Assembly: GCA_963718615.1 (NCBI GenBank)
Contig: OY970368.1
Span: 3,680,001-3,744,000, forward strand
Direction: 5' to 3'
From: an uncultured cyanobacterium
Lineage (GTDB): Bacteria; Cyanobacteriota; Cyanobacteriia; PCC-9006; JAAUQQ01
DNA: 64,000 nucleotides
Within the stretch, counting starts at the first letter, position 1. Every line of letters starts with the position of its first letter. Below the pieces are notes generated by a model, which did no database searches, was not told the DNA's origin, and saw only the letters and a program-made list of their open reading frames with translations. Shown in pieces: positions 1-64,000 of this stretch. Made by a program: the position numbers and the translations under genes.

Positions 1-1142
1 TTGGCCCGGACTCGATCAATCACCCCATCATTGCCGGTCAAAATTACAATGGGCACCTCTCTAAAGGCTGAAACCCGCCGAATTTGCTTACACAGCTCAT
101 AGCCATTGGCGACAGGCATAACCAAATCTAAAAAGATCAGTGCGGGTTTTTGACGCAAAATGGTCGCGACCGCCTCAACAGCCTCCTGCACACAAATGAC
201 TTGATAGCCTGCTTCCGTCAGCATTTGCTCCATGAGATAGCAAATTTGTGGACTATCATCCACACAGAGAATCGTTTTCCCTCTGTTTTTTCCGACTGAG
301 GCGGCTGAGGACCCTGGTCTGGATGGACCCGAAGAGGAAGCTCGGGTGGTAGTTTGGGGGACCGTTCCTGTCCGGCCAAGCTGGGGTTCGGGCAAGTCGG
401 GGACTTGCTCTAGGGTAATAATGTCTTGGTCTTTATAAACCGCTAGCAGTCGGGCCAGGGTGGTCAAATCTTTCTGCATTTTGACCGCTAAATCCCGCAC
501 GGAACGCTTGCCGTTGAGTACCGTCAGAAATCGTTCGTGGGTAGGTGGGATGGAGCGCCCATGCTGACGCATCCCTTCCTCATTAATTTGAGGAGCGCAG
601 TTAGGAGATTGCAGTCCCAGTTCCGTCACTTGCCAAGCCCGGAAGCTCGCATGCGCTCGCGCAATGGACTCATCATAGGAGCCCAGAACGGTCACAGGCG
701 ACTCTGGCATCTCCTGTTCTTCGGTGTCGCAACTGACCTCAACAATACTAGAAGCTGCTAAAAACGCATCAAATAGGACCTCATTTACCGTGTTGTCGAT
801 GGCAAATTGCATCGATTTCCGCGTAATCCGCCGCTGCTCGTATAGCTGGGTCAAGATGTAATGCTCTAGCTGAACTGGCTCCCCTTCGATGGAGAATTCG
901 ATTGATTTGGGCGGAATGCGCAACTGTCGCAACTGTCGATACCAGCGTCGCCAGCGATGATTTCCCCCTGAAGCCCAAACTACTCTGCCCGAGGCAAAGT
1001 AAAGACTCCATTCCTGCTCCACATCCGTTTTGATGCCGAGCTTGCCTTGACCTTCACTTTGGATGATTTGTTGAATCGTACCCGCTAGGTTTAGGGCGGT
1101 GAGACCGTTTTTGACTGGATATATGCGTTCTGCTGTCGCCAT
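1..1142 (-). CDS. PatA-family response regulator (PATAN-like N-terminus plus C-terminal receiver), running off the left edge
   Basis: Manual translation from ATG at 1142: MATAERIYP...EWSLYFASGRVVWASGGNHRWRRW. The receiver part reads ILCVDDSPQIC...FLDLVMPVANGYELCKQIRR...PIVILTGNDGVIDRVRAK. Absent from the ORF track because it is truncated. Confidence 0.85.
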   Translation of the reverse strand, partial: MATAERIYPVKNGLTALNLAGTIQQIIQSEGQGKLGIKTDVEQEWSLYFASGRVVWASGGNHRWRRWYRQLRQLRIPPKSIEFSIEGEPVQLEHYILTQLYEQRRITRKSMQFAIDNTVNEVLFDAFLAASSIVEVSCDTEEQEMPESPVTVLGSYDESIARAHASFRAWQVTELGLQSPNCAPQINEEGMRQHGRSIPPTHERFLTVLNGKRSVRDLAVKMQKDLTTLARLLAVYKDQDIITLEQVPDLPEPQLGRTGTVPQTTTRASSSGPSRPGSSAASVGKNRGKTILCVDDSPQICYLMEQMLTEAGYQVICVQEAVEAVATILRQKPALIFLDLVMPVANGYELCKQIRRVSAFREVPIVILTGNDGVIDRVRA

Positions 1143-1320
1143 AATTCGAGGGATTGTCTGGTTGTACCCCTTTTGCCCTGACTTCTCAACAACCTAAAAC
1201 ATGAAGGGGAATGGGTTGTGGCTGCACGTCTGAACTTGCACGGGTGGTAATTGCGCAAGGACAATTTAGGTCCAATTAGGTTTAGAGTGCCCGGATTATG
1301 GTGAGGCGAATCAATACACC

Positions 1321-1356
1321 AAAAAACGTCGTAGAAAGAATATTCTTTCTACTGCG
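1321..1356 (-). terminator. Intrinsic terminator downstream of the DUF2973 gene
   Basis: Perfect palindrome GTAGAAAGAATATTCTTTCTAC (1331-1352) followed by a T6 run on the minus strand. Confidence 0.55.
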
Positions 1357-1414
1357 CTCACCCTGCTACCGCTAGGGTTCTATCTGGCTTGCTCCCGAAG
1401 GGAGCTGAAAACCT

Positions 1415-1732
1415 CTAGGCTTCTTCAGAGGAATCTGTAGTTTTTTCGCTTGGGGATGAATTGTAGAGTGCATCTAGTTTGCTGCGCACTTCGTCGATGG
1501 GAAGCGATCGCATCACCAAAAGCGGCTCATTGAGCAATTCTCCCGCATTATTAAATAGCTCCGGATGGGGCGTTCGCTGAGGTCTGGGCGGCTCGGGGGA
1601 TTGAGGGTCGAGTCCTTGGGCGGGCATGCCCCGCTGAGAATCGCGCCCCAGAACAAACATATTGCGAATTAAGTTCCCCACAGCCAGCACTGCCAGGACG
1701 GTGAATACCAGCATATAAAGCAGATGCAGCAT
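1415..1732 (-). CDS. DUF2973-family cyanobacterial membrane protein
   Basis: MLHLLYMLVFTVLAVLAVGNLIRN N-terminus and HPEL...EPLLVMRS...R.KLDALY motif; start moved to the MLHLLY ATG. Confidence 0.75.
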   Translation of the reverse strand: MLHLLYMLVFTVLAVLAVGNLIRNMFVLGRDSQRGMPAQGLDPQSPEPPRPQRTPHPELFNNAGELLNEPLLVMRSLPIDEVRSKLDALYNSSPSEKTTDSSEEA

Positions 1733-1922
1733 GGAAGATCCTCCAATCATTTCAATATCCTCAGGGGAAGCGGTCAACGGGTTAACTAAAAACTAAAAAA
1801 CTTAACTTGATGCTATGGGGGGGCTCCAATGGGTTCAAAATTCGTTCAAAACTGATTAAAGAATGATTAAAAAACTAGCTGGATTGACGCCCGGTTTACA
1901 AAATTCGTTTAGCAAAATTTGT

Positions 1923-2249
1923 TTAGCTCTGAGAGGAAGTTGAGCGGTGCTGTACAGTCATGCCGACTTGCCAACACTCCAACACCAGTTGGTGCCAAGG
2001 GACAAGAATCGACGTTTCAATGCCTGCTTTGCCGCCGGTCGCATTGAGGAGGGCCTGGGCGGAACTCACTTCTTTCTGAGTCTGTTGAATCCGGGCTAGC
2101 AATTGGGCCTGCTCTTGGGCCTCTAGAACATTAACCTCTTCTGTTTCCAGTAGCCGACGCGTCCGTCCAAACCAAAATTGAAAATCTTCGAGCAGGGGTT
2201 GGAGCACTGCTTTGAGTAATTCGGGTTCAGAGACTGAAGGGTTGAGCAT
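1923..2249 (-). CDS. DUF2605-family protein
   Basis: LLKAVLQPLLEDFQFWFGR...PWHQLVLECWQV motif; sits next to DUF2973 and thrS as is usual in cyanobacteria. Confidence 0.75.
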   Translation of the reverse strand: MLNPSVSEPELLKAVLQPLLEDFQFWFGRTRRLLETEEVNVLEAQEQAQLLARIQQTQKEVSSAQALLNATGGKAGIETSILVPWHQLVLECWQVGMTVQHRSTSSQS

Positions 2250-2507
2250 GACAGCACAGTTGAGCCAATATAAACAACAGGACTGAGGTGGACTGAGGTC
2301 AAGGGTTCTCCATGCCTGTTGCTCTAAATATTAACGTGATTTACTGGGCGTAATGAACCTTCTTTAGGTTTACTTATCAGCTTGGGGGTCTGGGGTCGGC
2401 ACCGGTTTGCGAGCAACCGCTAAGATAAGACAATGGACGGCGGTCCAGTAAAATGTGCTGCTGGCGATCGCCACCCAATTCGTTTCGTTTCATTCATTTC
2501 TCAAGTT

Positions 2508-4316
2508 ATGCCCCCCGCCTCCGCCGCAGAACCCATCCGTTTATCCAAGACCAGTGAGTCTGAACAGCTAAAGAAGATTCGCCACACCACCTCCCATGTG
2601 ATGGCCATGGCGGTGCAAAAGCTGTTTCCCAAGGCTCAAGTGACCATTGGTCCTTGGACGGAAAATGGATTTTATTATGACTTTGATACGCCGGATGCCT
2701 TTACGGAAAAGGATCTGAAGGCCATCAAAAAGGAGATGGTCAAGATCATCCATAAAAAACTGCCGGTGATTCGCGAAGAAGTGAGCCGCGAGGAGGCAGA
2801 AATCCGAATTAAGGCCCTAGGGGAGCCCTACAAGCTGGAAATTCTCGCTGGAATTCAGGAGCCCATTACGCTCTATCACTTGGGTGAGGAGTGGTGGGAT
2901 TTGTGTGCCGGTCCCCATGTGGAGAGCACGGCGGAGCTGAATCCGAAGGCGATCGCCCTAGAATCTGTCGCGGGAGCCTACTGGCGCGGCGATGAAACCA
3001 AAGCTCAACTCCAGCGCATCTACGGCACTGCTTGGGAAACGCCGGATCAACTGGCGGAATATCAGCGCCGCAAGGAAGAAGCCCTGAAGCGGGACCACCG
3101 CAAGCTGGGTAAGGAACTCGGTCTGTTTTTATTCACGGATATCGTTGGACCCGGTTTGCCCCTCTGGACTCCCAAGGGCACGATACTGCGCAGCACCCTA
3201 GAAGACTTCCTCAAGCAGGAGCAAACGAAGCGGGGCTATCTGCCGGTGGTAACGCCCCACATTGCCCGTGTCGATTTGTTTAAAACCTCCGGGCACTGGC
3301 AAAAATACAGCGAGGACATGTTTCCGATGATGGCGGAAAATGAGGCCGCTCGCTTGCAGGAACAGGGCTTTGTGATGAAGCCGATGAACTGCCCGTTCCA
3401 CATCCAAATCTATAAGAACGAACTGCGGTCTTACAAAGAATTGCCCATGCGTTTGGCGGAGTTTGGCACGGTCTATCGCTATGAGCAGTCCGGTGAGTTG
3501 GGGGGCTTGACCCGCGTCCGGGGCTTTACCGTGGATGACTCCCATCTGTTTGTGACACCAGAGCAGCTCGACGAAGAATTTCTCAGCGTGGTGGATTTGA
3601 TTCTAGAAGTCTTTAAGAGTTTGCAGCTCAAGAACTTCAAGGCCCGCCTCAGTTTCCGCGACCCCGAATCGGACAAGTACATCGGCACCGACGATGTCTG
3701 GGAAAAATCCCAAAATGCCATCCGCCGGGCTGTGGAAAAGCTGGGCATGGAACATTTCGAGGGCATTGGCGAAGCGGCATTTTACGGTCCCAAGCTGGAC
3801 TTTATCTTTACGGATGTCCTGGAACGGGAGTGGCAACTGGGGACCGTGCAGGTGGATTACAACCTACCGGAGCGATTTGACCTGGAGTATGTCGCTGAAG
3901 ACGGCAGCCGCCAGCGTCCCGTGATGATCCACCGGGCTCCCTTTGGCTCCTTGGAGCGCTTGATTGGCATTTTGATCGAGCAATATGCGGGAGATTTTCC
4001 GCTTTGGCTGGCTCCCGAGCAGGTGCGGCTGCTGGCCGTGACGGAGGACTTTTTGCCCTTCTGTGAGAATGTGGCAAATCAAATGCGATCGCTCGGCGTC
4101 CGGGTTGCCGTGGATCGGGGGGGCGATCGCCTCGGAAAAATGATCCGCAATGCCGAAAAAACCAAAATCCCCGTCATGGCCGTAGTCGGCGCGAAGGAAG
4201 TGGAAAATAATGCGCTCAATATTCGCACCCGCAGGTCTGGAGAATTGGGGGAGCTGACGGTGGCAGAGGTCTTGGAACGGCTGAAGACGGCCCTGGCAGA
4301 ACGGGGAGAGTTTTAG
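2508..4316 (+). CDS. thrS: Threonine--tRNA ligase (short N-terminus, cyanobacterial type)
   Basis: IRHTTSHVMAMAV, DLCAGPHV, RDHRKLG, KPMNCPFH, YGPKLD and MIHRAPFGSLER motifs; likely start is the ATG at 2508. Confidence 0.97.
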   Translation: MPPASAAEPIRLSKTSESEQLKKIRHTTSHVMAMAVQKLFPKAQVTIGPWTENGFYYDFDTPDAFTEKDLKAIKKEMVKIIHKKLPVIREEVSREEAEIRIKALGEPYKLEILAGIQEPITLYHLGEEWWDLCAGPHVESTAELNPKAIALESVAGAYWRGDETKAQLQRIYGTAWETPDQLAEYQRRKEEALKRDHRKLGKELGLFLFTDIVGPGLPLWTPKGTILRSTLEDFLKQEQTKRGYLPVVTPHIARVDLFKTSGHWQKYSEDMFPMMAENEAARLQEQGFVMKPMNCPFHIQIYKNELRSYKELPMRLAEFGTVYRYEQSGELGGLTRVRGFTVDDSHLFVTPEQLDEEFLSVVDLILEVFKSLQLKNFKARLSFRDPESDKYIGTDDVWEKSQNAIRRAVEKLGMEHFEGIGEAAFYGPKLDFIFTDVLEREWQLGTVQVDYNLPERFDLEYVAEDGSRQRPVMIHRAPFGSLERLIGILIEQYAGDFPLWLAPEQVRLLAVTEDFLPFCENVANQMRSLGVRVAVDRGGDRLGKMIRNAEKTKIPVMAVVGAKEVENNALNIRTRRSGELGELTVAEVLERLKTALAERGEF

Positions 4317-4366
4317 AGCGTTGAACGATGACCGCTAGAAAATAGCTGAATCAGAGGCCAAACCGT

Positions 4367-5332
4367 TCATCCCCGCTGGCTCACCAGCCAATTCATCACC
4401 CGCTCACCCAACCGCACATTGCTCAACCGATCGATTTCGCGAATCCCCGTGGGGCTCGTGACATTCACCTCCGTGAGCAACCCGCCAATTACATCAATCC
4501 CAACAAAATACAACCCATCCCGCTGAAGAGCCGGTGCCACCTGTCGACAAATTTCCAGATCGCGATCGGTCATCACAGTTGCGTCTGCACGCCCCCCCAC
4601 CGCCATATTGCCGCGAAACTCGTCCGCCGCTGGCACCCGGTTGACTGCGCCCAAGGGTTCACCCTCAAGCAGAATAATCCGCTTGTCTCCCTCCCGTGCC
4701 GCCGGTAAATAGGTCTGCACCATGACTGGAAATCGGCCTCGATGGGTGCTGATTTCGATCATGGATTTGAGATTGCGATCGCCCCATTCCAAAAACAAAA
4801 TCCCTTCCCCCGCCTTACCATCTAGGGGCTTGAGCACTGCCTTCTGGTGCTCCTCAACAAATTTTAGAATCTCCGACATCCCTGTACTGACTTGGGTGGT
4901 CGGGATTACCGACTGAAATTGTAAGGCATACATTTTTTCATTAGCCTTGCGCAGACCATTGGGTGAATTGATCACCAAGGTTTTTTCCGGGTCTACATAA
5001 TCCAAAATGTAGGTCGCGTAAAAGTAGGCCGCATCCGCTGGCGGATCCTTGCGCATGAAAACAGCCTGCATGTCTTCCAGCGGCAAAAACACCGACTCCC
5101 CTAGCTGATACCAAGGAGATGCCGCCTGCCACCGCTCCTCGCCCAGGGTCACGGGAATGAGCTGAACCGGTTGCAGCCTTGCCCAAGCTTTGCCCTGGAT
5201 GACGCTGAGTTGGCCAAGTTGACCGATCCAGACTTCGTGGCCCCCTTGCTGGGCGGCTTCCATCATGGCAACGCTGGAATCATGGCCAGGGTCAAGGCGA
5301 TCGATCGGGTCAATAATAAAGGCAACTTTCAC
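4367..5332 (-). CDS. gshB: Glutathione synthetase
   Basis: MRKDPP, ANEKMY, KPLDGKAGEG, GDKRI, FRGNMAVGG and EVNVTSPTG motifs. Confidence 0.96.
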   Translation of the reverse strand: MKVAFIIDPIDRLDPGHDSSVAMMEAAQQGGHEVWIGQLGQLSVIQGKAWARLQPVQLIPVTLGEERWQAASPWYQLGESVFLPLEDMQAVFMRKDPPADAAYFYATYILDYVDPEKTLVINSPNGLRKANEKMYALQFQSVIPTTQVSTGMSEILKFVEEHQKAVLKPLDGKAGEGILFLEWGDRNLKSMIEISTHRGRFPVMVQTYLPAAREGDKRIILLEGEPLGAVNRVPAADEFRGNMAVGGRADATVMTDRDLEICRQVAPALQRDGLYFVGIDVIGGLLTEVNVTSPTGIREIDRLSNVRLGERVMNWLVSQRG

Positions 5333-5439
5333 AGCAAAGGTCTCACAATAGCGTGGATGGAAATGGCATCAGAGACGAGGACATGGCAATACCACAGCAA
5401 TACTATGGCCATACCATGTCCCCATTGGCTTAAGTTAGG

Positions 5440-5706
5440 CTAAGCGGCTTGCAGCAAGGAATCCAGTTTGCCATTGCGATCGAGCGCATGAATATCATCA
5501 CAGCCCCCCACATGTTGATCATCAATAAAAATCTGGGGAACACTACGGCGTCCAGCAGCCCGCTCTGACATTTTGCTCCGAGCCGCTTCGTCACCATCAA
5601 TAACGTATTCGGTATATTCGACTCCCTTCTTAGCGAGCAGCGCCTTGGCGCGGATGCAAAAGGGACAAGTTCTCCAGGTGTAAATTTCAACGTTGGCTTT
5701 GTGCAT
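5440..5706 (-). CDS. grxC: Glutaredoxin 3
   Basis: VEIYTWRTCPFC and SVPQIFIDDQHVGGCDD motifs; directly upstream of gshB. Confidence 0.92.
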   Translation of the reverse strand: MHKANVEIYTWRTCPFCIRAKALLAKKGVEYTEYVIDGDEAARSKMSERAAGRRSVPQIFIDDQHVGGCDDIHALDRNGKLDSLLQAA

Positions 5707-5894
5707 GGGATACCTCTTTTGCGCAGAATATTCAGTCGGTCTGTCACTCGGTGGGTGGCAAAACGACCCAATTGTTAAGGAATATGTCCGACTCCATTTT
5801 ATCCAGATCAAAAGGCCTCTGCGTCAACAGAGGCCCAAATTTCCTAACTTGATTCGGTCATTATGGCGTTATGTCATGGCGTTACGTCGCCCTC

Positions 5895-6821
5895 CTAAGC
5901 TTCCACAACGACCTTGGCCTGCTTCCGCTTGCGCCAAGCGAGACCGCTCATCATGCCGACAACGGCAAGACCTGCGACCGGTGAGGATTCCGGCACGGGC
6001 TGAGCGCTCTTGACGTTCCCCAGAATTTGACCATCAAGGACGACGCCATCGTTACCGCATTCTGCAAACAGGTGAGCTACAAAGTTACCAATTTGCAGAC
6101 TAGACTTCTCGACGCTGAATCCGAAAGTATATTTGCCCACAGCCCCAAAGTTACCGAAATCTAAATCGGAATCAAAGCTGTCTAGCATCGTAACACTACT
6201 GGCATAGGTACCAGATTTCATGTTGGTGCGAGCGGCAGCATTTTGATTGAAATAGGTTGTATTGGCTTCCAGGTCTCCAAACGAAGCTTCGCCTTTTTCA
6301 TTTTTAGAAACCTTGAGGCCACTCACAGTATTGGTATTTTGCTTGATACTGGAATAGCCTTGATTGACCGTCGTTAGACTTTGAGACGTCACATCGCTAT
6401 ACAATCCTATCGATTGGGTTGTATCGTTCTGGGCAAATTTCACTGCATAGAGATCACTAGACCCTTCCGCATTGGCGAAGTTATCCGTATCAGCAAAGTT
6501 AATGAAGAGATCGCCATAACCAATGCTGCCCCCCCGAGCGCCCTTAGATAAATAACCATCCAGCGACAAATTACTATTTACAGCAAAGACCACTTTGTCG
6601 TCGTATTCCCGAAAGGCTAAGCCATAAAATTCAAAGGCGCTCTTATTACCAATCACACTACCTTCAGTTCCATCCTTAAAGGAATCAATGGAGTAGTTCC
6701 AGCCGTTAAAGATTTCACCAGCCTGAGCTGCTTGGGGTGCAACCACGGCACAGCCTAATGCAGAAGCAACGAGCAATAGGGTTCTGATGGACTTGATCGC
6801 TTTGGAGTTGAGTACGTTCAT
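5895..6821 (-). CDS. PEP-CTERM (cyanoexosortase-sorted) surface protein, XDD3-like
   Basis: Signal peptide ending AQA, WNYSIDSFKDG N-terminal motif, HLFAECGNDG, and C-terminal VPESS followed by a hydrophobic helix and RKRK. Confidence 0.85.
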   Translation of the reverse strand: MNVLNSKAIKSIRTLLLVASALGCAVVAPQAAQAGEIFNGWNYSIDSFKDGTEGSVIGNKSAFEFYGLAFREYDDKVVFAVNSNLSLDGYLSKGARGGSIGYGDLFINFADTDNFANAEGSSDLYAVKFAQNDTTQSIGLYSDVTSQSLTTVNQGYSSIKQNTNTVSGLKVSKNEKGEASFGDLEANTTYFNQNAAARTNMKSGTYASSVTMLDSFDSDLDFGNFGAVGKYTFGFSVEKSSLQIGNFVAHLFAECGNDGVVLDGQILGNVKSAQPVPESSPVAGLAVVGMMSGLAWRKRKQAKVVVEA

Positions 6822-7230
6822 AATTTTCACCGCCGTGGAATACATCTGAGCAAAATGCAGCGGTAGATGCACAGGTTTTTAAGTAGACGTTGTTTCGCGA
6901 CTCAGAGTGACTGTTATGTGTCGCTTACGTGCAACATCCTGGCACGGGGTCATGGCAAAGCGGTATAGAACCGACCTGATTTTATGAGAAATAGGCAAAG
7001 ACTGGCAGTCTATCTAAAGTCCAAATCAATTGCTTTTTCTCAAAACTTCAAGGGTGAAAAATTAAGGATTTTCACGGAGTAGGAATGGCTGAATGTATTT
7101 CATATACGAAATTTGTGCGGAAAAAGAGCGATCGCCCTTGCGCCCTCCCTTAGATTGCCCTCAGAGAAGCCCAAAAATTGCACCTCAATCCTATGACTGA
7201 GGCGCATAACCAAGGGCTCAAACTAGATTT

Positions 7231-8916
7231 TTACTCGGCTATGGCATACTGAACTAATTGGCCTAAGCGCTGGCGTAAAGTTTCGAGACCCAGGCGATCG
7301 CGGGCAGAGACAAATAGCGCTTGGGGATATTCTTCTTTGGCTTCTTCCAAACGATCGAGATCCACCAAGTCGACTTTATTTAACACGAGTAAAATAGGTC
7401 CCGGCGTCACGGGCATATCGGATAAAATCGACATCACCGCCCGAATTTGACTTTGCCAAGCGGGATGGGAAAGGTCCACCAAATGCAACAAGGCATCCGC
7501 CTCGGTCACTTCCTCCAGGGTTGCACGGAAAGCATCCACCAAGGAGGGGGGAAGCTCGTGGATAAATCCCACAGTATCAGTCAGTAGAATTGTCCGGTGA
7601 TTCTCCGCCTCAGTATCCGAAATCCTGAGCTTTCGCGTTGTGGGGTCGAGCGTTGCAAAAAGCTGGTCGGCTGCATAGACATCGGAATGGGTCAACGTAT
7701 TAAGCAGTGTTGACTTCCCTGCATTGGTATAGCCGACCAAGGCAATGGACGGGACCGACTGGCGCTGACGGTGTTGCCGCAGTCTGGCCCGGTGAGCCTG
7801 AAGTTCATCCACCTGCTGTTGAAGCCGAGAAATCCGACGCTGGATGGCCCGACGTTCGGTTTCGAGCTTGGTTTCCCCTGGACCACGGGTGCCGATACCA
7901 CCGCCCAACCGAGACATGGCCAAGCCTCGACCCGCTAGCCGAGGCAATTGGTATTCCAACTGAGCCAGCTCCACCTGGAGTTTACCGGCTCCGGTCTTGG
8001 CTCGCTGGGCAAAAATATCGAGAATGACTTCCGTGCGATCGACTACCCGCAGTCCAATGCGTCGCTCCAGGTTGCGCACTTGCATGGGGGATAAATCGCG
8101 GTTAAAGACAATCAAACTGGCTCCCACGGTTTGAGCGGCCAGGGCAATTTCTTCGATCTTGCCGTCGCCGACAACGGTTTGGGGGTGGGGTTGCGATCGC
8201 TTCTGCTTCACCACATCCAGCACATCTCCGCCCGCCGATTCGACCAAGCGTTTGAGTTCGGCGAGGGTGTCTTGAAACTGAAGGCGATCGTCTCGATTCG
8301 TCTGTAGCCCGACAATGAGGACGCGATCGTGACCCGGTTCGACTTCCTGGGCTTGGGCTTGGCGGCGAAACTCTGCTTCTAAGCCTTCAACCAGATCGAG
8401 AAAATCCTGTTCGGCGAGGTCCTCCAGCGGTTGCGGCGGCGAAATACTCCAACGGGCCTCCGGATGGGGAATCAAGTGGGCCAAATAGACGCTGTCGACA
8501 TAACCCGTCGCTCCGCCGCCGCGTCGCGTAAAACCCTGTCCTGTCAATGCTAGGGTCACCAAGGCATCAAGCCGCTGCAGCGCCATGGCCGTAAGCTGGG
8601 CTTCATTGGGGGGCGTCGGTTTGAGTTCCGTGGTGATGCAACGAATTCCGCAGAGCCGTTCCGCACCGTAGCGCGGCAGTTCCAGGGGCGAAATTTGGGT
8701 TTGGCGAACCGTACCAACCCCCACCCGAATGACCTGGCCCCGGCGATTGAGATAGACCGAGACCGGCTGACTCAGATCCGTGCTGAGCGCGGCGATCCGC
8801 TGGGCAAATTCTGGGGTGGTGAGGCGATCGCCCGGTAGTCGCTGCTGATAAAGCCGCTGGAGTTGCTTGAGCTGGTTGGGCTTGAGGCCCTTGAGGTTGC
8901 CGTAGACAGTCTCGAT
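7231..8916 (-). CDS. hflX: GTPase HflX (long cyanobacterial form), apparent ATC start
   Basis: GGGIGTRGPGE, GYTNAGKST, LFATLD, DTVGF and NKVD motifs. The frame stays open upstream of the tracked GTG to ATC-GAG-ACT-GTC-TAC-GGC-AAC (IETVYGNLKGLK), with AGGAG 9 nt upstream and an in-frame TAG just beyond. Confidence 0.93.
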   Translation of the reverse strand: METVYGNLKGLKPNQLKQLQRLYQQRLPGDRLTTPEFAQRIAALSTDLSQPVSVYLNRRGQVIRVGVGTVRQTQISPLELPRYGAERLCGIRCITTELKPTPPNEAQLTAMALQRLDALVTLALTGQGFTRRGGGATGYVDSVYLAHLIPHPEARWSISPPQPLEDLAEQDFLDLVEGLEAEFRRQAQAQEVEPGHDRVLIVGLQTNRDDRLQFQDTLAELKRLVESAGGDVLDVVKQKRSQPHPQTVVGDGKIEEIALAAQTVGASLIVFNRDLSPMQVRNLERRIGLRVVDRTEVILDIFAQRAKTGAGKLQVELAQLEYQLPRLAGRGLAMSRLGGGIGTRGPGETKLETERRAIQRRISRLQQQVDELQAHRARLRQHRQRQSVPSIALVGYTNAGKSTLLNTLTHSDVYAADQLFATLDPTTRKLRISDTEAENHRTILLTDTVGFIHELPPSLVDAFRATLEEVTEADALLHLVDLSHPAWQSQIRAVMSILSDMPVTPGPILLVLNKVDLVDLDRLEEAKEEYPQALFVSARDRLGLETLRQRLGQLVQYAIAE

Positions 8917-8952
8917 AGGTCGATGCTCCTAGGGGGATAACAGGCTTATTTT

Positions 8953-9441
8953 TTAGGATAGCGATTTTTGATAAAGGCGATCGCATCGAGCGGTTTCGAT
9001 TTCACTGGGATCCCGTTGCTGGTAGCCGCTGGCTTCGTAGAGCGCGACGGCTCCAGCAAGAACGGTAGCGGTTTCCAGCCAAATTTGTGCAAAGCCCCGC
9101 TGGCGAATTTCAGCTTCGAGGGTTTGCAACAGATAGCGGCCTAGACCCTGACCACGAACGCTGGGATGGAGGTACATTTTGCGCAATTCGACGGCCTTGT
9201 GACCTCTAGAAATGGGATAAAACCCAATGGTTCCCACGACCATTCCGGCCTGTTCTGCCACCCAAAAGGCTCCCCCGGTTTGCCAATAGGCCCGTTCAAC
9301 GTCAAGGACATCGCGATCGACCCCGTCCGGATCGCAGCAGAGTCGGAATTCTGCCAAGACTTGGGCAATCAGTTGAGCGGCGGGGTGGCGATCGCGGGGC
9401 TCCCAGTCTCGAATCCAAAAATCACGGTATTGATAAGCCAT
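8953..9441 (-). CDS. GNAT-family N-acetyltransferase
   Basis: ELRKMYLHPSVRGQGLG acetyl-CoA motif and LETA...AVALYE. Confidence 0.9.
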   Translation of the reverse strand: MAYQYRDFWIRDWEPRDRHPAAQLIAQVLAEFRLCCDPDGVDRDVLDVERAYWQTGGAFWVAEQAGMVVGTIGFYPISRGHKAVELRKMYLHPSVRGQGLGRYLLQTLEAEIRQRGFAQIWLETATVLAGAVALYEASGYQQRDPSEIETARCDRLYQKSLS

Positions 9442-9450
9442 TGCCAATAT

Positions 9451-9491
9451 CTCCTGACCGTTAACTCCTGACCGTTAACCCCTGACCGTTA
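9451..9491. repeat. About 14-bp tandem repeat x3 (CCTGACCGTTAAC) between miaE and GNAT
   Basis: ctcctgaccgttaa ctcctgaccgttaa cccctgaccgtta read directly. Confidence 0.85.
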
Positions 9492-10079
9492 GCTATGGAT
9501 TCTGGGGGCAGGGTGCAGCGTTGCCAAAAGCTGGCTTTCCACCGTTGCCAGCTCCCATAAACGCTGTTCAACCTCCCATTGAGGAGAGGCTTGGGTCGCC
9601 AAAATCCAGTAGGCTCCATAATGCCGGGCCTCCGAGGCCATGAGCGCCCTGTAAAAGCTGGCGAGCTTTTGGTCTGGGCAATGCTCCGCTAAGAGACCCA
9701 AACGTTCGTGGCTGCGGGCTTCGATCAGGGCGGCAACCAGCAGCGAGTCCAGAAACCGTTCTGGCTCTTGGCGACGAATTTCGGCCTTGAGCTTACTGCC
9801 GTAGGGTGAGGGCACTAGCGGTCGCAGGGGGATCTGGCGTTCTTCTAGGATTTGGTTGACCTGGTCAAAGTGGTCGAGTTCTTCGCGGGCGATCGCCGTC
9901 AGTGCCTTAATCAACGGTCCGTGGGAGGGATACCGAAACATCAAATTCAGTGCCACCCCGGCAGCCTTGCGCTCGCAGTGGGAATGGTCCAGCAAAATCT
10001 CGTCCAAATTCCCCAGGGATTGGTCAATCCAAGCCACCTGGGTGGGAGACTGCAAAAACTTGATGCTAGCGGCGGGCAT
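9489..10079 (-). CDS. miaE: tRNA-(ms2io6A37) hydroxylase, ferritin-like
   Basis: LLDHSHCERKAA, EELDHF, IEARSHERL and SEARHY diiron motifs. Confidence 0.9.
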   Translation of the reverse strand: MPAASIKFLQSPTQVAWIDQSLGNLDEILLDHSHCERKAAGVALNLMFRYPSHGPLIKALTAIAREELDHFDQVNQILEERQIPLRPLVPSPYGSKLKAEIRRQEPERFLDSLLVAALIEARSHERLGLLAEHCPDQKLASFYRALMASEARHYGAYWILATQASPQWEVEQRLWELATVESQLLATLHPAPRIHS

Positions 10080-10153
10080 AGGAAATTCTAAATAGGAAAT
10101 GCTGAAACCGTTCTGCATACCTTGAGTTGGGTCTCAGATCCAGAATAGCCCGA

Positions 10154-10627
10154 CTAGGACTGAGGCTGAAGATGCCAGACCAACGCTTGTAACCCAAGTC
10201 GATAGCTATTGGCCCCAAATCCGCTAATTTGGCCCACTGCCACTGGGGCGATAAAAGAATGATGTCGGAATTCCTCTCGCTTGTAGAGATTGCTGAGATG
10301 GACTTCGACCGTGGGAATCCCTACACCGGCGATCGCATCCCGCAGCGCCACGCTGGTATGGGTGTAGGCCCCTGCATTAATCAACAGCCCTTGATATTGA
10401 CCCACAGCACCATGAATAGCATCCAAGAGCACGCCCTCGTGGTTGGATTGAAGAAAATCGACAGAAACTCCGAGGGAAATTGCTAACTCCCGGAGATCAT
10501 CATCAACCGCTGCAAGCGTAGTCTTGCCGTAAATGCCTGGCTCCCGTTGACCCAACAGGTTTAGGTTGGGTCCGTGGATAACCAAAATACTGGGATGGGG
10601 AGGTGAACGATGGGGAAATGAACTCAC
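10154..10627 (-). CDS. aroQ: Type II 3-dehydroquinate dehydratase
   Basis: [31 protein letters not shown] and EVHLSN motifs. Confidence 0.96.
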
Positions 10628-10635
10628 GCGATCGC

Positions 10636-10770
10636 CTAGCGATATCGCCGATCATCTACAGGAATCGGAATCAGCTCCGGTTCGGGTTCCACATCGGGTC
10701 CAAGGAGAGCCTCCACCAAGCGGCGAGCCCATTCCTTGAGCTTTTCCAAAATCTTATCAATATAATCCAT
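10636..10770 (-). CDS. atpT: 44-aa small protein, probable AtpTheta (Norf1) ATP synthase inhibitor
   Basis: [44 protein letters not shown]: amphipathic helix plus acidic Pro-rich tail, with AAGGAG upstream. Family assignment is from memory. Confidence 0.65.
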
Positions 10771-11069
10771 GAACTGGAGAACTCCTTGCTCGACATCCCA
10801 AACCTGTGAATGCGCCCATCGATTGTGATGCACGTAAGACAAAAGAATGGGGGGACATGAGTTTAGTCACGTTTCTTTCATGTATGGGAGATCATAGCGA
10901 ATCCTCGCCGAATTGGACAAGGGTATTACGCAGATTCCTGCCCTAGAGACCATGGAGAGCCCCTCAAAATCACTGAGGCTCCCCAGCCAAATGGCTGAGT
11001 CAAATTTTTTTATGCAAAAGTGATGACCTGGTCAAAACCTGTGCTACGATTCATAACCGTGGATAGCGA

Positions 11070-11151
11070 GGGTCGATGCCCGAGTGGTTAATGGGGGCGG
11101 ACTGTAAATCCGCTGGCACTGCCTACGCTGGTTCAAATCCAGCTCGGCCCA
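11070..11151 (+). tRNA. tRNA-Tyr(GTA)
   Basis: GGGTCGA/TCGGCCC acceptor stem, GCGGA-CTGTAAA-TCCGC anticodon arm, long variable arm, GTTCAAATC T-loop. Confidence 0.96.
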
Positions 11152-11160
11152 TCCACGTCT

Positions 11161-11232
11161 GCCCGTGTAGCTCAGTGGTAGAGCACACCCTTGGTAAGGG
11201 TGAGGTCACGAGTTCAAGTCTCGTCACGGGCT
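11161..11232 (+). tRNA. tRNA-Thr(GGT)
   Basis: GCCCGTG/CACGGGC acceptor stem and CACCC-TTGGTAA-GGGTG anticodon arm; in tandem with tRNA-Tyr. Confidence 0.96.
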
Positions 11233-11385
11233 TCTGAAGACTGGCGATTCCGTCTTGACTGAATCATCAGTCTAAATCATTGATAGTTTTTTTGATGGTT
11301 TTTACCCCGTGAGAAATTTCCGGTAGATTCACCGAATCTTTATGGTGGAAGCTCAGGATCCCTGAGGTCTCTCCTGTAAAGAGGA

Positions 11386-12855
11386 TTGTCAACTCAGCCC
11401 TTTAGCGCTGGTCTGCATCCCCTTACGAGAGCCTGCATGGTTGCCTCATTTTTTTTGCTCGTGCCCTACGGCCTCGTGCTGCTTTGGGCCGTTGTGCTTT
11501 TGGTGTTAACTGCCTTTTTGCTGTTGGAATGTGTGGCAGCTTGGTGGTCCTCTAATTCTGTGGCTGATTTTGCGATTGCTTTTGCGACTGATTTACCGGT
11601 TGATTCGGTGGCAGGTTCAGCGGGCTTAGGAAGAAGTAATACGTTGGGCCATCGTCAACCTCGGCCATTATCCCCTCGGCCCAGCGTGGCGGTGCTCGTG
11701 CCAGCCCACAATGAGGCGTCAGGCATTGAGCAGACCTTAATTCAGATGATTCCCCAACTGAATTCTACCGATCGGCTGGTGGTGGTGGCTGATAATTGCA
11801 GCGATGCAACTGCGGCGATCGCTCGTCAACTGGGAGAAACCCAAGCCTCTACCCAAATTCTTGTCCTAGAACGTCACAGCGAGACGGAGCGGGGCAAGGG
11901 CTATGCCCTGGACTATGGTCTACGGGCGCTGGCCCAATCCCCTCAGCCCCCTGATGTGGTCATTATGGTGGATGCGGATTGTTGGGTTCAGCCTCAAGCC
12001 CTAGGGCTCCTGGCGGCCATGGCCTGGCGCACCCAGCAGCCGGTTCAAAGTGCCTACACCCTGACACTGCCCCCTGGTATTACGACCGAAACCGCATCCC
12101 TCAAGGATCAGGTGACGCGGTTTGCCATGCAGGTCAAAAACCGAGTGCGCTTGCAAGGCTTGGCTCAGCTCCATCTGCCAGTTTTGCTGACCGGGACCGG
12201 GATGGCTTTTCCTTGGTCGGTGCTTCAAAAGGTCGATTTAGCCAGCGGACACCTGGTAGAAGACATGAAACTGGGTCTAGATTTGCTGTTAGCGGGATAT
12301 AAGCCCCAGTTTTGTGGCGCAGCTCAGGTCACCAGTGCGCTACCGGCTTGTCAAGCCGCAGCCCATAGTCAGCGCACCCGCTGGGAACATGGGCGGTTGA
12401 CGTTGATGCGAGATTATTTGCCTCGACTGGTGGTGGCGGCGATCGCCCAGCGACGACTGGGACCCTTGGTCTTGGCGCTCGACCTCTGCGTTTTGCCGCT
12501 TTCTTTGCTGACGGTGATGGTTTTTGGAGTTTGGAGCCTAGCGCTGGTGTTGGCCTGGGTCTGGGGGCTGCGGGAAGCGCTGGCGATCGCCAGCCTTGCC
12601 CTGGGATTCCTCGTCCTCGCCACAGGATTGAGCTGGAGCCGCTTTGGGCGTCAGGATCTGCCCGCTCGGCAGTTATGCCAAATTCCGCTGTTTATTCTCT
12701 GGAAATTACCCATCTATCTTCAATTTCTCATCCGTCCCCAGCGCCAATGGATTCGCACCGGGCGCGATGGAGGAACGGAGCTTGACCAACAAGCGCCCCA
12801 GGATGGACTCGAACCATCGACCGACTGCTTAGAAGGCAGTTGCTCTATCCGCTGA
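11386..12855 (+). CDS. Membrane family 2 glycosyltransferase (cellulose-synthase-like)
   Basis: VPAHNE, ADNCSD, GKGYAL, DAD, VED and QRTRW motifs with flanking TM helices. The start may be the ATG at 11437; the 3' end overlaps tRNA-Arg antisense. Confidence 0.9.
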   Translation: MSTQPFSAGLHPLTRACMVASFFLLVPYGLVLLWAVVLLVLTAFLLLECVAAWWSSNSVADFAIAFATDLPVDSVAGSAGLGRSNTLGHRQPRPLSPRPSVAVLVPAHNEASGIEQTLIQMIPQLNSTDRLVVVADNCSDATAAIARQLGETQASTQILVLERHSETERGKGYALDYGLRALAQSPQPPDVVIMVDADCWVQPQALGLLAAMAWRTQQPVQSAYTLTLPPGITTETASLKDQVTRFAMQVKNRVRLQGLAQLHLPVLLTGTGMAFPWSVLQKVDLASGHLVEDMKLGLDLLLAGYKPQFCGAAQVTSALPACQAAAHSQRTRWEHGRLTLMRDYLPRLVVAAIAQRRLGPLVLALDLCVLPLSLLTVMVFGVWSLALVLAWVWGLREALAIASLALGFLVLATGLSWSRFGRQDLPARQLCQIPLFILWKLPIYLQFLIRPQRQWIRTGRDGGTELDQQAPQDGLEPSTDCLEGSCSIR

Positions 12856-12866
12856 GCTACTGGAGC
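12794..12866 (-). tRNA. tRNA-Arg(TCT)
   Basis: Reverse complement GCTCCAGTAGCTCAGCGGATAGAGCAACTGCC-TTCTAA-GCAGTCGGTCGATGGTTCGAGTCCATCCTGGGGCG. Confidence 0.95.
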
Positions 12867-13129
12867 GGGTGCCGCTATCGTAGCAAACTCTTAGGAACTC
12901 TGTCCCCTGATGGCATCGAACCCGTCAAACGCTGCATTAAACCTCGGTCAAACGCACCGTGCACAATCCCCAGGGAAACCGCCAGAGAAAACCCGATAAA
13001 TCCGCTCTCAACGCCGATTAGGGAGAGTTCCCCGTGTTACCGTTGAAGGGGAAGAGAATCGCAATGCTACGGATTTTTGTCGCACCCGCCTTCCAACCCA
13101 TTCCTGTTCATTTCTAGGCTTCGCTGACT

Positions 13130-14536
13130 ATGCCTCCGAGAAAATTGTCTGATGACGACAAGGTTGCCATTGTTGAGCTCTATCGACAGCCCGGTGAAAC
13201 CACAGGGACAGTCTCTGAGAGATATGGGGTGAGCGTTAGCACCATTAGTCGGCTGCTCAAGGTTGAGCTGCCCTCGGGGGAATACGAAGCCCTGGTTCGC
13301 GAAAAGCGGAGCGGTGGGAGTAACAAAGAGGAGGAAAGCGAGGTTACCGCTGAATCCGATGATCCAATCGGTCCATCTAGTGAAAAAGGTAGAAGATCCA
13401 CGGTGCGATCGCGTCGAACAATCAAAAAGGCTTCAACCGTTAAAAAATCTGCAACGGCAGGCAGGACGGTCAAGAAAAGATCGGTGAGCGAGTCTGAGCC
13501 GGAAGACTTAGATTTAGACCTAGATTCAGAAGATCTAGATGTAGAGCCCGTGGCGATGCCAAAGGTCACTGAAGTGCCGGAGGTCGTTGCCACTAAGGTC
13601 GTTAGGTCGAAGCGCCCCACCAAGCGGGAGCGACCCAAGCCGGAACCTCCCAAGACTGAGCTATTGGGGCCAAAAGGCGGTGAGCTGGACTTCTCTGAGC
13701 CGGAGATGGCTGAATCTGAGCTCTCTAAGCCTGAAATTGCTAGACCTGAAATTGTCAGAGCTGAGACCCCTAAGCCTGACCTGCCTGAAATCATTGAAGT
13801 CGTAGAAGCTCCGGTGGTGAACAATCCGCCCGCGCGACCCAAACCGGTGCTAGCTTCAACCCGTCGCCGTCGTCGTCGCTCTCAATCGGAAGAAGACACT
13901 GAGAATATTGCCCAGCTAGATTTGCTTTCTAGTCCAGTGGCGCAAGCCGAGGAGCCTCCTACCCCCTTCGCTCTAGCCGAGACGCTGGATGAGGATTTGG
14001 ATGAAGATTTGGATGAGGATTTGAACGAACCTTTGGACGAACCCTTGGACGAAGATCTCGCTGAGAATCTAGAGGACTTAGATGATGAGGATCTAGAGGA
14101 CGAGATCGAAGACGATGACGACTTTGATGATGACTTTGATGAGGACGAGGACGACGAGGATGAAGATGAAGATCAGGTTGGCCTTTTAACCCGACGCCCA
14201 GGCTCGGCGGCGGAATTGCTCCAAGTGTTGCCACTAGGGGAGGCCGATCTGGCTCGGATGCTTTATCTGGTCGTCGATCGCACAGCGGATTTGGTGACTT
14301 GCCCGATGCAAGAGTTCAATGATCTAGGCCAGGTGCCAGCGGACGAAGAGACGCGGCAAACCCTGCCGGTGTTTGACAACCATCGGATTGCCCGCCGATT
14401 TTCGAAGCGTAATCAGCGCGTTATCAAAGTCCCAGATGGACGGCTGTTGGCGAAGACTGCGCCCTGGCTAGAAGCCAAAGGTATCACGCGATTTTTACTG
14501 GATGGCCAGGTTTACGCGCTGGACCTCAACTCCTAA
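13130..14536 (+). CDS. Cyanobacterial hypothetical protein: N-terminal HTH, disordered Pro/Glu linker, long Asp/Glu tract, globular C-terminal domain
   Basis: RKLSDDDKVAIVELY...ERYGVSVSTISRLLK HTH, DEDLDEDL... tract, and YLVVDR..LPVFDNHRIARRF C-terminus. Confidence 0.75.
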   Translation: MPPRKLSDDDKVAIVELYRQPGETTGTVSERYGVSVSTISRLLKVELPSGEYEALVREKRSGGSNKEEESEVTAESDDPIGPSSEKGRRSTVRSRRTIKKASTVKKSATAGRTVKKRSVSESEPEDLDLDLDSEDLDVEPVAMPKVTEVPEVVATKVVRSKRPTKRERPKPEPPKTELLGPKGGELDFSEPEMAESELSKPEIARPEIVRAETPKPDLPEIIEVVEAPVVNNPPARPKPVLASTRRRRRRSQSEEDTENIAQLDLLSSPVAQAEEPPTPFALAETLDEDLDEDLDEDLNEPLDEPLDEDLAENLEDLDDEDLEDEIEDDDDFDDDFDEDEDDEDEDEDQVGLLTRRPGSAAELLQVLPLGEADLARMLYLVVDRTADLVTCPMQEFNDLGQVPADEETRQTLPVFDNHRIARRFSKRNQRVIKVPDGRLLAKTAPWLEAKGITRFLLDGQVYALDLNS

Positions 14537-14546
14537 GCTCAGCCGC

Positions 14547-14759
14547 TCAGCGATTCACAAGACCCTGAACGGCCACCGCCCCCACCATTCCAGCCATGGC
14601 ACAAAAAGCGAGCAGGATGCCTACGGGTAAATTGATCAACGGGAAGGCCAAAAACTGGAGTGAGATGGGGGTGTAATTCTGGATGGCGAGGATGGCGATC
14701 GCCCCCACCCACAACGCACAGGTGACAGTCGCCAGCAACGGCAGTAAATTTTTCATAGG
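14547..14759 (-). CDS. Small two-TM LapA/DUF1049-like protein
   Basis: AILAIQN...ISLQFL...LPVGILLAF pattern. Confidence 0.65.
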   Translation of the reverse strand, partial: PMKNLLPLLATVTCALWVGAIAILAIQNYTPISLQFLAFPLINLPVGILLAFCAMAGMVGAVAVQGLVNR

Positions 14760-14778
14760 GTTCAATCCAGGCTTGATA

Positions 14779-15627
14779 TCAGTCCGGTATGGACAATGCT
14801 AGCTGATAAATTTGTCGCCGGGGCAGGGCGAGCTGGTCGGCCAGTTGGCGGCTGGCGCTGGAGCGAGACAGCCCTTGGCTCAAAAGTTGGGTCAACTCGG
14901 TTTTGATGGCTGCATCGGAGAGTTGAAGCGTTTCTAGGATCGCTCCGGCAACGATCAGCGTATATTCTCCTTGGGGAGGGCGAGTTTCGGTGTGGGCGAT
15001 CGCCTCTCCCACCGTGCCCCGCCAAAATTCTTCATGCAGCTTGGTTAATTCACGGGCAAGAACCATAGGTCGGTCGGGACCAAAGCGATCGCCCAAATCC
15101 ACCAAAGTTGCCCGCAGTCGATGGGGAGATTCGTAGAATACCAGCGTGCGCGGATCGGTTTTGAGCTGATCAAGGGTCTGGCGTCGCGCTTTGGATTTGG
15201 CGGGTAAAAATCCTTCAAACGTAAACCGTTCCGTTGCGATTCCGGCGGCACAGAGGGCAGTGGTTACAGCGCTGACGCCTGGGATCGGCACGACGGGAAT
15301 TTGGGCGGCAATGCAGGCCCTCACCAGATCCGCACCGGGGTCGGAGATTACAGGAATTCCCGCATCACTGACGAGGGCGATCGCCGCTCCTGCTTCTAAT
15401 CGCGTCAGCAAATCGGGGATCCGACGACTGCGGTTGTGCTCGTGATAGCTAAGTTGGGGGGTTTCGATTTGAAAAGCCTGGAGCAGTTTGCCCGTGTGGC
15501 GGGTGTCCTCTGCGGCAATCCAGTCCACAGCTTTGAGAATTCGCACCGCTCGAAACGTCATGTCCTCCAAATTGCCAATGGGGGTGGCGACAACGTAGAG
15601 GGTGCGGGGCTGGGGCTCGGAAGGCAT
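14779..15627 (-). CDS. rsmI: 16S rRNA C1402 2'-O-methyltransferase
   Basis: LYVVATPIGNLEDMT.RA, AAEDTR, VSDAG.P.ISDPG, YESPHR and RELTKLHEE motifs. Confidence 0.95.
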   Translation of the reverse strand: MPSEPQPRTLYVVATPIGNLEDMTFRAVRILKAVDWIAAEDTRHTGKLLQAFQIETPQLSYHEHNRSRRIPDLLTRLEAGAAIALVSDAGIPVISDPGADLVRACIAAQIPVVPIPGVSAVTTALCAAGIATERFTFEGFLPAKSKARRQTLDQLKTDPRTLVFYESPHRLRATLVDLGDRFGPDRPMVLARELTKLHEEFWRGTVGEAIAHTETRPPQGEYTLIVAGAILETLQLSDAAIKTELTQLLSQGLSRSSASRQLADQLALPRRQIYQLALSIPD

Positions 15628-15630
15628 GGA

Positions 15631-15694
15631 GTGATTGAACGGTGATTGAACGGTGATTGAACAGACAGTGATTGAACAGACAGTGATTGAACAG
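15631..15694. repeat. Tandem GTGATTGAAC repeats (11- and 15-bp periods, 5 copies)
   Basis: gtgattgaacg gtgattgaacg gtgattgaacagaca gtgattgaacagaca gtgattgaacaga between cobT and rsmI. Confidence 0.85.
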
Positions 15695-15713
15695 AGTCTT
15701 TTCAGTTGGACTC

Positions 15714-16901
15714 TCAGTTTACGGCCCTTCGCCAAAGATAGTAGCGATCGCAAAACTCATCCAAATCCTCCTGTAGCTGCGCGAGGGAACAACCCGTCGC
15801 GAGGCTGGTGGCGATCGCACTCCCCCCGGCGGCAACCCCTTCTTTCACAAAACCGGCTTCGTAGGCCCGTAGGGCTCTATGGCGAGAGCGGGAGAAGTCT
15901 AAGTCCGTCGCCAGGAGAATGGGCGGGGGTGGGTTGGAAAAGCGATCGCCAATGGCCCGCGCCAAACCTGGGGTATCGCCCGAGGGATCGGCGGCAACCC
16001 AGCGGGTCGTACCAATGGCGATGTTGTCTGGGTTCCAATGTTTTTTTTGAAGGGATGAATGAGTCTGAGGCGACAGCGTCATCAGGGCTGCGGCAATGGC
16101 GTACACCGCTAGCATTTGCGTACCGCCGGCCAAGAGAACGCCGTGGGTTGGGCTGAGGGCAATTGCCATTCCTGCCACCACAAGCTGCATCGGATCCCCC
16201 ACTGCCGCCGTAATTTCAACGGCATTTTTCTGTCCCCGAGGTGGGTCACCCAGGGCTTGTTTTAATCCCTGGTGGGCGATCGCAGCCTTTTGGCCATGGT
16301 TACAGTGCGGATGACTGCTATTTACCCGCCCCTGGGCCGCAACCCCAAGACCCAAGAGCACCGCCAGGGCACTCGTGGTTCCCCCCACGACACATTCTCC
16401 TAGCACCCAATAGGAACCTGAGGGCGATCGCGCCGCCTGGGCAGTTCCCCAGGCTAACCCCGCTTGCAAGAGATGGTGCGCCCTGTCCAAGGGCAAGGCG
16501 GCTCCCGTGCTCACACAACGGGCAACTTGGCCTTGCAGATCCACTTGTAAAACGCCGGGGCAGGGGGGGAGTGACAAGGGCACCGGCAAGCCCGCATCCA
16601 AGAGGGTTACCGGAATCTGTCCCTGCTCCACGAGGGCACGGGTAATGAGGACTGGCGACACCCCTGCGGTCAAGGGCGGCAAGGGATAACGGGGGGGGCC
16701 GCTGAGCCCCTGGGCTAAAAACTCTGCGTCGGCAAGGGCAGTCCAGCGGCGATCGCTCGGCGTCTGACCCGCTGCCGAAATGCCAGGGATCAAAGCCGTT
16801 TCCGTAAATCCCAAAACACAACCGAGGGACCAAGGCTGTCCTCGAAACCGAGCTAGCCAAGCCTCGCCCCGCTGCCGTTCGGTATAGATTTGGATTGACA
16901 T
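15714..16901 (-). CDS. cobT: Nicotinate-mononucleotide-dependent phosphoribosyltransferase (cyanobacterial/archaeal CobT type)
   Basis: LGFTETALIPGISAAG, GECVVGGTT, VGDPMQ, LAGGTQM and YEAGFVKEGV motifs. Confidence 0.85.
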   Translation of the reverse strand: MSIQIYTERQRGEAWLARFRGQPWSLGCVLGFTETALIPGISAAGQTPSDRRWTALADAEFLAQGLSGPPRYPLPPLTAGVSPVLITRALVEQGQIPVTLLDAGLPVPLSLPPCPGVLQVDLQGQVARCVSTGAALPLDRAHHLLQAGLAWGTAQAARSPSGSYWVLGECVVGGTTSALAVLLGLGVAAQGRVNSSHPHCNHGQKAAIAHQGLKQALGDPPRGQKNAVEITAAVGDPMQLVVAGMAIALSPTHGVLLAGGTQMLAVYAIAAALMTLSPQTHSSLQKKHWNPDNIAIGTTRWVAADPSGDTPGLARAIGDRFSNPPPPILLATDLDFSRSRHRALRAYEAGFVKEGVAAGGSAIATSLATGCSLAQLQEDLDEFCDRYYLWRRAVN

Positions 16902-16905
16902 TACC

Positions 16906-17739
16906 CTATTCGGTTTCTAGTTCCAGCATGACCTGAACCCAATTCGGGGGATCGGGCACCCGCAGCCCCAGCCGCTTGAGCAAAAACCAAGCTGCCAGGT
17001 GAACCGCAAACAGATAAATCAAGCCATTGATCACCACCAGAACCACGGCCAAGATCTGCACCACCTGCAAATCGGGTTGGATTAATAACCCCAACCGAAT
17101 CGAGACCCAGCTAATCAGCTTGGTGACTTGGGTGGTGACATAAATCCAGAGGTCTTCGCCCAGGAGCACCGAAGTGAGCGCCACCCGAAAGAAAAATCCA
17201 ATGGTGTTAATAATCGTGCCGAGAAAAATAGACAGACCCCAGCCCGCACCCCGTCGCCAGCAACAGCCAAATAACACCCCCAATAATCCTGACGGCATTA
17301 GAAAAAACAGACTCCGTACGGGTCCCATAAACACCGTTAACAGCAAACTGGAGACCACGGTCGCCATCCAGGCCGCCCGCAGATTCCAGCGGAGATAGAC
17401 TAGGGCAATCGGGATGGGAAAACAGATCCGCCAAATTGGCCCCAGGGGAAAATAAAAATTGATCAGCCACAGCAAACTGGTTGTGCTAGCCAAAAACGCC
17501 GTTTCGACTAGGGCAACGGGGGGCTGCACTAAGGTTGTGGGGCGGAGTAAGGGAACCATCGGGGCCGCCGGGGGACTCCAGGTCTCTCCAGAGGGAATAG
17601 CTCCATCGACCCACTCCTGCCAGCTATCGCTGTTACTGTCCATAGGACGGTCGGCGGAACCGGCCTCCAGAGGCCCCGACTCCGGCGCGGCGGATTGGGG
17701 ATCGTGGGAATTTGAAGCAGCGGGTTTGGACATGGGCAA
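16906..17739 (-). CDS. DUF2232 membrane protein
   Basis: LVETAFLAST.SLLWLINFYFP...PIPIALVYLRW; multiple TM helices. Confidence 0.8.
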   Translation of the reverse strand: MPMSKPAASNSHDPQSAAPESGPLEAGSADRPMDSNSDSWQEWVDGAIPSGETWSPPAAPMVPLLRPTTLVQPPVALVETAFLASTTSLLWLINFYFPLGPIWRICFPIPIALVYLRWNLRAAWMATVVSSLLLTVFMGPVRSLFFLMPSGLLGVLFGCCWRRGAGWGLSIFLGTIINTIGFFFRVALTSVLLGEDLWIYVTTQVTKLISWVSIRLGLLIQPDLQVVQILAVVLVVINGLIYLFAVHLAAWFLLKRLGLRVPDPPNWVQVMLELETE

Positions 17740-17753
17740 AGGTTAAACACAAA

Positions 17754-18458
17754 TTATCCAACTAACGCCTCTAGGGCGGCCAGATCCGGGATTTGCATGA
17801 TGTCGCGATCGCGCACCACCAATCCCTTCTTCTCTAGCTTACGCAGCACCCGCGTCACCGTTTCACGCGCCAGACCGCTGAGGCTGCTGAGTTCCCGGTG
17901 AGGAAAGGCAGGAATCACCCAGCCGGAGCCCTCGGGTCTGCCTTGGCCATCCACCAAAAACAGCAGCACATCCACCAACCGCGCCGTACTGTCTGCTTCC
18001 CGCAGTCGCAGTCGCCGATTGACCTGCCGCAGCCGAGAGGCTAAGAGCTGAGACAGATGCACCCCCGCTAAAGGTTCCGTATGCAGCAAGTCCAGAAAAT
18101 CCTGGGCCGGAATACTACAGATATGCGTATCCAACAGCGTAATCACATCCGTGGACCGGGGAATGGCATCCAACGCCGCCATTTCGCCAAATAGATCGCC
18201 GTTGGTTAAAAGATTGAGCGTGATTTCCTTACCATCGAGATTGTGGGTCCTGACTTTAACCCAACCCTCCAAAATAAAATGGATCGAGGCTCCCCCATCA
18301 TTCTCAAAGACAATGACATGGTTGGCCGGATAGCTCCGGAGAACCGGGTGAGCGATCGCACGCTCCACTGATTCCACGGGTAATCCCTTAAATAAATTGC
18401 AGTGCTTCAGCAAGATCGGTCGCCAATCAGCGTCGAGGGAGCCATGCCGGTAAGCCAT
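17754..18458 (-). CDS. Crp/Fnr-family transcriptional regulator
   Basis: cNMP domain FGEMAALD..PRSTDV and HTH ELSSLSGLARETVTRVL. Confidence 0.92.
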   Translation of the reverse strand: MAYRHGSLDADWRPILLKHCNLFKGLPVESVERAIAHPVLRSYPANHVIVFENDGGASIHFILEGWVKVRTHNLDGKEITLNLLTNGDLFGEMAALDAIPRSTDVITLLDTHICSIPAQDFLDLLHTEPLAGVHLSQLLASRLRQVNRRLRLREADSTARLVDVLLFLVDGQGRPEGSGWVIPAFPHRELSSLSGLARETVTRVLRKLEKKGLVVRDRDIMQIPDLAALEALVG

Positions 18459-18905
18459 TCACACGTAAACTCTGGGCAGAGGAATTTCATCGTCATCATA
18501 CGTCAATCCCTGGACCGATGGACAGGGCAAGGCACTCGGCATTCCCAAAATAAGACCGATCCCAAAGGCTTGCATCGGTCACCTCAGCCCCTAAGATATT
18601 TCCAGTTTTAAGATATTCCCGGTATTCCCGGTTTGAAGGTCCAGATCGAAATCCCAAACCAGGGTTTAGATGCCCTGATGTCTTAGGGGCAACCGCCCCC
18701 TAAGGGGCAGCTCCCGCAGCTCCAACAGGGGCTTTGGCATACGCAAATGGGGGTGCGATAAATCTAACACCCGGTGTTAAGCTAGGCACGAAAGCAAGAT
18801 CTTGATGGTTAACCCTTTCGTGGCAGCCACAGCCTCTACCCAGTATCATTGGCCAATTTAGCTGGGTGGAAAGAAGACCTTTAGCCATCCACATGAGGTG
18901 CTGGC

Positions 18906-20642
18906 GTGAACTCCCACAGCGACCAAATTCGCTCCCTTATTTTAGAGATTGATGAGCTATTGCACGGTAGCTCCCGCAATCTGTTCTGGACTCTTTCGGG
19001 CGATCGCGCTCGACATCAGGAAACGCTCCAGCATTTGCGCCGTTATCTCTCAACGCTGCAAAATGCCATTCGCAAAGCCAGAATTCGCAATCTCCCAGCG
19101 GGTTCTGACGATTTGCCGATGCTGCTGCAAGCCAAGCCCAAGACCAGCAGTATCCATCCCCATGGTCCAAAGGCCCTCAATCCCTTTGCCATTCCAGGCC
19201 CGCTCGACGCTGTTTCCCCAGCAGAGGATCAAGCCACCCGGATCCATCCTTTGGCGGAGTCCGATAGGATAAAGGAGACCCCTGAACTGGAAGTTCGTCC
19301 CCTGAGTTACCAAGATTCAGATCAGCTCCTTCAACAGCTCAGCGACGAGCTGACCCAGCTGCGCGATAGCCTCATTGGCCCGCTCAAGGCTGAGGTCCAG
19401 CGGTTGCAGCTCCAGCGCCAGCAGTTGCAGCAGGAAGTAACGCAGCTGGAAATTCGGCGTGCTCAACAGCAATCGCCCTTCCAGGAGAAGTTGCTACAAG
19501 AATTCCTCCAAACGTTGATGGGGCGCTTGCAGGAGCGGATGGTGAAGCAGATTTCCACCATTCTGCAACAGATGCTGCCGCAAATTCTCGCCAGTCAGAC
19601 AGGGGCCGCGCTGCCTGCGGAAGAAATTCAGCGGATTCAACAGCTCCAGCAGCGGGCCAATGCCCTGCTGGGCAATCTGGATTCGACGCTGCAAATCTTT
19701 TCTCAAACCCTTGAACAAAATATCCAAACCTACCAGCAGTCGTTGGCGACGGGTCTGGAGCGAATGCACAGCATGGGGCGTCAAGGGGAAGTGATGATGT
19801 CGACGCTGGTGGACCGCCTGGCGGACCAAATGGAAACCCAGACGGCTCGCTATCTCCAAAGTCCAGCTCCAACACGCAATTTACCGGCGACAGCAGGTTT
19901 CCAATCCATGTCGAGTACGGGCATTGCCAGCCGGACCCCAATCCCTGTTCCTGGGACAACGAATCCTGGGACGACGGAAGCGACTGGGGAGCCTGCCCTA
20001 CCGCCGACAGCCCGTGCCACGCCAGACAGCGCCAATCGGAACGCCAGTTCTAAGGCCAATCCGAACGCCGGTAGTTTAGATGATTTTTACGCCAGCTTTG
20101 CGGCTTCAGCCGCAGCCTCGGTCTCCGCAGATTCGGCCAGTTCAGTAGATTCGGTAGGTTCGGCGACGGCCACTGAAGTCGCTGTTGCAACCCCTCGCGA
20201 GGTCTTACCTAGTCCGGCGATCGCCCGCACGGCGGATCTCGCAGCTCAACCAGAATCCTACGGCAGTTTAGAAGAAGCTCTGTTTGGCCATCTGCCCGAA
20301 GGGGAGCAGTTTTGGTTAATCCCAGGAGAGACTCAGGCGATCGTCACTCCAGCACCAGCCATTCCAGTACCAGCCGCTACTCCCTCCAGGACTACGCCGG
20401 TCAGCAGAACGGTGAATAGGAGCGTCACGACAACCCCGACTCACCCCCCGGAAGCCCAAACGATTCGTTCTTTGAATGAGCTGATCGATCGGACCTTTCG
20501 GGATTTAGAGAGTCTTAATTTGCTGGGCAGTCCCGGCAATACCGCCACGGCGATGCGAGCTGCCGCCGTTCAAGCTTCCCCTACCCCGCTGGGCTCTGGT
20601 GTCATGGTTGACGCCAAAAAAAAAACAGCTCCGCGCTCCTAG
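18906..20642 (+). CDS. Coiled-coil hypothetical protein with low-complexity Ala/Pro/Thr tail; possible N-terminal half of a frameshift fusion
   Basis: GTG start after GAGGTG; Q/L heptads (LKAEVQRLQLQRQQLQQEV...); A10 run at 20616-20625 just before the stop. Confidence 0.8.
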   Translation: MNSHSDQIRSLILEIDELLHGSSRNLFWTLSGDRARHQETLQHLRRYLSTLQNAIRKARIRNLPAGSDDLPMLLQAKPKTSSIHPHGPKALNPFAIPGPLDAVSPAEDQATRIHPLAESDRIKETPELEVRPLSYQDSDQLLQQLSDELTQLRDSLIGPLKAEVQRLQLQRQQLQQEVTQLEIRRAQQQSPFQEKLLQEFLQTLMGRLQERMVKQISTILQQMLPQILASQTGAALPAEEIQRIQQLQQRANALLGNLDSTLQIFSQTLEQNIQTYQQSLATGLERMHSMGRQGEVMMSTLVDRLADQMETQTARYLQSPAPTRNLPATAGFQSMSSTGIASRTPIPVPGTTNPGTTEATGEPALPPTARATPDSANRNASSKANPNAGSLDDFYASFAASAAASVSADSASSVDSVGSATATEVAVATPREVLPSPAIARTADLAAQPESYGSLEEALFGHLPEGEQFWLIPGETQAIVTPAPAIPVPAATPSRTTPVSRTVNRSVTTTPTHPPEAQTIRSLNELIDRTFRDLESLNLLGSPGNTATAMRAAAVQASPTPLGSGVMVDAKKKTAPRS

Positions 20643-20686
20643 AACCGCCTAGTCAACCGCATCAGCCCGTCCAGCCTGATCTTCTG

Positions 20687-22453
20687 ATGGGTACCACGGC
20701 GGGCTGGTATCTTGGACTGGAGTTTTCGACCCAAGGGTTGCGGGCTGTTCTGTGTAACCCGGTGACGGGGACGAGCTATCCCCTGTTTTGGCAAGGCATG
20801 GTGGCGGCTAATCGCCTGACGGAGCCGGTGTGGCAATTGGCGGCGATCGCCCATCTCCCCTCCAGTTTTAGCAGTAACCCAGAAGCGGTTGATATTCAGC
20901 TCCCCCTAACCGGTTTACCGGCTCCCGATGGCGTGTTGCTGTGCGATCTCAAGGCGGCCTTTGAAGTGGGTCTTCCCTATATTTCCGACAGCACGCACGA
21001 TTGGGAACCCCAGCTAGACTGGTATTTTCAGGCGGCTCAGCCCCAGCGGACCCTAACTCCGCAAGCGGCTATTTCTTTGACCTTGGCGCTCAAGGTGTTG
21101 ACCCAGTTGCTGAGCACCCTCCAGCCCGAACGCACCCTGCCCCAGATGGGCACTTGGTCCTGTGGCGCGGAAGGATTAACCGCAGCCCAAACGGCCCAGT
21201 CCCTCGGCAGTCTGGAAGGCGTCATTATCAGTTGTCCTGCGGCTTGTAATGAAGCCTATCGGTTTAACCTGCGCGAGGCTGTGCTGACGGCTGAACTCGT
21301 GACCCAGCCAGAACAAATAACTTTTTTGGAGGTGCCGATCGCCGCCCTCCTAGCCGAGTTCAATCCCGATTGGGGACACCGTTTTGTCTCGACCGATTGG
21401 CAAGGGGCAACGCTGGTTGTCCATGCCGGAACTAGCGCCACTGAACTCGGTTTGGTTTGTTTGCCGAACACGCTGCACAATCTCACCCATGAAGATTTTA
21501 AGCTGCGTCGTTTTGAGTATGGTGCGATGGCTTTGCAGCAGGATATTGCCTGTCAGCTCTTGGCTCCGTTCATTCCAGAACCCCATTTGGGACTAGATAT
21601 GACCGTTTTGCCAATTCCAGGGGAGCCAGATTGTACGGTGCGATCGCAACTCCAGCGCCAGCTCTATCAATCCCCCGCCGGTCTGATGCTCCTAGAGGGC
21701 AGCGCCTATCTCCAGCAAGTGTTGCAACGCCAAGAGCGGATCACCTTTGAGTTTGGTCCCTATGCCTGTACGTTCTCCCAAAAAGCAATGGATACCAAGG
21801 TGACTCAACCCTTTGTCATTCGCCTAAACCGCGAACTGAATCGGCTCTTTAGTGAAGCCGGTGTAGTGGCAGAAGGCATCACCCAGGTCATTTGTACCGG
21901 CAACGGTATCACCCAGCCTGCCATTGGGCAGTGGCTCAAGCAAAAACTTCCCCAGGCTCGATTCATCCAGTCAGAACGGCAAATGGAAAAGCTGATCGAC
22001 CATCGAATTGCCTATGGTCTAGTGAGCCTGCCCCTCTATCCTCAAGTGTTGGATCGAAATACGCAGCAGTATAGCGATTACTTCTTGCTGATGGAACTGT
22101 TGCGATCGCTCCCCCTCGAAGCCTTGACCCTCGACGAGATTCTGGGACATTTAGAAACGTTGGGCATTAATACCCATGCCTGCAAGCCCAGGGTGTTGGC
22201 AATTTTGCAGGGGCAAATTCCGTCGGGACTTGTCCCGGAACCCGCAGATATCTGGGCGTCCCGTCGCAATGCGGACTATCAATCCCTCCAGATGAAGCCC
22301 TTGTTTCGTCAGATTTCGGCCCAAAGTTTCCAAATTGATCAGGAGCAGCGTCAGCGCTTTCTCGATTATTGGGCCAAGGTAACAGCCCACACGCAACAAA
22401 CGCTGGAAGAACCCTATAGTTTGGGGTTGGGAGTATCGGTGATGGGGTCGTGA
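20687..22453 (+). CDS. Hypothetical protein with degenerate Hsp70/actin-like ATPase fold
   Basis: WYLGLEFST (cf. LGIDFGT), VIISCPA...YRFNLREAV, LEVPIAALL, LVVHAGTSATEL and VICTGNG align with the Hsp70 nucleotide-binding motifs. The frame is open upstream to 20612. Confidence 0.75.
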   Translation: MGTTAGWYLGLEFSTQGLRAVLCNPVTGTSYPLFWQGMVAANRLTEPVWQLAAIAHLPSSFSSNPEAVDIQLPLTGLPAPDGVLLCDLKAAFEVGLPYISDSTHDWEPQLDWYFQAAQPQRTLTPQAAISLTLALKVLTQLLSTLQPERTLPQMGTWSCGAEGLTAAQTAQSLGSLEGVIISCPAACNEAYRFNLREAVLTAELVTQPEQITFLEVPIAALLAEFNPDWGHRFVSTDWQGATLVVHAGTSATELGLVCLPNTLHNLTHEDFKLRRFEYGAMALQQDIACQLLAPFIPEPHLGLDMTVLPIPGEPDCTVRSQLQRQLYQSPAGLMLLEGSAYLQQVLQRQERITFEFGPYACTFSQKAMDTKVTQPFVIRLNRELNRLFSEAGVVAEGITQVICTGNGITQPAIGQWLKQKLPQARFIQSERQMEKLIDHRIAYGLVSLPLYPQVLDRNTQQYSDYFLLMELLRSLPLEALTLDEILGHLETLGINTHACKPRVLAILQGQIPSGLVPEPADIWASRRNADYQSLQMKPLFRQISAQSFQIDQEQRQRFLDYWAKVTAHTQQTLEEPYSLGLGVSVMGS

Positions 22454-22528
22454 GGAAATCTGGGATTTTAGGATTTTGGCAAGATTTGCGGGAATGGAAC
22501 AACCTTTGCTAAAATCATCAAACGACCG

Positions 22529-22600
<72 letters not shown>

Positions 22601-22607
22601 TTTTTTG

Positions 22608-22638
22608 AAACCCAGATATTTCCTGGGTTTTGTGTTTT
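22608..22638 (+). terminator. Hairpin terminator after tRNA-Val
   Basis: AAACCCAG...CTGGGTTT followed by a T-rich tail. Confidence 0.55.
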
Positions 22639-22640
22639 TG

Positions 22641-23348
22641 CTAGGCCAACGCCTCTGGATCAATCCCCAACGCTAGCAATTTCTCCGTTAGCCGAGCGGC
22701 CTTTGCCTCTGCCGCTGCCGCCCGCTCCGCCCCCGTCGGCAAGATCTTGCCATCGCGATCGCACCACCGCAGCCAAGTCGTCTCCACGCCTTCAAACCTT
22801 CCCTCCCACAACGTCAGCCCCAACCCCACCTGAGCCAACCAGGGCTCCTCCAACGCCACATATTCACCTTCCCGCAGCCCAAACACCCGCAACGGCTCAT
22901 CTCCAAGTTGTTGCAACGGATCAAACACGACGTAATAGGTTACCCCCAGAAACGCATAATCTCTGAGCTTACTGCCCAGCTCATTCCCTTCCCGATTCGA
23001 AACAATTTCGATCGCCACATCCGGCGATTTACCAAATTCCCAAACAAAATACGTCCGATTCTTCTTCTCTCGAAAATCCTGGGGAGCCTCTACATCCAAA
23101 CTCACAAATACATCCGGCACAATTGGCGGACGGTTCACCGACGAAAAAATCCCAATATCCGCATCTGCCACAAAGGAACGCTTCATGCCCCAACTCACCC
23201 AAGAGCTATACAGCACCTCCACTAAAAACCGCTGTAGCTTAGCTGAGAAGAAGTTATCCACTGGGGTATTGTCCTCGATCACCAAATCGTCAACGTTAGG
23301 CAGCAGTTCTAGCTGGGGAATTGCGTTTTGGGCAGCACGCTGTGTCAT
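22641..23348 (-). CDS. Uma2-family (PD-(D/E)XK) endonuclease
   Basis: EDNTPVDN, IVPDVFVSL, PDVAIEIVSN, YYVVFDP and WLRWCD motifs. Confidence 0.9.
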   Translation of the reverse strand: MTQRAAQNAIPQLELLPNVDDLVIEDNTPVDNFFSAKLQRFLVEVLYSSWVSWGMKRSFVADADIGIFSSVNRPPIVPDVFVSLDVEAPQDFREKKNRTYFVWEFGKSPDVAIEIVSNREGNELGSKLRDYAFLGVTYYVVFDPLQQLGDEPLRVFGLREGEYVALEEPWLAQVGLGLTLWEGRFEGVETTWLRWCDRDGKILPTGAERAAAAEAKAARLTEKLLALGIDPEALA

Positions 23349-23415
23349 GGAACAGACCTAAAAGTGACGGGAGCAGACAGCCTAAGCCTAACAAATCTAC
23401 TGTTGTCTGATATAG

Positions 23416-24900
23416 CTATTGTCTCTGATCCAGCCAATCCTCTGCCAGATCACACCAAGCTTGCACATAGGGACGATGCTCTGGATTGAGGGGGTCGATC
23501 GTGCTGACTTCGGGATAGGTGGCCTGAAATTTTTCATCCACAGGTTGCCAGGATTCGATTTGCAAGGTCTCACCTCGAACCAGAATGGTATCGCGGCAGT
23601 CTCCAGTTTTTTCTTCTGAGTTGTTAGCTGCACTGATGGGGGGCTGCGATACTGGAGTCGAGATGCGAGGAAGGGCTACTCCGGTTAGTTGCGTTTGCCA
23701 ACGCGATAGGGCTTGTCTACCCAATCCCAGAGTGCCTAAAATTGCGACCGTTGGAAAAAGTAGGTAAAGAAGAATGAACTTGAGCAGGGGTTCAGATGCT
23801 TTTAACGGACGAACCCAGATAGGCCAGATGTCTTGATGGTTGCGGCTATCGCTGGAAGATGAATGAGTTTCGATCGCTTTGCGTCCAATAGCAATTGTGG
23901 CGGCTTGGCTATTAGGGATTTGGTTGATAGGGATTTGGTTGATAGGGATTGTTGAGGGAGCGTTTGAGGGTTCTGTAAGCGCTAAGGGCTGATTGTCTGC
24001 GATCGCACCATAGGGGGTTTTGGGCTTCTCCCAGCGGGGTAAGGGAGCTTGTAGCGTCTTGCACAGAGTCAGCAGTTCTGACGCGGAGGGCCGCTCTTGG
24101 GGATTGGGTTGGAGCATCATCGTCAAGAGATCTCGGAAACTGGGACTAATCTCTAGGGCTTGTTGCCAGGGATGAGGTTGAGCAGCGGTTTTGTTGAACC
24201 AGTCAGAGTTGAGTTGGGGAGAGGTGGGTTGGGTCAGTTGGGTAACAGAGAAATCGTTGGTCTGACCACTCAGTAGAACAAGAAGGGTGACGCCGAGGGC
24301 ATAAATGTCGCTTGCGGGTTCGGCCTGTCCGTTTTCTTGCTCGGATGGGCTATAGCCGGGATGTTGGCCAAGGGCCTTGATCTGGGGCGTTGTGGCAGTT
24401 TTGGCGAGAGCGCGCTTAGGGCCACCGAAGTTAATGAGGACAGGCTTTGCGGTTTCTGCGCAGAAGATTAAGTTATCGGGGCAAATATCACCGTGAGTAA
24501 TTTTGCGGGTATGGAGATAGTCGAGAACCGGGAGAATGTCTTTGAGGAACTGGTGGACTTGAATTTCTGCGAAGGGTCGTTGGAGGTGGCTTTGGTAGCT
24601 GCTGCCGTTGATCCATGTTTGGACGAGGATGCGTTGGGGATGTTGTCCTGGGGTGATTTTGAAGTAGGTACGGTATCGGGCAATCTGGGGGTGGTCGAGG
24701 GCAATGAGGCGAAGGGCTTCGGCTTTAAGGGCAGCTTTGGCGGTTTCAAATTCTTGGGGGTGGGCAAAGCTGCGGGGGGTGAAGAGTTTGAAGGCGTAGA
24801 CCTTTTGGTCTTTTGAGTCTATGGCTTTGATGCTGTAGCCGAAGGCGCTTTTCCCGAGGAGTTCGAGGGACTGGTAGCCTGGAATGGAGGGAAGATTCAT
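23416..24900 (-). CDS. Membrane-anchored Ser/Thr kinase-like protein with degenerate catalytic motifs
   Basis: Kinase fold with HGDICPDN, LINFG, GYSPSEQ and SDIYALG; C-terminal TM helix. Confidence 0.85.
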   Translation of the reverse strand: MNLPSIPGYQSLELLGKSAFGYSIKAIDSKDQKVYAFKLFTPRSFAHPQEFETAKAALKAEALRLIALDHPQIARYRTYFKITPGQHPQRILVQTWINGSSYQSHLQRPFAEIQVHQFLKDILPVLDYLHTRKITHGDICPDNLIFCAETAKPVLINFGGPKRALAKTATTPQIKALGQHPGYSPSEQENGQAEPASDIYALGVTLLVLLSGQTNDFSVTQLTQPTSPQLNSDWFNKTAAQPHPWQQALEISPSFRDLLTMMLQPNPQERPSASELLTLCKTLQAPLPRWEKPKTPYGAIADNQPLALTEPSNAPSTIPINQIPINQIPNSQAATIAIGRKAIETHSSSSDSRNHQDIWPIWVRPLKASEPLLKFILLYLLFPTVAILGTLGLGRQALSRWQTQLTGVALPRISTPVSQPPISAANNSEEKTGDCRDTILVRGETLQIESWQPVDEKFQATYPEVSTIDPLNPEHRPYVQAWCDLAEDWLDQRQ

Positions 24901-24955
24901 GGCGACAGCAGGGTGTTAGGGAAACAAAGAAGCTCTACAAGATGTGGCTGAGCTA

Positions 24956-25987
24956 TAGCGTTTCTCAGTTGGATGGCTGATAGTAACAGCCATGGGTAAA
25001 CCACCCCACACAGTCTTCAGGTGTGATCGCGTCGAGTGCCTCCGTAATGGCGAGGTCAAGGGCTTCATAGGTGCGAGCCTCCTGGGTACGTAAGAACTCT
25101 TTGACCTTGGACCAGCCGTTCTCAATGGGATTGAAATCAGGAGAATAGGGAGGCAGATAAACCAGTCGCGCACCCGCGGCCTCAATGGCTTCGCGAATCC
25201 CTTCGACCTTGTGAGAGCTGAAATTATCCATTACTACGCAGGCTCCCTTCCAGAGATTGGGCACCAGGATCTGTTGCACATAGGTCGTGAAGGCGTGCTT
25301 GTCATTGCCTCCTTGAAAACTGAAGGCGGCAATAATGCCTTCGATGGATAATGCCCCCACTAAAGTGACATTCCGTCCTTTGTTGACAGGGGTTTTTCCA
25401 TAGGCGCGTTCGCCCTTGGGAGAACGGGCATGGTGACGGGTCATGGCCAGATTCACGCCAGCCTCGTCCACAAAAACTAGGTCTTCAAGCTTGACTTCCC
25501 CGAGCTCAGTCCAAAATTCAGCTCTGAGTTGTTGGACTCGTTCGCTCTGCCGTTCACTGGCGTGGAGAGTCTTTTTTTTCGCGTTAGATTCAGTCGTTGG
25601 GTGATTCGCCCCATCGTTGCTCGACTCACCTTCACCTCTAGCTTTTGCACAACTTGCTCACACAACTCTTCTAAGGTTGCATCGTTGTTGGCTTCAATCA
25701 TTTGAGCTACTTGCAACATTTGAGCTGCATTGAGTTTTGCTCTCGCTCCTCCTCCATGAGCTCTGGACTCACAGCTACCCGATTCTCGGTAACGCTTGAG
25801 TAAACGATGCACCATACTCGCACTGACTTGAAAGCGCTTGGCAATCTGAGGTTGGGAGACGCTCCCTTCCTCATACGCTGCAACAATCCGCTCACGCAAG
25901 TCCAACGAGTAGGCTTTCATTTATGGTTCCTCTGGGTTCTACGGGGCTCCCCATCTTTAGTCTAGGCTACTCATTGGAGAAACGCTA
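24956..25987 (-). mobile_element. IS630-family insertion sequence with TA target duplication
   Basis: Terminal inverted repeats TAGCGTTTCTC at both ends, flanked by TA (24954-24955 and 25988-25989); two transposase ORFs inside. Confidence 0.92.
24965..25920 (-). CDS. IS630 transposase (HTH ORF plus DDE ORF joined by a -1 frameshift)
   Basis: MKAYSLDLRERIV HTH; slippery A8G at 25571-25579; the -1 frame reads KKTLHASE...LVFVDEAG, VMDNFSSH, YLPPYSPDFNPIE. Confidence 0.9.
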
Positions 25988-26157
25988 TATTCCTGAAAAT
26001 CGATTTGATCACGCCCCAAAATCTTTTCTAGCATCTCGACTAAAACTGGGAAAAATTCCTACACAGTCTGCCAGACCAAATCCAGATCAACTGCATCATA
26101 TTGATGAATGACGATATTGCTCATAATATCTCTGAGGTGCTGTCTGTCTCGTGTCAT
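25988..26157 (-). pseudogene. HEPN/DUF86 (HepT-like) toxin remnant
   Basis: MTRDRQHLRDI fused directly to MSNIVIHQYDAVDLDLVWQTV*EFFPVL: internal deletion, S in place of the R of RNxxxH, and a premature TAG at 26059-26061. Confidence 0.75.
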
Positions 26158-26491
26158 AGATGGTTTGGGCGAAGGTCAAGATCTGCTGTTTACGTTCTAG
26201 GTTTCTACTGGTTTCGAGGCCTTTTCTGCTCACGAGATCGACTTTTCGCTGAAAAATTTGGGTGAGTTGGTCTTGCATTTCAGTGAAGTCGAGGAGAGTG
26301 TGGCGGGCGGTGTCGCTGAAGTCAACGAGGATATCGATATCGCTGGTTGTTGGGTTGAAGTCGGTACGAAGAACTGAGCCAAAGAGAGCAAGGCGAGTGA
26401 TTTGCCACTTTTGGCAGAAGGTGATGAGTTTTTTCTCGGGTAGATCAAGCTGAATGGTGGATAAGCAGCGAAATGGGGGGGAGGTTGTCAT
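26096..26491 (-). CDS. MNT-family minimal nucleotidyltransferase antitoxin
   Basis: LALFGSVLRTDF..SDIDILVDF and RKVDLVS motifs. Confidence 0.9.
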   Translation of the reverse strand: MTTSPPFRCLSTIQLDLPEKKLITFCQKWQITRLALFGSVLRTDFNPTTSDIDILVDFSDTARHTLLDFTEMQDQLTQIFQRKVDLVSRKGLETSRNLERKQQILTFAQTIYDTRQTAPQRYYEQYRHSSI

Positions 26492-26707
26492 GGTGTTGGT
26501 GGGGTCAGGTCTAACAAGGGCTGACCTAGAGGCTCCTTTACTGGTCTATTGTTTGTTTCAGTTTAGCGTTTTGCTTATTCTAGAGTGTGTCGGTGGAGGG
26601 CCAGCAGCCAGACGTTCACCGAATTTACCAGCATGGCTGCTGGCGGTTGATTTTTGGATCCGGTTACCCCGATCGCCAAAACAGGGCTGTTCTTCCGAAG
26701 AACTGTC

Positions 26708-27361
26708 TTACCAACGAGAAGGATTATCTGGATGGAGTTGGTCTTGTTTCCAGGTTTTGGGATTGTCCAGGATATATCGACGAATCCGCGTCATTGCGGC
26801 CTCGTTACGAATGATATGGTCGTAAAATCGGCGTTGCCAGACGGGAACCCCAGGGGTCTGGCGTAGGTGGTTAATGCGTCTGGTGGTGGTGGATTTGAAA
26901 CCGGCCATCAGCGAAGAAATCGATTTGGGCCGCATGGTTACCCCGTAGGGACGAACTGCGTTCGTCCTGCCTTGGGCGATCGCATGGGCCTGCGCGGACG
27001 AATGGCTGTCCGTCCCTACGGTTGGTACGGATGAATGGTTGGTTGTTCCTACGGCCTGCGCGGACGAACGGCTGTTCGTCCCTACGGTTGGGGGTTGGAT
27101 TTCGATCAGGGCGTGGAAATGGTTGGGCATGATGACCCATTCATGGAATTTGAACGTGGGTCGAATTTGTTTCGATCGCAACCATTCCTCCACAACAATT
27201 TCACCCCACGGGGTGAGATGCATTTCGGCATTTTTGATCGTTCCAAACAGGTTTTGCCGTTGGTAGGCGCAGGTGGTGATGAAATAGAATCCGGCGCTGC
27301 TGTAATCGTGGCCCGACAACCGCATGGAACGACGTTGATGGCGATCGGGGTTGTATGGCAT
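26708..27361 (-). CDS. REP-associated tyrosine transposase (RAYT, Y1 HUH)
   Basis: RRSMRL..HDYS..G.YFITTC, VIMPNHFH, WQRRFYDHIIRNE and YILDNP motifs; REP-derived in-frame insert after the HUH motif. Confidence 0.9.
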   Translation of the reverse strand: MPYNPDRHQRRSMRLSGHDYSSAGFYFITTCAYQRQNLFGTIKNAEMHLTPWGEIVVEEWLRSKQIRPTFKFHEWVIMPNHFHALIEIQPPTVGTNSRSSAQAVGTTNHSSVPTVGTDSHSSAQAHAIAQGRTNAVRPYGVTMRPKSISSLMAGFKSTTTRRINHLRQTPGVPVWQRRFYDHIIRNEAAMTRIRRYILDNPKTWKQDQLHPDNPSRW

Positions 27362-27708
27362 TGAATTTTTTGATAATTCCCACATTCCCAGAATGCCCCA
27401 CCGCCACCCATGAAAAACGTAGGGACGAACCGCGTTCGTCCGCCAACGCCGACACCAACGCCAACACCAACACCCACGTCAACGCCCACACAATCGCACA
27501 TCCAAAAACCCAACCCCCCCGTAGGGACGAACCGCGTTCGTCCGCCAACGCCCACACCCACGCCCACACCCACGCCCACACCAAAACAATCGCACGTCCC
27601 AAACGATCGCACATCCCAATTGATCCCATCACACCATTGCGACATTTGGAATTGCGCCATACACCTGGACAGGACGAACGGCTGTTCGTCCCTACGGTTC
27701 GTCCCTAC
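26945..27708. repeat. REP cluster: GTAG plus hairpin GGACGAAC-N3/4-GTTCGTCC
   Basis: Copies at 26945-26967(+), 26996-27019(-), 27029-27052(-, degenerate), 27062-27085(-), 27419-27441(+), 27521-27543(+), 27672-27695(-) and a partial at 27697-27708. ACGCCA/ACACCC hexamer runs follow the 27419 and 27521 copies. Confidence 0.9.
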
Positions 27709-27762
27709 GGTTGATTGATAACCAATGGGGCATTGTCGGATGGATTTTGCAAAAAAATTCGA

Positions 27763-27777
27763 TCGCGCTGCGCGCGA
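27763..27777 (-). other. GC hairpin with 3-nt GCA loop downstream of the putative DGR variable region
   Basis: Minus strand TCGCGC-GCA-GCGCGA, about 75 nt after the kinase-FGE stop. Confidence 0.6.
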
Positions 27778-27852
27778 GGGCGAGAACACCTTAACAAGTT
27801 GTATTTTCAACTAAAAATTGCACAGAGGGCAAAAAGGCAAGAGAGCAAAGGG

Positions 27853-29604
27853 CTAAGTCCTCGGGGCGGCCCACACCACCCGAAAACCGAAGTCGTTGAG
27901 GCGGAGGCCGGGGGGCGCGTTCCCGTTGCGCCGCGCGGAGCGGCAGTACCCCGGACCGCCGAACCAGGAGCCGCCGCGTAGCACATACAACTCTTGATCC
28001 CCAGTCATCCAAGCTGAACCATCCGTTGGCGCTCCATTATAGCTGCCATGCCATCGATCAGCGCACCATTCCCACACATTTCCATGCATGTCATACAACC
28101 CAAAGCCATTGGGTAGAAAACTGCCCACCTCAGTGGTCTGTTCTCGAAACTGGCCCCTGCTGCCTTTGCCGTAGGTGCAGGTGCCGTCGTAATTCACGTG
28201 GCCCGATGTGATCGTTTCGCCAAAGTAAAACGGCGTTGTCGTCCCCGCCCGACAGGCATATTCCCATTCCGCTTCGCTCGGCAACCGATACGCTCGCCCC
28301 GTCTGCTCACTCAGCTTTTTACAAAACTCCTGGGCATCGTTCCAGCTCACACTCTTCACCGGACGCTTCTCGCCTTTGAAGCGTGACGGATTCCCCCCCC
28401 TCACCGCTTCATACTGCGCCTGGGTCACTGCATACTTCCCTAGGCAAAACTCGGGCACCTGCACCCGATGGCGTGGCCGCTCATCGCTACTGGCGCTTTC
28501 CTCTCCATCCGCTGCTCCCATCCAAAACTCACCGCCAGGGATGTACACCATCTCCAGCACAACCCCATTACCCAAATCTTCGATAAACTGCTCCGCCGAC
28601 CGGGTCTCGCGCTCGGTGATCTGGCCCCGTTCATCCATCCGCACTGTCTTAAATCCAAACCGAACAAGGTTGAGGCCGTTGGCGGGGGCTGGGGGCTGGA
28701 CGAACGGCGGTTCGTCCCTGCGGGGTTGTTGGGGTGGCGGTGAATTACGGGGCGACGGCGATTGGGGCGGTTGGGGTTGGGGGATTGGGGCATTTAATAA
28801 TTGCAAAAATTCAGCCATCGTTTGAGGCCGCTGCTCCGGCTCCAGCGCCATTCCCCGCACAATCGCCTTATTCAGCCATCCGCTCAACTGCAGCACATGC
28901 TGTCGAGGATCAACCAGCTTTTGATTCATCATCTTGCGATTGAGACAGGGGGTCGGCGGCTGCCCCGTCACCAAAAAATACAGCGACGCCGCCACCGTAT
29001 AGATATCCAGCGTTGGCCCCACAACCCCCGTCATCTGCTCCCAAGGCGCAAACGCCACATTTAGCGACTGGGTAGAAGCATTGGGCATCACCTCCCGCGC
29101 CAAACCAAAATCAATCAGCATCGCCTGCCTTCGGTCCGTCAGCATCATATTCCCCGGATGGGCATCCCGATGGACCAACCCTTCCCCATGGACCACCCTC
29201 AACGCATCGCCAATTTGCCGAATATAGGCAACCGCTGCCTTTTCCGACAAGGGACCTTGGGTTAGCACCACATCAAATAAATTCTGCCCCTGCACATATT
29301 CCATTACCAGACAGGGTAGCTTTGTTCCAAAACAGGCTTCAAAACAAACATCCTGAACCGCCACAATATGGGGATGTCGCTTCTGACTCAGCCTTGCGAG
29401 CACCCGAGCCTCACCAATAAACTTCTCCACATATTTCTCATAGTCTGGCTCCTTGCGGAGCTTATCGTTGGGCGTCTTGATCACAAGCTGTTGCTCTAGC
29501 AACGTATGGTAAGCGCGATAGGTCACCCCAAACCCACCTTCACCCAAGGTTTCTCGGATGACATACTTGCCACCTTGAATTTTATGACCTCTCGCCCAAA
29601 CCAT
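27853..29604 (-). CDS. Ser/Thr kinase fused to an FGE-sulfatase (CLec-fold) domain; candidate DGR target
   Basis: LGEGGFG, HRD..PGN, LIDFGLARE, then LEMVYIPGGEFWMG, RLPSEAEWEYACRAG, GLYDMHGNVWEW and LRGGSW...FGFRVV. Confidence 0.93.
   Translation of the reverse strand: MVWARGHKIQGGKYVIRETLGEGGFGVTYRAYHTLLEQQLVIKTPNDKLRKEPDYEKYVEKFIGEARVLARLSQKRHPHIVAVQDVCFEACFGTKLPCLVMEYVQGQNLFDVVLTQGPLSEKAAVAYIRQIGDALRVVHGEGLVHRDAHPGNMMLTDRRQAMLIDFGLAREVMPNASTQSLNVAFAPWEQMTGVVGPTLDIYTVAASLYFLVTGQPPTPCLNRKMMNQKLVDPRQHVLQLSGWLNKAIVRGMALEPEQRPQTMAEFLQLLNAPIPQPQPPQSPSPRNSPPPQQPRRDEPPFVQPPAPANGLNLVRFGFKTVRMDERGQITERETRSAEQFIEDLGNGVVLEMVYIPGGEFWMGAADGEESASSDERPRHRVQVPEFCLGKYAVTQAQYEAVRGGNPSRFKGEKRPVKSVSWNDAQEFCKKLSEQTGRAYRLPSEAEWEYACRAGTTTPFYFGETITSGHVNYDGTCTYGKGSRGQFREQTTEVGSFLPNGFGLYDMHGNVWEWCADRWHGSYNGAPTDGSAWMTGDQELYVLRGGSWFGGPGYCRSARRNGNAPPGLRLNDFGFRVVWAAPRT
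28698..28721 (-). repeat. Single REP copy inside the kinase-FGE Pro-rich linker
   Basis: Minus strand GCAGGGACGAACCGCCGTTCGTCC, encoding RRDEPPFV. Confidence 0.75.
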
Positions 29605-29691
29605 TGCAGGACCCCCCAAACGCGCACGAAATACTGACACGCCCGCCATTCTGGCATAGACCCCTTTATTCTTCCCACAAGTCGCAAGTCG

Positions 29692-30318
29692 CTAGAGCCG
29701 GGGCGACAATTCAGTCAAGCCAATCCCAAACAAAAACGACATCACTAACTCCAGGTCAGACGGCACCGCATAGGTATTGATATCCTTATCCACCCGGCGT
29801 GCTCCGCGATCAAACACCCCAAACTTCCAGGTATCCCCCGTCGTCACAGCCCCGTACAACACAGCCGCCTCCGACTCCACCCACTGATCTAGGGCAATTA
29901 ACTCCACCGCAAGCTGCGTAAACCCTCGGGCCAAATCAGAATTTTTCGCCTCGATCACCAACAAATTGCTGGTTGTCGGTACGAAGTAATCAAAGTTTCC
30001 CCGTAGCCAAGGGCTAACCCGCACAGGATATTCAATTTTGAGCGGCACCTTCAGCGCTCGGCAAATCGTTTTCAGGATTGGGAAAATCAAACATTCCCGC
30101 CGAGCCATTTCAGAGGATGGACTCACCAACGCGAGATTTTCTAAGAGCTCCTGCCGCAAGGGTCCAAGGTCAATGGGCAACTGTTGAGGCAGAGCCAACG
30201 ACACATTCTGCAAGGTTACATCCAGTTCCGCCAGAATATCTGACGTGTCAAAGGGCATTTCTGCATACTTGCTGAATGTGTAGGTTGCTGCTGGATCTAG
30301 GATGGGCGATCGCACCAT
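29692..30318 (-). CDS. Cyanobacterial hypothetical protein, restriction-endonuclease-like fold
   Basis: SEMARRE.LIFP, G.FDY, LLVIEAK, GFTQLAVELIAL and YGAVTTG motifs. Confidence 0.7.
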   Translation of the reverse strand: MVRSPILDPAATYTFSKYAEMPFDTSDILAELDVTLQNVSLALPQQLPIDLGPLRQELLENLALVSPSSEMARRECLIFPILKTICRALKVPLKIEYPVRVSPWLRGNFDYFVPTTSNLLVIEAKNSDLARGFTQLAVELIALDQWVESEAAVLYGAVTTGDTWKFGVFDRGARRVDKDINTYAVPSDLELVMSFLFGIGLTELSPRL

Positions 30319-30469
30319 ATCAAGTTCCTCGTCTCCCAGACACCAAGTATTTTTCCAAGGTGTTTTTCCCTATTGTAGTCGGGGTGAATCCATTGCCATG
30401 GGCCAAGCCGTTGGCAATGGATTGAGCAATGGATTGAGCAAATCGCCGGTGTCTCAGCAACGGCTGCGG

Positions 30470-32023
30470 TTACCCCGCCCGCAACGCCAATGCCTCACGG
30501 GCCTGTTCGCGATCATCAAAGTGGATTTTCTCGGTCCCAAGGATCTGATAATCCTCATGGCCCTTACCCGCAATCAAGACCCCATCACCGGGTTTTGCAT
30601 CCAGAATGGCCCGCCGAATCGCCTCCGCCCGATCCGCCGTCACCACAGGATGGGCCTCTGCCGGAATCCCTGCCAGCACATCCGCCAGAATTTTTTGCGG
30701 ATCCTCCGTACGGGGATTGTCTGAAGTCACATAGACCACATCGGCCAGGCGGGCGGCGATGCCGCCCATGAGGGGACGTTTGGTGCGATCGCGATCGCCC
30801 CCACAGCCAAACACACAAATCATCCGCCCCGGAATAAACGGACGAGACGCCTTCAGCAAATTCTCCAAACTATCGGGTGTATGGGCATAGTCCACGATGA
30901 CGCTGATCTCCTGGTCCGGGCTGAGCTGTACCCGCTCCATCCGCCCCGGTACCCCTTGGAATTGGGGCAAGATCTCTAGCATTTTGCCCAGATCCAAGCC
31001 TAAATGCAGTCCGGCCCCCAGCGCCCCGAGGAAATTGGCAAGATTAAATTGACCGACCAACGGCAGCTGAAATTCTCCCGAGCCTTTGGGCGTATGGACT
31101 ATGCCGCTAACGCCTGCGGGACCATAGCGGAGGTCGCTGGTCCAGAGATCGGCTTGGTCTGGGACTTTTGGGTCTGAGACTGTCGCTGCATCTGGGGCAA
31201 CGCTATAGGACCAGGCTCTTTCACGGCTGGATGGATGACCGAGGCGATCGAGCAATTTCTGCCCATAGGGATCATCCCGATTGATCACCGCTCGACCCTT
31301 GAGATAAGCCTCGCTAAACAGCAACGCCTTGGCCTCAAAGTAATCCTCCATCGTCGGGTGATAATCCAGGTGATCCTGGGTCAGGTTCGTAAACACCGCC
31401 ACCTCAAAGGGACAACCCAACACCCGCCGCTGCTCTAGGGCGTGGGAACTGACCTCCATCACCCCGGCTTGACAGCCCGCCGCTACGGCTCCGGCCAATT
31501 GCTCCTGTAGGTCTGCGGCAAAGGGCGTTGTGTGGGCCGCTGTTTTTTGATACCCCGGCCAGCGGGCATAGAGCGTGCCAAACAGCGCCGCCGGAACCCC
31601 TAGCCCATTCAGCCAAAATTCCACCAAGTGAGTCGTTGTCGTTTTGCCATTGGTCCCCGTGATGCCCACCAAGTTAAGCTGAGCAGCGGGATTGCCATAG
31701 AACCCTGCGGCAATCTGGGCACAGGCCGCAACCATATCTGCGGCAATGATGAGGCAGGGATTCAGATTGGGGGCAGGATCTTCGAGACTCAGGGGCCGTT
31801 GGGCCAGGGCTTGAGGGGAAATCACAGCGGCGATCGCCCCACCCCCCAAGGCACTCGGCCAAAACTCCCCCCCATCCACACGGGTTCCCGGCATCCCTAA
31901 AAACACATCGCCCGCTGTCACCCCATGGGAATTGGTGCTCAGACCTTTGACTTCCTGATCTAGAGCAGGGTGGTCCGGCAGTGTCAGACCGGGAATGGCG
32001 GCGAGGAGCGATCGCAGGTTCAT
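30470..32023 (-). CDS. murE: UDP-MurNAc-Ala-Glu--meso-DAP ligase
   Basis: GITGTNGKTT, MEVSSHAL, NLTQDHLDYH, VDYAHTPD, DNPR and AGKGHE motifs. Confidence 0.96.
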   Translation of the reverse strand: MNLRSLLAAIPGLTLPDHPALDQEVKGLSTNSHGVTAGDVFLGMPGTRVDGGEFWPSALGGGAIAAVISPQALAQRPLSLEDPAPNLNPCLIIAADMVAACAQIAAGFYGNPAAQLNLVGITGTNGKTTTTHLVEFWLNGLGVPAALFGTLYARWPGYQKTAAHTTPFAADLQEQLAGAVAAGCQAGVMEVSSHALEQRRVLGCPFEVAVFTNLTQDHLDYHPTMEDYFEAKALLFSEAYLKGRAVINRDDPYGQKLLDRLGHPSSRERAWSYSVAPDAATVSDPKVPDQADLWTSDLRYGPAGVSGIVHTPKGSGEFQLPLVGQFNLANFLGALGAGLHLGLDLGKMLEILPQFQGVPGRMERVQLSPDQEISVIVDYAHTPDSLENLLKASRPFIPGRMICVFGCGGDRDRTKRPLMGGIAARLADVVYVTSDNPRTEDPQKILADVLAGIPAEAHPVVTADRAEAIRRAILDAKPGDGVLIAGKGHEDYQILGTEKIHFDDREQAREALALRAG

Positions 32024-32096
32024 AAATAAGACCTCATCGAATGCATTGGGGATAGATACGAGGGATACAGACAGCGAATCAACACGGGATCATCGC

Positions 32097-32366
32097 CTAT
32101 TCTGCCGGATCTTGGATCTGCTGCTGTAGCATTCGCTCCAACTGTGCCACAGAGGCGCGCGGGGAAAGACGAGGCAGACGTTGGCTCCCGGTCGGAGTCA
32201 CATAATAGAGAACCGGTATTTCATACTGATAGGCCGCAAACCACTCCGGCTGGGTGGTAATATCCCGGACCTCCAGGTGAATCGGTAAACCGCTGACCTG
32301 GTCTAGCTTTAGCTTTAATCCTTCGCAAAGATGACAGCCCGGTTTGCTATAGAGAATAAGTTCCAT
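32097..32366 (-). CDS. Glutaredoxin-like (DUF836) protein
   Basis: LILYSKPGCHLCEG and YQYEIPVL motifs. Confidence 0.85.
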   Translation of the reverse strand: MELILYSKPGCHLCEGLKLKLDQVSGLPIHLEVRDITTQPEWFAAYQYEIPVLYYVTPTGSQRLPRLSPRASVAQLERMLQQQIQDPAE

Positions 32367-32579
32367 ACCCAAAAGCCCTTGAATTCGCCTGAAGAAATCG
32401 ATGTAGTCACTGAGGTGACTTATTAAATGGGCACACTAAGTTAGACCCATCGAGGAACGTCAACCCCACCGGGCAATCCCCAGGTGTTTTTGCCTTTTGC
32501 AAGGTTCAACGAAGGTTCAACTGTTCTTTCTAAGCACTGCTTCGGCAGTGTACCTTAAGCTGCTGAAGAGAAATCAACC

Positions 32580-33203
32580 ATGGCTGCTCAAAAAGTTTTG
32601 ATCGTAGACGATAGCAAACTGATGCGCTTGCAAGTGCGTGAGATGTTGCCGAGCAATATGACGGTCGTTGAAGCGGCTGATGGCGCAGAGGGGTTGGAGC
32701 GAATTTTTCAGGAAAATCCCCATCTGATCATCCTGGACTGCTTCATGCCCAAGATGAATGGCTGGCAAGTGGTCAACAAAATGCTCTCCTACCCGGAATT
32801 GCAAAAAATCCCAGTGGTCTTGATGTCAGGTCGGGAGGACGATGTTCAGGAGAATGCGCCGGGACTCTTTAGCTACTTTGAGTTTTTGGGCAAGCCCTTT
32901 GATAAAAATCTGTTGATCAAAGCCATTAAAGGCGCGATGGCTAAGGCCAAGCAGCGGCAGAATCATGAAGAGGCGATCGCCCCTCCCCCCGAGCTCCCCT
33001 CAACCGCCACCCTAGAGACCAGCGCCACCACCACCATGGCCGCCACCGTCGCCCTAGATGCCACCACCATCCTGCAAAAACTCCAAAACGAGGTCCAAGA
33101 TCTACGGCAACAAAATGCCGATCTGCGCGCCGAGATGAAGCAGGTCAAGCTCCAGATGGCTCAACTCACCCAGTTCCTCAAGCAGTCCCTCAGTCGGGCC
33201 TAG
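32580..33203 (+). CDS. Response regulator (receiver domain plus C-terminal coiled coil)
   Basis: VLIVDDS, IILDCFMPKMNG and KPF motifs; heptad-rich C-terminus. Confidence 0.88.
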   Translation: MAAQKVLIVDDSKLMRLQVREMLPSNMTVVEAADGAEGLERIFQENPHLIILDCFMPKMNGWQVVNKMLSYPELQKIPVVLMSGREDDVQENAPGLFSYFEFLGKPFDKNLLIKAIKGAMAKAKQRQNHEEAIAPPPELPSTATLETSATTTMAATVALDATTILQKLQNEVQDLRQQNADLRAEMKQVKLQMAQLTQFLKQSLSRA

Positions 33204-33277
33204 AAAAATCTGGCTCATCCGGTCCTTCCATTGGTATAATGTGGAGTTTGTGAAGGATACACAATAGAGGATAGCCC

Positions 33278-33886
33278 ATGTCTCGATACAGAGGTCCCCG
33301 CCTCAAGATCACCCGTCGTCTCGGGGATCTGCCCGGTTTGACTCGTAAGTCTGCTCGGCGTCAATATCCGCCGGGGCAGCATGGTCAGGCCCGTCGTAAG
33401 CGCTCCGAGTACGCCGTGCGGCTCGAAGAAAAGCAAAAGCTGCGCTACAACTACGGCGTCAGCGAGCGTCAGCTCGTCCGTTACATGAAAAAGGCGCGTC
33501 GCGTCCAAGGTTCTACTGGGCAAGTGTTGCTGCAATTGCTGGAAATGCGGTTGGACAACACGGTATTCCGCCTGGGTATGGCTCCGACGATTCCGGCTGC
33601 TCGTCAGCTTGTGAACCATGGTCACGTGACGATCAATGGTCGCGTTTTGGATATTCCCAGCTATCAGTGTCGCCCCGGCGATGTGGTGGCAGTGCGCGAT
33701 CGCGATGCCTCCCGCAAGTTGGTTGAAAACAACTTGCAATATCCCGGTCTCTCCAACGTTCCGAGCCATCTGGAGTTTGATAAGAACAAGATGGAAGGCA
33801 AGGTCAATGGCGTGATTGAGCGGGAATGGGTCGCTATTAGTATCAAGGAACTACTCGTGGTCGAGTATTACTCCAGAAAGGTCTAA
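33278..33886 (+). CDS. rpsD: 30S ribosomal protein S4
   Basis: [33 protein letters not shown] and VVEYYSRK motifs. Confidence 0.98.
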
Positions 33887-33938
33887 ACGCTAAGTATCCT
33901 TCGCCGATATCTAGATATCGGTACCGTCATACTTTTGT

Positions 33939-33970
33939 AGCCTCTGTTTTTCCTCAAACAGAGGCTTTAT
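33939..33970. terminator. Terminator hairpin between convergent rpsD and SDR genes
   Basis: AGCCTCTGTTT...AAACAGAGGCT, an 11-bp stem. Confidence 0.7.
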
Positions 33971-34015
33971 TGTCCTTAGATGATTGCCGCTAGATTTTTC
34001 TCGCCTCTAGGGCAT

Positions 34016-34882
34016 TTAGGCGTTCACGACGACTCCACCGTTGGGATGGAGAACTTGACCTGTCATATAAGACGAATCCTCAGAAGCCAAGAACACAAAA
34101 CTGGTCGCCACTTCCTTCGGTTGTCCCGGACGCTGCATGGGCACTTGCTTGCCAAAGCCTTCGACCATGTCTGCGGTGAAGGCGTCGGGAATAAAGGGAG
34201 TCCAGATGGGGCCAGGGGCAACGCCATTGACGCGGATATCTTTCTCGATGAGGGATTGGGAAAGCGATCGCGTAAACGCCAAAATTGCCCCCTTCGTCGT
34301 GGAATAACTTAGCAATTGCGCATTGCCTTTATAGGCATTAATCGAAGTTGTATTGATGATCTTGCTCCCCTTCGGCATATGGGGAATGGCCGCCTTGGTG
34401 AGATAGAACATTGCGAAGACATTGGTACTGAAAATGCTGTTTAGCCGTTCGGTATCAATGTCAGTTAAGGTCTGCGCATCTTCTAGATATTGCTCTGCAG
34501 CGTTGTTGACCAGAATATCAATTCTGCCGTATCGCTCAACAGTTTTTTGAACCAGTTGTTGACAGAACTCTTCGCTGCTGATGTCGCCGGGTAAGAGTAA
34601 ACACTGGCGACCATAGGATTCAACCGCCTGTTGGGTCTCGGCAGCGTCTTGGTGTTCATCCAAATAGGAAACAGTCACGTTGGCACCTTCCTTGGCGAAG
34701 TAGACGGCCACGGCTCGTCCAATGCCGCTGTCTCCTCCAGTAATCAAGGCAATTTTATTTTTAAGTTTGTTGCTACCTGAGTAGTCTGGATCATCGTATT
34801 GCGGTTTGGGTGTCATTTCTGACTCTAGAGCCGGTTGGCGACTTTGGCTTTGAGCGGGAATTTGATCGGCTGAAATAGTCAT
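34016..34882 (-). CDS. SDR oxidoreductase (general-stress YdaD/YhdF-like)
   Basis: TGGDSGIG, NNAA, YSTTK and GPIWTP motifs. Confidence 0.92.
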   Translation of the reverse strand: MTISADQIPAQSQSRQPALESEMTPKPQYDDPDYSGSNKLKNKIALITGGDSGIGRAVAVYFAKEGANVTVSYLDEHQDAAETQQAVESYGRQCLLLPGDISSEEFCQQLVQKTVERYGRIDILVNNAAEQYLEDAQTLTDIDTERLNSIFSTNVFAMFYLTKAAIPHMPKGSKIINTTSINAYKGNAQLLSYSTTKGAILAFTRSLSQSLIEKDIRVNGVAPGPIWTPFIPDAFTADMVEGFGKQVPMQRPGQPKEVATSFVFLASEDSSYMTGQVLHPNGGVVVNA

Positions 34883-34967
34883 GGGATGGAATACTCTGCT
34901 ACTGCGTCTTAAAACAAAGCACCCCTAGGAGAGTAGGGATGCTCAAAGAGCGGACTCGGTGAATGTC

Positions 34968-35165
34968 CTAACGCGATTCGGTGCCTTGGTTGGGTGAACC
35001 TTCGATTTTGCTCCGTGCACCGGGTGCTTCTGGGGCGGCTCCCTCACGGGTGTCCATGTTGGTCTCCTGACCCGTCTTCCGACTGGCTTCGTTCAAGGGA
35101 GTTTGCTTGCCACCGGGAGCGGTCGGAGTTTCTTTTTCTTCTTCTTGGGGTTTGGACTCAGCCAT
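34968..35165 (-). CDS. Small hydrophilic hypothetical protein (probably stress-related)
   Basis: MAESKPQEEEKETPTAPGG...EGSPNQGTESR with AGGAGG upstream; precedes the SDR gene. Confidence 0.6.
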   Translation of the reverse strand: MAESKPQEEEKETPTAPGGKQTPLNEASRKTGQETNMDTREGAAPEAPGARSKIEGSPNQGTESR

Positions 35166-35321
35166 GGCTGACCTCCTGGAAATAGGGTTAAAGTTGCTCA
35201 AGAATTCTGAGCGTTAGCCCCAGTCTAAAAATCTGTTTTGAGCTGCCCCTCCATCAAGAGGAAGAGTTCAAGGGTGAGATAATGCATCTATCTACTCACG
35301 AACCACAGGCAACGATTGGGC

Positions 35322-36311
35322 ATGAGCACCACACCCAGAGTTTTTATCGACGGCGAAGCAGGCACTACCGGATTGCAAATTTACCAACGCCTTGCAACCC
35401 GTAACGATCTTACCTTGGTGCAGATTGCTCCCGAGCTGCGAAAATCCACAGAAGAACGGGCAAAATTGCTCAACAGCGTCGATCTCGCTATCCTCTGTCT
35501 CCCCGATGATGCTGCCAAGGAATCCGTCAGCCTCGTTACCCATCCTGACGTTAAAATTTTGGATGCCAGTACCGCTTACCGCACCGCAGAGGGCTGGGTC
35601 TATGGGTTTGCGGAATTGGAACCGGGGGGGCGCGATCGCATCGCCCAATCCTCCCGCGTCAGCAACCCCGGCTGCTACCCCACCGGTTTTCTCGCCTGTA
35701 TCCGTCCCCTCGTAAGCGCAGGCTTAATCCCTCGCGCCATGCCCATCACCGTCAACGCCGTTTCTGGTTATTCTGGCGGCGGCAACAAACTGATCGATAC
35801 CTACGAAGCGACCCACAGCGGTGAGTTCGCGGGGCAACCCTCCATTTATCCCTACGCTCCCTACGGCCTTGGGTTTGGCCATAAGCATGTGAAGGAAATG
35901 TATCGCTATTCCAAACTGGAGCACCCGCCGCTGTTTGTGCCGTCTGTTGGAGACTTTGTCCAGGGGATGCTGGTGCAAATTCCGCTGCCCCTTTGGTCCC
36001 TGCCAACACCACCTTCAGGTGCTGACCTACACCAATGTTTGCAGGATTACTATGCTGGCCAACGGTTTATTCAGGTTGCACCTTTGAATGACCAGGAGGC
36101 CTTGCGGGGCGGGAATTTCTTGGATATTCAATCTGCCAACGGCACGAACCAAGTCCAGGTCTTTGTCTTTGCCAACGACGCGACCCAGGAAGCGTTGCTC
36201 GTGGCGCGGCTGGATAACCTGGGCAAAGGTGCCTCCGGGGCGGCGGTCCAGAACATGAACCTGATGCTGGGACTAGGGGAGATGGCGGGGCTCGAAGAAG
36301 CGATTTTGTAG
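35322..36311 (+). CDS. argC: N-acetyl-gamma-glutamyl-phosphate reductase (short type)
   Basis: VFIDGEAGTTGL, SNPGCYPTG, SGYSGGG and DNLGKGASGAAVQ motifs. Confidence 0.95.
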   Translation: MSTTPRVFIDGEAGTTGLQIYQRLATRNDLTLVQIAPELRKSTEERAKLLNSVDLAILCLPDDAAKESVSLVTHPDVKILDASTAYRTAEGWVYGFAELEPGGRDRIAQSSRVSNPGCYPTGFLACIRPLVSAGLIPRAMPITVNAVSGYSGGGNKLIDTYEATHSGEFAGQPSIYPYAPYGLGFGHKHVKEMYRYSKLEHPPLFVPSVGDFVQGMLVQIPLPLWSLPTPPSGADLHQCLQDYYAGQRFIQVAPLNDQEALRGGNFLDIQSANGTNQVQVFVFANDATQEALLVARLDNLGKGASGAAVQNMNLMLGLGEMAGLEEAIL

Positions 36312-37493
36312 TTTCGGCAAGGACAAGGCCACCATCATGTACATCACCCAATAAATATTACTCAGCCGCAGCAAATAGCTTTCGGTGACGTTGTTGAGCG
36401 TCACAAAGGCCAACAGCCCAATAGGCCAGAGGTCACCACTGTGGCGTCCGAGGGAGGCTCGGGCGATCGCCCGCCCCAAGGCCGTAAACAAACTGATCAA
36501 GAAAAATAACACCCCCGGCAAGCCCACATCCAAAGCCAAGTCAATCAAACCATTGTGAACATGGGGGGGCGTATAGCCAGGGGCCACGGCTAGCCCCGCC
36601 TCCAGCGCATAGGGACTGCCCGGTGCCCAGAAGGCCGCGCGGCCAAATCCCAGGATTGGACTGTCCTGAATCCGCGTTAGGGCCACTCCCCACATGGGCG
36701 TTCGGCCCGTTAGCGTTGGGTCTTTGCCCAAACTGGTGAGCAAGGGCACCCACTGGCTGATGGCAAAGACTAAAAGGCAGCCGACCACTAGCAAGGTCAA
36801 ATCTAAGGCAATGACCGCCACCCGCCCTTTGAGTTTAAACTCACGGCAAAAATAGATCAGCGACATCACCAAAATTGAAACCACCAGGGCGGTTTTAGAC
36901 GTAGAAAGGAGCAACAGCAACACACTCAGCCCCACTCCCCCCCAAGCCCAAGGCACTTTTCTCACTCGGTCTGTGGCCAAGAGAAAGCTACTCATAATTC
37001 CCACCACCATGTAGCTCCCGAGGGTGTTTTTGTAATCAAATAAACCGCGCCAAGCGCCAATATGTTCCGTGGAATCAATCGCCACCTGAGGTAACACAAT
37101 GCCCGCTACAAAGGACAAAATACTGCCAATACCAAAGGCCGTTGCCACCAGTTTGAGCTGTTCGCGCAATGAAAATCGAGTTGCCATGTAGAGGCCAAAG
37201 GAGGCCATTTGTAGGACCTCTCGCGTGCCGTCCTTAGAGATCTCAGGATAGTGAGACCAGACAAAGGAAATGGCTTCTAACCCGACCACGCCCCAGAGCC
37301 ACGGATCCCGAGTCGCCGTGTAGAGTGCATGTTTATACCTCATGCCAATTAATACAACGGACAGGCCCCAGACTCCATAGCGCCAGAGGGTGAGCACAGG
37401 AGACGGCAAAATCGGCGGGACACCAATCGGCGAGATGAAAAAAAGCAGCCCAACAATCGCAAAGGCTCGCTCAAACCAAAGAAATGCAGTCAT
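36273..37493 (-). CDS. O-antigen ligase/Wzy-like polymerase (ExoQ-like)
   Basis: Multiple TM helices; WRGLFDYKN.LG, S.SKT, TLTGRT..W and HVHNG motifs. Confidence 0.88.
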   Translation of the reverse strand: MTAFLWFERAFAIVGLLFFISPIGVPPILPSPVLTLWRYGVWGLSVVLIGMRYKHALYTATRDPWLWGVVGLEAISFVWSHYPEISKDGTREVLQMASFGLYMATRFSLREQLKLVATAFGIGSILSFVAGIVLPQVAIDSTEHIGAWRGLFDYKNTLGSYMVVGIMSSFLLATDRVRKVPWAWGGVGLSVLLLLLSTSKTALVVSILVMSLIYFCREFKLKGRVAVIALDLTLLVVGCLLVFAISQWVPLLTSLGKDPTLTGRTPMWGVALTRIQDSPILGFGRAAFWAPGSPYALEAGLAVAPGYTPPHVHNGLIDLALDVGLPGVLFFLISLFTALGRAIARASLGRHSGDLWPIGLLAFVTLNNVTESYLLRLSNIYWVMYMMVALSLPKLQNRFFEPRHLP

Positions 37494-37620
37494 AGGGGGT
37501 GATGGAAAGGGCGATCGCCAAACTTCAAAATCATCGGGACCGGGCACAAAATTTGAGAAAGAAAGACTATTGACCCAAGAAGCATGGCCTACGGTTTTAA
37601 GAACCTGCGGTTTTGAGAAG

Positions 37621-40064
37621 ATGCATATGAATCGAAATCATCGCTGGTTTTTTCGCTGGTTTTTGGCCTTCGTTACGGCAGGACTGATAGTCTGTTTTGC
37701 TACTGACTTACTTGGTAAAAAAGCCCAAGATCATGCAGTTTTAGCCGTCTTAAAGGGACCGATTCAAATACAGGATCTCTACACCGTTCAAGGGCAGATT
37801 TTGGCAATCCGGATTGATGCTGGAAAAACAATTTTGGGGCGGCAAGAATCCTATCGAGGGGAACCGGGCGATCGCACCAGTTCTGATTCCCAAGGGAACC
37901 CCTGGCTCTGGCGTCGGGGGCAAGCGATCGGAGCGCTGGTGGGACCTCAGCAAAACATTCTGCGCCGGTTCGATCGCCTGGATGGACAGCCCTTGGATCT
38001 GCGTTGGGCAACTAGTCCCAAAACCTATCAGCTCAGCTCAGCCACTGATCCGGCCTACCGCCAGGGCCTTCAGCCCCATCAGGTCTTCCGCAAAACTCGA
38101 CCCACCAATATGGCCCAAACTGGCCCGGACAGCACCGTCTGGCCCCAAAGCCATACGCTCTACCTGCAATGGCCCCAACCCCTCCAGCCGGGGCAGCGGT
38201 ATCAACTGACGCTCTTGCCCGCCAATCCCCGTGAACAGCCGACGAAGCTGGCCTTTGACTACCAGCCCGATCGCCAAACCAGCGAAGCGGTCCATGTCTC
38301 CCAGGTGGGATTTCGACCCCAGGACCCCAAGGTCGCCTTTTTATCCACTTGGATGGGGGATGGGGGTGGGGTGGATTATCTTGAGGAGCCATCCCAGAAA
38401 CAGCGGGAAGGGCTGGGGTTTGAGCTAATTGAGGAGGGGACGGGGCGATCGCAATACCAGGGTCAGGTGCGCTTGCGGCGGCGAGCCCAGGAGACCGAAG
38501 TGGACAACCGCAACTATAACCAAACGCCGGTTTACAGCCTGACCTTCGACGAGTTCCGGCGTCCCGGTACCTATCGGGTCTGTGTCAAAACCGTAGGCTG
38601 TTCGCAGCCCTTTCCGATTCAGCCCCAGGTCTGGCAGGCTCCCTTTCGGCTGGCCTTTCGCGGGTTTTATCACCAGCGCAGCGGCATTGCCCTGGAGCCT
38701 CCCTTCACGACGGTGCGGCGGCCACGCCCGTTTCATCCGGCGGATGGGCTGGCGATCTATCAGTCTTCCACGCCGTTGATTGCCACGGGGAATGGGTTGG
38801 ATTATCGGCTAGACAATTTCAAAGCCCTGGTTGCAGGCAAAACCGCGTTGTCGATCAAAGCCTGGGGGGGCTATTTTGACGCGGGGGATTGGGATCGGCG
38901 GATTCAGCATCTGGAAGTGGCGCGGCTGCTGTTTGAACTGGCGGAGATTGCGCCGAAATTGACCCAGGAGACGTTTAATCTGCCGGAGTCTAAAAACGAT
39001 CTGCCGGACTTGATTGACGAAGCCCTTTGGGGACTGGACTTTTTCTATCGGCTGCAATTGCCCGATGGCGGGATTCGGGGGGGCATTGAGTCGGCGGAAC
39101 ATCCCAAGTGGGGCGAGACGAGCTGGCAGGAGTCCCATCCGGTCATGGCCTACGCGCCGGATGCTTGGTCGAGCTATGTCTATGCAGGGGTGGCGGCGCA
39201 GGCGGCGGCTTGGCTCCAGCCTCGGTTTCCCGAGCGCGCCCAGCGGTACCAGCAAAGCGCCCTCAAGGCCATGGCCTACGCCGAAGCCCACCGCCAAACC
39301 ACCGATGCCCCGCCAGACTTTGCCTACGCCCTGCGGGATGCCCGTAATCTTGCCGCTGTCGAGCTGCTGCGCCTTACCCGTGAGGCCCGCTGGCACCGCA
39401 TTTTTCTGGAAACCACCGTTTTCACGGACCCGAGCCAGCCCCTGTATCGCTGGGGGCAGCAGGACCAGCGGGATGCGGCCTTTGTCTATGCGCGGCTGCC
39501 ACAAACTTTAGTGAATTCCAAGGTTCAAACCCAGGCCAGAACGGCACTGCTGCGCGAAGCCCAAGAGTCTATGGGCCTCAGTCAACGCACCGGCTTTGGC
39601 TGGACCAAAATGGATCCCCAGCAGCCCATTGGCTGGGGCGGCAGCTTTGGCAATCCCCAGGTGACGACCTTAATTCGTGCCCATGTATTAACCCAAGATG
39701 AAAATTATTTAAAGACGGCTCTTCAATCGGCCCAGTTTGGCACCGGAGCCAATCCCCTGAATATGACATTTACAACCGGATTGGGTCAGCGTTTTCCTCA
39801 GAATCCCCTGGTGATTGATCAGCGATCGCTCGGCCAATCTCCCCCCCCGGTATCACCGTTTATGGTCCCCTGGATGTGCAGACGTTTCCCGACGATTGGC
39901 ATGCCCAACAAATTGCGCCCCAAGTCTATCCAGCCTTAGCAAAATGGCCCGTTACCGAAGCCTATTTTGATGTTTATTTGTTCCCGGCAGTGACCGAATT
40001 TACGGTGGCAGAAACCCTTGCACCGGTGGCCTATGCCTGGGGCTATTTTGCTGGACAGCCGTGA
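37621..40064 (+). pseudogene. Glycoside hydrolase family 9 (CelD-like N-domain), frameshifted at C8 39841-39848
   Basis: VSQVGF, FYHQRSG, GGYFDAGDWD, DEALWGL and GANPLN motifs. The C-terminus PPGITVYGP...EFTV..T continues in the -1 frame. Could be a true frameshift or a homopolymer error. Confidence 0.8.
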
Positions 40065-40255
40065 GTGAATTGCCGTGAAAATGTGCCCATTCAGTTTGAT
40101 AATTTTTACGCATGGTGACCTTATTAACTCAGTAGGCCCAATCTTTGCAGAGACTTTATTCCAGAGCCTACGGGTTAACCTCAAAACCTTTGTAATTTGA
40201 AACGAGACCTGTTGCAGGTGTTTTCCTCCTTATTATTTTTCTCAGGGGCCGATAT

Positions 40256-41584
40256 ATGCAGATGCAGGGCATGCAGATGCAGGTTATACAAGCTCAGAAC
40301 AGCCAAAACCAGGCTTGTTCGTCGGTTCAGCTCCGATTAGGTTACTTGGTGAATCAATATCCCAAAGTCAGCCACAGTTTTATTCGCCGCGAAATCGCTG
40401 CCCTTGAAACCGAGGGCATATCGGTCGTGCGCTTTTCAATTCGCACCTGTCAGGACGAACTGATCGATCCGTTGGACCAGGAAGAATTGCAGAAAACCCG
40501 TGTTTTGTTTCAGCCCCAGCCTGGGGGTTGGCTGGGGAACCTGGGGTGGATCTGGGACTGGGTGGTGGCGATCGCCCTCGTCTTTCTCCACACTCCCCTG
40601 GGCTGGCTGCGCACGCTGCTCTGGAGTCTCCAACTGGGAGGCCAAAGCGATACGGGCAGGGTCAAGCATGTGGCCTATTTTGCCGAAGCTTGCTTGCTGC
40701 GTCGCTGCTGTGCCCTGGCCTCGGTCAATCATCTCCACGTCCATTTCGGCACCAACTCGACGATGGTCGCGATGCTCTGTCGCCAACTGGGGGGTCCTTC
40801 CTACAGTTTTACGGTCCATGGTCCTGAAGAGTTCGATCGCGCCTCCGGTTTGGCCCTCAGGCCCAAAATTGCCCAGGCCGCTTTTGTAGTCGCTATTAGC
40901 TCCTATGGGCGCAGTCAGCTCTATCGCCAGTGCGACTATGAGCAGTGGTCCAAAATCCACCGGGTTCATTGCGGTGTCGATCAGCCCTTTTTGCAGCCGC
41001 CAACGCTACCGCCTCCGATGGTCTATCCGCCGGACCGGCCTCGACTGGTTTGTGTGGGTCGTCTCTGCGAACAAAAAGGCCAACTGCTGCTGGTCGAGGC
41101 CATTCAGCACCTAAAACAGCGGGGTCATTTTGTCGATCTGGTGCTCGTGGGCGATGGGCCGTTGCGATCGCCTCTGGAACAGTTGATTGCACAATATAAT
41201 CTTCAAGACCAAATTCAAATTACCGGCTGGGCCAGTTCCGAGCAGGTGCGATCGCAGCTTCTATCCGCCCAGGCCCTCGTCCTGCCGAGCTTTGCCGAAG
41301 GTCTGCCCGTCGTGTTGATGGAAGCCCTTGCCCTAGGCCGTCCGGTCCTGAGTACCTACGTGGCGGGAATTCCTGAACTGGTGGAACCGGGGGTGAATGG
41401 CTGGCTGGTTCCGGCGGGTTCAATGGAGGCGTTAGTTCAGGGGCTGGAAACCCTGTTGGCGACGCCTCGCGAGAAGCGTTGGGCCATGGGGTTGGCGGGA
41501 CATGAGGCGATCGCCCAACGCCACAACATCACCCTCGAAGCCCAGCGGCTGGCCGCCCTGTTTGCTCAAACCCAAAAAGATTAA
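40256..41584 (+). CDS. Family 4 glycosyltransferase (WcaL-like)
   Basis: YPKVSHSFIRREI, H.HFG, VGRL..QKG and EGLPVVLMEALA motifs. Confidence 0.92.
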   Translation: MQMQGMQMQVIQAQNSQNQACSSVQLRLGYLVNQYPKVSHSFIRREIAALETEGISVVRFSIRTCQDELIDPLDQEELQKTRVLFQPQPGGWLGNLGWIWDWVVAIALVFLHTPLGWLRTLLWSLQLGGQSDTGRVKHVAYFAEACLLRRCCALASVNHLHVHFGTNSTMVAMLCRQLGGPSYSFTVHGPEEFDRASGLALRPKIAQAAFVVAISSYGRSQLYRQCDYEQWSKIHRVHCGVDQPFLQPPTLPPPMVYPPDRPRLVCVGRLCEQKGQLLLVEAIQHLKQRGHFVDLVLVGDGPLRSPLEQLIAQYNLQDQIQITGWASSEQVRSQLLSAQALVLPSFAEGLPVVLMEALALGRPVLSTYVAGIPELVEPGVNGWLVPAGSMEALVQGLETLLATPREKRWAMGLAGHEAIAQRHNITLEAQRLAALFAQTQKD

Positions 41585-41597
41585 TCATTCCCCATCT

Positions 41598-42938
41598 ATG
41601 CAAGCGCTCAAAAAACCTGCGGTTCGTGGTGCGGTGTGGATCATCGCCAGCTATGGGGTCAGTCAATCCCTTCGCTTTGCGAGCAATCTGATTCTGACCC
41701 GGTTGTTGATTCCGGAATACTTTGGTCTGATGGCGCTGGCGAATACGCTGCGCATTGGTCTGGAGCTGATGGCAGATCTCGGCATCGAACAGAGCATTAT
41801 TCAAAACAAACGGGGGGACGAACCTGCCTTTTTGAATACGGCTTGGACGCTAAAAATCATTCGGGGCGTTTTGCTTTGGTTTATCTGTTTGGCGATTACG
41901 ATGCCCGTGGCCCATTGGTATGAGGACGATCGCCTACGGCTAATTGTCCCGATCGTGGGATTGACAACGATTTTGGAAGGGTTTTCCTCGACGGCGATCG
42001 CCACGCTCAACCGCCGGATGGAGTTGGGGCGATTTGTCATTTTTGAGTGGTTCATCCAAGTATTTAACTTGGCAGTTCTAATGATTTGGTCCTGGTTGAG
42101 TCCGAGCATTTGGGCGCTCAGTATCGGTGGACTCTCAGGGGCAATCTTGCAAAGCGTTGCTAGCCACTTTCTGCTGCCAGGACAACGCAATCGCTTCGCC
42201 TGGGATCGAGAAGCCGCAGAGGCTATCTTTGTCTTTGGTCAGGGCATGTTTTTTGTTTCGGCGCTAATGTTCTTAGCGGATCAAGCCGATCGCTTTCTGT
42301 TAGCCAAACTGGTTTCGTTTGAGATGTTAGGGGTTTATACCATTGCCTACACCATGGCAACATTACCCCGCGAAATCCTGCGAAATTTGAGTTATCGAGT
42401 CTTGTTTCCCACGGCGGCTAAACATGCAGAGTTACCTCGCCAGGAAATGCGTCAGATTACGTTGCGACAGCGCTTCTTTATCCTGCTGGGAACGGCCCTG
42501 GGCTTAGCTTTTTTAACTGGATTGGGTGATGAGGCGATCCGCTGGCTCTATGACGAGCGCTATGTAGCCGCCACTTGGATGCTACCGATTTTGGCGGTGG
42601 GGGTGTGGTTCTCAGCCTTGTTCTATACGGCAACGCCTGCCCTTTTGGCGATTGGTAAACCGGGCTATAGCGCCTACGGTAATCTAGGCCGGTTGATCAT
42701 GGTCACCCTAGGACTCCAGGTGGGGTATCACATTTCTGGGATTGTCGGGGCTGTGGTAGGTATTGCCCTCAGTGACGTAGCAGCCCACCTAACGTTGTAC
42801 TACGGACTATGGCGGGAACGGTTATTGTTTTTGGCTCAAGATATCCAGATGACCGCTCTGTACCTGGTGAGCCTCAGCATCGTCTTAGCAGGTCGTTATG
42901 CCCTGGGTTGGGGCACTCCCATTGACCTGCTATTTTGA
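41598..42938 (+). CDS. Wzx-type oligosaccharide flippase
   Basis: LILTRLL.PE.FGL, D.G....IIQ and DRFLLAK...LG.Y motifs; many TM helices. Confidence 0.88.
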   Translation: MQALKKPAVRGAVWIIASYGVSQSLRFASNLILTRLLIPEYFGLMALANTLRIGLELMADLGIEQSIIQNKRGDEPAFLNTAWTLKIIRGVLLWFICLAITMPVAHWYEDDRLRLIVPIVGLTTILEGFSSTAIATLNRRMELGRFVIFEWFIQVFNLAVLMIWSWLSPSIWALSIGGLSGAILQSVASHFLLPGQRNRFAWDREAAEAIFVFGQGMFFVSALMFLADQADRFLLAKLVSFEMLGVYTIAYTMATLPREILRNLSYRVLFPTAAKHAELPRQEMRQITLRQRFFILLGTALGLAFLTGLGDEAIRWLYDERYVAATWMLPILAVGVWFSALFYTATPALLAIGKPGYSAYGNLGRLIMVTLGLQVGYHISGIVGAVVGIALSDVAAHLTLYYGLWRERLLFLAQDIQMTALYLVSLSIVLAGRYALGWGTPIDLLF

Positions 42939-43011
42939 GGCGGATCACGTATCCTGCATTGGGCGCGAAGTCCGCGCCCCTAGGAATAAATGCGCCTTCC
43001 TTAGGCCTTCT

Positions 43012-43959
43012 TTAGGCCGCAGCCTTGGTGGCACGCAGATAATTGTAGGCAATGCGCAGACCGAAGCTAGGACCATTGCCGAGTCCGAGGAATCGCTGAA
43101 GATAGGCCTTAGCTTCCGGGACTTGGAATACCGGCTGAAGACCGTCGCGACCCACCAACTGTCCAAAGGCATGGGCAAAGAGACGATCGCAAAATCGCTG
43201 GGCCTGGGGAAACTGCCGTCGCAAATGGTACGCCGTTTTCATATCCGTTTCCGCATGGAGCCACTGCACATCGGTGCGACGCTCGTAGAGATTTTTGCCA
43301 TGCATTCGGTGGACCGCTAGCCGTTCCGGCACCAACAAACCTGGGGCCACACAAGCGGACGAAAGCCGCAGAAAATTATCCGAAGCAATGCGAATTTCAG
43401 GGGGAATCTGCTGCACCTGCAACAAGGTTTCTCGTCGGAAGCAAAGCCCCGTCGTAGCAGGCAAATGGGGTAAGCAATCGCCAGTCTTCAACGCCAGCCG
43501 AAAGTCCACCGCCTCAAACTGAGTGACCGTGGAGCGTCCGTCTGGCGGGAGCAGAGATCCAGCCGCATCCACATCGTCAAGTTCATGAAACAGCCAGCCC
43601 GCGCCGGGATGATCCAGGAAGTGAGCCACGATTTTCTCAACCTTATCCGGAGCAAAATAGTCGTCCGCATCCAAAAAACAGAGGATCTCGCCTCGGCTAG
43701 CGGCGATCCCCGCATTAAAGGCCGAAGCCTGCCCTCCATTGTCCTTCAGCACGGGCACCAATCGGCCAGACTCCTCGCGGTTGGCTAGTTCGCCGTAGCG
43801 CAGAATAATTTCGCGAGAGGGATCGGTGGACCCATCATCCACAACGACGACTTCAATCTTGGGATAGGTTTGATTCAGCGCACTCTCGATCGATTCGGGC
43901 AAAAAACGGGCGTAGTTATAGTTATTGATGAGAATACTCACCAAGGGCAACGACGTCAT
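43012..43959 (-). CDS. Family 2 glycosyltransferase
   Basis: VSILINNYNY, VDDGSTD, NGGQASA.N and FLDADD motifs. Confidence 0.92.
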   Translation of the reverse strand: MTSLPLVSILINNYNYARFLPESIESALNQTYPKIEVVVVDDGSTDPSREIILRYGELANREESGRLVPVLKDNGGQASAFNAGIAASRGEILCFLDADDYFAPDKVEKIVAHFLDHPGAGWLFHELDDVDAAGSLLPPDGRSTVTQFEAVDFRLALKTGDCLPHLPATTGLCFRRETLLQVQQIPPEIRIASDNFLRLSSACVAPGLLVPERLAVHRMHGKNLYERRTDVQWLHAETDMKTAYHLRRQFPQAQRFCDRLFAHAFGQLVGRDGLQPVFQVPEAKAYLQRFLGLGNGPSFGLRIAYNYLRATKAAA

Positions 43960-44123
43960 GAATGCTTCTTCCTGAGTAACGCGCAGTTGAGGCCGCCTGG
44001 GGAAGGCGATCGCCATATATTCAAACTACCGGCAAAACCCTATAAACCCGGATCGTTTACGGGATTATACAGAGACTTACCAAATTCCTTCATGACTGCT
44101 TTGCAAAAGCCCTCTCCTTACGC

Positions 44124-45617
44124 CTATCCCCTCGTCCAAATCGTAATACCCCCCGGTTTGTCAATCAGGGTAATCCCCTGATCTTGGAGCCCATGGCGAA
44201 TGCGATCGGCCTCCGCATAATTTTTGGCTTGCTTAGCCGTTGCTCGGGCGGCAATCAAGGCTTCAATCTCGTCCTCGCTAGGACCGGAGGCGATCGCCGC
44301 TTCCCCAACGGCAACCGCTTCTAACCCCAAAACCCGAGCCAACGCCACCAACGTTTGCCACTGCTGCCGCAAATCGGTTGTCTTAACATCTACTGTGTCC
44401 CCATGGACTAAAATATTCCCAACCCGCCGCAAGTTCTTCGCCAATTCGTAGAGCACCGCAAGCGCTCCGGGCGTATTCAGATCATCATCCAGAGCAGCAT
44501 TAAAGCGATCGCACACCCCCCGTTCCAAACCACCCATCACCCCATCACCCATCACCCCATCACCCATCACCCTATCACCCCATCCCAGTTGTCCCCCAAA
44601 CTGATCCCCAAAGAATAACCCCTCTTTCAACGTCGCCCAACCGTTGCTGGCGGAGGCGATCGCCTCCTCGGTAAAATCAATGGGTTTACGATACTGCCCC
44701 TGCAACACAAACAGCCGCAACACCATCGGGTCAATGCCGCCCTCATCGAGCATTTGACGAATCGTCGTAAAGTTGCCCAGGGATTTAGACATTTTTTCAC
44801 CGCCCACGTTGACCATACCGTTGTGGAGCCAGTAGTGGGCTAAGGGATGACCAGTGGCGGCTTCCGATTGGGCGATTTCGTTTTCGTGGTGGGGAAACTG
44901 TAGGTCTGCGCCGCCCATGTGGATGTCGATGGTGTCCCCGAGGCGATCGCGCACCATAGCCGAACATTCAATATGCCAACCGGGACGACCCTGGCCCCAA
45001 TCCGATTCCCAGAACGGCTCATCAGGCTTAGCGGCTTTCCACAGGGCAAAATCAAAGGGATCCCTTTTCTTCGTCGTCTCGGTTTCGCCAGAGGACGGGG
45101 CCTCCACCCGACCGCTGCGTCCGGCTTCCATCTCGTCGAGCTTGCGGCCCGAGAGTTTGCCATAGCCCTCAAAGTCACGCACGCTGAAGTACACATCGCC
45201 CTCCGAGGCATAGGCCATGCCTTTTTGTTCGAGCTCGTGGATCAGCCGCTTGATACCGTCGAGGGTGTGGGTGGCGCGGGGATATTCGTCGGCCTCCAAG
45301 ATATTGAGTCGGGCCATGTCCTCAAAGTAGGCAGCAATATATTTTTCGGAAACCGCGTCCATGGAGGAATTTTCCTGGCGGGCGCGCTTGAGGATTTTGT
45401 CGTCAATGTCGGTAAAGTTCTGCACATAGCGAACGGCGTAGCCGCGCCACAGCAGGTAGCGTCGCAGCGTATCCCAGGCAATGTAGGAGCGGGCATGGCC
45501 GAGGTGGCAGTAGTCATAGACCGTGACGCCGCAGCAGTACATCTTGACCTGACCGGGCTGGAGAGGCATGAAGTCTTCTTTTTGGCGGGTCAGGGTGTTG
45601 TAGAGCTGGAGGGCCAT
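44124..45617 (-). CDS. cysS: Cysteine--tRNA ligase
   Basis: CGVTVYD..HLGHAR, GRPGWHIECSAM, FPHHENE and KMSKS motifs. Confidence 0.97.
   Translation of the reverse strand: MALQLYNTLTRQKEDFMPLQPGQVKMYCCGVTVYDYCHLGHARSYIAWDTLRRYLLWRGYAVRYVQNFTDIDDKILKRARQENSSMDAVSEKYIAAYFEDMARLNILEADEYPRATHTLDGIKRLIHELEQKGMAYASEGDVYFSVRDFEGYGKLSGRKLDEMEAGRSGRVEAPSSGETETTKKRDPFDFALWKAAKPDEPFWESDWGQGRPGWHIECSAMVRDRLGDTIDIHMGGADLQFPHHENEIAQSEAATGHPLAHYWLHNGMVNVGGEKMSKSLGNFTTIRQMLDEGGIDPMVLRLFVLQGQYRKPIDFTEEAIASASNGWATLKEGLFFGDQFGGQLGWGDRVMGDGVMGDGVMGGLERGVCDRFNAALDDDLNTPGALAVLYELAKNLRRVGNILVHGDTVDVKTTDLRQQWQTLVALARVLGLEAVAVGEAAIASGPSEDEIEALIAARATAKQAKNYAEADRIRHGLQDQGITLIDKPGGITIWTRG
44531..44586. repeat. STRR-like (C)CCATCAC tandem repeat inside cysS
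   Basis: cacccatcaccccatcacccatcaccccatcacccatcaccctatcaccccatccc, encoding GDRVMGDGVMGDGVMG. Confidence 0.85.
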
Positions 45618-45721
45618 TGCGCAGGAGTGGATAACGACGGTTGAACGTCATTTATTGTAGGACAGCCCCACCCTTCCCTTTTCAAGGGTCCAAACCATTC
45701 ATAGATTTAACTTATATTTCT

Positions 45722-45735
45722 GTATTAAAAAATAC
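45722..45735 (+). promoter_or_regulatory. Putative NtcA box upstream of the HPP gene
   Basis: GTA-TTAAAAAA-TAC matches GTA-N8-TAC; no clean TAN3T -10 element at the canonical spacing. Confidence 0.5.
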
Positions 45736-45841
45736 GATTTAGTTTGACTTGTCGATTACGTCAAGATATCCTGACCTCAGTTCGAACCTCAATCGCAGCC
45801 ATTTTGCCCTAACGCATTTACTCTGGCATGTAGGTATTGCA

Positions 45842-46456
45842 ATGCAGCGTTCCAACCCACTTTTGCATCAGTTGCGGCTTGCTCATCGACGTTCTAGACG
45901 GCGATGGGTCAGACTCAGGCGCATCGGACTCAGGCGCATCAGCACAGCGCAATGGCGACGAATGCTAGAGGGAAAGGCTAACGAGTACCAGCCTCAGTTC
46001 TCCCTTCAGCACATTCTGTTGTCTTGGCTGGGCGCTTTTATGGGTATTGCTACCCTCGCGTATTTAACGGCCCAAACCCCCTATCCTTTCATTGCTGCTC
46101 CCTTTGGTGCAACTGCGGTCTTAGTTTTTGGTGTTCCCGATAGTCCCTTAGCCCAGCCCCGCAATGTCATCGGTGGCAATTTGATTGCGGCCTTGATCTG
46201 TGTACTTTGTGTGGCGTTATTGGGCACTGCCCCTTGGGTGATGGCGATCGCTGTCGCCACGACGATCAAACTCACCCAAATCCTCCGCGTCGTCCATCCT
46301 CCCGCCGGAGCCGTAGCGCTGTTAGGCGTTTTGAGTCATGCCACCTGGCAATACATTTTTACACCTGTATTAGCCGGATCCGTCATGATTGTTCTCTGCA
46401 CCGTTGTGTTTAGCAGCGCCGCTCCTGGTAGGGCTTATCCTAAACATTGGCTTTGA
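45842..46456 (+). CDS. HPP-family membrane protein (nitrite-transporter-like)
   Basis: APFGATAVLVFGVPDSPLAQPRNVIGG, VHPPAGA and YPKHW motifs. Confidence 0.9.
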   Translation: MQRSNPLLHQLRLAHRRSRRRWVRLRRIGLRRISTAQWRRMLEGKANEYQPQFSLQHILLSWLGAFMGIATLAYLTAQTPYPFIAAPFGATAVLVFGVPDSPLAQPRNVIGGNLIAALICVLCVALLGTAPWVMAIAVATTIKLTQILRVVHPPAGAVALLGVLSHATWQYIFTPVLAGSVMIVLCTVVFSSAAPGRAYPKHWL

Positions 46457-47183
46457 ACCTGAAGAGCAATTGACGATGAACCTGTGGCAATCCACCGCAA
46501 TCATACTTTTGGGTTGCGGCACAAGTCAGACTCTAGTTGCCTGCACAGCAACGCGTTTGAGCGTTTAGCTCTAACTTGAAAACGTCGATTCCGTTCCCTT
46601 AAAAAAGGTTGAGGTCCTGGAAAGAAGAAGCATGCTAGAATACCATTGTGTCAGGTTAAGAGTCAGCAATAATACTCAAGGTTAAGCAATCAGTCAAGCA
46701 ATCAGCCAAGCAATTCTAAATTGTAAGGTTTATGGACTATTCTAGGTATCGCCATCCGTCATCTTGACTCAATTAGTAAAATGAAGCTTCAAAATGAAGT
46801 TTCCATGAATAAAAGGTTCTGTGTTCACCAATCGCTTCGTGGAAGCTCTATTCTGCTAGGAAGCCTCATTCCAGTATTCTGGAGTTAAATGAGCAACATC
46901 TAATAGACAGCAGCCCTATTCTTTGTATATTTCTAATCAGAGGCAGTTGTGTGATCAATCAGGCACTAGAGCTTCGAGCGTTAGAGCTTTGACTCTAGGC
47001 CCTCAATGGAAAGCTTCGAATAGATTGTACACCTTGGCGTGGAAGCCATAAAAAAACAGTCCGAGGATTGTTTTCGATCATTTGATTAAGACAAAATCAT
47101 CCGATGGCACAGCGCTAAAAGATTTGGTTTTAATCAAAATTTTCCTTCAGATCCTACTTATCTTTTTTGCAATAGAAGTAGTT

Positions 47184-48305
47184 ATGAACTCAGCAAAGAC
47201 ACTAAAGTTTCTTGAAGATTTTATTCGCTATATCGCAGCAGTTGTCGCCATTTCTCTAAAGCCTTTTCCAGGTCTTTATCGATTTTTTCCTAGTAAAAAG
47301 ATGCAATCTTTTTTAAAATCTTGGGATATGACAATGCTCGTAACCTATGTTGGATCGCTGGGTAAAAGAGCATATATTGACCAGCGTGGAACACTTCCAG
47401 TTCCTACCCATTATAAGCCTTTAGTGGAAACAGATGAAAAGTATCGTCTGAGTGAAGACCAGATTCGTAGCTTTTATGAAAATGGTTTTCTCGGTCCTTT
47501 CACACTTTGTTCTCCCAAAGAAATGGCTGGGCTACGTGAGGAAGTCCATCGCCAAATTACGACTGTCTCTGATCTCTATGGCCATGTTTGCGGACGAGAT
47601 CGACATCTAGACTGTAAGGCTGTACAGGATCTCATTATGCGCCCTAAGATCGCTGAAAGCCTTGCTCAATTATTGGGTGCAGATCTTTGCATTTGGCGAT
47701 CGCAAGTTGTTTGTAAAGAGCCAGGAGCTCCAGAGGTCACTTGGCATCAAGCAAACACATACTTGATGGAAGAAATTTATAAGCCGACGCTTTTTCCTCC
47801 AAGTTGTAATGAGCTTTTTCAGCTAACGACTTGGATCGCTTTTGATGATACAGATCTTGAAAATGGTTGTCTTCAATTTATACCTGGAACTCATTACAAG
47901 ATCAATACGATGAGTTTGGGTGGCAAAGATTCTCAGGGTTTTGTCAATGCGAAGATCAAGCTAGATGTTGAAATCGATCCAAAGACGGTTTTTAGCGCAG
48001 AAATGAAAGCAGGTCAGTTTATAATTTTTTCTGAACGTGTGATTCATGGTTCTCCTCCTAACATTTCCGATCGCCGCCGCTGGGGAATGACCTTTCGAAC
48101 GATCAAGCCAGAAGTAAAGGTTTATGACGATGAACTGATCCACACTGTGGCCTATTTAGAAAAAGGCTATGACCTATCCAAGTGGGGAGGGCTGATGATT
48201 CGGGGCCAAGATAGGATTGGCGTTAATCGCCTCTATCAAACACCTGCAACGGATAAAGCATCAGAACCGTCGCGGGATGTGGAAAATTCAGTTCTCTGGA
48301 CTTAG
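47184..48305 (+). CDS. Fe(II)/2-oxoglutarate-dependent halogenase, SyrB2/BarB/CmaB-like
   Basis: F.ENGFLGPFTL, RDRHLD, WHQANTY (HxA in place of HxD/E), TTWIAF...ENGCLQFIPGTH and HGSPPN...R motifs. Confidence 0.8.
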   Translation: MNSAKTLKFLEDFIRYIAAVVAISLKPFPGLYRFFPSKKMQSFLKSWDMTMLVTYVGSLGKRAYIDQRGTLPVPTHYKPLVETDEKYRLSEDQIRSFYENGFLGPFTLCSPKEMAGLREEVHRQITTVSDLYGHVCGRDRHLDCKAVQDLIMRPKIAESLAQLLGADLCIWRSQVVCKEPGAPEVTWHQANTYLMEEIYKPTLFPPSCNELFQLTTWIAFDDTDLENGCLQFIPGTHYKINTMSLGGKDSQGFVNAKIKLDVEIDPKTVFSAEMKAGQFIIFSERVIHGSPPNISDRRRWGMTFRTIKPEVKVYDDELIHTVAYLEKGYDLSKWGGLMIRGQDRIGVNRLYQTPATDKASEPSRDVENSVLWT

Positions 48306-48351
48306 GAACGAGAATTAAATGAGGCCATTAGCGATCGCGTCGTCAAACAGC

Positions 48352-48378
48352 AAAGGGGAAGATTGACTTCCCCTTTTT
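48352..48378. terminator. Bidirectional terminator between the halogenase and hemL
   Basis: AAAGGGGAAG-ATTGA-CTTCCCCTTTTT. Confidence 0.7.
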
Positions 48379-48448
48379 CTATCATTAGCCCGCTGTCATG
48401 AATTTGAAGAAAGGGCAGATTGTACTACAACTGTTGCGACAACTGGCT

Positions 48449-49747
48449 CTATAACCCCGACAACACCTCACGAGCAGCGGCGATCGTCTTGTCAATATCG
48501 GCCTCCGTATGGGCGATCGACGTAAAGCCCGCCTCAAACTGCGAAGGTGCAAGGTAAATCCCCCGCTCTAACATGCCCCGGTGGAAACGGCTGAACTTTT
48601 GCAGATCGGCCTGCTTCGCATCTTCGTAGCTGTGGACCGGACCTGCGGTAAAGAACATTCCGAACATGCCGCTCACATGGCCGCCACAGACCGCATGGCC
48701 GGTTTCCCGTGCGGCAGTCAGTAGGCCATTGATTAGACGAGCGGTGATTTGGTCTAAGTATTCGTAGGTACCGGGCTTGCGCAGCAGCTCTAGGGTTTTG
48801 ATCCCGGCGGTCATGGCCAGCGGATTGCCTGAAAGCGTCCCGGCTTGGTACATCGGACCGGCTGGGGCGACCATCGCCATGATTTCTTTCTTGCCGCCGT
48901 AGGCTCCAACAGGCAGGCCGCCGCCGATGATTTTGCCTAGGGTCGTGAGGTCTGGGGTGACGCCAAATTTTTCTTGGACACCGCCGTAGGCAATGCGGAA
49001 GCCGGTCATGACTTCGTCAAACACGAGCAGTGCACCGTGCTCCTGGGTCAGTTCCCGCAATCCTTCGAGAAAGCCCGCATCGGGAACGATAAAGCCCGCA
49101 TTGCCGACGATCGCCTCTAGAATCACCCCTGAAATTTCGCCAGGATTTTCTTCAAACAGTTTTTTAACGGCTTCAAGATCGTTGTAGGGGGCCGTCAGGG
49201 TATTGGCTGTAGTGCTCTTGGGAACGCCGGGAGAGTCGGGTAAGCCCAGGGTTGCAACACCAGAACCGGCTTTGACCAGGAACATATCCGCGTGGCCGTG
49301 ATAGCAGCCTTCGAACTTGATCACCTTTTCTCGGTTGGTGTAGGCCCGCATCAGCCGCAGAACGGCCATGCAGGCTTCGGTGCCGGAATTGACAAAGCGA
49401 ACCATTTCGATGCAGGGCACCGCGTCGATCACCATTTCGGCCAGGACATTTTCTAGGGCGCAGGGTGCGCCAAAGCTGGTGCCTTTTTCAGCGGTTTCTT
49501 GGATGGCTTTGATCACATCCGGGTGGGCATGGCCGCAAATTGCGGGACCCCAGGTGCCGACATAGTCGATGTACTGGTTGTCGTCTACGTCCCAAGCATA
49601 GGCACCCTTGACCCGGTCAAAGACAATGGGCTGACCGCCGACGGATTTGAACGCCCGCACCGGGGAGCTAACGCCACCGGGCATGAGGGTTTGGGCGGCA
49701 GCAAAGATTTCTTCTGAACGGCTTGTGTTTAAAGGCGTAGTAACCAA
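48449..49747 (-). CDS. hemL: Glutamate-1-semialdehyde 2,1-aminomutase
   Basis: [35 protein letters not shown] and [10 protein letters not shown] motifs. Confidence 0.97.
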
Positions 49748-49863
49748 CGCAATCTCCTCTAATCCGGTTTTGTTCTTGCGATTTCTTTCATTATCCTAGG
49801 GGGGGAGTGATTCTTGCGTTAACACTCCGCAACGTAAACAATTTGCAACGGGTTGCGCTTGAT

Positions 49864-50541
49864 ATGCCGTCTTCTGCTACTGATTTTGCGTCCGCCGACT
49901 CTTCAGATACTGGCCTGAGGCTGGCGGTGCCTGTGGAGAACATTCGCTATAACGAGCAGGGATTGGTGCCTGCGATCGCCCAGGATCACCTCGACGGCAC
50001 TGTCCTGATGATGGCCTGGATGAATGCAGAATCGCTGCAAAAAACCCTAGAAACTGGCGAAGCCCATTACTGGAGTCGCTCCCGCCAAGAACTCTGGCAT
50101 AAGGGTGCAACTTCAGGGCATTTTCAGCAGGTGTTGGGGATTCGCTACGACTGTGATAGCGATGCGCTGCTGCTGACAATTGACCAGAAGGGCAACATTG
50201 CTTGCCATACCGGCGAGCGCAGTTGCTTTCACCAGGTGGAGGGCTCTATCCAAGCGCCGCCGGGGGATATGCTCAGCCAGGTGTTTGCGGTGATCAAAGA
50301 CCGACGGGACAATCCGAATCCGGAATCCTATACCTGCAAGCTTTTGGCCGGGGGAGATAACAAAATTCTCAAGAAAATTGGTGAGGAAGCGGCGGAGGTG
50401 GTGATGGCCTGTAAGGATGATCGGCCAGATGAGATTGCGGGGGAGGTGGCGGATTTGTTTTATCACGCTTTGGTGGCGATCGCCCATCACCAGGTCGATC
50501 TGCGCGATGTCTACGCCAAACTCGCCTCCCGCCGCCGCTAA
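49864..50541 (+). CDS. hisIE: Bifunctional phosphoribosyl-AMP cyclohydrolase / phosphoribosyl-ATP diphosphatase
   Basis: [28 protein letters not shown] and KKIGEEAAE motifs. Confidence 0.95.
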
Positions 50542-50552
50542 CCGCAAACGCA

Positions 50553-50616
50553 AAACACCGGGTGTCTCGCAAGAATTTCAGGATTGACCCTAATCTGCGT
50601 CAGACACCCGGTGTTT
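50553..50616. repeat. 15-bp perfect inverted repeat between convergent genes
   Basis: AAACACCGGGTGTCT (50553-50567) and AGACACCCGGTGTTT (50602-50616). Confidence 0.75.
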
Positions 50617-50626
50617 GAAGATTTAC

Positions 50627-51139
50627 CTATTGGGTAAGCCCACCCACAAGGTCCGTCAAACCGCCCAGGGAAGACAGCAGCGCATCTTTATCCGGCGAGG
50701 CAGCGTTTAGACCGGTCCCCACTTCAGTGATTTTCTCCTGAATACCCCCCACTGCATCCGCAGGAACCACGCTTTTGAGGTTGTTCCAGGAGGACTCAAC
50801 GGTGGCGAAGGAGGTCTTGGCTGCTGCAAAATCGCCCGTTTTGACGGCATCCACGGTGGAGGTAATGGCTCCAGTCATTCCCATGACGCCATCCTTCAGC
50901 GCCATGACGCCCCCCACAGCGCCGCCCGCTGCATCTTTCACGGCATCGCCCGTGGCACTAGCCGCCTTTGTCGCTGCATCGGTAGCGCTGCTTGCGGCAT
51001 TACCAGCTGCATCGATTGCTCCCGTAGCGCCATTCTGAACCGTACCCGCAGCTTGATCGACTGCATCCTTAGCGCCGCAAGCGCTGAGGGCGAGGGAGGC
51101 AGCCAGACTGAGGGTAAAGATTGAGGTTAAGCGTTTCAT
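50627..51139 (-). CDS. Ala-rich lipoprotein
   Basis: MKR plus hydrophobic stretch and LSAC lipobox; helical C-terminal domain. Confidence 0.75.
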   Translation of the reverse strand: MKRLTSIFTLSLAASLALSACGAKDAVDQAAGTVQNGATGAIDAAGNAASSATDAATKAASATGDAVKDAAGGAVGGVMALKDGVMGMTGAITSTVDAVKTGDFAAAKTSFATVESSWNNLKSVVPADAVGGIQEKITEVGTGLNAASPDKDALLSSLGGLTDLVGGLTQ

Positions 51140-51364
51140 GGTCAATTCTCCTCTTGAGATAAAGTCTGTTGTGATTCAGCGAACGTTTCAGCAAATATTT
51201 CAGTGAATGCTCAACAGAGCAGCGCGGAACTCCGGCCACACCACATCAAACGTCACAAGGGAGGCAGAAACGAGATTATTTAGATTTTTTTAATTGTTCA
51301 AAGTTTTGTGAATGCATTACCTGTTTTTGCGCCTTTTCTAGGTTGACAGCCCTAGATTGACCGC

Positions 51365-51410
51365 CTGGACTGGCTCACTGGACTGGCTCACTGGACTGGC
51401 TCACTGGACT
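51365..51410. repeat. 14-bp tandem repeat CTGGACTGGCTCA-type across the xth stop codon
   Basis: ctggactggctca repeated three times plus a partial copy. Confidence 0.8.
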
Positions 51411-52212
51411 CGCTCGACAACTCCACGATGACCGGCGTGTGGTCACTGGGCTTTTCGAGTTTGCGGGGGGCGGGGTCGATGGTGCAGCTCAGGGCGCGAT
51501 CGCCCAAACTCGGTGACAAATAATGATGGTCAATGCGCCAGCCCATGTTGCGACGGAAGGAGGCCGCCCGATAGTCCCACCAGCTATAGTGGCCCGATTC
51601 CTCCGTAAATTTGCGGAAGGCATCGGTAAATCCTAGGGCCAAGACATTGTCCCGCAGGGCTTCGCGTTCTTCCGGGGAAGACATGATGTGCTTATCAATG
51701 GTTTTGTCGTCGGGGTCTTTGTAAATGTCGCGGTTTTCCAGGGCAATGTTGAAATCGCCACAGACCAAGATGTCGGCTTCGGTTTGGAGTAGGGTTGCTA
51801 GATAGGTGCGCAGGAGCTTGAGCCAGCGAAGTTTGTAGGCGTATTTTTCGCTGGCGATCGCCGACCCGTTGGGCACATACAAATTCACCAGCCGCACGCC
51901 GTTCAAGACGCCACTCAGCACCCGTTTCTGATCGTCTAAATCCGCAACCGTTTCAGCATCAAGAATGCCACCAAACCCGATCGCGACCTGTTCTAGGGGG
52001 GCCTTGCTGAGAATTGCCACACCGTTGTAGGACTTTTGCCCGGAAAACTGACAGTGATACCCCAAGGCTTCTAGGGGCTCTCGCGGAAATAGATCATCGG
52101 TGACTTTGGTTTCCTGGAGACAAAGGGCATCGACGGGATTGTCTTGTAGCCAGCCTTTAACGTGTTCTAGGCGCGATCGCAGGGAGTTGACATTCCAAGT
52201 CGCAATTTTCAC
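51388..52212 (-). CDS. xth: Exodeoxyribonuclease III
   Basis: ATWNVNS, LQETK, YVPNG, GDFNIA, SWWDYR, GWRIDH and PSDHTP motifs. Confidence 0.96.
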   Translation of the reverse strand: MKIATWNVNSLRSRLEHVKGWLQDNPVDALCLQETKVTDDLFPREPLEALGYHCQFSGQKSYNGVAILSKAPLEQVAIGFGGILDAETVADLDDQKRVLSGVLNGVRLVNLYVPNGSAIASEKYAYKLRWLKLLRTYLATLLQTEADILVCGDFNIALENRDIYKDPDDKTIDKHIMSSPEEREALRDNVLALGFTDAFRKFTEESGHYSWWDYRAASFRRNMGWRIDHHYLSPSLGDRALSCTIDPAPRKLEKPSDHTPVIVELSSESSEPVQ

Positions 52213-52282
52213 AGGACAACGCTCACAGCAGCAGGTCTGAGTAGGGTGAGAAATAAATTTGAGAATTCATTTGAGAATTCAA

Positions 52283-52367
52283 CGGAGAGGGTGGGATTCG
52301 AACCCACGGTGACTTTCGCCACACTCGATTTCAAGTCGAGCGCATTCGACCACTCTGCCACCTCTCC
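52283..52367 (-). tRNA. tRNA-Ser(TGA)
   Basis: Reverse complement GGAGAGGTGGCAGAGTGGTCGAATGCG-CTCGA-CTTGAAA-TCGAG, long variable arm, GGTTCGAATCCCACCCTCTCCG. Confidence 0.96.
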
Positions 52368-52464
52368 AGGGGGGGTTGGCCATTTTTGACCCTTGTTTAC
52401 TATAGCCGATGGAGTCCGGAATGCCGAGTCCTAAATCCTGAATTCCTGAGTGTAGGGGCTGGTT

Positions 52465-52854
52465 CTAAGAGTAAGACAATCGATCCTCTTCTTCTTCCTG
52501 GCGGCGCTGTTCGGCTTCTTTGACCATGGTGTAGAGCTGAGCAAAGATCGGTAGCTTTTTCTCATCCAAGACATCCATGGCTTTGACCTGGGTTTTGAGC
52601 CAATCGATCAGCGCCTGCCCCTCTAATTTGAGCGCCCGCTGACCGTGGCGTAGTAGGCCAATGCCTTCAAACCAAGCTTCTAGCTCTTCGGTGGAGGCCC
52701 GCATTTCGATAAAGCCTTCAACCCCCATGTTGCTTTCGGGCTGGATGGCGGATTTGAAGCTCACGGCCTCACCATGGCGCATGTGCTCCTGGATGCGGGC
52801 GAGGACGCCTTCGATCGCCGCCGGATCGCCGTCAACGGAAATAGTGAGCTTCAT
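52465..52854 (-). CDS. Hypothetical protein
   Basis: 129-aa ORF with genome-typical composition; no motif recognised. Confidence 0.6.
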   Translation of the reverse strand: MKLTISVDGDPAAIEGVLARIQEHMRHGEAVSFKSAIQPESNMGVEGFIEMRASTEELEAWFEGIGLLRHGQRALKLEGQALIDWLKTQVKAMDVLDEKKLPIFAQLYTMVKEAEQRRQEEEEDRLSYS

Positions 52855-53075
52855 AGGAGGAGTGACGCTTGCTGGGCCACCCTTTAGCGTAGCAAACTCT
52901 GGCTCAGCTATTCAGTTTGCCTAGCGTTAGAAAGTAATGTGTTGACTGTCTGAAAGAATAAACTGGTTGCTCAAGCTCTAAAGCTGTGGCGTCTTTCATG
53001 GGAATCAGCATCAGGCACAATTTTCGAATCGTATCCCTAGATTGAATCGTACAATTGACATTTTTTTGATGGGAT

Positions 53076-53756
53076 TCATGGGTTCGGATACCATTGATTT
53101 TCCCATTGTTTCATCTGGTCAATCTCAGCTTGCTGGGACGTCATAATTGTTTGAGCCAAAGTTTTGAGTTCAGCCCTCTGAGTTTTCTGAGCTAAATCCT
53201 TGGCCATGACAACTGCGGCTTCGTGGTGTGGGATCATCGCTTGCAAAAATCGCAAATCATATTCCTCATTTGCTGGACCCAAATCAACATCCATGCGCAT
53301 GGCAGCAATTTGTTCAGGAGACATCGTCATCATGTGGTTCATGCTGGCCTGCCAAGCCATGGGGGTTTCGGAGGCTTGAGGATACCAAGTTTTGCGCCAC
53401 TGACGCATCTGGGCAATCTCTTTTTCCTGGGCGCTGATGATTCCCTGGGCCAACAGCTTGAGCTCTGGACGTTGGGTTTTAGTGGCCAAGTCTTGGGCCA
53501 TGATGAGTGCCCCTTCATGATGGGGAATCATGGCATCGATAAAGCGCAAGTCATAGTTCTCATCCGCTGGTCCCAAATCCATATTGTGGTTCATACCGTG
53601 GTTTCCCATGGTGTGATCCAGCGGGGCATTTGCGGGATTCGACGGTAATGGTTGCTGGGTCAGTTGAGTACAGGCTGAGAGGGTAGTTGCTAGGGCCAAT
53701 GAGAACAGAAATAAGCTTGACGGTTGACGAAGCGATCGCCGATGTCTTGGATTCAT
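53076..53756 (-). CDS. DUF305 metal-binding lipoprotein (CopM-like)
   Basis: LSAC lipobox, His/Met-rich segment and two D.RF..AMIPHHE.A repeats. Confidence 0.88.
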   Translation of the reverse strand: MNPRHRRSLRQPSSLFLFSLALATTLSACTQLTQQPLPSNPANAPLDHTMGNHGMNHNMDLGPADENYDLRFIDAMIPHHEGALIMAQDLATKTQRPELKLLAQGIISAQEKEIAQMRQWRKTWYPQASETPMAWQASMNHMMTMSPEQIAAMRMDVDLGPANEEYDLRFLQAMIPHHEAAVVMAKDLAQKTQRAELKTLAQTIMTSQQAEIDQMKQWENQWYPNP

Positions 53757-53821
53757 AAATGCTTGAGCCTCGTAATCCTTTTTGAGCGTATGTCGGGGAT
53801 AGTTGATGTCTGGTTCAAAGT

Positions 53822-56800
53822 TCAGTTTAGTGATGGAAACGCCATCTTCACCGAATCCGGTTGTTTGCGGGGCATCAGCCAAGGGCCGAATTTGGCATAG
53901 AGGGCTGGAATCACGAGCAGAGTCAGTGCAGTGGATGTACAAAGCCCACCCAAGACAACGATCGCCAAAGGCTGCAAAATTTCGTTTCCGGCTCCACTGG
54001 CGATCGCCAAGGGCAGCATCCCCAACGCCGAAGTCAGTGCCGTCATCAAAATGGCATTGACCCGCTCTAGGGAACCTTGAGTGATCACATCTTGGAGGTA
54101 CATGCCTCGGGCAAACTTGCTGTTGTAGTTGTCAACGAGCAACAAACCATTGCGTACTGCTACACCAAATAGGGTAATAAACCCAATCAACGAGGCAATA
54201 GAAATCACACCTCCGGTTAGGGCGATCGAGACAATACCACCCACTAAAGCGAGGGGTAAATTGAGCATGATCACGATCGTAGCGGGTAAAGACTTGACCG
54301 AAAAGAACATCAAAATTGCGATCGCAATCGCAGCCAAAATGCTATAGATCAGCAAATTATGGGTTGCATTTTGTTCTGCTTCAAACTGGCCGCCATACTG
54401 AATAAAGTAACCAGCAGGTAACTGGATTTCCTGACGAATTTTCCGTTGGATATCATGCACCACACTACCCAGATCACGACCCGCAACATTCGTGGAAACG
54501 ACGATGAGACGGGATACATCCTCCCGGTTGACTCCATTGGCTCCCATGCCGTAGTCCACCTTCGCTACGCTGCCCAAGGCAATCATTTGTCCGGTGGGGG
54601 AGGTAAGGGGAAGGTTACGGATGGCATCCAGATTGTTACGAACTGATTCTGGCAGCATCACCACCACGTCCAAGAGTTGCTGATTGTCTGGGACTTGGGA
54701 AACCACCTGACCGTTGAGGGCCGTCTCCACAGCAGCAGAAATATCGGCCATGCGCAGGCCGTAGCGGGCAGCAGCGACGCGATCGTACCGGATCTGGACT
54801 TGACGGATGGGCAGTTGGGGTTCCAGTTGTAGATCCACTAAGCCAGGAATCGGTTCAATCACGTCCCGCACCTGTTCACCCAGTTGGCGCAGTTCAGCCA
54901 GGTCTGGGCCAAAGATTTTGATGGCGATCGCACTTCTCACCCCCGACAACACTTCGTCCATCCGGTGGGAAATAAAACCACCAATATTCGGGGCAACACC
55001 GGGCAATTTGAGAAAGGCTTGACGCAACTGTTGAATGCTGGCTTCGCGGTCCTTAAGCGCCGCGTCACTCAGTTCCACATCGACATGGGCCATGCTCACC
55101 CCTGCACCATCAGCATCGCCAGGAGCCCGACCGGCTCGCACCTGCACCCAGTCGAAGAGCGGACTATCTTGCAAGGATTTAGACAAGGCCATCCCCGCTC
55201 GGTTGGTCATGTCCAGAGAAACGCCGGGAAATAGAACCATGGAATTGACCATAGATTTTTCCTGGAACTCTGGCAGAAAAACGCGGCCAAGGGAAGGAAT
55301 GATGGCGATCGCCGCCACCAATGCAGCCAGCGCACAGCTCAAAATAATTTGAGGGGCACGCAAGGCAAGATTGAGCAAAGGTCGATACAGTCGCTCGGCC
55401 CAGCGAGAAATGAAGGTCTCCTCTTGGGGAAGCGGTTGATTTGCCAAAAGAATCGCGCAGAGAGCAGGCGAAAGCGTCATAGCCACAAGGGTGGAAGCGG
55501 CGATCGACAGGAGATAGGCCAACCCCATAGGTGCAAAAATTCGTCCTTCCACCCCCGTCAAACTAAAGATCGGTGCAAACACAACGATGATAATCACCGT
55601 TGAAAAAATCACTGCCAAGCGCACCTCCACAGAGGTATCATAAACCACTTGGAAAGGATGTTTAGGACTGCCTTCAGCTTGGTTGCGGCGTAAACCGCGA
55701 TAGCAATTCTCCATATCTACAATCGAATCATCCACGACCGAGCCAATGGCAACGACAAGCCCCCCGAGTGTCATGGTATTGATGCCTAGGCCGAAGGCTT
55801 TCATTAGCATTAGACCTATTAACAGCGACAAGGGAATCGCACTGAGTGTAATGATGGCCGTGCGCCAATTCATCAAAAACAGCAGCATGATCACCGAAAC
55901 AATGGCAATACCCTGGATTAAAGAGGTACTGACATTACCGATGGCAGAATCGATGAAATTGGCCTGACGAAAAGTCCGAACCAGCTTCACATCCTCCGGA
56001 AAACTGGCTTTAAGCGAGTCCATGACCGCTTCAACGGCTTTTGTGACCGTGGGTGTATCAATATCTGGCTGTTTGTTGATCATCAAGACCACGGCGGGCT
56101 GGCCATTAAAACTTGCATCCCCCCGTTTCAGGGCTGCGCCGGTTTTGATCTCAGCCACATCACTCAACAGGATAGGTTGATCACCCTGAACCTTGATCAC
56201 AGATTGTCGCAAGTCTTCGAGGGACTGGACTTGGCCCAGGCCGCGCACGAGGAGTTCTTGACCTCCACCGATGAGGAAACCACCGGGCGCGTTGGAATTT
56301 GCGCCTTGGACTGCTGCGGTGACTTCGGAGAGAGAGAAGTTGCGATCGCGCAATTTCTGCGGATCCACCAGCACCTGTTCCTGCCGCTCTTCTCCGCCAT
56401 AAACCGTTACCTGGGACACCCCCGGCACCGAAAGAATCGGGTTCCGGATCGTGGATTCCACCAAGCGACGCAAATCCATCAATGACGTTTGACCTTGGCC
56501 GTTCACCGTGAAGGCATACTGCAAAATCGTTCCCAGCGGCGACACCAACGGCGAAATTTCTGGAGTATGGGTTCCCTCAGGGAGTTGTGCTACCACCTGT
56601 TGAAGCCGTTCGGTTACCACCTGCCGCGCTCTGTAAATGTCGGCATTCTGGTCAAACACCACATTGACCATGGAAAGACCCACCTTGGAAGACGATCGCA
56701 CCGTCGTCACACCGGGCAAACCATTCACGGCAGTTTCAATGGGAACAGTAATTTGGGTTTCCACCTCTTCCGGTGCGAGACCTGTTGCTTCAGTATGGAT

Positions 56801-56956
56801 ATCCACCTGAGGCGGCGCAAACTCGGGAAAGACATCCAGGGGCATTTGGCTCACACTCAAAGCCCCCCAAGCGGTCACCAGGATCGCTGCAATCACGATA
56901 AACCAACGCTGCACGATCGAATTTTTCAGCGTTTGATTGAGTAGGGAGTTCAACAT
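53822..56956 (-). CDS. CusA/CzcA/NrsA-family heavy-metal RND permease
   Basis: PLDVFPEFAPPQV, NTMTLGGL..AIG.VVDDSIV and ILMTALT motifs; 1044 aa. Confidence 0.95.
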   Translation of the reverse strand: MLNSLLNQTLKNSIVQRWFIVIAAILVTAWGALSVSQMPLDVFPEFAPPQVDIHTEATGLAPEEVETQITVPIETAVNGLPGVTTVRSSSKVGLSMVNVVFDQNADIYRARQVVTERLQQVVAQLPEGTHTPEISPLVSPLGTILQYAFTVNGQGQTSLMDLRRLVESTIRNPILSVPGVSQVTVYGGEERQEQVLVDPQKLRDRNFSLSEVTAAVQGANSNAPGGFLIGGGQELLVRGLGQVQSLEDLRQSVIKVQGDQPILLSDVAEIKTGAALKRGDASFNGQPAVVLMINKQPDIDTPTVTKAVEAVMDSLKASFPEDVKLVRTFRQANFIDSAIGNVSTSLIQGIAIVSVIMLLFLMNWRTAIITLSAIPLSLLIGLMLMKAFGLGINTMTLGGLVVAIGSVVDDSIVDMENCYRGLRRNQAEGSPKHPFQVVYDTSVEVRLAVIFSTVIIIVVFAPIFSLTGVEGRIFAPMGLAYLLSIAASTLVAMTLSPALCAILLANQPLPQEETFISRWAERLYRPLLNLALRAPQIILSCALAALVAAIAIIPSLGRVFLPEFQEKSMVNSMVLFPGVSLDMTNRAGMALSKSLQDSPLFDWVQVRAGRAPGDADGAGVSMAHVDVELSDAALKDREASIQQLRQAFLKLPGVAPNIGGFISHRMDEVLSGVRSAIAIKIFGPDLAELRQLGEQVRDVIEPIPGLVDLQLEPQLPIRQVQIRYDRVAAARYGLRMADISAAVETALNGQVVSQVPDNQQLLDVVVMLPESVRNNLDAIRNLPLTSPTGQMIALGSVAKVDYGMGANGVNREDVSRLIVVSTNVAGRDLGSVVHDIQRKIRQEIQLPAGYFIQYGGQFEAEQNATHNLLIYSILAAIAIAILMFFSVKSLPATIVIMLNLPLALVGGIVSIALTGGVISIASLIGFITLFGVAVRNGLLLVDNYNSKFARGMYLQDVITQGSLERVNAILMTALTSALGMLPLAIASGAGNEILQPLAIVVLGGLCTSTALTLLVIPALYAKFGPWLMPRKQPDSVKMAFPSLN

Positions 56957-56966
56957 GATTGCTGGA

Positions 56967-57608
56967 TTACTTCTTACGGGTACTTACGAAAACAATTCCA
57001 CCGATCAGCAGGGCTACCCCGCCCCCCAGAGCTGCCAACAAACTCGTAGAAAAGCCTCCAGAAGGCGCAGTATCCTCTCCCGCAACCAGGTTGCCTGAGA
57101 CATCGTGGCTGTGGGGAATGCCCTGGGCATCGGCTTGGGCATGGCTAACATCGCGGGTTGGCGGAGCAGCATTGTCTACCGGGGCTTCAGCCGTTTGGGT
57201 TTTGCGCGATTCTGCATAGAGCGAGAGGCTGCCTTGGGTCACCAACTGTTCACCCAAAGAAAGTCCATCTATCACTTCAATCCTTTCCCCCTGAGTTGCC
57301 CCAAGCATCACTGGCACAGGCTCATAGAAATTTTCGTATTGCACAAACACCAACTGTTTGCCATCGGACTCAACCAAGGCGCTGCTGGGAATGAAAACTG
57401 CACCACTCCCATCCGCTGCCGGTTGGATCGGCTCCACGACAATTCCCATGAGGGAATCGGTTTCCGAATTGACTTGAACTCGCTCAATGCCGCCTTCTGC
57501 TTGGAATTCGTCACCATGACCGACGTGGGCGGTGGCGATCGCTGGAAAAGACAAGACGATGCCCAGGATCAACAGGGTTTCAAGGAATAATGGACAATCG
57601 CGACGCAT
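56967..57608 (-). CDS. Short membrane-fusion-protein-like accessory protein
   Basis: Signal peptide, AHVGHGDEF, IPSSALVE..G..LVFV...GL..GEQ.VTQG (MFP C-terminal domain only) and a C-terminal TM helix. Confidence 0.7.
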   Translation of the reverse strand: MRRDCPLFLETLLILGIVLSFPAIATAHVGHGDEFQAEGGIERVQVNSETDSLMGIVVEPIQPAADGSGAVFIPSSALVESDGKQLVFVQYENFYEPVPVMLGATQGERIEVIDGLSLGEQLVTQGSLSLYAESRKTQTAEAPVDNAAPPTRDVSHAQADAQGIPHSHDVSGNLVAGEDTAPSGGFSTSLLAALGGGVALLIGGIVFVSTRKK

Positions 57609-57680
57609 GGTTCACCCCTCGATAAAGTTCACGTAGATTTACGAAATGTTTCAATTGACTGCCATAGTCTGCCAGAGGGG

Positions 57681-57701
57681 GGATGAAATTCGGATGAAAT
57701 C
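57681..57701. promoter_or_regulatory. NrsR/CopR-type direct-repeat operator in the divergent promoter
   Basis: GGATGAAAT x2 at an 11-bp period; the minus strand reads GATTTCA-TCC-GAATTTCA. Confidence 0.65.
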
Positions 57702-57760
57702 AGCCTGGGTTCAGTAAAATCAAGCCCATGGCTCAAGACTGAGAGGGAATTAAGTCCTTT

Positions 57761-58456
57761 ATGCGGATCTTGCTCGTGGAAGATGAAGCGGATTTGGGAC
57801 AGGCTATTAAACAAGTCCTCATCAGCGAAAAGTATGTGGTCGATTGGGTGACTGATGGGGCACAGGCTTGGCAATGTTTAGATCCAGCTTGGACGGACTA
57901 TACAGTGGCGATCGTCGATTGGCTGCTACCCGGACTTTCGGGTCTCGAACTCTGCCAACGACTGCGACTCAATCAAAACCCCCTCCCTGTGTTGATGCTG
58001 ACCGCCCTAGGACAGCCAGAGCATCGAATTGAGGGACTGGACGCCGGGGCAGATGACTATTTGGTCAAACCGTTTGTGATGGAAGAATTGTTGGCCCGGT
58101 TGCGGGCCTTACAGCGGCGATCGCCCCATCTCTCTCCCCCGGCCCTCTCTGTGGGATGCCTCACCCTCGACTATGCCAACACCGCCCTCCAACACCACCA
58201 ACACCAGCCGCCCCAAACGATCCCCCTCACCGTTAAGGAATTTCAAATTCTGGCTTACCTGATGCAAAATCCCGATCGCATCCTCTCCAGCAGCAAAATT
58301 CGGCATCAACTTTGGGATTTAGAGGCAGAACCCATGAGCAATGTGGTCGCGGCCCAGATTCGACTGTTGCGGCGTAAATTTGCCCAGTACGGGTGTGAAT
58401 GCCCGATCGAAACGGTTCCGGGTCAGGGATATCGTTTTACGACCAGTGCTTGTTGA
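57761..58456 (+). CDS. OmpR-family response regulator (RppA/NrsR-like)
   Basis: MRILLVEDE, DWLLPGLSG, GLDAGADDYLVKPF and SNVVAAQIRLLRRK motifs. Confidence 0.9.
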   Translation: MRILLVEDEADLGQAIKQVLISEKYVVDWVTDGAQAWQCLDPAWTDYTVAIVDWLLPGLSGLELCQRLRLNQNPLPVLMLTALGQPEHRIEGLDAGADDYLVKPFVMEELLARLRALQRRSPHLSPPALSVGCLTLDYANTALQHHQHQPPQTIPLTVKEFQILAYLMQNPDRILSSSKIRHQLWDLEAEPMSNVVAAQIRLLRRKFAQYGCECPIETVPGQGYRFTTSAC

Positions 58457-58473
58457 TGGGTTGATGAGAGTCA

Positions 58474-59889
58474 ATGAGTCGTCAACCGCTCAACAGCCAA
58501 CCGCTTTTTCGCCACAGCCGTCTCCGTTTGGCCCTGTGGTATGCCTTGGTCATGGGGCTGATCTGGAGCCTTTCGGGGCTGGCTATGTATCGATTGTTAG
58601 TGCAGGCCAACTGGGTAGCCCTAGACCGGGAGTTGGAGGCGATCGCCGGAACCCTACACGATAGTCTAGAACCCATGCTTCCTGCTGAAGAAAATCCCAC
58701 CGGAGTTTTGCAGCAGATTTTGCCTGAACTTTGCTTGGCCCAACACCCCTGCAATCCGAATCCCAGCTTGATCCAGCGGCATACAACGGGCATTAGCGAT
58801 CGCACCACCTTCTATCTCCGCCTTTACAACCATCAAAGCCAACTCCTTGCCTACTCGCCCAACCAACCCGAGGGATTCTCGCCCGAATCCAGCTCAGCCC
58901 TATGGCATCCTGCCTCTGATGCGAACCCTTGGCAAACCCTCAACGGCAAAGACGGCAAGCGCTATCGTCAATTCACCCTCATTCTTCACGGTACCCATCT
59001 ATCAAAACGATCCTCTGGCCAAGCGGAGTCCCTGCATCATTCTTGGGGATATTTGCAGTTGGGTCGAACCTTAGCGGCTTTCGATGGTGAAGTTCAGCGA
59101 ATGCAGTGGATTCTGTTGATTGGATTCCCGGTCGTTTTGGGTTTGGTTGCGGCTGCTAGCTGGGGATTGGCAGGGTTAGCGATGCTTCCCATCTACAAGT
59201 CCTATCAACAACAGCAGCAGTTCACCGCCAATGCGGCCCATGAATCGCGATCGCCCTTAGCCAGTCAGCTAGCCACCATTGAAGCCATCCTACGCCTCCC
59301 CCCGAACAACGCCCAGGAGCTACAGTCCATGCTCCACACCGTTGAGCGCCAAGGACGACGCCTCAGTGTTCTGATCACAGATCTCCTCCTGCTCACCCGT
59401 CTGGAAGGTCAACCTGCCGAGCATCAGTCTCAATCCTGCTGCCTCAATGACTTGGTTAGCGATTTGGTCGAGGAATTTTTGGAACTGGCGATCGCCGCTG
59501 AAATTGACTTAGCCGCTGAGATCACGACCGAATCCATCGCGGTCCGGGGGAACGAGTCGCAACTCTATCGTCTGGTCTCGAATCTGATGGCCAACGCCCT
59601 ACAATACACTCCCCAAGCCGGTCAAGTGAGGGTTCGCTTGCAACGTGCCGAACGCTATGCTTGGATTACGGTCCAAGATACGGGCATTGGCATTGCGCCT
59701 GAGAATCAAGCTCGGATTTTTGAGCGTTTTTATCGTGTGGATGGCGATCGCTCCCGCCAAACCGGCGGCACAGGCTTAGGATTGGCCATTGCCGAGGCCA
59801 TTGTTCAGCGACATCGAGGTCGTCTAAGCGTGAAAAGTGAACTCCATCAAGGGAGCTGCTTTGGGGTCTCTCTGCCGCTGGATTCGTGA
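58474..59889 (+). CDS. Sensor histidine kinase (RppB/NrsS-like)
   Basis: RLRLALWY TM, FTANAAHE, NL.ANA, DTGIG, FERFYRVD and GTGLGL motifs. Confidence 0.9.
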   Translation: MSRQPLNSQPLFRHSRLRLALWYALVMGLIWSLSGLAMYRLLVQANWVALDRELEAIAGTLHDSLEPMLPAEENPTGVLQQILPELCLAQHPCNPNPSLIQRHTTGISDRTTFYLRLYNHQSQLLAYSPNQPEGFSPESSSALWHPASDANPWQTLNGKDGKRYRQFTLILHGTHLSKRSSGQAESLHHSWGYLQLGRTLAAFDGEVQRMQWILLIGFPVVLGLVAAASWGLAGLAMLPIYKSYQQQQQFTANAAHESRSPLASQLATIEAILRLPPNNAQELQSMLHTVERQGRRLSVLITDLLLLTRLEGQPAEHQSQSCCLNDLVSDLVEEFLELAIAAEIDLAAEITTESIAVRGNESQLYRLVSNLMANALQYTPQAGQVRVRLQRAERYAWITVQDTGIGIAPENQARIFERFYRVDGDRSRQTGGTGLGLAIAEAIVQRHRGRLSVKSELHQGSCFGVSLPLDS

Positions 59890-60482
59890 ACTTCGCCCTC
59901 AAACTCAACCGCCTCATACAGATCGGCCAAGGCAATCTGCACTGGCACCGAAACCAACTCAATCGCCGCCTCCAAGCCCTGATATTCCGTCAACAGCCAC
60001 TGATGCTCTTCCTGCTTCGCGTAATGCTCTACATAGGCACAACGCTGGTCGATGAGCAGATATTCCTGAAAGGTGGCGATCGTCCGGTAATGGGCAAACT
60101 TATCCCCCCGGTCATAGCTCTGGGTCGAATCCGACAGCACCTCAACAATCAGCACTGGATTTATTACGGTATCCTTGCGATCGGGCTTGAGCGTTACCGG
60201 ATTTACGATCACCATAACATCGGGATAGGTGTACAAATTGACGGCTGGAATCCACAGCCGCTGATCCGTCACAAAAACGCTGTAGGGTTGCCGACGTAAA
60301 CCAAACCACAGCAAGGCGTTGAACGCACTCGTAAGCTGGTTATGGGCAGGGGTGCCACCGGTCATCTCTAGGATTTCTCCATTGCGAAATTCACTGCGCA
60401 CGGGTGACTCTACCTCTAAGGCCAAATACTCTTCAGCGGTATAGCGTTGCGTGGATGGGGGGATAGCAGCAGCAATCGTCAT
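59847..60482 (-). CDS. Uma2-family endonuclease
   Basis: EF.NGEI..MTGG...H, YTYPDV, VEVLSDST..YDRGDKF and EYLLIDQ motifs. Confidence 0.9.
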   Translation of the reverse strand: MTIAAAIPPSTQRYTAEEYLALEVESPVRSEFRNGEILEMTGGTPAHNQLTSAFNALLWFGLRRQPYSVFVTDQRLWIPAVNLYTYPDVMVIVNPVTLKPDRKDTVINPVLIVEVLSDSTQSYDRGDKFAHYRTIATFQEYLLIDQRCAYVEHYAKQEEHQWLLTEYQGLEAAIELVSVPVQIALADLYEAVEFEGEVHESSGRETPKQLP

Positions 60483-60822
60483 AACTGGACAACTCCGTTT
60501 AAGCCACGGATTCAATCTATGGGTTTAATGCCTTGATTCACTTGCTTCGATTCTGATGGTCTAATTCTGACTCAATCCGGCTTGACTTAATCTAACAAAA
60601 ACTGCTTGATCATTAATTTTTATGTAGGATATGCACTTTTTTAACAATTGGCTGCATGGATTATGCATGGGTTCTGGTGTAAATTTGTGCCTTTTTTAGC
60701 TTTGAGGGGTCTCACGGCTGGGCTAGGCTGGTATGAAGGATTGAGTCAGGTCACCTTGGACTGACCCACATTTCCGTATTCTGGTTTTATCCAACGTTCT
60801 GTTAGACCCCCTAGAGACCCCT

Positions 60823-62412
60823 ATGAATGCAGCTGCGCTGTGGCAACGCTACCAAGACTGGCTTTACTACCACGAAGGGCTGGGCCTGTATTTAGATGTC
60901 AGCCGAATGGGGTTTGATGAGGCGTTTGTGGACAAGCTGAAGCCGAAGTTTGAGCAGGCTTTTGCGGCGATGGCGGCGTTGGAGGGGGGGGCGATCGCCA
61001 ACCCAGACGAAAACCGGATGGTCGGCCACTACTGGCTGCGCAACCCGGAGCTGGCACCGACACCGGAGCTAAAGCAGTCAATTATCACAACCCTGAGCCA
61101 AATCAAGGACTTTGCCCAGCAGGTCCACAGCGGTGCGGTGCGTCCCCCTTCGGGATCTCGGTTTACGGATATTTTGTCCATCGGCATTGGCGGGTCGGCG
61201 TTGGGTCCCCAGTTTGTGGCGGAGGCCCTGACTCCGGCGGATGCCATGCTGAAGATTCATTTTTTTGATAATTCGGATCCAGCGGGGATGGATCGGGTCT
61301 TGGGGGAGATTGGCGATCGCCTCTCCACAACCCTAGCGATCGTCATCTCCAAATCTGGCGGCACCCCCGAAACCCGCAACGGCATGCTCGAAGCCAAGCA
61401 AGCCTACGAAGCCCACGGACTGACCTTTGCTCAACATGCGGTAGCCGTCACGGGCACGGACAGCAAGCTAGACCAAGTAGCCCAGGGCGAAAATTGGCTG
61501 GGCAGTTTCCCTATGGAAGACTGGGTCGGAGGCCGGACGTCGGAATTGTCGGCGGTGGGGCTGCTGTCGGCGGCGCTGTTGGGCATCGATATCGACGGGA
61601 TGCTGGCGGGAGCCAAGGACATGGACGATGCCACGCGGGTAGCGGAGCTGAAAACCAATCCGGCGGCGTTGTTGGCCCTGTCCTGGTACTACGCGGGCAA
61701 CGGCAAGGGCGAGAAGGACATGGTGGTGTTGCCCTATAAGGACAGTCTACTGCTGTTTAGTCGTTACCTTCAGCAGTTGGTAATGGAGTCTTTGGGCAAG
61801 GAAGAAGATCTAGCTGGGAACAAGGTCTACCAGGGCCTCGCGGTTTATGGCAACAAGGGCTCGACGGATCAACATGCCTATGTTCAGCAGTTGCGGGAGG
61901 GGATTCCCAATTTCTTTGCAACGCTGATTGAAGTTTTAGAAGATCGGCAAGGCCCCTCCATCGAAGTGGAGTCGGGGGCAACGAGTGGAGACTTTCTCTC
62001 GGGCTTTTTGTTGGGGACTCGCGAAGCGCTCTATGAAAATGGCCGGGATTCAATTACGGTGACTATTCCCCAGGTTAATGGCCGTACGGTGGGGGCCTTG
62101 ATTGCGCTCTATGAGCGGGCTGTGGGGCTCTATGCGTCGTTGGTCAATATCAATGCTTACCATCAGCCGGGGGTGGAAGCGGGCAAGAAGGCAGCGGCAG
62201 CAGTATTGGAGTTGCAGCAACAAGTGGTTGAGTTGGTTCAGGGGTCTACAACTGCGTTGACGTTGGCAGAGTTGGCGGAGAAACTGGGGGCGGCGGATCA
62301 GGTTGAGACACTGTATAAGATTTTGCGGCATTTGGATGCGAATGGGCGCAGTGTGAAGCTGCAAGGCAATGCGGCTCAACCAGCGAGTTTAAAGGTTGTA
62401 GCGATTCGCTAA
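60823..62412 (+). CDS. pgi: Glucose-6-phosphate isomerase
   Basis: [34 protein letters not shown] and HQPGVEAGK motifs. Confidence 0.96.
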
Positions 62413-62459
62413 TTGACCTATTGATTGGATGTTGGGGGATAGGCGGGGGCTAAGTACAG

Positions 62460-62558
62460 GGCACTGTCTTCTAAAGGAGTGATCAATGAATTTACGTTGT
62501 TGAGTGTCTTGAGTTTATAAGGCTTTCAACACCCATCACTCTTTAGCAGGTCAGTGCC
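62460..62558. mobile_element. 99-bp MITE-like element with imperfect ~24-bp terminal inverted repeats
   Basis: Left end GGCACTGTCTTCTAAAGGAGTGAT; right end reverse-complemented GGCACTGACCTGCTAAAGAGTGAT; no target duplication seen. Confidence 0.55.
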
Positions 62559-62597
62559 TCAGCAGCCTGTGAGCCGAGCGCTAGAATAGGTATACGC

Positions 62598-62861
62598 ATG
62601 GTCATGGAGGTGGTAATGACGCTTCAAGAATTGCAAAGGCAGGTTTTGGCTTTGGATGTGGGCGATCGCCTCATTCTCATCCAGTCGGTCATCCAGTCAC
62701 TCCAGCAAGAAATCTCACCTGCTCCTATCCTCTCCCAAGAAACAACGCCCGAGTGGGTTAAAGATTTGCACCCGCTGACCCAAAGCTTAATTGGCATTGT
62801 TCCTGTTCAGGATGAGCCGACAGAGAGCTCTGTGGATTATCTGGAGGAGAAATACCGTTGA
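62598..62861 (+). CDS. Putative antitoxin coupled to a PIN gene
   Basis: Ends in L.P.TQSL.G....DYLEEKY; 4-nt overlap with the downstream PIN ORF. Confidence 0.7.
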   Translation: MVMEVVMTLQELQRQVLALDVGDRLILIQSVIQSLQQEISPAPILSQETTPEWVKDLHPLTQSLIGIVPVQDEPTESSVDYLEEKYR

Positions 62862-63265
62862 GACGAGTGGTTTTCGATAGCGATGTGTTGCTGGATGTGT
62901 TGATGCAGCGACAACCTTTCTTTGTTGCTTCGACGAAGGCTTTGGATAGAGCAATTTCGGGCAGCGTTGAGGGATACTTGTCAGGTCATGCGGTGACGAA
63001 TCTTTTTTACATTTTGCGGCGATCGGTTGGAAGTGAGCAAGCACGAGCGTTGTTGCTCAGTTTGCTACAGCATTTGCGGGTGGCGAGTGTGACGGATGAG
63101 GGGATTCGTCAGGCGTTGGCGAGTTCGATGAGCGATTTTGAGGATGCGGTGACGAGTGCGGCGGCAGTCTTGGTTGGAGCGGAGGTGATTTTGACGCGCA
63201 ATGTTGCTGATTTTCGGGAGTCGTCGGTTGCAGCTATGACGCCAGCGGATTCTTTAGCTGGGTAG
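62858..63265 (+). CDS. PIN-domain toxin
   Basis: VVFDSDVLLD, DFEDAV and ILTRN..DF motifs. Confidence 0.88.
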   Translation: MRRVVFDSDVLLDVLMQRQPFFVASTKALDRAISGSVEGYLSGHAVTNLFYILRRSVGSEQARALLLSLLQHLRVASVTDEGIRQALASSMSDFEDAVTSAAAVLVGAEVILTRNVADFRESSVAAMTPADSLAG

Positions 63266-63281
63266 AATTTAGCTGTGTGTC

Positions 63282-63509
63282 TTGCCGCGATTTGTGATTC
63301 GGGCGATTGCCAATGAGCTTCAGCATCAGCAGCCTGTGGGCCGAAAGCAGGCGTTTTGGGCTGGGGTGGCGAGTCTACGGGCAGAGATGGAAGCTGAGGG
63401 GAGTTGGATCGATGTGGATGAGGTGTGGGGAGATGTGCGCGATTCCTGCGGAAGCTTGCGAAGCGATCGATCCACTGGTCGTGAGGTAATTCTGTACGCT
63501 GACTGTTAA
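63282..63509 (+). CDS. Putative antitoxin (possibly truncated)
   Basis: FWAGV..LR...DE.W.DVRD.S.GR.V pattern of VapC-associated antitoxins; weak TTG start. Confidence 0.45.
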   Translation: MPRFVIRAIANELQHQQPVGRKQAFWAGVASLRAEMEAEGSWIDVDEVWGDVRDSCGSLRSDRSTGREVILYADC

Positions 63510-63660
63510 ATCTGTAAGCCGATTTTTAGTTGATACCAATATTCTTTCTGAACCACTGAAGCCTCAGCCGAAATCCTCGGTTTTGGAACGGTTTGAGCTA
63601 TACACCGATGAAATCGCCATCGAGTCGGTGACCTGGCACGAAATTCGCTATCGTCTGCTA
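63499..63660 (+). pseudogene. VapC/PIN toxin N-terminal remnant
   Basis: FLVDTNILSEPLKPQPKSSVLE...VTWHEIRY with no canonical start; similarity is lost after about 50 codons. Confidence 0.65.
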
Positions 63661-63710
63661 TCTACTCAGGTTATTCTAGGCATAGACATAAGGAATAATC
63701 TGGAGGTACC

Positions 63711-64000
63711 TTGGTTCGGCTTTATTTGGACACCAGCCTTTACAACCGCCCTTTCGATGATCAGAGCCAGCCTAAAATCTTTCTGGAGACGCAGGCCGTT
63801 GTGATTGTTTTGCAAATGGTTGAGTCTGGTGCGGCTGAGCTGGTTAGTTCTACGGCGTTGGCATATGAAAATAGTCGTAATCCTTATGCAGATCGGCAAA
63901 AGGCAACAGAGTGTTACTTAGCACTTGCTTCGGTATATCAAGTTTTGGATGATTCGATTCGCTTACGGGCAAAGGAGCTTGAAGCTCAGGGAGTCCAGGC
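63711..64000 (+). CDS. PIN-domain protein, running off the right edge
   Basis: GGAGG then TTG; VRLYLDTSLYNRPFDDQSQPKIFLETQA...YENSRNP. Confidence 0.8.
   Translation, partial: MVRLYLDTSLYNRPFDDQSQPKIFLETQAVVIVLQMVESGAAELVSSTALAYENSRNPYADRQKATECYLALASVYQVLDDSIRLRAKELEAQGVQ

What the first reader, a model, noticed from the sequence alone, without database searches (positions are those of the whole stretch)
18906..22453. Candidate programmed frameshift at an A10 run fusing a coiled-coil protein to an Hsp70/actin-fold domain
Seen: ORF1 ends GCC AAA AAA AAA ACA GCT CCG CGC TCC TAG, with A10 at 20616-20625. The -1 frame opens right after a TGA at 20609-20611, crosses the A run and stays open into the Hsp70-like ORF. 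The two frames overlap for only about 30 nt, and that overlap contains the A run. The annotated ATG at 20687 has no Shine-Dalgarno sequence. Established: A_AAA_AAA supports -1 ribosomal slippage, and runs of 9 or more A promote transcriptional slippage. Inference: the locus may make both a 578-aa coiled-coil protein and a ~1182-aa fusion, as in dnaX or phage tail-chaperone recoding, in a non-mobile gene of unknown function. Caveat: a homopolymer assembly error is possible, since the GH9 gene here also breaks at a homopolymer.
Basis: partly seen in the sequence, partly recalled or inferred. Interest (0 to 1): 0.8.

Follow-up and report, generated by a model that had tools for sequence, protein, structure and literature searches.

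The report
Conserved A10 slippage site splitting a gene
A run of ten A's that joins a coiled-coil gene to an Hsp70-like gene in this cyanobacterium is kept at the same junction in most related cyanobacteria, so it is probably a built-in slippage site that lets one gene make a short and a long protein.

Summary
ORF1 (18906-20642) ends 17 nt after an A10 run (20616-20625). The -1 frame opens at 20612 and runs without a stop to 22453. The same two-part gene occurs in many cyanobacteria, and an A9-A11 run (mostly exactly A10) sits at the junction in 21 of 25 related genomes and 64 of 80 database loci. The run is kept whether the Hsp70-like half lies in the -1 frame (36), in frame (19) or in the +1 frame (7). 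A stop codon follows the run within 12 nt in one particular alternative frame in 19 of 20 in-frame loci and 33 of 37 -1 loci. In 10 of 43 out-of-frame loci no start codon exists between the run and the conserved domain. The genome has only five A/T runs of 10, and no general homopolymer breakage. I read it as a programmed slippage site, most likely RNA-polymerase slippage, giving a 578-aa short protein and a ~1182-aa fusion. No RNA, read or protein evidence could be obtained, so the mechanism is inferred. The protein's function is unknown. It is a new member of a known kind.

The parts
18820..18849 (+). Promoter-like site upstream of ORF1 (GTGGCA-18-TATCAT). It is the only one found in 18400-22800, and none lies between the two ORFs.
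   Evidence: This is a consensus match only, and the number found is not above the shuffled expectation.
18906..20642 (+). ORF1, the short product (578 aa). It has an N-terminal helical part (3-60), long coiled-coil-like helices (135-317), then a disordered Pro/Ala/Ser/Thr-rich linker with three short conserved helices. It ends KKKTAPRS.
   Evidence: Homologues lie upstream of the Hsp70-like part in 58 of 80 loci and in the related genomes.
20609..20611 (+). TGA in the -1 frame. The long frame is open from the next base onwards.
20612..20642 (+). 31-nt stop-to-stop overlap of the two frames. It contains the whole A run.
20616..20625 (+). A10 tract, the proposed slippage site. It reads AAA AAA AAA A in the ORF1 frame, and one extra A (or a -1 shift) joins ORF1 to ORF2.
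   Evidence: Conserved in 21 of 25 relatives and 64 of 80 loci. Lys codons elsewhere in the two window ORFs are AAA 3, AAG 17.
20640..20642 (+). TAG that ends the short product, starting 14 nt after the tract (its last base is 17 nt after).
   Evidence: A near stop in this frame is a conserved feature.
20626..20686 (+). -1-frame linker (about 20 codons) between the tract and ATG 20687. It is translated only in the fusion product.
20687..22453 (+). ORF2 (588 aa from ATG). It is a divergent Hsp70-type nucleotide-binding domain (about the first 450 residues) plus a C-terminal part of about 130 residues. The phosphate-1 motif is degenerate in this genome (GLEFSTQG against the family's GIDFGTTG).
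22606..22632 (+). Terminator-like hairpin plus T run after ORF2.
   Evidence: This is a consensus match only, and the number found is not above the shuffled expectation.

Best explanation
ORF1 and ORF2 are the two halves of one conserved cyanobacterial gene. The A10 tract between them is a selected slippage site that makes the gene yield two proteins.

The most likely mechanism is transcriptional slippage. On the T10 template the whole RNA:DNA hybrid is rA:dT, so the nascent RNA can realign and RNA polymerase adds (or drops) an A in a fraction of transcripts. Unslipped A10 mRNA is translated to the TAG at 20640-20642 and gives the 578-aa coiled-coil/linker protein. A11 mRNA carries ribosomes into the -1 frame and gives a fusion of about 1182 aa that ends in the Hsp70-like nucleotide-binding domain.

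What is shown: the tract, the frames, their conservation, the near stop, and the lack of start codons in some orthologues. What is inferred: the slippage itself, the two products and their ratio. ATG 20687 may additionally allow some independent initiation of ORF2.

The biological role is unknown. It looks like a coiled-coil scaffold with a long disordered tether to an Hsp70-type ATPase-fold head. My guess is that short and long forms co-assemble through the shared coiled coil.
For: 1. Tract conservation among relatives. Of 41 related genomes, 25 hold the Hsp70-like half with the ORF1 homologue upstream. An A9 or A10 run lies at the junction in 21 of those 25, from 15 of 18 family codes. That is 15 of 15 split forms (9 with A10, 6 with A9; 13 in the -1 frame, 2 in +1), the broken G004 locus (A9), 4 of 8 single-ORF forms, and the window.

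2. Tract conservation in a partly overlapping database sample. In 80 loci (the best 80 of 256 relatives), a run of 9 or more lies within 2 kb upstream of the domain in 64. Lengths are A10 in 56, A9 in 5 and A11 in 3. Frame states are -1 in 36, in frame in 19, +1 in 7 and ambiguous in 2. These loci carry labels of 9 NCBI orders.

3. The length stays at 10 whatever the frame state. On a tree of the domain the frame state changes at least 20 times among tract-bearing rows, but tract presence changes only 8 times.

4. A stop lies within 12 nt after the tract in the frame one base ahead of the domain frame in 19 of 20 in-frame loci and 33 of 37 -1 loci. The figures for the other alternative frame are 2 of 20 and 11 of 37. 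So a short product that ends right after the tract is encoded even where the halves are fused.

5. Of 43 out-of-frame loci with a tract, 10 have no ATG, GTG or TTG between the tract and the conserved WYLGIDxGTTG start of the domain, and 29 have no ATG.

6. The constraint is at nucleotide level. In the window Lys is AAG in 17 of 20 codons outside the tract. In 146,400 nt of domain-coding DNA from 79 loci there are only 8 A runs of 7 or more, and none of 10.

7. No consistent downstream RNA structure. Only 1 of 10 loci has z below -2. Both tRNA-Lys(UUU) and tRNA-Lys(CUU) are present.

8. Precedents. T. thermophilus dnaX has an A9 run with a stop close to it. Nostoc IS elements have A8-A10 runs (passages). 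C. rodentium tssM1 has an A11 run before the stop, and both length variants are needed (abstract). Reporter efficiencies of 10, 40 and 63% were reported for A7, A9 and A11 (passage).
Against: There is no direct evidence. No RNA run holding the locus was listed, and no contig of four laid runs covers 20572-20690. So neither A10/A11 heterogeneity nor the true DNA length could be checked.

The fusion is not indispensable to the family. A few lineages have two separate genes with a gap, an ATG of their own and no tract (L047, L096, L120). The window's ATG 20687 sits in the same place, 6 codons before the conserved W.

The tract is not universal. 16 of 80 loci have none. 4 of 25 relatives have none, though for G032 and G037 only about 1.5 kb upstream was available. 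Only 56 of 110 long database proteins show a KK-type proxy for the tract.

Many of the 80 loci are close kin (17 are Microcoleus), so the counts overstate independence.

Some frame-state differences could be assembly errors in low-coverage MAGs.

Sequence alone cannot separate slippage by RNA polymerase from slippage by the ribosome.
Confidence: 0.68

Rival explanations
1. The shift happens on the ribosome. This would be -1 programmed frameshifting (or ribosome sliding) on A_AAA_AAA, with tRNA-Lys re-pairing, as in E. coli dnaX. The outcome is the same two products. It may also act together with transcriptional slippage.
For: A_AAA_AAA lies in phase in the window (GCC AAA AAA AAA ACA). In 22 of 37 -1 loci the tract starts at codon position 2, and many of these are followed by G, which gives A_AAA_AAG in phase. 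-1 is the commonest out-of-frame state, 36 against 7.
Against: There is no consistent 3' stimulatory structure: 9 of 10 loci have z between -0.69 and +2.25. Seven of 80 loci, and 2 of 15 relatives, are in the +1 state, which a -1 shift cannot rescue. A cognate tRNA-Lys(CUU) is present; from recall, this lowers A_AAA_AAG shiftiness. The length is held at 10 rather than at the 7 that a ribosomal site needs.
Confidence: 0.15
2. It is a DNA-level contingency locus. The tract changes length during replication, so cells in a population switch heritably between making only the short protein and making the fusion (phase variation).
For: The frame state toggles at least 20 times on the tree, even between near-identical sequences. 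A9, A10 and A11 variants occur within Microcoleus: GT-A11 in frame, GT-A10 in -1, GTC-A9 in -1.
Against: Both states mostly carry exactly A10: 17 of 19 in-frame loci and 31 of 36 -1 loci. So most frame differences lie beside the tract and not in its length, which is not what an on/off tract predicts. The conserved near stop in in-frame loci points to simultaneous production. Within-population variation could not be examined.
Confidence: 0.07
3. There is no recoding in this genome. ORF1 and ORF2 are two separate genes, ORF2 starts at ATG 20687, and the A10 only encodes a Lys patch at the end of ORF1, a relic of the fused ancestor.
For: ATG 20687 lies 6 codons before the conserved W, the same position as the start of the stand-alone genes in L047, L096 and L120, which have no tract. 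Cyanobacterial genes often lack Shine-Dalgarno sequences (recalled). The halves clearly can work as separate polypeptides in those lineages.
Against: Lys is AAG in 17 of 20 other codons of these two ORFs, so a pure AAA AAA AAA A is unexpected for a mere Lys patch. In the window's own clade, two of three relatives (L042, L043) have no start codon between the tract and the domain. No promoter-like site lies between the ORFs (weak). The tract is conserved while the surrounding linker is not alignable.
Confidence: 0.06
4. It is an assembly error. The true run is A11 and the gene is a single ORF of 1182 codons.
For: The genome is a single contig, so possibly from long reads. Another gene in the window (GH9, 37390-39939) appears to change frame near a C8 run (not followed). 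Reads could not be checked.
Against: Only 6 of 3,672 strand-oriented homopolymer runs of 7 or more show a split-ORF signature, and among runs of 8 or more only this one does. So there is no systematic homopolymer error. A10 in the -1 state is the commonest arrangement in independent assemblies, including the nearest relative. Even with A11 the locus would still be the in-frame state of the same conserved site.
Confidence: 0.03

Closest known systems
Thermus thermophilus dnaX (A9 transcriptional slippage giving tau and gamma), and the two-ORF dnaX genes with A10 described by Antonov et al. 2013
   Same: A homopolymeric A run of 9-10 inside a cellular, non-mobile gene. There is a stop codon close to the run in the alternative frame. 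Two products share the N-terminus. Both in-frame and two-ORF genomic states exist among species (passages in PMC1088944, and PMC3711429).
   Different: The gene family is unrelated (a coiled-coil plus Hsp70-like domain of unknown function). Here the run sits in a non-conserved disordered linker. Three frame states co-exist and change often among close relatives. No experiment has been done.
Citrobacter rodentium tssM1 and Yersinia pseudotuberculosis tssM (A11 tract before the stop, transcriptional frameshifting)
   Same: [quoted passage not shown] Extra A's in the mRNA restore a long form carrying the C-terminal domain. Both length variants are made, and there they are required in a set ratio (abstract of PMC4256274).
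   Different: tssM was reported for two enterobacterial species. Here the tract is spread over loci labelled with 9 cyanobacterial orders. The need for both forms is only inferred here.
Shigella flexneri mxiE (T9) and IS-element orfA-orfB fusions, including Nostoc PCC 7120 IS elements with A8-A10
   Same: Two overlapping ORFs are fused by a non-templated nucleotide at a homopolymer. The Nostoc case suggests that cyanobacterial RNA polymerase slips on such runs (passages in PMC1088944).
   Different: This is not a regulator or a transposase. No mobile-element features are present.
E. coli dnaX -1 ribosomal frameshift (A_AAA_AAG with an upstream SD-like element and a downstream hairpin)
   Same: A lysine-codon heptamer lies in phase, and a short product ends just after the shift site.
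   Different: There is no conserved downstream structure. tRNA-Lys(CUU) is present. The run is longer than a heptamer and its length is conserved. +1-state orthologues exist.
Hsp70/DnaK nucleotide-binding domain (ASKHA fold)
   Same: The predicted fold of ORF2 residues ~1-450 matches DnaK, BiP and Sse1 NBDs (Foldseek E 8.5e-14 to 1e-12, TM about 0.6 on NBD-only targets). The family consensus keeps the phosphate-1 (GIDFGTTG) and adenosine (CTGGxASLP) motifs.
   Different: Hits are below the Pfam HSP70 threshold (11-13 bits against 20.6). Identity is 10-15%. No match to a substrate-binding domain was seen. The phosphate-2 motif is reduced, and the window's own copy has degenerate motifs.

Membership tests
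Programmed transcriptional slippage sites (dnaX of Thermus, tssM, mxiE type) | Homopolymeric A or T run of about 9 or more at the point where the frames change | tested here: met
   A10 at 20616-20625 lies inside the 31-nt overlap.
Programmed transcriptional slippage sites (dnaX of Thermus, tssM, mxiE type) | The run is conserved among orthologues at nucleotide level, beyond what the protein requires | tested here: met
   Present in 21 of 25 relatives and 64 of 80 loci, with A10 in 56. Window Lys codons elsewhere are AAG in 17 of 20. The flanking linker is not alignable.
Programmed transcriptional slippage sites (dnaX of Thermus, tssM, mxiE type) | A stop codon close to the run in the alternative frame, defining the short product | tested here: met
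   A stop lies within 12 nt in 19 of 20 in-frame loci and 33 of 37 -1 loci. In the window the stop starts 14 nt after the run.
Programmed transcriptional slippage sites (dnaX of Thermus, tssM, mxiE type) | mRNA population with run lengths that differ from the DNA | not testable with these tools
   No RNA run holding the locus was listed. The laid runs were contigs that do not cover the run.
Programmed transcriptional slippage sites (dnaX of Thermus, tssM, mxiE type) | Both protein products present in cells | not testable with these tools
-1 programmed ribosomal frameshift sites (E. coli dnaX type) | X_XXY_YYZ heptamer in the zero-frame phase | tested here: met
   A_AAA_AAA is in phase in the window. 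Any phase of an A10 run contains such a heptamer.
-1 programmed ribosomal frameshift sites (E. coli dnaX type) | Conserved stimulatory RNA structure 5-9 nt downstream | tested here: not met
   The 80 nt after the tract were folded in 10 loci. Only L060 has z -3.9, the other 9 are between -0.69 and +2.25, and the window is -0.69.
-1 programmed ribosomal frameshift sites (E. coli dnaX type) | The downstream frame is always -1 relative to the upstream frame | tested here: not met
   7 of 62 loci with an unambiguous frame state, and 2 of 15 split relatives, are in the +1 state.
Phase-variable contingency loci (slipped-strand mispairing) | On and off states of close strains differ by the tract length itself | tested here: not met
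   Exactly A10 in 17 of 19 in-frame loci and 31 of 36 -1 loci. A few A9 and A11 variants do exist in Microcoleus.
Phase-variable contingency loci (slipped-strand mispairing) | Length heterogeneity of the tract in genomic DNA of one population | not testable with these tools
   No reads or contigs cover the tract.
Hsp70 family (Pfam PF00012) | Score above the curated Pfam threshold | tested here: not met
   The window ORF2 has no hit. Homologues score 10.7-13.2 bits against a cut-off of 20.6.
Hsp70 family (Pfam PF00012) | Actin/Hsp70-type nucleotide-binding fold with phosphate-1 and adenosine motifs | tested here: met
   All top Foldseek hits are Hsp70 NBDs, from E 8.5e-14. The family consensus has GIDFGTTG and CTGGxASLP. 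The window copy is degenerate (GLEFSTQG, CTGNGITQP).
Hsp70 family (Pfam PF00012) | C-terminal substrate-binding domain | tested here: inconclusive
   TM scores are about 0.6 on NBD-only chains but about 0.4 on full-length Hsp70s. The last ~130 residues are modelled as short helices plus a small sheet. No dedicated comparison of that part was made.

The most novel reading that the evidence does not exclude
The A10 tract is a phylum-wide, evolvable 'ratio dial'. RNA-polymerase slippage makes both isoforms in every cell. Frequent heritable one-base changes beside the tract (at least 20 switches among -1, in-frame and +1 states on the tree) then reset which isoform is the major one. On this reading, lineages tune the stoichiometry of a coiled-coil scaffold and its Hsp70-like head without ever losing either product. 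That would make it a rare case of a conserved cellular recoding site in a bacterial phylum whose genomic frame state is itself under fluctuating selection.
Probability: 0.3. Interest if true: 0.85.

Novelty: new member of a known kind. Interest (0 to 1): 0.72.

Why it matters
Conserved recoding sites in ordinary, non-mobile bacterial genes are few; prfB, dnaX, tssM, mxiE and Mg-chelatase are examples. This one spans loci labelled with 9 cyanobacterial orders. It sits in a large gene that every source I saw annotates as hypothetical, or loosely as a chaperone.

There are three practical consequences. First, annotation pipelines split or mis-start this gene, and the second half is called with arbitrary starts. 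Second, the site offers a natural system to measure slippage by cyanobacterial RNA polymerase, because natural -1, in-frame and +1 alleles can be compared. Third, it says the protein family works as two isoforms sharing a coiled coil, which is a concrete lead to the function of an uncharacterised Hsp70-fold protein common in filamentous cyanobacteria.

Tried and rejected
Family searches. Pfam and NCBIfam on both window proteins gave nothing meaningful. Pfam on six homologues of ORF2 gave only sub-threshold PilM_2, HSP70, MreB and BcrAD hits. A profile of the domain against PDB sequences gave only weak DnaK and Sse1 hits (E 0.003-0.008).

Reads. The look-up of sequencing runs listed no holder with half of the words and no RNA holder. 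Read laying of X1-X4 at 85% likeness put only short contigs on the stretch, and none lies in bin 20572-20690, so nothing can be said about the run length in reads or in RNA.

Function. Database names for homologues of ORF1 and ORF2 are 'hypothetical protein', with occasional 'molecular chaperone', 'DnaK' or generic coiled-coil labels. They gave no functional lead. The model of ORF1 is poor (pLDDT 56), so I did not search folds with it.

Other slippage sites. I asked whether other long A/T runs in the genome are paralogous slippage sites. The in-frame A9 at genome position 1356260 lies in a sensor kinase/cyclase-type ORF, and the in-frame A10 at 599824 lies in a polyketide-synthase-like ORF. 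Neither is related to ORF1 or ORF2.

Tract as terminator tail. The idea that the tract is only the T-tail of a minus-strand terminator was set aside, because no convergent minus-strand gene ends there.

Literature. Searches found no description of this gene or site. So did 'find' passages in PMC3711429, PMC5009743 (only the first 300,000 characters are held) and PMC1088944. For PMC4256274 I saw the outline and abstract. All other papers were seen as search listings only. Supplementary tables are closed. The GeneTack cluster lists of PMC3711429 could contain this family and I could not see them.

From recall, not from any call: Wagner 1990 on E. coli slippage at runs of 10 or more; Larsen 2000 on Thermus dnaX; Tsuchihashi and Brown 1992 on tRNA-Lys and A_AAA_AAG; Koutmou 2015 on ribosome sliding on poly-A; and the 9-10-bp length of the RNA:DNA hybrid.

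Full report
OBSERVATION

- ORF1 runs 18906-20642 on the + strand and is 578 aa.
- Its last codons are GCC AAA AAA AAA ACA GCT CCG CGC TCC TAG, with ten A's at 20616-20625.
- A TGA at 20609-20611 lies in the -1 frame. From 20612 that frame is open for 613 codons to the stop at 22451-22453.
- The two open frames overlap by 31 nt, and the run lies inside the overlap.
- ATG 20687 begins a 588-aa ORF2, and no purine-rich Shine-Dalgarno-like stretch precedes it.

Such a run is rare here. The 6.1-Mb genome (52% G+C) has 5 A/T runs of 10, 14 of 9 and none longer. Of these 19, only this one separates two long ORFs: 573 open codons before it in one frame and 612 after it in another.

WHAT THE TWO HALVES ARE

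Neither half matches a Pfam or NCBIfam family.

A 16-sequence alignment of the second half (A1) gave an AlphaFold model with pLDDT 86 and pTM 0.89. Its best PDB matches are all Hsp70 nucleotide-binding domains: DnaK, BiP and Sse1, at E 8.5e-14 to about 1e-12 and TM about 0.6 on NBD-only chains. Homologues give only sub-threshold Pfam hits to HSP70, PilM_2, MreB and BcrAD, all of the same actin/Hsp70 superfamily. The family consensus keeps the phosphate-1 motif WYLGIDFGTTG and an adenosine motif. The window's own copy is degenerate at both (GLEFSTQG, CTGNGITQP).

ORF1 is modelled, with low confidence (pLDDT 56), as an N-terminal helical part, three long helices (135-317), and about 260 residues of mostly disordered linker with three short conserved helices. 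The run lies at the very end of that linker.

Databases call the homologues 'hypothetical protein', or occasionally 'molecular chaperone'.

THE COMPARATIVE TEST

The second half was found in 25 of 41 related genomes, counting the window's own. The ORF1 homologue lies upstream on the same strand. I cut out the loci and mapped open frames.

Fifteen genomes have two overlapping open frames.
- In 15 of 15, the stop-to-stop overlap holds an A run: A10 in 9 and A9 in 6.
- The second frame is -1 in 13 and +1 in 2.

The G004 locus is broken into three open frames, so its frame state was not classified, but it carries an A9 run 120 nt before the domain start.

Eight genomes have one long ORF of 1,300-2,600 codons.
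- Four of them (G020, G024, G031, G040) carry an in-frame A10 at the equivalent place.
- Four (G011, G015, G032, G037) have none. For G032 and G037 this was judged on only 1.5 kb upstream.

Counting the window and G004, 21 of 25 genomes from 15 of 18 family codes have the run.

A second sample, which partly overlaps the first, came from a scan of one genome per species. It found 256 relatives, of which the best 80 loci were kept. Looking 2 kb upstream of the domain for runs of 9 or more:
- 64 of 80 loci have one: A10 in 56, A9 in 5, A11 in 3.
- The domain is in the -1 frame in 36, in frame in 19 and in the +1 frame in 7.
- In 2 loci the domain frame is closed between run and domain.
- Sixteen loci have no run. 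They are a mixture of fused genes without a run, three with an in-frame A8, a few truly separate genes, and loci cut by contig ends.
- The N-terminal part of ORF1 is detectable upstream on the same strand in 58 of 80.
- The tract-bearing loci carry labels of 9 NCBI orders. Seventeen of them are Microcoleus, so the counts are not independent.

FOUR FEATURES THAT ARGUE FOR A SELECTED SLIPPAGE SITE

1. The length is held at 10 regardless of frame state. A10 is found in 31 of 36 -1 loci, 17 of 19 in-frame loci and 6 of 7 +1 loci. On a tree of the domain (79 loci plus the window; L043 was dropped because its domain reading is short), the frame state changes at least 20 times among tract-bearing rows, while presence of the tract changes 8 times. 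Within Microcoleus the states differ mainly by a base next to the run: GTC-A10 is in frame, while GT-A10 and AAT-A10 are -1. There are also occasional GT-A11 (in frame) and GTC-A9 (-1) variants.

2. A stop lies close behind the run in one particular frame. In the frame one base ahead of the domain frame, a stop lies within 12 nt of the run in 19 of 20 in-frame loci and 33 of 37 -1 loci. In the other alternative frame the figures are 2 of 20 and 11 of 37. So even fused genes encode a short product that ends just after the run. This is the arrangement described for Thermus dnaX (passage).

3. Some orthologues cannot start the second half on their own. Of 43 out-of-frame loci with a run, 10 have no ATG, GTG or TTG between the run and the conserved first strand of the domain, and 29 have no ATG. 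In the window's own clade this holds for L042 and L043.

4. The constraint acts on nucleotides. In the window, Lys is AAG in 17 of 20 codons outside the run. In 146,400 nt of domain-coding DNA from 79 loci there are 8 A runs of 7 or more and none of 10. The linker around the run is too variable to align. In 110 long database proteins, KKK occurs only in the 500 residues before the domain (29 proteins) and nowhere else in 126,777 residues.

MECHANISM

The data fit slippage at the run, but sequence alone does not show the step at which it happens. I favour RNA polymerase for four reasons.
- The conserved length (10) exceeds what a ribosomal heptamer needs. From recall, it matches the length of the RNA:DNA hybrid.
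- +1-state genes exist, which a -1 ribosomal shift cannot rescue.
- No consistent structure follows the run. When 80 nt were folded in 10 loci, only one had z below -2, and the window's z is -0.69.
- The genome has a cognate tRNA-Lys(CUU) besides tRNA-Lys(UUU).

There are published precedents.
- Thermus dnaX has an A9 run.
- Nostoc IS elements have A8-A10 runs (passages).
- Two-ORF dnaX genes have A10 runs.
- Poly-A cassettes gave 10, 40 and 63% frameshifting for A7, A9 and A11 (passages).
- C. rodentium tssM1 has an A11 run before the stop that yields two length variants, both of which are needed (abstract).

A ribosomal contribution remains possible. A_AAA_AAA is in phase in the window, and many -1 loci have A_AAA_AAG in phase.

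Phase variation at DNA level is less likely as the main explanation, because the two states mostly share the same run length. Population heterogeneity could not be examined.

ASSEMBLY ERROR

I could not count the run in reads. No run held half of the sampled words, and no contig covered the run.

The assembly shows no general homopolymer problem. Of 3,672 strand-oriented runs of 7 or more, 6 have a split-ORF signature, and of the 734 runs of 8 or more only this one does. A10 in the -1 state is also the commonest state in independent assemblies, including the nearest relative. If the true length were A11, the locus would simply be an in-frame example of the same site.

WHAT SPEAKS AGAINST THE READING

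- No RNA or protein evidence was available.
- The fusion is dispensable in some lineages. L047, L096 and L120 have two separate genes with a gap, their own ATG and no run. The window's ATG 20687 lies where those genes start, so ORF2 may also be made on its own.
- About half of the long database proteins lack even a KK proxy for the run (56 of 110 have it).
- Many loci are close kin, and some frame states in low-coverage MAGs may be errors.

CONTEXT IN THE WINDOW

One promoter-like site lies before ORF1 (18820-18849), none lies between the ORFs, and a terminator-like hairpin follows ORF2 (22606-32). None of these counts is above the shuffled expectation. The neighbouring genes, a Crp-like regulator upstream on the other strand and a kinase-like ORF downstream, were not examined further.

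NOVELTY AND VERDICT

Five literature searches and passages of three recoding papers show no description of this site. Supplementary tables that might list it were closed.

I file it as a new member of a known kind: a programmed slippage site in a cellular gene. Its unusual features are its breadth and the co-existence of three frame states. Confidence that it is a selected slippage site giving two products, most likely through transcriptional slippage, is about 0.68. Interest is 0.72.

Noticed in passing
window 37390-40064: The GH9-family ORF (37390-39939, 849 aa) ends at a TAG. Sequence that looks coding continues in another frame to about 40064. A C8 run lies at 39841-39848. It could be a pseudogene, an assembly error or another recoding site.
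   Followed up: partly
G000:C1:599824 (outside the window), minus strand: One of the four other A/T10 runs in the genome lies in frame inside a 2,138-codon polyketide-synthase-like ORF. It encodes EKKKQ in the linker between the last of four ACP-like repeats and the C-terminal domain. It is a possible second slippage site that would give a truncated product.
   Followed up: no
L121-L124 (G016, G029, G031, G021): Many cyanobacteria have a ~600-620-aa paralogue in which the same coiled-coil region as in ORF1 is fused to a C-terminal EamA/DMT-type membrane domain, with no A run. So the coiled coil is a module used with different partners.
   Followed up: partly
window 20702-22450: The window's copy of the Hsp70-like domain has degenerate nucleotide-binding motifs (GLEFSTQG for GIDFGTTG, CTGNGITQP for CTGGxASLP). 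In this lineage it may no longer bind or hydrolyse ATP.
   Followed up: no
L060:7794-7873: In one orthologue (Cyanobacteria bacterium FACHB-502) a strong hairpin starts 8 nt after the A10 (-24.8 kcal/mol, z -3.9). The other nine loci folded show nothing comparable.
   Followed up: no
window 20623-20650, minus strand: Read on the minus strand, the complement of the run (T10) forms the tail of a terminator-like hairpin. No minus-strand gene ends there, so it is probably incidental.
   Followed up: no
L055, L058, L076: Microseira and a Phormidiaceae MAG have an in-frame A8 (GAAAAAAAAG or GAAAAAAAAT) in place of A10. This may be a weakened or decaying form of the site.
   Followed up: no
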